Positions 1 through 42,318 of a stretch of DNA of 42,318 nucleotides are shown piece by piece; position 1 is the first letter of the stretch; the number at the start of each line of letters is the position of its first letter. Location: the NCBI RefSeq assembly GCF_001194135.2, contig NC_068983.1, positions 78,948,634 to 78,990,951 of the forward strand. The letters run 5' to 3'. The notes below the pieces were generated by a model that worked only from the letters and a program-made list of their open reading frames with translations, did not search any database and was not told where the DNA came from. Made by a program: the position numbers and the translations under genes. This DNA comes from Octopus bimaculoides (Eukaryota).

Positions 1-62
<62 letters not shown>
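1..62. repeat. (TA)n microsatellite
   Basis: Direct dinucleotide run at the window start. Confidence 0.98.
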
Positions 63-68
<6 letters not shown>

Positions 69-964
69 GAAAAAAATAATATATAGAGAAAAAATAATAC
101 ATATGGAAAGGTAGTAAAATAGTTCATTCGTTGAGGTTAATGGCAAATAAAAGAAGTTTAAGTTCAAATTGTACGAAAGTTCATTACTTCCCTCATGACA
201 GCAAATTTAATAGGTAAAATCGAATTTCGTAATTCATACACAGGAATACCGAAGTACACGGGACGACATAACAGAACATCTAATGTGTAACAAAGTAAAA
301 TCCATATTTCACCATCAACGTTATTTCAGTCCAAGAAAATCAAGGCACACAAGTCGATACATTAAACCAACATCGAGCAGGTAACATCGGTAAAGTCAAT
401 CCATAATTTAACATCATTTACAATGGATTACAAATATAGGTCGGAATACAAACACAAAACACCTATGGCCATTTCGGGAGTATATCACCGTATTTAGAGC
501 AACATAGGGCACAAACTAGAGATAATTCCCTCTTCAGGCTAAAGAACACACACAAACATCAACGAAGGCATCAGAAAAAAGAAATTATAATTATGAGAGC
601 AAGCTTATATAAATAATATGAACTAGACCAAAAAAAAAAAATAATAATTAATTTTTAATATGCCCATTAGAATAGTCAAGCAGGTTTGGTACCTAAAATA
701 AAACTACTAGGTTTCAAATCCAACGTAAGCTATAATAATAAATAAATACTACCATTGTATCCAGATTTTTATTTCTATCATTACTATTCTTATCACTATT
801 ACTACCATTATTACCACTACTAATACTATTATTTTTGTTCTTATTTTTATTCTTATATAGTTTTAGGAAGGTGGAGGAATTATTTGTGATTGCAAAAAGG
901 GATTACCTCAATAAACTTATTCAAGGTTTTCGGCCCAAAAGACCTAAGAATGGAAAGGGATTCC

Positions 965-1878
965 CTAATGCAAAGTATTTGTCATGGTGGAACATAATTC
1001 CTTTATGATTTGCAAATTATGGCCATTTTCTTTGACTACTTCCTTCAGTTTCGTTAGTTGTTGACAGCAAACATCTGACTTGATCATTTGGTTCCTTGGA
1101 AGCAGCTCACAATACACAGCACACAATACACAGCACACAATACGCAGCACCTTTGTAATCCCACCAGAATGTCAGTATGGTCGTTTTCGATTGATGTTAT
1201 TGTAGACAATCCATTTTTTATCACAAGAGATGATTCCTTTAAAAAAAGTGGTCGATTTCATCGCATTTGAGGTGCATATCACAAATATTGATTCGTTGTG
1301 TTAAGTGAATTTCTTTCAATTTATGTGGAACCTAAATATCAAGCTTCTTAACAAGTCCAAGACATTTTAAGTGATTTTCAGTTGCTGTGCGTGATACCCT
1401 TAACTTCTCTGCAATCTCGTGCACAGTTATATGACAATCAGATTCAATTATGGCTTTGATTCAGTCATCATCAACTTCAGTATGTGACCAGAACATTGGT
1501 CATCATTGAGTGGAATATCTCCAGAATGGAATTTTTTAAACCATTTCTGACATGTGCATTCTGTAAAGCAATCAACACCATAAACTTCACATATCTCTTT
1601 GTGAGCCTCAGCAGCTTTCTTGCCTTTACGGAAATAAAAGAGCAAAATATGGCAAAAATGTTCGTTTTTGCACTCCATGTTAAAATTGACATTGAAATCA
1701 CAGCTGTAAACAAAATTACGTGCAATTTGCTTCTAAAGTAAGCTAAACGTAATGGCTATCAAAACATTGCTTCTAAAGTATGTCAAAAGGAAAAAATCAT
1801 ACCGTTGGCAAAAATCATTTTAAAAAAGCGCAAATCTATATATTTGCAAAATGCGAAATTACTTTCTTGCCAACCCTA
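965..1878 (-). mobile_element. Mariner (Mos1-like) transposon remnant, internally deleted and 3'-truncated
   Basis: The minus ORF 1448-1678 (MECKNEHFCHILLFYFRKGKKAAEAHKEICEVYG...KWFKKFHSGD) is a mariner N-terminal HTH. Downstream broken frames give KLDI*VPHKL (WVPHEL motif), IISCDKKWIVYNN (first catalytic D region) and ELLPRNQMIKSDVCCQQLTKLKE. A TIR-like end TAGGGTTGGCAAGAAAGTAATT lies at ~1878. Confidence 0.9.
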
Positions 1879-2099
1879 TCATCTTCCTTTTAAAGTTCAC
1901 ACTTTCACATTTCTATTTTTAATAGCTACATGCCTTTCCTGCCAAGTAATATTTCCCCATGGCCAGACATATTAAAACAGAATATTGGAAATGAAGGACT
2001 TTCATTTACAATCATGCAATAACCAAGACGAGGAGACACTAACATTAACACATACTTACACACATATACACAAACACATACACACACACACACATATAT

Positions 2100-2495
2100 T
2101 TAGCTTGTAGTAAATGTTTGACTCCCAACCACATGCTTACAGGTTCAGTCCAACTGACTGGCACTATGGGCAAATGTCCTCTACTATAGCCTGAGGCTGA
2201 CCAAAGCCTTTTGGACTTGGTAGATGGAAACTGAAAGTAGCCTGCATTACGTGTGTGTGGGGGGTGTATGTGCATGTATGTGTCTTTGTGTCTGCAATTG
2301 TCCTCCATCACTCCTTCATAACTGTTGTTGAGGTGTTTATATTCTTGTAACTTAGCAGTTCAGTAAAAGTGAATGATAATAAGTACATGGCTTAAAAAAT
2401 GTACTGAGGTTGATTTGTTTGACTAAATCCCTCAAGGTGGTGCCTCAGTATGGCTGCTGTCTAATGACTAATACAAATAAAAGATAAAAGATTTA
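2100..2495 (+). mobile_element. tRNA-derived SINE (abundant family, head + CA/TG middle + tail)
   Basis: The head (ccaaccacatg...ggttcagtcc...gggcaaatgtcctctactatagcc...ccaaagcctt...gtagatggaaactgaaag) and tail (taacttagcagttc...aataagtac...gactaaatccctcaaggtggtgcc...aaataaaaga) recur many times in this window. Confidence 0.75.
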
Positions 2496-2617
2496 TATAT
2501 ATATATATATNNNNNNNNNNNNNNNNNNNNNNNNNNNNNNNNNNNNNNNNNNNNNNNNNNNNNNNNNNNNNNNNNNNNNNNNNNNNNNNNNNNNNNNNNN
2601 NNNNNNTTTATCGTAAA

Positions 2618-3598
2618 CCACCAGTATAGCCTGGCATTGCCCAGGATTAAGTTAGGATTATTGAGCTAATCTAGTGCTTTGTTTCAAACCAAACTAAGTA
2701 ATACTAACATCAAATTTGAATGAAATCCATTGAAATTGGTAAACATTTGACTGAAAATGGGTTGCAGACAATTTGATTGGGAAATCCCATAAGGAATCGG
2801 TTTATCAATTTTTCCACTCATCGATTGTTTTTTTTGGTTTTTTTTTTTGAGAACTTAAATCATTCAAAGATACTTGAGACCTAAGTAACACTGGTATCAA
2901 GTTTGAACAAAATACATCAAAACTGGTAAAAGTTATGGTTGGAAATGGGTTGCAGCCAATTTTAGTGAGAAATCCGATAAGGAATCGGTTAATCGATTTT
3001 TTATCCTGATTGAATGGAAAACCTCATAAGGAGTCAGTTTATTGATTTTTCACCCCAAATAAGACTTAACCAAACACAACATTGCTAATTCAAAAAATCT
3101 ATATTTATACTTTAGAACTTGTTTTCACACCCAACCCAGTTCTACAGAATCAGATTCCAATGATTCCGGGATAGGGAAGGGGGACTTTTTTCTGAACGAA
3201 AATAAGAGATTTGCAGCATAGTAGGAGGTCAGGGTACTTGATCCCACGCAAAAAATCCAAGGTTTTGTTTTCTTAGTGAAAATCATGCAGGTGTTAATCT
3301 AAAAATTTACCCTTTGTTTCTCTTTCTCGCCATTGCTAGACAGGTGACTTAATTCATATTAGCAAACTTACAGATTTCACCAATGTGGAAATTGGTAAAA
3401 GTTATGGTTGAAAATCGATTTTTACCACTATCCTCGGGTGCCTTGGGGAAAATATGTTGACAAAAACAAAGCCATGATCGTGACCAATGTCCTCCTAAAA
3501 TTGGAGTGACATGCGTGCTAATTTGTGGACATGCATAAATTACATTCACGTACACACACACACACACACACACATCCTGACTTTTATAGATAAATAGA
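2618..3598 (-). mobile_element. Non-autonomous Helitron-like element
   Basis: On the minus strand the 5' end is A|TCTATTTATCTATAAAAG followed by a (TG)n tract. A subterminal hairpin CCTGG-CATTGC-CCAGG lies at 2630-2645, about 10 nt from a degenerate CTAG terminus. There is no ORF. Confidence 0.6.
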
Positions 3599-3960
3599 TA
3601 AATAAGTGGTTTAAAATAAATATATTTTAATTGTTGTGTGAGAAAGTATATATAATCTGATTATAAAATATAGTGTCTTTCAAAAACGTCCTAAATTTGA
3701 AGACTATATCTTGTGTTTAAGAAAAAAAAACATTTTACATTTTTTATTTTTGAAGAACGCTGTAACTTACTCTCTCTACCTCACACACACTTTCTCTTTA
3801 CATTTTCTTTTAGACACTGTCAAACTCCTTCTCTCTCTCTCCCTCACATAGACTTTCTCTTCCCATTTTTTTTTTGTTAGATGCTGTCAAATTCTCTCTC
3901 TCTCCCTCACACGCACACACACACTTTTACTTCGCAATAGTAAGAATTTTTTACTAACTG

Positions 3961-4176
3961 ATATTAGCAAAGTTCAAAATTGGTAAAAGCTATGGTTGAA
4001 AATCGATTTTTACCGCTATCTGTGGGTGCCTCAGGAAAAATAAGTTGACAAAACCCTGCTAGGTTCATGACGAATGTCCTAAAATTGGAGCAACATGCAT
4101 GCTAATTTGTGAACGTGCATAAATTACATTCACGTACACACACACACACACACACACATCCTGCCTTTTATACAGA
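3961..4176 (-). mobile_element. Second copy of the 5'-terminal ~220 bp of the 2618-3598 Helitron-like element
   Basis: Near-collinear with 3355-3598 (aaattggtaaaag.tatggttgaaaatcgatttttacc...gcataaattacattcacgtacacaca...catcctg.ctttata). The minus-strand end is A|TCTGTATAAAAG. Confidence 0.65.
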
Positions 4177-4263
4177 TGACTTTCTCGTCTTTCCCTAGTG
4201 TAAAGCTAAAACACTTGTTTGTTATTCATACACATATCTTTGTCATGTTTTTCCATAAATTTC

Positions 4264-4303
<40 letters not shown>

Positions 4304-4357
4304 NNNNNNNNNNNNNNNNNNNNNNNNNNNNNNNNNNNNNNNNNNNNNNNNATATAT

Positions 4358-4360
<3 letters not shown>

Positions 4361-4420
<60 letters not shown>

Positions 4421-4421
4421 C

Positions 4422-4482
<61 letters not shown>
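4361..4482. repeat. (GATA)n/(GACA)n microsatellite
   Basis: Direct tetranucleotide run. Confidence 0.95.
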
Positions 4483-4484
<2 letters not shown>

Positions 4485-4619
4485 TAGAGTTATATATCAT
4501 GGATGCTCTGATTGTAAGATGACATAAGAGGGCCCAGCAATTTCTTACTGAACAACTATACAGATTTGTTGTAGTGATGAAATGCTTGTATTCACATAAA
4601 CTCACTCCTCCCTTCAATT

Positions 4620-4742
4620 TGACATTACCTGTACAGTTGCACCATGTGCCACATGCCAGATGACGAAATGATTGCAGAGCAACATGAAATGAAGTGCTTT
4701 GCTCAAAAACACAACATAATACCCGGTCTGGGAATCGAACAT
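4620..4742 (-). mobile_element. SINE 5' fragment (B-box head plus central domain)
   Basis: The reverse complement reads gttcgattcccagaccggg...gttgtgtttttgagcaaagcacttcatttcatgttgctc, homologous to the heads at 7154, 23902 and 42240. Confidence 0.6.
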
Positions 4743-4771
4743 TAAATGAGGATGATGATACACACACACAC

Positions 4772-4842
<71 letters not shown>

Positions 4843-4845
<3 letters not shown>

Positions 4846-5322
4846 TCGTTTAACATCCACTTTCCATGCTAGCATGGGTTGGACGATTTGACTGAGGACT
4901 GGTGAACCAGATGGCTACATAAGACTCCAATCTAATTTGGCAGAGTTTCTACAGCTGGATGCCCTTCTTAACGCCAACCACTCCGAGAGTNNNNNNNNNN
5001 NNNNNNNNNNNNNNNNNNNNNNNNNNNNNNNNNNNNNNNNNNNNNNNNNNNNNNNNNNNNNNNNNNNNNNNNNNNNNNNNNNNNNNNNNNNNNNNNNNNN
5101 NNNNNNNNNNNNNNNNNNNNNNNNNNNNNNNNNNNNNNNNNNNNNNNNNNNNNNNNNNNNNNNNNNNNNNNNNNNNNNNNNNNNNNNNNNNNNNNNNNNN
5201 NNNNNNNNNNNNNNNNNNNNAAATAGTGCTATTTACGTGCCACTGGCACGGAAGCCAGACAGCTGCTCTGGCAACAATCACGCTCGAACAGTGCTCTTAG
5301 CGCTCCACTGGTACAGGGAGCG
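4843..5322 (-). mobile_element. SINE/LINE-tail repeat ending in (GAT)n, interrupted by an assembly gap
   Basis: Reverse complement of the 8664-8934 repeat (actctcggagtggttggcgttagaagggcatccagctgtagaaactctgcc...gttaaacgatgat). Confidence 0.75.
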
Positions 5323-5349
5323 CTATATATATATATATATATATATATA

Positions 5350-5937
5350 CTAGCAGCTAAACCCGGTTTCACCCTGCCTGTTTGGATGATGTGGCTGTTA
5401 TCGTTTTTGGTTAGGCAAATTCTATAACAGCGTTTCTCAACGTTATCATTTCGGGTCCCCTATTTCGATTGGAGCCTCAAGTTGTATGAAGATTTCATCA
5501 CCCCCTCCTGTCAGAAAATGGCTTCAGGAGTTGTGAAGAAAGAATTTGTACATAGTCTGTTTCTGAGAGCTATTCTATTGGACGTCTGTGTAATCATTAA
5601 AGCATTTATTTAATTATGAACATAGAAAGAAGTCCCATCCTCGGAACTTACCAGGAAATCATATCCTTGGAACTTTCCAGGAAATCCTCGATACATTCCA
5701 TGTATGTATGTATGTATGAATGGCTTCAGAGACACACACTCACATACACACGTGCACGCAGGTTGTTTTAATCGATTTTCTCGGTAACTATGCGGGCTAG
5801 GAAAAAATATAAAGTGTGTTCCAATCTATGCACCCGTCTCCATATGTGTGCCATTTTTCACGTGAATCCATCCAGCCGTTTGGCCGTGAACCTCGAGACA
5901 AGAAAGAATACAACGGTCAACCATGTTCAATTTATAT

Positions 5938-5940
<3 letters not shown>
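5350..5940 (-). mobile_element. Non-autonomous Helitron-like (Lep1/HINE-type) element
   Basis: The minus-strand 3' end is ...gggtgaaaccgggtttagctgCTAG|T (CTAG at 5350-5353, degenerate GC hairpin ~10 nt upstream). It has an internal (TATG)n, and the 5' end runs into (TA)n after tttcacgtgaatccatccagccgtttggccgtg, a layout typical of Lep1-like Helitrons. Confidence 0.65.
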
Positions 5941-5979
<39 letters not shown>

Positions 5980-6144
5980 TANNNNNNNNNNNNNNNNNNN
6001 NNNNNNNNNNNNNNNNNNNNNNNNNNNNNNNNNNNNNNNNNNNNNNNNNNNNNNNNNNNNNNNNNNNNNNNNNNNNNNCATACATACATACATACATACA
6101 TACATACGTGCTCACCCACGCATACTTATATACATAAATGTTTC

Positions 6145-6495
6145 TGCGTTCAGTCCCACTGCATGGTACCTTGGGTAAGTGTCTTCTACTATAGCCTCAG
6201 GCCAACCAAAGCCTTGTGAATGAATTTGGTAGAGGGAAAACTGAAAGAAGTCTGTCGTATATATGTGTGTGTTTGTGTGTGTATGTGTGTGTGAGTTTGT
6301 GTGTCTGTGTTTGATCCTCCACCATCGCTTGACAACCAATGCTGGTGTGTTTACATCCCCGTAACTTAGCAGTTCGACGAAACAGACCGATAGAATAAGT
6401 ACTAGGCTTACAAAGAATAAGTCCTGGGGCTGATATGTTCGGCTAAAGCCACTGCTCCAGCATGGCTGCAGTCAAATGACTGAAACAAATAAAAG
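6145..6495 (+). mobile_element. tRNA-derived SINE (same family as 2100-2495)
   Basis: gttcagtcccactgcatggtaccttgggtaagtgtcttctactatagcctcaggccaaccaaagccttgtg...gatagaataagtactaggcttacaaagaataagtcctgggg...gcagtcaaatgactgaaacaaataaaaga. Confidence 0.8.
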
Positions 6496-6888
6496 AATAT
6501 ATACATACATACATACATATATATATATATATACATATATATACATATATAGTGAGAGAGAGAGAGAGAGAGGAGGAGAGATAGATAGATACACATACAT
6601 GCCCACACACATACACATCTATATCGGTTTCTTTGTCCATATATCAAACTATAATGAATGTGTCAGTATTTCTTATGAACAGTTTACACATCACTATACT
6701 AAGCTGACAGTCTAGATATGTGTCTTAGTAAAGTTGTATATTTATCTCTCTGTCAAAGTATCAGTCAATAAGTATATCAGTTATATCTATATATCTATAT
6801 AACACTCCATCCTATTAACTCATTGTCTTTCAGTAGATGGACCAATTTATGTGTGTGTGTGTGTGCTTGTTTGCATGCATGATATATA

Positions 6889-7015
6889 CAGGGTGTCCAC
6901 AAAGTCTGGGTACATGGAGTAAATAAAATCATAACATAAACAATTAAATATAAGAAATAATAATTTCTTAAAGTATGTCCTAATCCCCATATACCCACTC
7001 TTTGTGGACACCCTG
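6889..7015. mobile_element. Tc1/mariner-type MITE (127 bp)
   Basis: TIRs CAGGGTGTCCACAAAG...CTTTGTGGACACCCTG, with imperfect pairing extending to ~29 bp, flanked by TA on both sides. Confidence 0.9.
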
Positions 7016-7153
7016 TAGATAGATCTAGTATAATAGGTGTGTGTGAGATATATGTGTGCGAGATGTAATTATGTATAATCTCAGTACGTGTATATGAAGA
7101 AATTATATAGTGAGCAAGAGAGGAGGGAGAAGGTGATCATATATGTGTGTTTA

Positions 7154-7461
7154 CAATGGCTTAGTGGTGAGGGTAGTCGAGTCATAATCATAAAGTTGTG
7201 TGTTTGATTCCTGGCAGTGCATCGTGTGCTTGTGCAACACACATGATTTCACTTTGCTCCAGTTCACTCAGCTGCCAAAAATGAGTAGTACCTGTATTTC
7301 AACAGGCCAGCCTTGTTCCATTCTGTGTCACACTGAATCTCTCTGAGAACTACTTTAAGTGTATGCATGTCTGTGGAGTGCTCTGACATGTTCACTAGCC
7401 AGGTATTCTGTTGATCGGATCCACTGGAACCCTTGTCCTCATAACTGACGGCGTGCCAGTA
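7154..7461 (+). mobile_element. tRNA-derived SINE, second family
   Basis: A-box-like tggcttagtgg, B-box-like gtttgattcc and central gctccagttcactcagctgccaaaaatgagtag. Collinear with 23902-24218. Confidence 0.75.
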
Positions 7462-8070
7462 ATGTATGAGAGTGTATAGGTGTGTGTCCTGGCATGGGTT
7501 GGTGAATTTGACTGGAACTGGCAAACCAGAAGACTGTGCCGAGCTCTAACTGCTTTCGTATGGTTTCTACAGGCAGATTGCCTTCATAACACATTTATGT
7601 ATGTACATGTACATGTGTATATAAGTGTATATAAGGTGCATAGTCTAGTGGTCAGGGTGTTGTATACATCATCACAGGATCATGGTTTTATTTCCTGGTT
7701 TGAGCAGTGTGTTGTTTTCTTGAGCAAAACACTTCAATTAATTCATTCAGCTTTAAATGAGTAACCCTGCCATGAACTAGTGTCTTCTGCAGGATCAGTT
7801 TTGTGCACTCAGTCATTTATATGCCATGGAAACCACACAACTGGCTCTACAAGTCCTAGGGCTCATAACAGCACAGCACTACACCACAATCTACCCTGCA
7901 TCCCACCATGATGTACCACACTCACACATACATTTCCCAGGAGACTTATTTACTATGTCTATAATATATGTGTATATGTGAATCAAGGGGTTATGCTTGT
8001 ATGTTTGACACAATAAGTTTATACGGGAGTGTGGATGTAGAGGATAAGTTTGGTGTTTCTGAAGTGCATG

Positions 8071-8190
8071 GTTTACAGCCATATCACACTGAATGCACCA
8101 GTTCTTGTCCGATATCTGAGGTTAATCAATATCGAGCTTAGTTAGTACTTAGATGAGTGACTGCTTGAGAAACCTAGGCGCAGCAAGCAT
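8071..8190 (+). pseudogene. 5S rRNA pseudogene (full length, CpG-decayed)
   Basis: GTTTACAGCCATATCACACTGAATGCACCAGTTCTTGTCCGATATCTGAGGTTAATCAATATCGAGCTTAGTTAGTACTTAGATGAGTGACTGCTTGAGAAACCTAGGCGCAGCAAGCAT aligns without indels to the metazoan 5S rRNA I recall (GTTCTCGTCCGATC..GAAGTTAAGCA..GGTTAGTACTTGGATGGGTGACCGCCTGGGAA). Many differences are CG>TG/CA. Confidence 0.9.
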
Positions 8191-8258
8191 ATCACTTCTT
8201 AATGGTGATGCCCCAACATGGCCACAGCTCTCAAGCTGAAACTAGTAAAGAAAACTGT

Positions 8259-8299
<41 letters not shown>

Positions 8300-8663
8300 A
8301 TGCGTGGTTGGGTGCAGTTATGTGAACGCTGCTATGCCATTTAGACCAAGAGGAGGACCAAGAGAGAAAATGAAGCATTGTTCTTTGTGATAGTGAGGAG
8401 CAGGGAAACCATGGTGTGAAATGACTGAGTGGTAGGAAATAGTGTTTGCTTGAACTGATGAATACAGCTAATGGTAGCATTGTTTAAATGGAACTCTTGA
8501 TTTTTAGGGATATGGGCCATTAATCTATGGATTTGTTTTGTGGCAATGTACAAAAAATCACAGAACTAACATTTAAGTGCTAAGGAATAGATATTAGTCC
8601 TCTCAGTTTAGTTGTATCAACAAATTAGATTATCTCATTTACATAACTTAGAATTATTTTTAG

Positions 8664-8934
8664 TGCCGCTGGACTGGCTCTTGTGCGGGTGGCATGTAAA
8701 ATACACCATTTTGAACATGGCCATTGCCAGTACCGCCTGACTGGCCTTCGTACCAGTGGCGTGTAAAAGTACCCACTACACTCTCGGAGTGGTTGGCGTT
8801 AGAAAAGGCATCCAGCTGTAGAAACTCTGCCAAATCAGATTGGAGCCTGGTGTTGCCATCTGGTTCTCCAGTCCTCAGTCAAATCGTCCAACCCATGCTA
8901 GAATGGAAAGCGGACATTAAACGATGATGATGAT
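8664..8934 (+). mobile_element. SINE/LINE-tail (RTE-like) repeat ending in (GAT)n
   Basis: ...cccactacactctcggagtggttggcgttagaaaaggcatccagctgtagaaactctgcc...aacccatgctagaatggaaagcggacattaaacgatgatgatgat. An inverse copy lies at 4843-4990. Confidence 0.75.
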
Positions 8935-8942
8935 GTATTATA

Positions 8943-9540
8943 TCATTATTATTATTATTCTTATTATTCATTTGACTCAGATTCGGTATTATTCCTGGCA
9001 GGATTTATGTGGGTAATAGGTTATTACCTGTAACCTTAGCTATCTACAAGCTTTCAATAGTCTTTCAAGTGCTTAGAACTCTCCTGATAATCTTTCCTGT
9101 CCTTAAAAGGCAAACTTGCTGTAGAAGCTCTACAGAACATTCTGCTCCCATCTCCTTCAACCATTTGTCTATATCAGTGGTTTTCAACCGGCGTCCATAT
9201 AAGACTTTTGGGGATCCATGCAATAAAATAGCAAATTAAGGAGGTACGATAATATTTTAACAGCCCCAGAAAATATTTTGCTTTAGATGTATGAATTGGT
9301 ATTTATTGCAAGAAACAGCTAGGTTTCTTTCAATCTACACAAGTTAATGTGTGGAGAAAAAAAAAGAAGAATTTTGAAAGAAATTTCTATAAAACCGGTT
9401 ATTAAACAACGAATGGTTATGGAGGTCCACTGGAATAAAATGGTAATCAAAGGGGTCCGTTGATAAAAAATGGTTGCGAAACCCTGGCCTATATCTTTGC
9501 TTACAGTTCCTAATGCAACAGTTATTAATGACACAACAAC
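8943..9540 (-). mobile_element. 3' end of an R4/Dong-clade non-LTR retrotransposon (REL endonuclease C-terminus, 3' UTR, (TAA)n tail), interrupted by a hAT MITE
   Basis: After removing 9175-9486 plus one TSD, the minus frame reads VVVSLITVALGTVSKDIDKWLKEMGAECSVELLQQVCLLRTGKIIRRVLST* (stop at 9065-9067). This is the typical C-terminus of R4/Dong ORFs. It is followed by a short 3' UTR and (TAA)n. Confidence 0.85.
9175..9486. mobile_element. hAT (Charlie-like) MITE, 312 bp
   Basis: Ends CAGTGGTTTTCAACC / GGTTGCGAAACCCTG with an 8-bp TSD GTCTATAT / GCCTATAT. Removing it restores the interrupted R4 reading frame. Confidence 0.9.
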
Positions 9541-11450
9541 GATGAAAATACAGTTCTTACTAATAAAAGTAATCTCATAGCACAGGAAAGGAGCAGTGGT
9601 AGTTTACTTGATGAGAGACATATAGATGATCTAAAAGAAGACAATAAAGCTAATGCCGACGTGACTGATAAACAAAAGGCAATCTACAACAGAATAAAGG
9701 CAAGACTACAGGAGAACGCTAGTGACATTATTTGCAACCTTAAAAAGGTTGACCAGTGGAAGCTGAACCAAGAAACAAAAAATGTGAATGATATTCTGAA
9801 ATACATCAGAACAAACAACATCACAGAAACAAATAACTCAATCAAGGCAGCAAGTATTGTTGTAGCAGAAAATGTGAGTGTTGATGTCAAGAAAAAGAAA
9901 GACAATGGGAGTGACAAAAGAAAAGACCCATGGTGGAAAAGAAGAATACAGGTAGGGTTAGATATACTCTCGGAGGAAATTTTTGTGCTAGACTGAAAAG
10001 AGAAAGGGGAGCTTAAAAGCGAACAAAAATACAGGGCATTGAAAAGGAAGCATAATATTAGAAGAAAGGGCTTGTAAGTGGTAATGGAGGAACTGAAGCA
10101 GTGCCTCATTGCAAAGAAAGCAATTTTGGTTGTATCTTACCACCAAAAGTGGTAAGATATACCAAAGGTGGTAAGATACAACCAAAGAATGAAAGGTTAC
10201 CACCAGAATAGGTTATTCAGAGTAGATCAGAAGAGATTCTATAAAGAAATAAATGGAGAGTGTACAGATGAAAAGTTGATACCAGATCACATTGAAAGTC
10301 AAAGGTTTTGGAGTGACATCTGGAGCAAAGACAAGGAACACAAGAAGGATACTGAATGGTTGCAAGAACTGAAACAAACAGCAGTCTGTCCAAAACAGGC
10401 AGAACTCGTCATTTGAGTTAGGGAAGTGAAGGAAATCAGCAAAAAGATGAGCAACTGGAGGTCCCCAGGGAGCAGATGGAGTTCAAGGCTACTGGATCAA
10501 AAGCTTTGGTGAATGTCATGCACGAATAGCTGCACAACTCAACACCTTGTTAAATGCTGACCAAGTAATACCAAAATGGTTGACATTAGGTAGGACAGTG
10601 CTGTGCTTGAAAAACATCGAAAAAAAGCAATACAGTAGACAATTACAGGCCAATATCCTATCTGCCACTAATGTGGAAATTATTGACTGGAATACTCACA
10701 GAGTCAATGTACGAACATCTGGAAAAAAATGGAGTCCTACCACATAAGCAGAAGGGTTGCAAGTGTAAGTGCAGAGGTACCAAGGATCAACTCTTGATAG
10801 ACAAAACTGTACTTAGAGACTGCAAGAGGAGGAAAAGTAACTTAGCTATGTCATGGATCGACTATCGTAAGGCATACAATATAATCCCACACTCTTGGAT
10901 AATGGAATGTATGAAGCTATTTGGCATTGCATCGAATGTTGAGTGACTGCTTGGAAAAAGTATGGTGAGTTGGAGGATAGACCTAACAGCATATGAAAGA
11001 AGCTTACAGACAAAAGAAATCAGGAGGAGCATCTTCCAAAAGGACTGCCTGTCCCCATTGATCTTTGTACTGTGCTTGGTACCACTAACACTGATACTGA
11101 GGAAAGCAAAAGCCGGGTATGTATTCAAAAGCCACCAACAAAAAGTCAACCATTTGTTATTCATGGATGATCTCAAACTTTATGGTAAAGATGAAGCCCA
11201 AGTCAGTTCCCTCGTTGATTCAGTGTATACTTTCAGTTCTGATATCAGAATGGAGTTAGGACTGAGAAAGTGTGGTGGTGTGTCAGTCTTGAAGAGAGGC
11301 AAAATCAAATGTATGGATGGGCTATCGATACCGTCGGGGGAGGTTATGAAGCAGATAGAAGAGATGGGCTATAAGAACTTGGGGATTTGAGAAATAGACA
11401 AATTGATGGAGAAAGAAATGATAGAAAAATTTAAGGTGGAGCACTTGCGA
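9532..11450 (+). mobile_element. R4/Dong-clade non-LTR retrotransposon, N-terminal and reverse transcriptase region (pseudogenised)
   Basis: Broken ORFs give [88 protein letters not shown] and NHLLFMDDLKLY (catalytic FMDD at 11160-11171). There are several stops and frameshifts. Confidence 0.92.
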
Positions 11451-12699
11451 ATACCTTAAAATTTCAAACAAATTTATTTTAGTATGGGGTAGGACCACCT
11501 TTGGCAGTAATTACAGCTTGAATTCTATGAGGTATGGACTCATACAAAGTTTAAATTGTTTCCAAAGAAATTTTTGTCCATTCTTCAGCTAAAACAATCC
11601 CCAGTTCTTGTAGTGATGATGGTGGAGAATATCGATTCCTTACTTGTTTTTCTAAAATGTACCATAAATGTTCAATAATATTGAGATCTGGGTACTGTGA
11701 TGGCCAGATAAGATGTTCAACTTCACTAGAACGTTCCTCATGCCATTCAGTAACAACTTTAGCTGTGTGTATTGGTGCATTATCATCTTGAAAGATTTCG
11801 TTTCCCTCTGGAAACAGTTCTGCAACCAAAGGATGAATTTGATCAGATAAAATGCTTAAATAGACTTGACTATTAATTCTACCATGAAGGGAAACCGTTG
11901 GGCCTGTGGATTTCCAAGATAAAGCCCCTACCAGATCATCACAGATCTTCCTCCATGTTTAACAGTTGGAAGAAGGCAGTCTGGGTCAAATACTTCTTTT
12001 GGCTGTCTCCACACGTATACTCAGCCGGTGGTTAGAAATAAGGTAAAGGATGACTCGTCCAAAAAAATACCATTCTTCCACTGCTCTAGAGACCAATTCC
12101 GTAGGTTTTTACTCCACTCTAAACGGTTTGCAACGTTTGTTTATGAAAGTAGTGGTTTTCTGATTGCAGCCCTACCATGAAATCTGGCTTTGTGCAGCTC
12201 CTTGTAAACAGTTTTTTCAGAAACTGGGTTCTCGAGGTGGTCATTAAGCTCTGCAGTAATTTTGGGAGCTGTACTTTTGTGATCCTTTCTAACAATTCGC
12301 ATAAGAGTCTGACAGTCCCTATCCGAAAGTTTTGATTTTCTTCCGGAATTTTGTTTCGACAAGGAGGCTTTTCCCTCTTTCTCAAAGGCTGTCATTACTT
12401 TCAAGACAGTATTTCTTGATACATCAAACATTTCAGCTATTTTCGTTATGCTAGCACCTACCATACAAGCATCAGCAATTTTCCCTCTTTGAAAGTTTGA
12501 TAGATCGGTCATTTTAATGAATTTTAATTACCTTTAACTGATGATATCTGAAAAGAAACAGCAATTTTAGCAAAACATATTAAGCAGGACTAATAATAAA
12601 TCAAAAAACAAAAATAAACCAGCTTTTGATGGTTTTATAGATATTTCAAAATTATGATGCTATGATGCTAGGTGTTTCCATAATTTTATCCAACCCCTG
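11451..12699 (-). mobile_element. Tc1 (DD34E) transposon remnant, left TIR truncated
   Basis: Minus ORFs read MTDLSNFQRGKIADAC...NSGRKSKLSDRD...GRAAIRKPLL, DESSFTL, TVKHGG, FQDDNAPIHT...PDLNIIEHLW and AKGGPTPY*. The right TIR is CAGGGGTTGGATAAAATTATGGAAACACCT (ends 12699). Only its inner end (atacct) survives at 11451. Confidence 0.93.
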
Positions 12700-13320
12700 A
12701 ATATAAATCTACACAAATACATATATCCATGCCCACTCATCCATGTATAGATCCAGAAGAAGAAGCTTCCATAAGATCACTTGACAATGAAGAATAGTAG
12801 CTAAATCTCTCCTATACTCTAAAATTGTTCACTTTTAGTAAAACAGTATTTTATTGACAAACTACAAAACGGCTTCCAGTAATTGTTTCTCTTCTTCAAA
12901 CTAGTAATTAGAATTCTGAATATTTTACAATCAGTGACCAAGTTTACTTCAGAAAAAGAAAGAAAATTCTTTTGAAACAGCAAGATAAATTATATTGAAT
13001 ATCATGTCTACTCTTTCAAAGATATCCATAAAAATTCAGGACTTCAGAATTACTTTCTACAATTTCCTGTTTCTGTAATAAAGCTTCTTGTGAAATTATC
13101 CAAAAGCAGTTCAAATATTTAATACATGTAACTGGATAAAATAAATTCTTATGACTATGTTTTTCTGATATTGTCATTAAGTTTACACAGTAGATGATAT
13201 ATTTTTGCTTCACAAAAACTTTTACAAATTCAATTTCTAAAATACATTCTGTTAGTTTGGAGTATCACTATTTCCATAAAATTCCTTTATTTAGATAGCC
13301 TGTGAGTTATGCTTCAGCAA

Positions 13321-13443
<123 letters not shown>

Positions 13444-13745
13444 NNNNNNNNNNNNNNNNNNNNNNNNNNNNNNNNNNNNNNNNNNNNNNNNNNNNNNNNN
13501 NNNNNNNNNNNNNNNNNNNNNNNNNNNNNNNNNNNNNNNNNNNNNNNNNNNNNNNNNNNNNNNNNNNNNNNNNNNNNNNNNNNNNNNNNNNNNNNNNNNN
13601 NNNNNNNNNNNNNNNNNNNNNNNNNNNNNNNNNNNNNNNNNNNNNNNNNNNNNNNNNNNNNNNNNNNNNNNNNNNNNNNNNNNNNNNNNNNNNNNNNNNN
13701 NNNNNNNNNNNNNNNNNNNNNNNNNNNNNNNNNNNNNNNNNNNNN

Positions 13746-13777
<32 letters not shown>

Positions 13778-14511
13778 GTATGGTGGTGGTCTACTCCTTA
13801 TGCAAAGTTTGACCAACTCCTGTACCTACACCTTAGAACCATCATGGCATCTCATGTGGTTTTTTAAACCAGACAATGTTTTCAAAAAGACACCCACATA
13901 CATTGCATATCCGATTTGGACCACCAACAGCTGCAGATAAGTTCTGATCTTTGTGGATCTAAAAATGTTTTTTGAAACCTCCATTAGATTTGCAAACCTT
14001 CTGGCATACATTGCATTCAAAGGTGTGCACAGACACATAGGCAGAATAATTGGTGGAGATTCATTTTCCATGGGTTCACAAATGAGATTTGAGCCCAGCA
14101 AAAGAAAGGCATAGTCTGTCATAAAGGATAAAATCATTCATGATTTAATCCGGTGGTCAGCACGAAAATAAAAAAACATTGCAAGTAAATTTTTCTAAAT
14201 ACTATATTGATAATTATATACATAATTATAACAAGGGATTGGAAACAAGACTATCCACATGCTGAAAATAGACACCAAATGACACTAAAAACCACCTTAA
14301 AAACTCCAAAAACACAGGTTGTGAATGGTAAAAGAAAAGTAATAAATCAAACTTTTAGTTAATTGTATATTAGAAATAATTTCAGGTTAAAACTAATAAA
14401 TACTTACTGTCATCATCAGCATAGATATTCCAGAGAATAAATGTACAAGTATCTACACATACTTATATGAGCAGCAACATCACACAGTAATATATATACA
14501 CACTTGCAAAA
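13778..14511 (-). mobile_element. ~730-bp dispersed repeat with an RTE-like 3' end carrying two disrupted C2H2 zinc fingers (copy 1)
   Basis: The minus strand reads FECNVCQKVCKSNGGFKKHF*IH and ICNVCGCLF/KTLSGLKNHMRCH. It ends GGAGTAGACCACCACCATAC + microsatellite and is collinear over its whole length with 36385-37116. Confidence 0.7.
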
Positions 14512-14518
14512 GTATACA

Positions 14519-14564
<46 letters not shown>

Positions 14565-14616
14565 NNNNNNNNNNNNNNNNNNNNNNNNNNNNNNNNNNNN
14601 NNNNNNNNNNNNNNNN

Positions 14617-14694
<78 letters not shown>

Positions 14695-14836
14695 TACATA
14701 TATATTCTTTTATTCTTTTATGTGTTTCATCATTTTAGTGTGACCATGCTGGAGCACTGCCTTTAGTCAAACAAATTGATCCCAGGACTTATTCTTTGTA
14801 AGTCTAGTACTTATTCTATCAGTGTCTTTTGCCAAA

Positions 14837-14879
<43 letters not shown>

Positions 14880-16343
14880 TATATATGCACATACATTTAC
14901 ACACACAAACCAAATGCAAACACATATACACATATATTTTTGTATATGTGTATGTATGTATAGTAATTATTTGTTATATCATTTATGTTTCACATTGACA
15001 ATGTTTTATAAATATTTTCTCAATAAATCATATCACTGAGTTGTGAAAATGATAACACTTAACTTTTTACGTCCATCACATTACTTTTTTAATGCAGAAT
15101 TTTTTTACATCAAAATGAAAAACTGTTTACTTGCTTTCATATTTCTGAATTTTCTCTTTTATTCTTCTTTGTTTTAACAACAGCTCAGCAGAATCATTAG
15201 TAGTATCATTAACTTACTTTTATATTGACTGTCAGCCGACAAGATAACCTTCTTGAAATAGCAGTTAACTTTCTTGAATTCACACCCAACCATCTTATAA
15301 AGTAAAAGGATACATTTGATAATATTGTTTGAGATATATTATGTCTAAAACAGATATTGAATAGTTAAGCTGGCATACCTTTGACCAAAGGTCTATGCTC
15401 AGTCAAAACTAACTTGGAGCTAACAACTACAGTGTTACTATTTCATTCTTTTGTTGTATCAATTATATTGAACAGTTGTTTTGTCTTTATATTAAGGAGA
15501 AGTTTTCTTGAAAACCTCAAGAGGGACTAATGTTGTATTAGTGGAGTAAATTAGATTTATCACCTGGTTTAATCTCATTATCTGGCATTGCCTTCAGTGA
15601 AATCTACTCTGCTGCAAACATTCCAGCCATTCTGTTTTATTTTCTTTCTCCAGTCTTGGTGTCAAGCATCTTCTTAAAGCTCCTGGACACTACCATTTCT
15701 CCCCTCATTTGGCATAAATTTTAAAAATAGGTTAAATGTTTTATAAACAGGTTTGTATGAACCACAACCATTGACTGATCAAGTCTGCTGAAAGAAATCA
15801 GAAGCAAGAAATCAATACTGTGGACTAATGTGTGTATGTATGAGTTTTGAAAAATTGTAGAGACAGATTTATAAAAAAGAAATTAGAACTGATCTGTAGT
15901 TTGTTTCACATATTCAATATTTTCTTCAAGGTTTTATATCTTTAAACAAAAATGCTCCTGTCCTTAATTGCAGGAAAGCCTTCCCTCTTATTGTTTATAG
16001 CTCAGGAAATGAAACTGATAAATTTAGACCTGAAACAATATTCAAGATCCACTACACTTCATTTCTTCATTAGATCATTGTTAATGTTCCCCCCAAAATA
16101 CACTAGTCCAGTTTCTTCCAAATTGGGTTCCGAGGAACCATAAGTTTGTATGATAAACTTCCAGAATTCAATGAGATAAAGTGATTTTTAAAGAAATTTG
16201 ATAAATGATTTCTTTTATGAAAAGATGGTAGTCCTCATTTTCAAAATAATGAATTGTGAGATAAACATCAGTAAAAACCTTTGTGCAATGCAGATGATGA
16301 GTTGAGAAAAATATGTAATGTGATATCAATAAATGAAAGCATG

Positions 16344-16525
16344 GAGAAAGATGTATTACTTTACATAGATTGTTTAATGATCCAATATTATTTCAGGACA
16401 AAATTTCATTTTCCAAATGAAAGAACAACATGATAAAGAGAAAAGATTTGTTACCTTACATAGCTTGTTTAATGATGCAATAATATTTCAGGAAAAAAAA
16501 AATTCCTTTCCCAGATAAAATGGAC
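16344..16525. repeat. Local tandem duplication, two diverged ~94-bp units
   Basis: gagaaagatgtattactttacatagattgtttaatgatccaatattatttcagg... is repeated as gagaaaagatttgttaccttacatagcttgtttaatgatgcaataatatttcagg... Confidence 0.7.
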
Positions 16526-17874
16526 TGCTAATAACATCAAATTTCTCTGAACTGCTTGGTTATTTTCTTTCTTCTCAAAGAGTTTGTAGAAATGTATTAT
16601 TGGCAGGTGACTCTATTTCAAAAGGTGAATTTTTCTCAAAATATTATTGGATTCTTAATCAACCTACGTAAGCTAATACAATATCTTTTATCTTTGTTTT
16701 GATTTGGTGACATATATTTTGCTTATCCTCACCTGCATTGCTCAAAGGATTTTGTCACCATTTATCTCATTTTCACATATTGCAATGCTTCAAACAAACT
16801 ACATTATTCTATTATAATAAAATGTTTCGTTTTAATTTGTTTTGTTATATTTTATTAATTCACTCTAAAACTATTTTTGTTTTATTTAACATCATTATTA
16901 GAGTTAAAGTGGTGGTTGTTGCCCATGAAATACAGGCATTGGTCTGGTGATTTTCGAAAAATTGTATGCAAGTTCATTGATAAAATTAGTTTGGGAACTA
17001 CTGCACTAAGCTGTCTACTTCTAATAGTGGTGAAATTGCTTGACATATGTAGTAGTTTACAATCCTTCTCTGATTCATTTCTTCATTCCTTGGCACCAGA
17101 CATTCTCAAAATAAAATTACATTCATAATTATCATTGAAATTTCGACGATGACATCGTTGTTGTCTTTATAATTTGCATAAGGATTACATCAACAACTTT
17201 ATTGCAAACACTGGCCTGGAATGTATCCAGGATGGACCTAGAGGCAGTGATGATGGACCAAGAAGTGTGGTAGGTGGACTTTGTTGTTGTGGCCCAGGTT
17301 GGAAGCTGGCCATAATAATAAAGATTACATGCTAATTCAATAAGTTTTAAAGCCTTTTTTAGTTGGTTTTCTATTAGATACCTACACATGGCATTCCTCT
17401 TAATCTTTTTAATTCTTTCTCTACGGTATACTGTGCTCGTTATTGTGTTCACATCCATCCATCCATCCACACATGCACACCCCCACGCACGCACATACAT
17501 ACATGGGTATTTATGTTTGTGTGTATATATATATATATATACGAATACAACTTTTATTTATTCACATCTCTGTTATTTTTTGTGTTTTCATTCATTTATC
17601 AGTTTATTTGATAATCTAAAATTTACCCAATCAATTTGAAAATATATTTTTTTTAATCTATATAATGATGATTATCTGAAGAACATCCAATTTTGAAAGT
17701 TTCTGAGTTTAAGCACAGCTCACAGAATGTTTTATTCACAAGTGAGTTGAAAAAATGACTAGGAAGTTTACTTTGGTATGTTTGAAGAATTAGTGAGTAT
17801 ATGAAGATATATTGAAACTGGATAATAGGAGCTCTAAATATTGATTTCAAATTTTGGTACAAAGCCAGAAAGTT

Positions 17875-18062
17875 TAGGGGAGGGGATAAACCAATTCCAT
17901 CAATCCCAGTCCTCAACTGGTACTCATTTTATTGACTCAGAAAAGATGAAAGCATAGTCAACCTCAGTGGTATTTGAACTCAAAATGTAAAGACAGACAA
18001 AATGCTGCTAAGCATTTTGCCTTTTGCCTGGCGTGCAAATGGTTTTGCCATCTCACTGCCTA
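17875..18062 (-). mobile_element. tRNA-derived SINE, third family (central gaggttgact.tgctttcatc..tt..gagtcaataaaatgagtaccag domain)
   Basis: Homologous to 34183-34395 (+) and 32395-32545 (-). The central domain resembles the conserved Nin-type SINE domain (from memory). Confidence 0.65.
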
Positions 18063-20875
18063 GGAGCTCTATTATATATTAACTATAGGCTTTGATGATA
18101 AAATGAAGATTAGCTAGAGTGTGAGTCACATTGTTATTTAAAATTGTTGAACCCATTGTTCGTAGCAAAAAGTTACAGTAATAAATACCAAAGTGAGTGT
18201 AAACTGCAATTTCAGCAAAATTTAAATAACTTCTATACAATCATATGCTTTCAAGAATCAGATTCCAATCTTGTTTGATTTGTCTGATCTTCTCAAGCTT
18301 TTTTTCTTTACTTTCATCAGCAACAAGAGAGATTGATTGATTTATGTATTTCACCATAGATGTTCTCATTCTTTTCAAACTCTCTAGCTAATTCCTTTTG
18401 TCATCTATTTCTATTTTTTGTCCAAATAACATGTCGGCCAGTTTATTCCCATTGCCTTTAGTTGAAGTCATTGTGTTGCAAGTGTTCATTCAAACCAGGT
18501 GTTCAGTCTGAGTATAACATAGTATGCTGAATAGCTGCTGTTGATGTTGCTGCATATTACAGCAACATGTACGTAATAGCTTTTTCTTCCTGCCAGTGTC
18601 AAGGGGGCCATGCAAATATCATGGGTGTTGTCCTTACACATGTGATTAAGCCATAAAAAATTATCATGTTTTATTTTAGGTAACATTATATCAACAATTG
18701 CAATCTGACATTTCGTTTGTCTATCACTTTCTCACATTTTCACAAACTAAATGTGAGAAAGTAATAGACAGAAAATAACAATGGTGATGAATATATCTGC
18801 TTTTTCATGCTGCACAGTTTTTCCAGCATCTCACAACTCAGTATAGGCCTTCATCATCTGGGACATACAACAATAGAGAAAACATTCTATTTACATGTAT
18901 AAATTGCATATTTTGCCATAGTTTTCAGTTAGATGCTCTTTCTATCCTGCCAACCAGTTTACAGAGTGGACTTGGTGCTTTTATCATTCTATATGCATTA
19001 GAAAGATCATCCACAGCAAATCTAAAATGTATCCACTAGTATACATATATCTTAATAATTCTAAATTGTTAGCATCATTTAATATGGACAGCTCTTTGAT
19101 ATACAAAGTTCTTTTTTTTCTTTTTCTTTATTACACTGCTTCTCTTAAAATGCGAGAATTAAATGTTGTTTTCTATAAATTAATATCTATAAAAAACATT
19201 ACCATAAATGCAAAAATGTTGAAAATATCATTATACTTCAAACTAAGTAGTATGATATTCCTTTTTATAATCATCATCATCATTATTATCTTCATCATCA
19301 TTATCATCATCATTGTTAGTAATGTTAGCATCATTATTATTATTATTATTATTATTGAAACTAAGATAATACTTAAAAGGGGGAAAAGTGTAGAAAGAAA
19401 ATATTTTTTTAAATTGCTTGAATTAAATAGTAATCAGGAATTTTCTATAAATTAATCCAAAAAATTATTATAGATGAGAAGCAAAATAAAAATATTTTTT
19501 CTTTAAAAACATTTTTTTCTTTAAAAACATTTTGGTTATTGAAACTAAAAGAAAAAAACAGAGCTTCCATAAAATTAGATATTGAATTTTTTTGTTAATT
19601 TTTTTCAAAAATATTTGAATATTTTTTAATTGTTGAGGAGATTTTTTTTTTAAATAAATTTCTACTCAGCTAAGTTGACAATTACCAACTATTATCAAAC
19701 ATTTAAACACTTCATTATATTTATTTCTTACTTTGCCTCAAAGCTACAAACTTATAGAAGAAGAGCATAGTCACTTGAAATGATGCCATATATTACTGGT
19801 ATTTAATTTATCAATCTCAGAGTACAAAAAGCAAAGATACACCTAAGTAGAATTTAAACTAAAATCATAGAAAGACAAAACTAAACAGTATAAGCACTGC
19901 CCATTTACTATGAACTTGTCACCTTCAACAACACATTGTATTACAGTCTTGAGTAGGCAGACAGTGCTGATCAATGATCAAAGAGAATGATTTCAGAAAT
20001 TCAATATTACCACTCTCACTTTTAAAGGTACGTTATTGTAATGGCTGATAGTTTATTATCTACGATAGAGATGCAAGGAAATATATCCTAAATCTAATGT
20101 CAGATTGGCCTGTTTAATAGTACAAAAACTCTTTCTTTCTCTCTATATAAGTATATATCTCTCACTTATGAAAAGTGGAAAGATAGTAATAGTTAATAGA
20201 TAAAATGGTTCCCACTAGATCAGTTTCAGCAAATGCAGTATTTACAAATTCTAAGTAGACAAAAGAATTCTAAGTATGGAGAACATCTGTTAGTAGCACA
20301 AGTTCGAAATGGTTTTATTATCCTCAAAATTTTAGATATTCTAAAGTGATTTTGATATGATGGGTCCAAATGTAATATGCAACTTTCACCCCTCAACCAT
20401 TCTACTCTCTTTATATCTTTCTTTGTTTCTCTTTCCATAGTTTATAGATTTCTTATGTAACATTTTGTTTATACTTTATACATATGTGAATCTTTTCCAT
20501 TAAATATGCTAACCCATGTGGCATGGCAAAATGGACATAAAACCAGTGAGAGATGAGAAGAAGATGTTAAGAATTATGACAAGAATGATAACATCAATGT
20601 CTTTTACAAAACTATGTATGATGATGATGATGAAAGGGATGATGGTGACAGTAATGATGACAGTGATGTTGAATCTTGAGTTATAGATTTCTGTTGAGAA
20701 CCACTGGCTATCAAATTCTTCATAATCATTTCCATAACCTTTTGACATATTAGAAAATAAGCCAAAAATATAACAGACTGGATAACCTCTTCTTTCCAAG
20801 GGATTAAGAATACAAGAAGTTATTTCCATAAAACAACTTAAACTGCATTGTCTCTTATAGAATTATTGGTGGTCT

Positions 20876-20911
<36 letters not shown>

Positions 20912-23034
20912 TAAATATATACACACATACACAAACAAGCACACACACATACACACACATATATACACATGCATATACAAACATACATGTACGTACACAC
21001 ACACACACATATATATATATACACCTACACACACAAGCACACACACACACATTCCAATACATACACCCTGTGGTCAGTTTATTATGTACATCTAGTAATG
21101 TATAAACTGAATACTGAGTGAATATTTAAATTATATTATATGTGATATTTACCAGACATTTTCTGCAAAGCAAATGTCAGATTTATTCATTTTCACACTA
21201 ACACCAGAAGAATTATACATTTTCTGAGAGCATATTTTGTTGGAAATGGCTTTTGTTGTGTTCTTAATTGAAAAGTATTATTTTAAAACTTACTGGGTGA
21301 GTTATATCTTTATGCTGTTAGGAATTCTCTTGAATGTACAAATGAGAATTTATAGTGTCAACTTGTATGTCGATAACATAGCATTTATGCCATGATGTGT
21401 CACAGTCATTAAAATCTTGAGAGTTCAAGAGTTAGAAAAATTATGCAGACAATATGAATATATTGTCTTATAAAGCTAAGGGTTAAAACTTTATGGTGCT
21501 ACATAAATGTTGGTGTGAATGAAACTTTTATTGCTAAATTTTATCACTGATTCTTTTATTCGTTTGCTGATAGTGTGCTACTTTTTCTTAGACTGTGGCG
21601 ATGCTGGGGCACATCCTTTATGTGCTTTTTGTCAATTACATCAACCCCAGCATATTATGTGGTACTTATTTTGTTAACCTGTATGCAAAGCAAAAGCTAC
21701 TAAGGAATGTAATCAAGACAGTTCAAAATGTGACAGGGTATTTTCATTTGTACGCATCCCACACCATTATACATGCACACAGTGGTCGACTGGGTCTAAA
21801 AATATTGGTTGCCCACCCGCAACTACAATGCTATCATTTAATTATTATTTGTTTTTTTTTCTTTTTTGTTAAAAGTATTCTTTTCAACTGTCTACAAACA
21901 CCGCCAGGCTGAAATAATTAATGCATTCTTCCAGGAGTGAATAAAATATTCTCAAACTTGAGGGGATGGGACCCTTAGATACTAACATTGGCCCCCCTAT
22001 ATGGATTCTAATGGCACAAGGGCCCACTTGCCATCGGGCAAACTAGCAGCCTGGCCAATCCACCATTGCATACACGCTTACATGCATAAATACACACACA
22101 CACATATGCAAATACAGACTCATATACACATGTGTGCATGCACACACACACACACACAACACACGCATGCATCTTTGATGATGAGGCATCATTCAAATAC
22201 TTATATTCAGAATACATTATGATTGGTTTGATCTTCAAAGACAAGGCTGATAGTTCAAAAACTTATAATTTTCTTAAAACTAAACTCATCTCAAGCATTT
22301 AAGCATTTAATGAAGGCTATGGTTTGTTAATTAAAAGATTTTATTGAGTTACTGCTATTTTTTAACACTACATTATCTCTGATCAAGCAGACCAATTACC
22401 AAATTTGATCCAACCACGACCCTATTTTTTACAATAGGCGCAGTCTATCTTGAACTACATTTTACATATGAGATTCACTTTTTAAAGATGTTATAGTGTA
22501 ATTTAATAGAGATTTTGTTGCTAATCATAACCTTTAGCACACTGATTTCCCCCTGTCACTGCATTATTTTTGAGGGAGTCAAATACATGAGCACCTACTT
22601 TTTAAAAATCTTTATTGAAAACAATGCTAAAACTGTGTATTTTAAACAATAGTCAGGATTCTTCCATAATATAAGTTTTTACAAGAGAAAGACAAAGTAA
22701 AATAAAAGTGGAAAAAAAGAAAAAGGGGAGAGAAAATAAAAGAGCAAAAGAGAAGAAAGAGTAAAAAATATGTCAATGCAGTGCCAAGTGCTTCAATTGG
22801 TCACACACTACATGGTTCAACGGAACCAACTGGAACAAGCCAGCACACTCACAGCATTACCAGGAGCACTCCACATTCCAATGGTTCTGAAATAAACTTT
22901 AAGAAGTGTTTATTTTAAGCACCCCTCTCAAGGCAACGAAATGCGCCTACAGCTACAGGGAGAAAACTTGTGGGTGACAAATTGCAACAGCAGTGTAGAG
23001 AAGGTGTCATCACATAAAGAAACGTTTTGGTTAA

Positions 23035-23254
23035 CCCTTTTGTTACCAACCTGGCTGAAACTGGCTCTGGCTCTGAGTACAAATGTCTTGTTTTCATAAG
23101 TTTTGAATTAAGATCTTCCACCAAACCTTAGTCACAATTTTTGTTCCTAACACTAGCTTAATGATAACTAAGTTATTTTACTAAATTCTTTGTTATATTT
23201 AAAGTAATTGAAAGAAACACAGAGCATCTCAAAATAAATACAGTAACGAAAGGG
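23035..23254. mobile_element. piggyBac-type MITE, 220 bp
   Basis: TTAA|CCCTTTTGTTAC ... GTAACGAAAGGG|TTAA, i.e. 12-bp TIRs (1 mismatch) with a TTAA target duplication. Confidence 0.9.
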
Positions 23255-23901
23255 TTAAGTGAAGATTTTACTAAGTTGTATGGTACGGTTTATGTTAAAT
23301 TTTCAATGTCGTTAGGGTTGTTGTTAGCTGCACATCAATTGTCTGATAAAGCAAACCTATACACTTATTCAAGGCATGATCAACTTCTCTTTACTCTATA
23401 ACACTATTTATCCTTCAATTTCTAAGATAACAGGATGTGATTTGAGAAAGATTTGGCCAACATTTCCGATGAGTTCACTCATTATATAAAGATTCTTTTA
23501 TTTTCTTGAAACTCCATTGTCTTCTGATCTTTACTTGTTTCAGTCATTAGATGGTGGCCATGTGGGGTCACCACCTTCAAGAAGTTTTAGTCAAATGAAT
23601 CAATCCCAGTACTTATTTTTTAAAAGCACGGTACTTATTCTTTTGATCTCTTTGTCAAAATACTAAGTTACATGGATGTAAACACACCAACACCAGTTCT
23701 CAAGCAGTTGTGGAGGACAAAAAGACATACAGACAAACATTTTTTTAAATATTTAGCAGAAACAACAGAGTAACTCAAAGTCTGAGAGTTTCATGCATTG
23801 GCACTTACCAAACTAGTTTGCTTCTGCTAAATATTAATAAAAACATACATATACCCATATTTTGATTTCTGATTTTCCTGTTTGCATCAACAAACACAAC
23901 A

Positions 23902-24218
23902 GGTTGCATGGCTTAGTGGTTGTGGGTGTTCGGCTCATGCTGGTAAGGTTGTGAGTTCGATTTTCAGCAGCACATTGTTTCCATGAGCAAGACACATTAT
24001 TTCACATCTCACAGTTCATTCAGCTGGCAAAAATGAGTAGTAACTGTATTTCAAAGCCTTGTCACATTCTGTGTTACACTGAATCTCCCTGAGAAACATG
24101 TGAAGGGTATGTGTGTCTGTGGAGTGCTTAGCCACTTGCACATTAATCTCACAAGCAGCCTGTTCCGTTGATCAGAGCAACTGGAACCCTCATCGTCATA
24201 AGTGATGGAGTACCAGTT
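23902..24218 (+). mobile_element. tRNA-derived SINE, second family
   Basis: gcatggcttagtggtt...gtgagttcgatt...cagttcattcagctggcaaaaatgagtag...ctggaaccctcatcgtcataagtgatggagtaccag. Collinear with 7154-7461. Confidence 0.75.
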
Positions 24219-24897
24219 ACTGTGAGTGCGTGTGCGCGCTTATGTGTGTGTGTATGATGGGCTTCTTTCAGTTTCAGTCTACAAAATCCATTCACAAGGC
24301 TTTGGTCAGCCCAAGGCCATAGTAGAAGACACTTGCCCAAAGGGTCATGCAATGAGTCTGATTCTAGAACCATGTGGTTAGCAAGCAAGCTTCTTACCAC
24401 ATAGCCAAACCTGAATTCTAGTTACCTGTTCCACCTTATTAATGTTTATATCCATCATGTATTTTAGTGACGATATGTGAATATTTTTAATTAGTTGAAG
24501 TTTAGATGCCAATCATAAGACAAAAATAATGACTAGCTATTTATGCCTTTTTATCACAATGTTTAGATCATGGTTGAACATTGCAGATTGTTACCAGCTT
24601 CTGAGATATATATATTTCTTAAACCTATATAGAGTGTTATATCTTCTTCATGCAATCTATGTAAAACTAAAATTTTCCCATAAGCAGTGACCAAAGTAAA
24701 TGTTAAATTGCCTTCATGCTGCATCTTTCTGGTAGCTGACCTCTTCAGTGCTAATAAACCCTTTAAAATTAATACCCTGCAAACTGAGAAACCTGTGTTT
24801 AATGATGCTATTTTCCTACACGTCTGCTCCAATATTCTTAATTATCTTATTTTTTTTTTTTGCAATTTTCAAAATTGTGTATGTGTGGTGTATGTAC

Positions 24898-24913
24898 AGA
24901 CAGACAGACTGAC

Positions 24914-24993
<80 letters not shown>
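24898..24993. repeat. (GACA)n/(GATA)n microsatellite
   Basis: Direct observation. Confidence 0.95.
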
Positions 24994-24994
<1 letters not shown>

Positions 24995-25289
24995 TTTTGT
25001 ACCAAAGGTGTAAGTGGTAAGTAGGCCTTAACATGCTACCTTGTTTAATATCACCAACTGAACATAAGTTGCTTTTAATGGAATCTACTCTGTTGCAAGC
25101 TTCACACCAGAACCCTTGGCTCCATTCATGCCACCACGATTTCCTGCAGACATTGACCAACGGATTATCTTACTGAGGATCAGTCTCACTTGTCTATGAG
25201 GGTCTGCAAAGGTCATGGACCTTGCCTCTTCTCTTCTAACATATAAAAAAAAGCTTATTTGGAAAATATTCTATCTTTCTCTATATATA

Positions 25290-25320
<31 letters not shown>

Positions 25321-26210
25321 ATATATACATATATAATGTGTGTATATATATATATATATATATGTCTTTCTGTTTATATTTCTGTCTCTTGTTCTCTCTC
25401 TCTCTTTTTCCAGTCTCATACTATTTAATCAACCCCCACTTAACACATCAAATAATTATTATCTTTTTTCTTTAAGATTTAACAATGAAATTCAGTGCCA
25501 TGCTATCGTCATTAAGTGTCAGCCATATCAAACTTGAAGCTTTGACATTTCAGCACATCCTAATTTTTCTTGATATTTATATAACTTACAGCTGTCACCT
25601 GTCATAGAATTTATAATGTCACTATCTCCAATAACAATATTTTGGGTATCCTACACAATTATAAAGAGAGACAACATTATAAGTAATCAGCTAATAAAAT
25701 ACTGAATTAATTAGATTAATATATTAGATAGCATTTTACTCTGGAGGCAACTTGTGCATCACACTGCATTAAGAAACTGTGAAATTGTATTTTTAAGAGT
25801 AATAGCATGACCTCACACAACTGGAAAAGTCAGTAAAAAAAGAAGCAAATGAATATATATGTTTCTGTATGTTATCTACAAATTTAAGAAGCTACAAAAT
25901 CTAACAAGGATTAGTTTTCATGTTTCAGCAAATATATCTCAAGGACAAGCTCTATATGTAACATTATTTTTAATTAGCCCTATTTTCTTACATGCTGTTC
26001 AATTGACAGTAATGCAGGAATCCTGGCTATTCTTATTCAGTAAAGAAGAAAATAAAAAGAAAACTAGTTTGTCAATGATATATTCTAGAATAGATCAGTT
26101 TCAAACATGATGTTAAAACTGAATCTACTGGCGACATAAACTTATATTTTATAGTTCAGCACATATCTCTCCTTCCATTGCATATACCAATGTAATTTAC
26201 TGCTATCATA

Positions 26211-26241
<31 letters not shown>

Positions 26242-26251
26242 NNNNNNNNNN

Positions 26252-26298
<47 letters not shown>

Positions 26299-27755
26299 AT
26301 ATCATATTAAAATCAATAGATTACATAAAGTATTAACAGCATGCCTTCACTAAAGTATCTTTGTAATCAACATAAGCTGGGAAGTTAAAACCAAATATGA
26401 CATAGGATGGCAACACTCTCCCTTAAGCAACAAATAAACCAAGATTGTTCTGCTACTAGCAAGAACAGAAATAAAGAACTATTTCTATATTACACCAGGA
26501 AAGCTGATAAACTATGAATTTTATATTCACGAAGAAAAAAAATATAATAAAATTTAAAAAAATAAACGGAAAGCAATTTAAAAATTTAACCAAAAAAATA
26601 TACTTTGAATCTTCATGCTTTTAAAATATTTCCCTGATCTTTAAAATCGTTAAAAATTCACAAAATTCTGTTAATGTAAAAAAAAATTAAGAAGAATTTC
26701 TTGTTCTAGCTGATTGCAATTATGGTTTGAATAAAAAGATATTTTAGTAAATTTGCTGATTTGACATGTGAGTCAATGGGCAATGACACAAATGATTTCC
26801 TGAATGTATAAGTAGAAAATTACATGAGCACAGGCAAAGCTGTATGCTTTAGAAGTTTTGCTTGCAACCATGTGGTTACAGTTTCAGTCCCACTGTATGA
26901 CATCTTGGTTGAAAATTACCTTCTAACTGGAGTTTCCGTGGAAAGAAATTGTGAGGAAGCCTGTTGTATATGTGTGCTTACCCATGTATGTGTGTGTTAT
27001 GTTGTATGTCTGCATGTATGTGTGTAACCTTTATATGTCGTGAGACTTCAAGACTCAACAAGACTTAACAAGTAAAAAGAAAAGAAGATGTAAGATATAA
27101 ACATGAGTTAGAAAGCAAAACAACAGTGGCACTCCCTTGTCATTCTTGCTATCAGAAATGCAACAGTTTGGTATGTTGTAAATGTATATCCAATCACACC
27201 TTATTGTCATTGTTATCATTATTCTCATCATTTTAATGCCATTTTTTTTTTTTTTTGTTTCTGTTAGGGGTTTTCTTGTTTTTTCCCCTTGAGGCATGAA
27301 TTATACAAATCTACAATACAGCCCATTTTTCATTGGGCACCATTTCATTTATGAGATCTAATATTCATTGCCAGATCTGGTTTGTCTATTTCTGCTCATA
27401 TTAATTTATCCATCAAAATAGGAGCCACTTCACCAAGAGGAATTTGAACTTGTACTCGTTACATCCTATCTCAGATACAATCTTCTCTTTTATTTTTACT
27501 ATTGCCTAAATTGTTATTCATAGTCCTAGTAGATCAATATCCATATTCAGTTTCTGAATACGTTACAGCACACATGAATTTGACCCACCGAAGTATGTAT
27601 AGTTTCAGATAAAGTGTGCTTTATTTTCCAAGGGTGAGTTGAGCTCATTTCTCTGTGACTGACAAAACTCTTACAGTCGTAAAAGAAACTATTTTATGAT
27701 AGCTACTTAGAGTTAGTAGAACTCAGATATTGATTTAGCTAAATGTCTTCTACAG

Positions 27756-27866
27756 AGAAAAGAAGAAGACGAAGAAGACGAAGAAGAAGAAGAAGAAGAA
27801 AAAGAAGAAGAAGAAGAAGAAGAAGAAGAAGAAGAAGAAGAAGAAGAAGAAGAAGAAGAAGAAGAA
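27756..27866. repeat. (GAA)n trinucleotide microsatellite
   Basis: Direct observation. It explains the poly-R and poly-F ORFs. Confidence 0.97.
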
Positions 27867-28282
27867 ATGGATTAATGAAACAATTTGATGCTCTAATAAT
27901 ACTTCTTGCTTATTGTAAAATTGTAACAACAATCAAGAACTCATTTATATTTAAAGATAAAATACATGTTTTAAATATATTCGTTGTTGTTGTACTGCTG
28001 CAAATGATCTAATTTTATTTCTGCATTGAAAAGATAAAAACAAAATGTACATTAATATATAGTTCTTGAGCTCTAAAAGTAAATGAAATTTCTTACCCTT
28101 GTATTGGTAGAACCAATTCAATAAAACTATTACTTTAGTAGATGTCTCACTAAGGAAGTGTAAATTCATAGATACATTTAAATAACTGTCTATCTATTAA
28201 TTTAATTCTCTTTTAAACTGTCACTTTTCTGCTTCACACTTTTTCTTTCCCTCTTTTTCCATCTATCTAACAAGGTATACAT

Positions 28283-28322
<40 letters not shown>

Positions 28323-28437
28323 GTATATATGTGTGTGTATTTATATGTCTATGTATGTATGTATGTATGTATTGTGTGTGTGTGTATATATATCTATTTA
28401 TTTAGGTCTGTTCTCACTTCAATTTCTCTCTTTTCAG

Positions 28438-28556
28438 ATGAATTAACCTCAATAGTCAATTTAAACAGAGATATCCATATATCAAAATACCTCCTCAGTT
28501 ATATTTGTGTTTGTTCAAACAAAGAAAATCAAATCAGTTCAGGCAATGTGCTGTTT
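28438..28556 (+). other. Candidate 119-nt internal exon of an unidentified transcript
   Basis: Strong polypyrimidine acceptor (tctcacttcaatttctctcttttcAG) and GTGAGT donor. One frame is open throughout (ELTSIVNLNRDIHISKYLLSYICVCSNKENQISSGNVLF), but I recognise no homology. Confidence 0.3.
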
Positions 28557-29584
28557 GTGAGTCAGTTAGCTCAATATAACTTTACTTCTCAGTCTTCAAA
28601 TTAGCAGACAGTCTTCTTGACCTAAACAAAATGAAGCAAAAAATCTATCCTCACTGAAGTAACAAGTATTTCACAGTAATATTCATAATTTCTCAGGAGA
28701 TTTATTCTGTCTATGCAAAGAGAGGTATTTTGGTGCTCATTCAGAAAATTGTTATATATTAGAAATATTCTACTTTATAGAAATAGTATTAAATATTACA
28801 ATTTAAAACTGATGGTCTTAACGGTGATGGAGTGTTAATAGATATTTACAAAAAGGCAAGATAGAAAAAAATATATGAAAACTAAAGCTGATATTTGTTA
28901 TTTTTATTTCATCACTTTTCTTTGTTTTCAAGCAAACTTTAGCTTTAATCTACTCCATTGTGAATCAAAAAATTGTTTGCTGGTTGCAAAAGTTAAATTC
29001 AATTCATGTTTTCATATTGGAATAATTTATAGAATAATTTTTGAGAAACTGGAGAATAGAAAAATCTGATGTGAATGGACAGCTTCGAAGAAGTTAACCT
29101 TTTGCTTTGTATTTAGCCACAGGAATATTCATTTCAATCATTAAATCATCGATAAATAAGTTTTATTACAGAACAAAGCTAAGGTCTTTAAAGCTGAACC
29201 AAGAAAAAAAAAGAAAGGAAAGGGAAAAAAAAAAACATGAAACATATAGAGCTACTCATTAATGAAAGTCTATGTATGGTATTCTATTCATAGAATTTTT
29301 ATATTAAAATAGATGTTTATTTATATTAGAGTCATCTGATGTGATTATCTTTATATTATATTCTTTAATTTAGCATTCTATAGCCAACAAGGGAGTGGCT
29401 ATGTGCTCAACTGACCTGATAGCCAAACAAGTGTCCATTATATTGTACCCTACCTTCTGAATGATGGAAGTATAAATAGGATAATGTAATCCTATAATAT
29501 ACATTATATTTGTATAAAAGGGAAAAGAGGTTATTATGCTTATATTGCCTTTGACCTTTGGCTGTGTGGTTGGTTAAGGAAATA

Positions 29585-29793
29585 CAAAGGTGTGCTGAAA
29601 AGTTCTTGGCTTTAAGGGTATCACAAAAAGCCTGGTTGGAGGCTCAACCTTCCAAGTTCTTTTACAGGGCTTAGAAAAACTGATGGACTGCTGCAATAAG
29701 TGTGTAAATCTGAAAAGGTAATATATTAAATAAAATCATAATTAACTGATTCCCCTGTATTTTCTTTTACCCAAAGCCAGGAATTTTTCAGCA

Positions 29794-29795
<2 letters not shown>
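29585..29795 (+). mobile_element. Mariner-type MITE (~215 bp), copy 1
   Basis: TA|CAAAGGTGTGCTGAAAAGTTCTTGGCTTT ... AAAGCCAGGAATTTTTCAGCACC. The internal sequence is the reverse complement of 35882-36098. Confidence 0.85.
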
Positions 29796-29869
<74 letters not shown>

Positions 29870-30114
29870 CATAAATAATATATAATTATATGCATATATC
29901 CATACATATATGTACATACGTACATCTATATGTATACATACATACATATATGGGTACAGGATATCACAAAAAACGTTAAACACAATGAGAAACGAAAACA
30001 TAAAGACGAAGACAGAAAACGAAGTTTTTTTCGAACAACGAAAAAAAAAACAAACAGAGAAATGAGACATGTAACATAAAGAATATTTCCCTTCTTCACT
30101 CCATAATTGCCCAT

Positions 30115-30345
30115 GGGCATATGGCGTAGTGGTTAAGAGCATGGGCTACTAACCCTAAGATTCCGAGTTTGATTCCAGGCAGTGACCTGAATAATAACAA
30201 CAACAACAAAAAGTACCTTAGGAATGAGAACCCAGGTTCGAAATTTCCCCAAGACACCTGATGTAGGGTGGAGGGTATATCAGCCAAAACATTGTGTTAA
30301 CAACAAACAAGATGAGAACAAATATCCGTCAAATATAAATAATGT
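30115..30345 (+). mobile_element. tRNA-headed SINE with an (AAT/AAC)n linker and a decayed hammerhead-like motif in its tail
   Basis: A 73-nt tRNA-like head (30115-30187: tggcgtagtggttaagagc...ctactaa...gagtttgattcc) is followed by ACAC-CTGATGT-A-GGGTG-gagggtatat-CAGCC-AAAA-CA-TT-GTGT at 30254-30297. Confidence 0.65.
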
Positions 30346-30539
30346 AAAATAAGGTTTCTTTCAGTTTCCATCTACGAAATCCACTCACAAGGCTTTGATT
30401 GGCCCAAGGTTACACACGGTGGGACTGAACCTGAAAGCATATGGTTGGGAAGCAAACTTCTTATCATATAGCCATGCCTGCACATATTTTACAAATTTTT
30501 GTGCAATGCTTCCAATTGATGCCAATATTTCTCTGCATT

Positions 30540-31050
30540 AAGTGTTTCACTTTGGCTAAATACTTCATGATTGACAATGCCTTTCATATCACACAAAACA
30601 CAAAGCACAAACTTTTTAGCTGTAGTCCTGGTTTGGGGATGGACTCTCCTTTTTCAGTGGAAGCTAACCATTGCCATTTGTGTTGATTTTGATTATAGAG
30701 AACCCACTTTCATTACTTGTGATGATTCTACCAAGAAAAGGATATGGTATCAAGTCTATTCTTCTATGAAGAGCAGAGGGCAACATTTTGATTAAGCTGA
30801 GAAGCAGTCAGATGATGAGAAACCCACTGAATAAGTTTAGATGCTTTTCCTAGTTTGTGAAAATGTTTTATGGTTGAAGTGTGACTTGAATTGTACTATT
30901 TTGCTTATTCACATGCAGCTTGCATTGGTTTTCCACGACTACAGTTTTCAAAACCAAAAATTCCTAGCCTTGGGTCTGCCTACCTCTAGGAGAGTCTCCA
31001 ATGATGGCACAGGGTGGGAAAATTTGTCAATTATGTTCAAAAATTTAAAG
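30540..31050 (-). mobile_element. Second, more decayed mariner transposase remnant
   Basis: Minus frames give LGKASKLIQWVSHHL (WVPHEL motif), LGRIITSNE/KWVLYNQ and KWQWLASTEKGESIPKPGLQ. Confidence 0.8.
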
Positions 31051-31523
31051 GTGAGTACAGTCATCACATCATTATCATCATTGTCATCATTGTCATCATT
31101 ATCATCATCATCATCATCATCATCATTGTTTCAACATCCATTTTCCATGTTCACATGGGTCCAATGAAATTTGTAGAAGCAAATTTCCTACAGCCAGATG
31201 TGCTTTGTGTTGCCAACCTACAGTAAAATAATATTTCCCCATGACCAGACATGTTTTTACAGAAGATTGGAGATGATGGACATTGGATGCATGATGTTTA
31301 CTACTGTCACAGTAAGTCGGGGCATAGAAACAGTAATACACACACACACACATTTCATTGTTCATCTTTATTTGTTTCAGTCATTTAGCTGCGGCCATGC
31401 TGGGGCAATGCTGCGAAATGTTTTTTAGTCAAACAAATTGACCCCACACCTTTTTTTTTTCTTTTTAAGCCTGGTACTTATTCTATCAGTCGCTATTGCC
31501 AAACCACTCAGTTTTATACATAC

Positions 31524-31592
<69 letters not shown>

Positions 31593-34182
31593 ATGGGCTT
31601 CTCAGTTTCCACCATCAACCAAATTCACTCATAAAGGTTTGGTCAGACCAAGGATTATAGTAGAAGATACTTGCCCAGGGTACAATCAAGTGGAGCTGAA
31701 CCTGAAACTGTGTGGTTAGAAAGCAAACTTTCTATCGCACAGCTATGTCTGCACTTGTATATAATTAGTTACATGCATCTTGCAACTGGGAGATGAGTAT
31801 GGGAAGACAAATGTGTTGTTAGTTATTAAAACCAGCTTACTGAGTAAACAGACTTTTTCAAAAGCCAGGCGTATGTGTGAAAATTTATTTAAATAAATGG
31901 GGCTTTTGGTTGTGAAGTGGATGGGAACCAACGATATTGGAATTCTATCATTAGCATGGTCAATCCTGATGTGATTCCATATGCTTTCTTCTGTACAGTA
32001 CTGATTGTCTCATTATTTTTACTAATAATACACAGTCATATGCCAATAATATTACACTGTAATCCTCCTTAACCTTCTGCACACAGACATAATTCACAGT
32101 AACCTTGAACCCTCATGACAAACAGCACTGAATCCATGAACAGAGATGTTGAAGACAGTTGTCAATGAGAACATGACAAACTAGTCTTTCTGCAAAGGGA
32201 AAATGGCATAATTGCTACTCAAATCAAGGAAACAATCTTGCTACATCCTTCCTGCATATAAATAACATTCATAATTAAATCCTGCAAAAGTCACTACAAG
32301 ACTCACAATTTTTATCTCACAAATATAACATAACAAAAACAGTATTTCTAAGACTAAGTTTCTTTTCTTTCTTCAGTACCAGAAAATGCATCTGAAGGAA
32401 GTGAATTGGCAGAGTTGTTAGAATAGCAGATAGAATGCCTTGTCATATATCTTCTGGCTCTTTCTATTTTGAGTTCAAATCCTTCTAAGGTCAACTTTGG
32501 CTTTCCCTCTTTTTGGGGTTGATGGAAAGGTACCAATCAAACATAGTGCATTCACAGAATGGAAAAAATTTTGGAGCAGATGCTTTGCAGGATCTGTCCT
32601 GATTTTTAACATTCTGAGTTAAATCTTGTTATGGTTTACTTGGGATGTAGACTTAGTTCATCACACCATTACCTGGCACCTTGAGTGGATGCCATTAGTG
32701 GACTCCACAATGCTGTAAGCATTTGTGACAAGTCTCCACTCTGAGGATACTTCCCTCCCAGCAATCTCGGAGCCCTGTAAAAGGTCAATGATGCAGCCCT
32801 TCCACCTGTTTAAAAGATGAAAAAATAAATTACTACACTACTCACAAATCTGTAATGATTCTATTGCTATTACACACTCAAATACCTCTGATTGCATCTA
32901 AATATAAGTCATCTGAGTGGCCAACAGTCAAAAATTTGCACCCTCCACCCTGTCAATCAGATGTGCCACTTTCGTCTGTATTTTTTCTATGACTACTTCT
33001 TTGGTCTCTGCTCCTCTCAATTAGCAAGTTGCACATATTTTCATCCAAGCATCCCTGATAGACTTGTCTCTGTCCTTGTCATTCTAGCTGTATCTCAGCT
33101 ACTAGATTCTCTACAAAATTCATTGCTCGATTCTTCTTAGCTGCCCACATTTTTTACCTCCCACTTCTACTTTTTCTTGTAAACATCAATATACAGAAGT
33201 TCAAAATGAACATTAGTCTCAATGATGAGAAATTCTACAAAGGTAATAGACAGAGGGCAGTTTGTTCAATCAACTCATTTCTAATCTCTCAACACTTCTA
33301 TGTAACTTCCATTGGTGAAAACATAAACAAATCTGTGAAATATTCTATATCAAACCTCAGAAAACTTTTATTTCTTTCAGTAATTCTATATCACTCAAGA
33401 ATTTATTATCAACTGAGTTTATTATAGGACTTGGTTAGAAGCAAAGGAAGCATGATAAAATATGGCAATGTAATATGGTTAATTAAACAAAATGACATAT
33501 GTTTAGATACCGGTACACTATATTTATAAATAATGAAAAATGTCAAACATTTAGAAATAATGCATAAGTGTATGATTATACATAAATAGAACCTCCTATT
33601 GAGAGGTACTTAGAAGCTAGATACAGTAAATAATTTTTTTTTTTTTGCACTTATGACTTAAGATGTTTTTCTGCATCTTTGATTAAACCAAAGACTTAGA
33701 TGATAAAATGACACAGGCACAGCTACTACATGGATAAAAATTTAGCTTCACAACCACATGGTTTTAGGTTCAATTCTATTGCATGGCACTTTGGGAAAGC
33801 TTTTTTTTACAAAAGCTTTAGATTGATTAGTATCTTGTGAATTGAATTTGGCTGATAGAAATTGTGTGAAGAATCCATCATCTGTCTCTGTGTGTGTGTG
33901 TGTGTGTGGTTAATAAGTTCACATTTCAACCATTTGGCTTCAGTTCAGTTTTTCCATGTGGAGCCTTGAGCAAGTGTCTTTTAATATAGGCTCTTGTTGA
34001 CCAATCTGATATTTATGGAACTTGCTAAAGAAAGCAAGGATTTTAACATCCATTTCTCCATGCTTATTTGGGATCAGACAGAATTCACTGAGGCAGATTT
34101 TTCTATTACTAGAAGCCCTTCCTATCACCAATTCTCACCTGTCTCCAAGCAAGGTAATATTTCCTCAAGGCCAAACCAGCAA

Positions 34183-34395
34183 GAATAGTAGAATTATTAG
34201 CACACCAAGCAAAATGCTTAACTGCATTTCATCCATTTTTACATTCTGAGTTAAAATACCATGAAGGTTGACTTTGCCTTTTGCCTTTCATCTTTTAAAG
34301 GTCAATAAAATAAGTACCAGTTGCGTGCTGGGGTCATGTAATCAACTTGCCCCTTCCCCCAAAATTGCTGGCCTTGTGCCAAAATTTGAAACCAA
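34183..34395 (+). mobile_element. tRNA-derived SINE, third family
   Basis: caaaatgcttaactgcatttc...gaggttgactttgcc...tttcatctttt..ggtcaataaaataagtaccagttg...ccccaaaattgctggccttgtgccaaaatttgaaacca. Confidence 0.7.
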
Positions 34396-35881
34396 ATATT
34401 TCCTCAAGGTTGAACATCTTTTCATGGAAACAAATTATGCTACTCATATGATGGTGATGCTCATTTACAAGTGTCACATGTCAAAACACGGAGACATAGA
34501 CACATGCACACACAGACATGCACACACACACACACACATAATAGGCTTCTTTCAGTTTTTATCTATTAAAATCTACTCACAGGGCTTTTGTCAGCTCAGG
34601 GTGATAGTAGTAGAAGACACTTGCCCAACTTCTAGGTGCAATCCCATGGTCATTTGTGACTGAAGGGGGTCTTCACCCTTACCAATAATGCATGTATAAT
34701 ACAAAAACATGATTCAGACTGTGATAATCAATAAAATAGAAATAGAATTTTAAAAGTTATTCTTCCTGTACAGTCTGGTATCAAACTGATCTATCGTCTG
34801 GTGGTGATCAACAGTCCAGTGATTGATGACTCCTGCACTTGATAATAAACAAAAAGTTACCATTAAATAGGATCTGGTATGATCACAGCTGAAATATCTT
34901 TAATTCCAGGTTCGTTTGATCAAGTTCAGACTGGGACTCTAACCACAAGAATAAAGATTAATGGAAAGTATGTGTGGACTGAAAATGACAACCACCATCA
35001 TCAGAATTATTTTAATGTCCACTTTTCTATGCTTGCATGGGTCAGATGGAATTGTTGAGATAGATTTTCTTGGACTGAATACTCCTCCTGTCCCCAACCT
35101 TCATCTGTTTCCAAGCAAAATAATATTTCTCTATGTCTGAATATTGCTTGTACATCAATGATGTTAGTGATGTTTGTTTATAAATATCACATGATGTCAA
35201 AACAAGGAAACACAAACATACATATACACACACTTGCTTATGTACACACACACACATATACATTTGTATATCTATATACACACATATATAACAAGTTTTG
35301 TTCAGTTCCTGTATACCAAATCCACAACTATAGCCTTAAGCATTGGTTAACTTCAGGCTATCATAGAAGGCACATGACTAAGGTGCCATGCTGTGAGACT
35401 GACCTCAAAAGATGGGAAGAAATTTCTTAACCACACAGCAATGTTTGTTCCTACTTCATAACCACACAGACTTTGAAAGACATTTACATCTCTAGCAATT
35501 TGAGAAAGATTAAAAAAGGTCACACATCACTGTAGGTTAATGAAATACCTAAGAAATGTAGGAGAGACTATTTATGTGAAACATAAACCAACTAATCTAC
35601 AGTTTTATTTTTCTAGAGAGACATAAAGAGAGAAAGCAGAAGAGTGATATAGTCATACATCAACAGTTGCATTACCACATTACTAAATATATATCAAAGT
35701 CAGTTTTGCTAATATCAAAATGAATCACTCATATATTTACACATAGTATATCATTATCATTAATGCAATCATTATAAAACTGTCAAATTTAAGTATGCTT
35801 AAGGCAATTTGTACCAAAGTATTAGTATCTGACAACTCAATAAAACCCTTGAGTATATCCAGTATACTACATACACACCTA

Positions 35882-36098
35882 CAAGGGGATGATGAAAAGT
35901 TCCTGGCTTTGGGTAAAAGAAAACACAGGAGGAACAGTTAATCATGATTTTATTCAACATATACCCCTGTCAGGTTTGCACACTTATTGCAGCAGTCCTT
36001 CAGTTTTTCTAAGCCCTGTAAAAGAACTTGGAAGGTTGGACCTTCAACCAAGCCATTCGTGATACCCTTAAAGCCTGGAACTTTTCAGCACACCCTCA
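35882..36098 (-). mobile_element. Mariner-type MITE, copy 2
   Basis: TA|CAAGGGGATGATGAAAAGTTCCTGGCTTT ... AAAGCCTGGAACTTTTCAGCACACCCTCA|TA. Confidence 0.85.
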
Positions 36099-36258
36099 TA
36101 TGTGCGTGCATGCACACACACGTATATATGTACACAGTGTGGACCAATATATACATTATATACACACACACACATATATAATATATATATACATATAAAT
36201 ATATATATATATATATATACATACATATATATATATATATACATACATATATATATAT

Positions 36259-36304
<46 letters not shown>

Positions 36305-36384
36305 TTGGTTGAGTCAGTCTTTTGTTACTCTGAGTTTCACCTTTGGGTGCACAGTCAATACTAAATGTATGTATGTGTATATGC

Positions 36385-37116
36385 ATGGTGGTTATCTACT
36401 CCTTATACAGAATTTGACCACCTCCTGTACATACACCTTAGAACCATCATGGCATCTGATGTGGCTTTTTAAACTAGACAATGTTTTCAAAAAGACACCC
36501 ACATACATTGCATATCCGATTTGGACCACCAACAACTGCAGATAAGCTCTGATCTTTGTGGATCTAAAAATCTCTTTTGAGGCCTCCGTTAGATTTGAAA
36601 ACCTTCTGGCATATATTGTATTCAAAGGTGTGCACAGACACATAGGCAGAATAGTTGATGGAGGTTCGTTTTCCATGGGTTCACAAATGAGATTTGAGCG
36701 TAGCAAAAGAAAGGCATGGTCTGTCATAAAGGATAAAATCATTCATGATTTTATCAGGTGGTCAGCACGAAAATAAAAAACCTTGCAAGTAATTTTTTCT
36801 AAATACTATATTAATAATTATATACATAATTATAACAAGGGATCAGAAACAAGACTCTCCATATGCTGAAAATAGACGCCAAATGATGCTAAAAACCACC
36901 TTAAAAACTCCAAAAACACAGGTTGTGGATGGGTAAAGGAAAAATAATAAATCAAACTTTTAGTTAATTGTTTATTAGAAATAATTTTAGGCTAAAACTT
37001 ATAAATACTTACTGTCATCATCAGCATAGATATTCCAGAGAATAAATGTACAAGTATCTACACATACCTATACGAGCAGCAACATCACACAGTAATATAT
37101 CTACACACTTGCAAAA
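36385..37116 (-). mobile_element. ~730-bp dispersed repeat with disrupted C2H2 zinc fingers (copy 2)
   Basis: Same boundaries and same disabling stop and frameshift as 13778-14511. Confidence 0.7.
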
Positions 37117-37369
37117 TAAAACTTGCCACTGGTACAGGAGCCAATCAGATGGACCTGGCATCAGCCATGTTCAGATGGTGCTTTTTATGTGCCACCAACA
37201 CAGGAACCAGTCAAGGGGCACTGGCCACAGCTACGATTTTGGCTTTATTTGACTCAACAGGTCTTCTCAAGCATATCATATCACCTGATGCATATATATA
37301 TATATGCTGTGGAGTATTCCGACGGTTTGAAATTTATTGAGTGAATATGAACACTGACCTTTGAAATTT

Positions 37370-37763
37370 GTTATACATCATTAGATGTATACCTGACTTT
37401 CCTATATAAAATTAAAGAATATAACGGAACGCTGAACTCCGGACTATCAACTTAAACAACATTTATTCAGGTGGTAAATATATACATCTTTAGCTCTTGT
37501 TGTTACAGCTTCTATGTGTGTGAGCATAGTTGTTGGGACGTTGTTATGTAGATGTGAGCGAGCTGTCGAGTGTAAGTCCGAAAGATGGAGAGTGACAGCT
37601 ATACACGTAAAGAGACTGTCTCTAGGTTGGAATGTCAGAGACACTGCTTGACACGTCCACGCTCTATTGCTGGCCAGCAAGAAAGAGATAGAATTAAGCG
37701 GGAAAGCTTGCTTGTTTAATTCCACGCATGCGTGAGACTACGCATGCGCACGGCGTTGCTACA
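37370..37763 (-). repeat. 3' LTR (~400 bp; the last ~13 bp appear lost)
   Basis: On the minus strand it starts TGTAGCAAC right after CTGGCAAGGGAACCC and contains AATAAA (37462-37467). Its terminal part matches the right-hand copy. Confidence 0.65.
37724..37750. promoter_or_regulatory. Two NRF1-like GCGCATGCGC-type palindromes in the LTR U3 region
   Basis: ACGCATGCGT (37724-37733) and ACGCATGCGCA (37740-37750) in a CpG-rich segment. Confidence 0.45.
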
Positions 37764-37778
37764 GGGTTCCCTTGCCAG
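37764..37778 (-). other. Polypurine-tract-like motif
   Basis: Minus strand CTGGCAAGGGAACCC directly before TGTAG. I recall this spaced PPT layout from CsRn1/Boudicca-type Gypsy elements. Confidence 0.5.
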
Positions 37779-39233
37779 TGCGAGAAACGCACGATAATAT
37801 TAAATCTGTTAGAACACCTGAGGCAGGATGGCCACTGAAAACCACCCACAAGAATGTAGCACAAAACACACACAAAGAAAAATTAAAGAAATGAAATGTA
37901 CACTCGTGTGATACATGCATGCAATGTACAAATGAAATGACAATGACAACTGTCCAGGAAACTGGAATCACGCGATGTAAAAGTCTGATTGTTTGTTTTC
38001 CCTGAAAGGAAAGGAAATATATGAGTGCACAAGTGTGTGTGTGAGTGAAAACACAGAACAAGTGAAAGTGTCTGTATAGAAAAAATCCAGTTCGTACAAG
38101 AGTTACACAAGTTGATTTTGAATGTCCGTACTCAGGAAGTTGTGGTCAAGGAGCAGAGCTATAGTTGAGCGTCGGAATGCTAGTTGTGACTGGTTACCCG
38201 ATACGGAATATTCAATTCGGCTAGCTCTTACTGTTGTGCGCGAGTGGAAACATCCACTCTAACAGAGTCGATACAACCGAGTGTGTTGATCTGGTGTGTC
38301 CCTGGTGGTGGGGTTGTTGGCGCACGACATTGTGGTAGACAGTACATTGATGGTGAAGACGTCGGCGCAGGAACTGTAATATAGCTGTGTTCTGTTTGTG
38401 TGGTGGTAATGATCTGTTGAAACTTGGCGACGTCGGGGGGAATGCTTGTAGTTGGTAGTAGTAATTGTTGTCGTCACGGTGGTAATCTTGGTTGAACGAA
38501 GCTGGTGGCGAAAAAGCTGTTTGGTGATGAGTGTTTGAAGAGGTGCGCTTATTACAGACGATCGACAGACAAATCTCTGTACGGCCATTAGCGAAAACCT
38601 CGAAGAAAATTTTCTTAACCCAAGATGAAAAAAACGACCGTGCGAACTCAAAAAGGAGAAATGGTGACGAATGGAAAAACAGAGGACTCCTTTTATTTAA
38701 ACGTGTCACACGGTCGAACACCAAAATATATATCAAAGATGATATACAAGTAATTATGTTATACTACGGTAACATAGATTTCGTAAATACCAGTAATGAG
38801 ACGATATAAACAACCATATGAAATGAATAACAAGAGTTATTGTGTGGCATAAAAGATGTATGTGTATGTGAGAGTGTGAATGCGACATATAAGAACATAA
38901 TAAAAGACAGGCCGTCTATATGTATGTGAAATATCACAGCAGAAAGAAAGTCAGTACACGAGAGTTTTATACCAAGTTTTTTGAGTACACAATAGGAAAT
39001 ATCACAGGCTGTAATTCTTGTCTGTTTATCGTGAGTGGAAACAGCCACTCTAACAGAGGCGAGATAAAAAAAAACGCGCTTGTTGGTGTTGGTAATATGT
39101 AGTTCAGTCTCCATGGCCGTATTTGTTCTTTAGTCGGGTTCACCAGTTATAAGTTGGTAGTCCAGAGTCCATGCTGCGTTTTTTCTTCGTCGAATCACCA
39201 CTTTATAAGAAAGTGGGTTATTGCAGCTCAGTG

Positions 39234-39266
39234 GGCTGCGTGTTCGAATCACGTCGGGGGTCACCA
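39234..39266 (-). other. Primer-binding site complementary to the 3' end of tRNA-Trp (extended to 33 nt)
   Basis: The plus strand GGCTGCGTGTTCGAATCACGTCGGGGGTCACCA matches the 3' portion of eukaryotic tRNA-Trp including the non-templated CCA (one extra G). Confidence 0.85.
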
Positions 39267-39267
39267 G

Positions 39268-39438
39268 TATAGGAAAGTTGGTTATACATCATTAGATGTA
39301 TACCTTACTTTCCTATATAAAATTAATGAATATAACGGAACGCTGAACTCCGGACTATCAACTTAAACAACATTTATTCAGGTGGTAAATATATACATCT
39401 TTAGCTCTTGTTGTTACAGCTTCTATGTGTGTGAGCAT
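39268..39438 (-). repeat. 5' LTR, partial (truncated by the assembly gap)
   Basis: The minus end ...CCTATA-C-TGG is one substitution from CTACA, the inverted repeat of the LTR start TGTAG. The sequence matches 37370-37527. Confidence 0.7.
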
Positions 39439-40228
39439 NNNNNNNNNNNNNNNNNNNNNNNNNNNNNNNNNNNNNNNNNNNNNNNNNNNNNNNNNNNNNN
39501 NNNNNNNNNNNNNNNNNNNNNNNNNNNNNNNNNNNNNNNNNNNNNNNNNNNNNNNNNNNNNNNNNNNNNNNNNNNNNNNNNNNNNNNNNNNNNNNNNNNN
39601 NNNNNNNNNNNNNNNNNNNNNNNNNNNNNNNNNNNNNNNNNNNNNNNNNNNNNNNNNNNNNNNNNNNNNNNNNNNNNNNNNNNNNNNNNNNNNNNNNNNN
39701 NNNNNNNNNNNNNNNNNNNNNNNNNNNNNNNNNNNNNNNNNNNNNNNNNNNNNNNNNNNNNNNNNNNNNNNNNNNNNNNNNNNNNNNNNNNNNNNNNNNN
39801 NNNNNNNNNNNNNNNNNNNNNNNNNNNNNNNNNNNNNNNNNNNNNNNNNNNNNNNNNNNNNNNNNNNNNNNNNNNNNNNNNNNNNNNNNNNNNNNNNNNN
39901 NNNNNNNNNNNNNNNNNNNNNNNNNNNNNNNNNNNNNNNNNNNNNNNNNNNNNNNNNNNNNNNNNNNNNNNNNNNNNNNNNNNNNNNNNNNNNNNNNNNN
40001 NNNNNNNNNNNNNNNNNNNNNNNNNNNNNNNNNNNNNNNNNNNNNNNNNNNNNNNNNNNNNNNNNNNNNNNNNNNNNNNNNNNNNNNNNNNNNNNNNNNN
40101 NNNNNNNNNNNNNNNNNNNNNNNNNNNNNNNNNNNNNNNNNNNNNNNNNNNNNNNNNNNNNNNNNNNNNNNNNNNNNNNNNNNNNNNNNNNNNNNNNNNN
40201 NNNNNNNNNNNNNNNNNNNNNNNNNNNN

Positions 40229-40840
40229 TGTCTTTGAGCTTTTAAAGTTCAATGGTAATCCATGTAGATAATAGTTGGAAAAATAAGGATGCATGAAAAT
40301 TGAGAGTTGTGTTAGTTTAAAAAAGGAGCTAAAAGTTTATGTGTTAAGCAGGAAGTGTGGTGTCAAAACAGGAAGTGTGTGAAAGGGGAGACAAATCTCT
40401 TTAGTTGGAATTATGAACTCTTTGTCAATAGGAAGTTTATGTCTGTTCCTAGAGAAATAAGGTCACTGAGGGGTTTGTGTATTAAGAAATGATTGGAATT
40501 TCTCTATGAAAATATTCTCCTTGTTGATTCTTTCTTGTGTGGAGATTCTGTCTTTACATTGATAGAAAGGGAATATAAGGAATTTAGGGTTTTTGCTTCT
40601 GGAGCAAGAGTCTATGTGGCCACTGAGTGGAACTTGGCAGTGTTAGTGATGTAATCATAACTCCAACTAAAGAGATTTGTCTTCCCTTACACACTTTCTG
40701 TTTTAACACCACACTTCCTGCTTAACACATAAACCTTTAGCTCCTTTTTTAAACTAACACAACTCTCAATTTTCATGCATCCTTATTTTTCCAACCATTA
40801 TCTACATGGATTACCATTGAACTTTAAAAGCTCAAAGACA
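40229..40840 (-). mobile_element. Penelope-like element fragment: GIY-YIG endonuclease C-terminus between ~187-bp inverted repeats
   Basis: Minus 40463-40642 reads HCQVPLSGHIDSCSRSKNPKFLIFPFYQCKDRISTQERINKENIFIEKFQSFLN..*, resembling PLE endonuclease ends (IFPFY..KE..FI....LN). 40229-40416 is an inverted copy of 40655-40840. Confidence 0.7.
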
Positions 40841-40990
40841 ATATAATGTATTGGTATATTTATTTTTTTATATATTATTTTTTTTATATATTATTTTTTT
40901 ATATATTATTTTTTTCATTTTTTACTTTATTGTAAAACACATTTTCATTCTCCCACTTCTTAAAAATTTGCCATGCAATGAAAACCTTGA

Positions 40991-41255
40991 CAACATAATG
41001 TGGAAATCCTGGTTAGGACAATTGTTACTGTTATTTAGCTTCAGGAAACATCGTTTCCAGCTGGCTATATGATGCACTATCTGCATCCTTATATTTTCAA
41101 ACAAGATATTGCTTTGAGCTGAGTGAGGATGCTAAACTCTCTTGCTCAAAGATATAAGGTCACAGATAGTGTCTCGTATAGCCAGCTGGAGACAATGTTT
41201 CCCAGGGCTAAATAACAGTAACAATCGTCCTAACGAGGACTGCCACATTATGTTG
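40991..41255. mobile_element. Foldback/MITE-like element with ~115-bp inverted arms and a 35-bp spacer
   Basis: 40991-41105 pairs with 41141-41255 (caacataatgtgg...gttaggac.attgttactgttatttagc...ccagctggctata...cactatctg...ccttatat). No clear TSD. Confidence 0.75.
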
Positions 41256-41327
41256 GCAAATAATCTTTACTCTAAAGTACTGTTACTGAATGTCTCCTGT
41301 TCAGAGATTTAGAAATAATAATTTTTG

Positions 41328-41375
<48 letters not shown>

Positions 41376-41904
41376 CATGATGGACTCTCCTGTTGAAAAA
41401 ATCATGTAAGTGTTCAGTTTTTGCTGAACAACCTGCACAAATGATTTGTTTACAATGATTAAATGTATGTGCTGTACTCTATTTTTTACGCTTGCATATA
41501 TATGTATATATTCCTTCTCTCTATGAAATCGACATAGCCCGATAAGGTGCACAGGTATATCATGCATCAGGTGTTGAAGTGATCACAGAGCAATCTGAGA
41601 TTATTTGTTTTGCTCAAGAATACAATGCACCACTTGTTCTAGGAATTGAAACCATGATCTTGCGATCATGAGTACATCACCCTAACCACAGGGCTATGCA
41701 TCCTTACATATGTACGTATATATACATATTGCTGATATTATGATAATTTTATAAACTTTTGAGAGATGAAATAATTATTTTTTGGAATATCTCAAGGCAT
41801 ATACATAAAGCAATAAATAATGGCATGTAAATATTGAGTTTAAATACACTTTTAGATATATGTATTATGTATGTATATATGTATAGGTGTGTGTATATAT
41901 ATAT

Positions 41905-42239
41905 GAGACACCCTTTGGTCATGACTGACCATGGGATTGCACCTAGAAAGTTACCTGCCCAGGCACAAGTCCAGGCAAGGTTGTTTTATGGAAGACCAGC
42001 AGTCGCCCATGCATACCGGCCTCCCCTCTCCACACCACCAATGTCATCCAAGGATGAAGCAAAGGCCGATACAGCTTGGCACCTGTGATGTTGCAACTCA
42101 TTTCTACAGCTGAATGAACTGGGGCAACGTGAAATGAAGTGTCTTGCTCAAGAACACAACACGCAGCCCAGTCCAGGATTCAAACTCACAACCTCACGAT
42201 CGTAAGCTCGACGCTCTAATCACTGAGCCATGCGGCTTC

Positions 42240-42240
<1 letters not shown>
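41905..42240 (-). mobile_element. Near full-length tRNA-derived SINE
   Basis: The minus strand has an A-box tggctcagtga, a B-box gagtttgaatcc, a central gttgtgttcttgagcaagacacttcatttcacgttg and a tail ending ctttctaggtgcaatcccatggtcagtcatgacc (tail fragment also at ~34625-34680). Confidence 0.8.
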
Positions 42241-42275
<35 letters not shown>

Positions 42276-42285
42276 ATGTATATAT

Positions 42286-42318
<33 letters not shown>

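What the first reader, a model, noticed from the sequence alone, without database searches (positions are those of the whole stretch)
37370..39438. Young non-autonomous tRNA-Trp-primed LTR retroelement with no recognisable gag/pol
Seen: two LTR copies 1911 bp apart with 2/158 mismatches, a PBS, a PPT-like tract, an AATAAA and a CpG-rich interior, unlike the CpG-depleted surroundings. The ~1.5-kb interior has only short unrecognised ORFs: minus 116 aa starting gccATGG at 39114, minus 171, 130 and 100 aa, and plus 92 aa. Known: tRNA-Trp priming is used by CsRn1/Boudicca-type Gypsy elements, and TRIM/LARD-type parasites exist. Inference: this is a recently active parasite of an autonomous Gypsy family whose interior is not a simple gag-pol deletion and may act as structured RNA or encode small proteins.
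Basis: partly seen in the sequence, partly recalled or inferred. Interest (0 to 1): 0.7.

Follow-up and report, generated by a model that had tools for sequence, protein, structure and literature searches.

The report
Non-coding tRNA-Trp-primed LTR retroelement copy
This is most likely one young copy of a short, protein-less LTR retrotransposon in an octopus-type genome that borrows the enzymes of a tRNA-Trp-primed Gypsy element; it is an ordinary kind of genomic parasite with an unusually long, triplicated primer-binding region.

Summary
Two 164-nt direct repeats lie 1911 bp apart (2/158 mismatches in the core), and the second is cut by a 790-N assembly gap. CpG o/e is about 0.6-1.2 inside against 0.17-0.31 outside. 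The listed ORFs exist.

The element reads on the minus strand. The window's only tRNA-Trp 3'-end match (with CCA) lies 14 nt inside the right-hand repeat, in primer-binding orientation. A 50-nt hairpin (z about -6 to -7) pairs the LTR end with the spacer before this site.

The antisense tRNA-Trp match runs 43 nt, not 18. The LTR-end/PBS module recurs twice more in decayed form. Metagenome contigs carrying CsRn1-clade Gypsy elements (CHCC gag) show the same extended and multiplied tRNA-Trp sites.

The interior shows no coding signal: no codon periodicity, no Pfam hit in six frames, and no homolog in 5.8 or 1.84 billion proteins. Apart from the PBS hairpin it has no unusual RNA structure.

Verdict: probable non-autonomous LTR retroelement, a new member of a known kind. 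The "structured RNA or small proteins" idea is not supported.

The parts
39275..39438 (-). Visible 3' part (U5 side) of the 5' LTR, minus orientation. The rest lies in the assembly gap.
   Evidence: Direct repeat with 37364-37527. Contains minus-strand AATAAA at 39373-39378 and the TATA-like TATATATTT at 39387-39395.
39439..40228 (.). 790-N assembly gap hiding the remainder of the 5' LTR, the element's end and one TSD copy.
   Evidence: N run.
39267..39317 (-). About 50-nt hairpin pairing the LTR end (TATAGGAAAGT, 39307-39317) with the 12-nt spacer before the PBS (39268-39278). Resembles a U5-leader stem.
   Evidence: strand folding: -24.4 kcal/mol, z=-5.8 (minus); -26.4, z=-7.2 (plus); 0/200 shuffles fold as well. 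It is the only outlier in the sliding scan.
39248..39266 (-). Primer-binding site complementary to the 3' end of tRNA-Trp including CCA. One extra C relative to the 18-mer TGGTGACCCCGACGTGAT.
   Evidence: It is the only such match in 42 kb on either strand (score 52; next best 22).
39224..39266 (-). Extended antisense tRNA-Trp stretch of 43 nt, reaching the anticodon loop. 36/42 identical to human tRNA-Trp plus a 1-nt insertion.
   Evidence: Local alignment, using the tRNA-Trp sequence quoted in PMC6379413.
39098..39222 (-). Two further, decayed copies of the module [LTR-end-like + spacer + PBS + T-arm complement]: unit 2 about 39150-39222, unit 3 about 39098-39160.
   Evidence: MAFFT alignment of the three units with the tRNA-Trp 3' part.
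37777..39097 (-). Non-coding interior: CpG-rich, with the minus strand G-poor.
   Evidence: CpG o/e. No Pfam hit, no Rfam hit, no protein homologs, no codon periodicity. RNA z-scores average about -0.9.
38231..38271 (.). Copy 1 of a 41-nt internal repeat containing the stem-loop GAGTGGA-AACA-TCCACTC.
   Evidence: D15; 85%, E 2.8e-7; z -1.1 to -1.6, not significant on its own.
39022..39062 (.). Copy 2 of the 41-nt internal repeat and stem-loop.
   Evidence: plus-strand z -3.45, minus-strand z -1.45.
37764..37776 (-). Weak polypurine-like tract (GGCAAGGGAACCC on the minus strand), directly upstream of the putative LTR start TGTAGC.
   Evidence: Read from the sequence. The layout (purine run, 3 nt, TGT) matches the PPT layout in CsRn1-clade loci L003 and L019. 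Inferred, not shown.
37364..37763 (-). 3' LTR. 37364-37527 is shown by the repeat. 37528-37763 is inferred from TGT...ACA ends and the PPT-like tract. The left boundary is ambiguous within 37360-37370.
   Evidence: Contains AATAAA at 37462-37467, TATATATTT at 37476-37484, and two CGCATGCG motifs at 37725-37732 and 37741-37748.

Best explanation
This is one copy of a short LTR retrotransposon without protein-coding capacity, about 2.3 kb long if the LTR is about 0.4 kb. It sits on the minus strand of an octopod genome.

Layout in minus orientation:
- 5' LTR, mostly hidden in the gap.
- A 12-nt spacer that base-pairs with the LTR end to form a 50-nt stem.
- A primer-binding site for tRNA-Trp that continues as antisense tRNA-Trp for 43 nt.
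- Two decayed duplicates of this LTR-end/PBS module.
- About 1.3 kb of non-coding sequence.
- A weak polypurine tract.
- The 3' LTR.

Inferred mechanism: the LTR drives a Pol II transcript. That RNA is packaged and reverse-transcribed in trans by Gag, RT and integrase of an autonomous tRNA-Trp-primed Ty3/Gypsy element, most plausibly of the CsRn1 clade. The DNA copy is then integrated.

Inferred origin of the long antisense-tRNA tail and the repeated modules: scars of plus-strand strong-stop DNA that read past position 58 of the primer tRNA in earlier replication cycles.

Shown: the repeats, the PBS, the hairpin, the missing coding signal and the youth of the copy.
Inferred: full LTR extent, transcription, trans-mobilisation, and the partner.
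For: - Direct repeats with a sharp outer boundary.
- The only tRNA-Trp 3'-end match with CCA in the window lies 14 nt from the inner repeat boundary, in the orientation a PBS needs.
- A hairpin joins the LTR end and the pre-PBS spacer, z -5.8 to -7.2.
- AATAAA and a TATA-like box lie in the same (minus) orientation inside the repeat.
- TGT...ACA ends and a purine run sit 3 nt before TGT, as in CsRn1-clade loci.
- CpG o/e is near 1 inside against 0.17-0.31 outside, and LTR divergence is 1.3%.
- The contig breaks inside the repeat, as expected if the remaining LTR parts are near-identical (inference).
- No gag or pol: Pfam in six frames, 5.8-billion and 1.84-billion protein searches, tblastn with CsRn1-clade gag/pol pieces, and no CHCC motif.
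- Eighteen of 20 metagenome loci are not whole tRNA genes and carry an antisense tRNA-Trp run of 28-50 nt, most of them a few nt after a CA-ending sequence.
- Four of these loci (L003, L015, L017, L019) have the CHCC gag signature; L019's copy carries an in-frame stop within the motif, and L003 and L015 are one element on two contigs. Sampled gag, RT and integrase pieces from L003, L013, L017 and L019 hit Pfam DUF7041, RVT_1, Integrase_H2C2 and rve.
- L003/L015 and L013/L016 also have multiplied PBS modules.
- The literature defines the CsRn1 clade by a tRNA-Trp PBS, CHCC gag and a 4-bp TSD (PMC3630058, PMC2582038).
Against: - Only one copy is seen. No other copy or fragment was found in the window, in 20.8 kb of Octopus sinensis, or in metagenome or viral collections.
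- The right end, the full 5' LTR and the TSD lie in the gap.
- The PBS has a 1-nt insertion, giving 10+8 nt of pairing.
- The 12-nt LTR-PBS spacer is longer than the 1-6 nt seen in the CsRn1-clade loci.
- The LTR termini differ between the two copies (AACCA against AACA), and the boundary is ambiguous over about 7 nt.
- The PPT is weak.
- One minus frame has only 6 stops in 493 codons (0/1000 shuffles). This is unexplained and could be a trace of old coding sequence.
Confidence: 0.7

Rival explanations
1. A one-off dead derivative: a single internally rearranged or deleted copy of an autonomous tRNA-Trp-primed Gypsy element. It keeps the LTRs and leader, but its interior is scrambled or captured sequence, and it never propagated as a non-autonomous family.
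For: Only one copy is seen. The stop-poor minus frame could be a remnant of coding sequence. The PBS is imperfect.
Against: The LTRs are only 1.3% diverged and CpG is undecayed. A recently deleted gag or pol should therefore still be recognisable, yet nothing matches. There is no codon periodicity.
Confidence: 0.13
2. A tandem array or local duplication with a 1911-bp period. This could be either LTR-internal-LTR-internal arrays made by unequal recombination or a large-unit satellite, with further units hidden in the gap.
For: The second repeat runs into a gap, so only 'unit + start of next unit' is visible. TRIM-type elements in bivalves also occur as tandem repeats (PMC6934838).
Against: A pure satellite would not explain a tRNA-Trp complement with CCA and a U5-leader-type stem placed exactly at the unit junction. 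An LTR-int-LTR-int array would still be an LTR element.
Confidence: 0.1
3. Assembly artefact: the contig end at 39275-39438 was wrongly extended or scaffolded into a copy of a repeat from elsewhere, so the two repeats are not really 1.9 kb apart.
For: The window comes from a gap-rich short-read scaffold with 8 N runs, and the repeat abuts a gap.
Against: Sequence is contiguous from 37364 to 39438 with no N. The PBS and hairpin span the junction between the interior and the right repeat, which is the biologically expected junction. The copies differ at 4 positions, so this is not a duplicated read pile.
Confidence: 0.04
4. A plus-strand tRNA-derived element: a SINE-like or Helenus-type TRIM with a tRNA-like Pol III promoter, or LINE-made 'tailless' retrocopies of tRNA-Trp 3' fragments that happen to lie next to a repeat.
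For: The tRNA-like stretch is in sense on the plus strand, ends in CCA and occurs three times. Helenus TRIMs with tRNA-like LTR parts exist in molluscs (PMC10886601).
Against: There is no 5' half of a tRNA: no acceptor 5' strand and no D-arm. ARAGORN and Rfam find nothing. CCA is not gene-encoded in eukaryotes, so the stretch is copied from a mature tRNA. It lies outside the direct repeat, whereas the Helenus tRNA part lies inside the LTR. The same antisense arrangement sits at the PBS of gag-pol-bearing Gypsy loci.
Confidence: 0.03

Closest known systems
Non-autonomous LTR retrotransposons (TRIM / LARD series; e.g. biv-TRIM of bivalves, PMC6934838)
   Same: Terminal direct repeats, PBS, putative PPT, no gag or pol, and presumed mobilisation in trans by an autonomous LTR element.
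   Different: At about 2.3 kb it is larger than TRIMs (usually under 1 kb, with a short internal domain) and smaller than LARDs (several kb). No family or copy number is shown. The PBS region is extended and triplicated.
CsRn1 clade of Ty3/Gypsy (CsRn1, PwRn1, AgCR, CsRn1_Cv1; PMC2582038, PMC3630058)
   Same: PBS complementary to tRNA-Trp and TGT...ACA-type LTR ends. CsRn1-clade loci fetched here also show antisense tRNA-Trp extending beyond 18 nt and tandem PBS-like modules.
   Different: No Gag with CX2HX9CX3C, and no PR, RT, RH or IN. There is no sequence similarity to those proteins. The LTR-PBS spacer is 12 nt rather than 1-6 nt. The TSD is unknown.
Helenus / Ajax / Cassandra (TRIMp3: TRIMs with small-RNA-derived LTR parts; PMC10886601)
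   Same: A small non-autonomous LTR element containing tRNA-related sequence. Described in molluscs (bivalves) and dependent on Gypsy elements in animals.
   Different: In Helenus the tRNA-like part is a gene- or SINE-derived Pol III promoter inside the LTR. Here it is the 3' part of mature tRNA-Trp with CCA, lies outside the LTR, and is antisense to the element, so it is PBS-derived.
Retroviral PBS-region structures and extended primer complementarity (U5-leader stems; lentiviral complementarity up to tRNA position 55, PMC8599865)
   Same: A stem joins U5 with the sequence next to the PBS. Genome-tRNA complementarity continues past the 18-nt PBS, which lets read-through strong-stop DNA still transfer.
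   Different: The complementarity here is much longer (43 nt, into the anticodon loop), imperfect, and repeated three times. There is no functional evidence.

Membership tests
LTR retrotransposon (structural definition) | Two long terminal direct repeats in the same orientation | tested here: met
   164 nt, 97.6% identical, 1911 bp apart. The full length is hidden by the gap.
LTR retrotransposon (structural definition) | PBS complementary to a tRNA 3' end just inside the 5' LTR | tested here: met
   tRNA-Trp complement at 39248-39266, 12-14 nt from the LTR edge, with one extra C.
LTR retrotransposon (structural definition) | Polypurine tract just upstream of the 3' LTR | tested here: inconclusive
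   Only AAGGGAA, 3 nt before a putative TGT start. The LTR start itself is inferred.
LTR retrotransposon (structural definition) | TG...CA termini and target-site duplication | not testable with these tools
   One end and one flank lie in the 790-N gap. The visible end reads ...AACA / ...AACCA.
Non-autonomous LTR element (TRIM/LARD type) | No gag or pol coding capacity | tested here: met
Non-autonomous LTR element (TRIM/LARD type) | Multiple dispersed copies with TSDs, i.e. evidence of mobilisation | not testable with these tools
   No DNA search of the host genome was available. No copy was found in the window, in L021 or in the collections.
TRIM (strict) | Miniature size: total under about 1 kb with a short internal domain | tested here: not met
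   The interior is at least about 1.5 kb and the unit spacing is 1911 bp.
CsRn1 clade (Ty3/Gypsy) | PBS for tRNA-Trp | tested here: met
   Clade definition in PMC3630058 and PMC2582038.
CsRn1 clade (Ty3/Gypsy) | Gag with the CHCC signature CX2HX9CX3C | tested here: not met
   The motif is absent from all six frames. No DUF7041 or any gag hit.
CsRn1 clade (Ty3/Gypsy) | Pol with PR-RT-RH-IN and a GPY/F integrase motif | tested here: not met
   No RVT, rve or protease hit. tblastn with clade proteins gave only noise.
CsRn1 clade (Ty3/Gypsy) | 4-bp TSD | not testable with these tools
   The right end is in the gap.
Helenus (TRIMp3) | tRNA-like sequence with A and B boxes inside the LTR | tested here: not met
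   The tRNA-like stretch lies outside the repeat, lacks the 5' half and carries CCA.

The most novel reading that the evidence does not exclude
The 43-nt antisense tRNA-Trp tail and the triplicated LTR-end/PBS module may not be decay. They may reflect a lineage-wide property of tRNA-Trp-primed (CsRn1-type) retroelements and their parasites. In this reading, plus-strand strong-stop synthesis regularly reads past m1A58 of tRNA-Trp. The copied tRNA sequence is then fixed in the genome. The resulting long complementarity, and perhaps the spare PBS modules, keep strand transfer working with under-modified primers.

If so, the end points and mismatches of these tails would be fossil records of tRNA modification sites. 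Examples are the mismatch at the complement of position 37 in L004, and runs that stop just before position 26 in L002 and L004.
Probability: 0.25. Interest if true: 0.5.

Novelty: new member of a known kind. Interest (0 to 1): 0.3.

Why it matters
If confirmed as a family, this would be a cephalopod example of a mid-sized non-autonomous LTR retrotransposon tied to the CsRn1 Gypsy clade. It would be useful for repeat annotation of octopus genomes and as a young insertion marker.

The more general point is the PBS region. Extended antisense tRNA-Trp and multiplied PBS modules appear both here and in autonomous CsRn1-clade elements from unrelated hosts. This offers a natural data set on read-through of the primer tRNA during reverse transcription.

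Tried and rejected
The gap could not be closed, and depth and copy number could not be measured.
- Exact-match scans of an LTR 22-mer in metagenome and viral collections: 0 hits.
- Exact-protein look-ups of element ORFs and neighbouring ORFs: nothing on record.
- Protein homology: 14 stop-to-stop ORFs concatenated, searched against 5.8 billion proteins, gave 0 hits. ORF1+X+ORF2 (297 aa), searched against 1.84 billion representatives, gave 0 hits.
- Pfam on the ORFs and on all six full frames gave only sub-threshold noise; the best was Herpes_PAP at 17.8 bits against a cut-off of 25.
- Rfam at gathering and at E<=10 gave nothing meaningful in 37000-39438. ARAGORN found no tRNA.
- Coding test: one minus frame is stop-poor, but there is no codon-position bias (p=0.62), and three frames are open at once over 38262-38473. 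I rejected coding; the stop depletion remains unexplained.
- Structured-RNA test: sliding 120-nt z-scores average -0.8 to -1.0 inside against -0.2 to -0.6 outside. I rejected this apart from the PBS hairpin. The first attempt timed out.
- NUMT, foreign DNA, or an rDNA or snRNA unit as the source of the CpG-rich interior: rejected, because there is no protein or RNA family match.
- Empty-site reconstruction from paralogous flanks: the 753-nt repeat 36366-37116 ends 250 nt before the element, so it does not help.
- m1G37 as the stop that defines the tail: not supported. The ends of the tails in 18 loci scatter between 28 and 50 nt.
- The fetched Gypsy loci were handled only as pieces, and my oriented working copies were deleted.
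Full report
**Observation**

The window is a gap-rich scaffold with 8 N runs. A 164-nt direct repeat, 37364-37527 and 39275-39438, is 97.6% identical with 1911-bp spacing (E 9e-77). Its mismatches lie at 37366, 37369, 37395 and 37416. This gives Jukes-Cantor K=0.0128 with a 95% CI for p of 0.15-4.5%, or roughly 0.6-6 My for rates between 1e-8 and 1e-9 per site per year.

The right copy ends at a 790-N gap, 39439-40228. Sequence left of copy 1 is unrelated to sequence left of copy 2 (score 14 against a shuffle mean of 15.7), so the repeat has a sharp outer edge somewhere within 37360-37370. No other copy or fragment exists in the window.

CpG o/e is 0.62-1.23 in the element, against 0.17 in 30000-37363 and 0.31 downstream.

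**Orientation and retroelement anatomy**

On the plus strand, 39224-39266 reads CAGCTCAGTGGGCTGCGTGTTCGAATCACGTCGGGGGTCACCA. Aligned to human tRNA-Trp (sequence quoted in PMC6379413), this covers the tRNA from the anticodon loop through the CCA end. Identity is 36/42, with one extra G. It is the only such match in the 42-kb window on either strand (score 52; next best 22).

Read on the minus strand, this stretch is a primer-binding site, TGGTGACCCCCGACGTGAT at 39266->39248. It lies 12-14 nt inside the right-hand repeat. The element is therefore on the minus strand, and the gap-side repeat is its 5' LTR.

The 12-nt spacer (ACTTTCCTATAC) is complementary to TATAGGAAAGT inside the LTR. Together with an inner palindrome this gives a hairpin of about 50 nt, 39267-39317. 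Its energy is -24.4 kcal/mol with z=-5.8 on the minus strand and z=-7.2 on the plus strand, and 0 of 200 shuffles fold as well. A stem joining U5 to the sequence next to the PBS is a familiar retroviral feature (established knowledge), and it explains the unusually long spacer.

In the same orientation the repeat carries AATAAA (39373-39378 and 37462-37467) preceded by TATATATTT.

If the LTR begins at TGTAGC (37763 downward), it is about 394-400 nt long with TGT...ACA ends. It would be preceded by GGCAAGGGAACCC, which is a weak polypurine tract. The contig break inside the repeat fits it, because near-identical LTR remainders would collapse in a short-read assembly (inference).

**The PBS region is longer and more complex than a standard PBS**

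The antisense tRNA-Trp match runs 43 nt rather than 18.

The module [last LTR bases + spacer + PBS + T-arm complement] occurs three times in tandem: 39213-39290, about 39150-39222 and about 39098-39160. The two inner copies are decayed.

To see whether this is peculiar, I scanned metagenome contigs for TGGTGACCCC(N)GACGTGATTYGAACACGC. This returned 20 loci. Three are whole tRNA genes or tRNA-like sequences: L011, and L009/L014, which are bacterial-type.

The other loci carry an antisense tRNA-Trp run of 28-50 nt, in most cases 1-8 nt after a CA-ending sequence. Several are followed by retroelement genes:
- a DUF7041-type gag in L017, L019 and L013, and RVT_1 with Integrase_H2C2 and rve in L003, on the pieces sampled;
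- in L003/L015, L017 and L019, the CsRn1-clade Gag signature CX2HX9CX3C, 800-1050 nt after the PBS (L019's copy has an in-frame stop, and L003 and L015 are one element on two contigs; signature defined in PMC2582038).

L003/L015 have three to four PBS-like modules in tandem after the LTR. L013 and L016 have duplicated T-arm complements.

Extended and multiplied tRNA-Trp PBS regions are therefore a recurrent trait of autonomous CsRn1-clade Gypsy elements. This strengthens the link between the octopus element and that clade.

The T-loop difference from human tRNA-Trp (G at position 57) is also present in several of these loci, so it is probably an isodecoder difference rather than decay.

A plausible origin is read-through of the primer tRNA past m1A58 during plus-strand strong-stop synthesis. 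PMC8599865 describes both the block at m1A58 and conserved lentiviral complementarity up to position 55 as a second safety stop. This origin is inferred, not shown.

**Interior**

No gag or pol is recognisable:
- Pfam on 10 of the ORFs and on all six complete frames gives only sub-threshold noise.
- Fourteen stop-to-stop ORFs found nothing among 5.8 billion proteins.
- ORF1+X+ORF2 (297 aa) found nothing among 1.84 billion representatives.
- tblastn with the CsRn1-clade gag and pol pieces gives only chance hits.
- No CHCC motif is present.

One minus frame has only 6 stops in 493 codons, which 0 of 1000 dinucleotide shuffles reach. However, several things argue against coding:
- That frame stays open through the PBS and the LTR.
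- It shows no codon-position composition bias: chi-square p=0.62 overall and 0.69 for the 180-codon stretch.
- All three minus frames are open at once over 38262-38473.
- The minus strand has only 16% G.

I read the long ORFs as compositional and leave the stop depletion unexplained.

RNA folding z-scores in 120-nt windows average -0.8 to -1.0 inside against -0.2 to -0.6 outside. The only outlier is the PBS hairpin window.

A 41-nt repeat with a small stem-loop occurs at 38231-38271 and 39022-39062. Its role is unknown.

Rfam and ARAGORN find nothing in the element.

**Host**

A random 20.8-kb piece of the Octopus sinensis genome (L021, GCA_006345805.1) shares 23 repeat matches with the window at 70-90% identity. 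These include an 86% match over 1278 nt to the Tc1-like remnant. None falls in 37364-39438. The window therefore comes from an octopod.

**What could not be done**

No tool here searches a eukaryotic host genome by DNA. Exact scans of metagenome and viral collections with an LTR 22-mer gave 0 hits, and exact-protein look-ups gave nothing. Copy number, TSD, the LTR remainder and the autonomous partner therefore remain open.

**Verdict**

The anatomy fits a young, non-autonomous, tRNA-Trp-primed LTR retroelement on the minus strand (confidence about 0.7). The rivals are:
- a one-off dead derivative (0.13);
- a tandem array (0.10);
- an assembly artefact (0.04);
- a plus-strand tRNA-derived element (0.03).

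It fails the coding-based criteria of the CsRn1 clade and the size criterion of strict TRIMs. It is best filed as a mid-sized non-autonomous LTR element that probably depends on a CsRn1-type Gypsy.

The kind of element is known. The modestly interesting part is the extended, multiplied PBS module shared with autonomous CsRn1-clade elements.

Noticed in passing
window 8071-8189 (+): Full-length 5S rRNA match (63.6 bits, gathering score 38) with many CpG-type decays. It is followed by a non-5S tail and a (TG)n run, so it is likely a 5S pseudogene or a 5S-derived SINE rather than a working gene.
   Followed up: partly
window 36366-37116 and 13760-14511: 753-nt repeat at 92.4% identity. It ends 250 nt before the element, so it gives no empty-site information.
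   Followed up: partly
window 40229-40840 and 40987-41259: Two foldback or MITE-like structures. The first has arms of 152-188 nt at 96-97% complementarity, with its left arm abutting the gap. The second has 120-nt arms at 83%.
   Followed up: no
window 11455-12708 (-) and 9661-11390 (+): A Tc1-like transposase remnant, 86% identical at nucleotide level to a copy on Octopus sinensis chromosome CM016861.1, and fragments of a LINE reverse transcriptase.
   Followed up: partly
window 41900-42235: tRNA-derived SINE-like repeat. It has related copies at 23906-24044, 7613-7739 and 4679-4716. It resembles the octopus SINEs of Ohshima and Okada 1994, judged from memory only.
   Followed up: no
window 37764-39244, minus strand: One reading frame has 6 stops in 493 codons, which 0 of 1000 dinucleotide shuffles reach. 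It shows no codon-position bias and no homolog. This is unexplained.
   Followed up: yes
window 37725-37732 and 37741-37748: Two CGCATGCG palindromes (NRF1/ewg-like core, judged from memory) in the CpG-rich far end of the putative LTR. They could be promoter or enhancer elements.
   Followed up: no
L002 and L004 (metagenome loci), PBS region: The antisense tRNA-Trp runs 49-50 nt, ending just before the complement of position 26. L004's only mismatch is at the complement of position 37. Both are sites of reverse-transcriptase-blocking modifications in eukaryotic tRNAs (m2,2G26 and m1G37; own knowledge). These may be modification scars, but the sample is tiny.
   Followed up: partly
L003/L015, L013/L016/L008 (metagenome loci): Autonomous or gag-bearing Gypsy elements with several PBS-like or T-arm-complement modules in tandem next to the main tRNA-Trp PBS. 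L003/L015 carry the CHCC Gag signature.
   Followed up: partly
L002 878-2590: Downstream of an extended tRNA-Trp PBS lies an ORF with a NADAR domain (E 5.8e-20) instead of a recognisable gag. This may be a captured gene or an unrelated neighbour.
   Followed up: no
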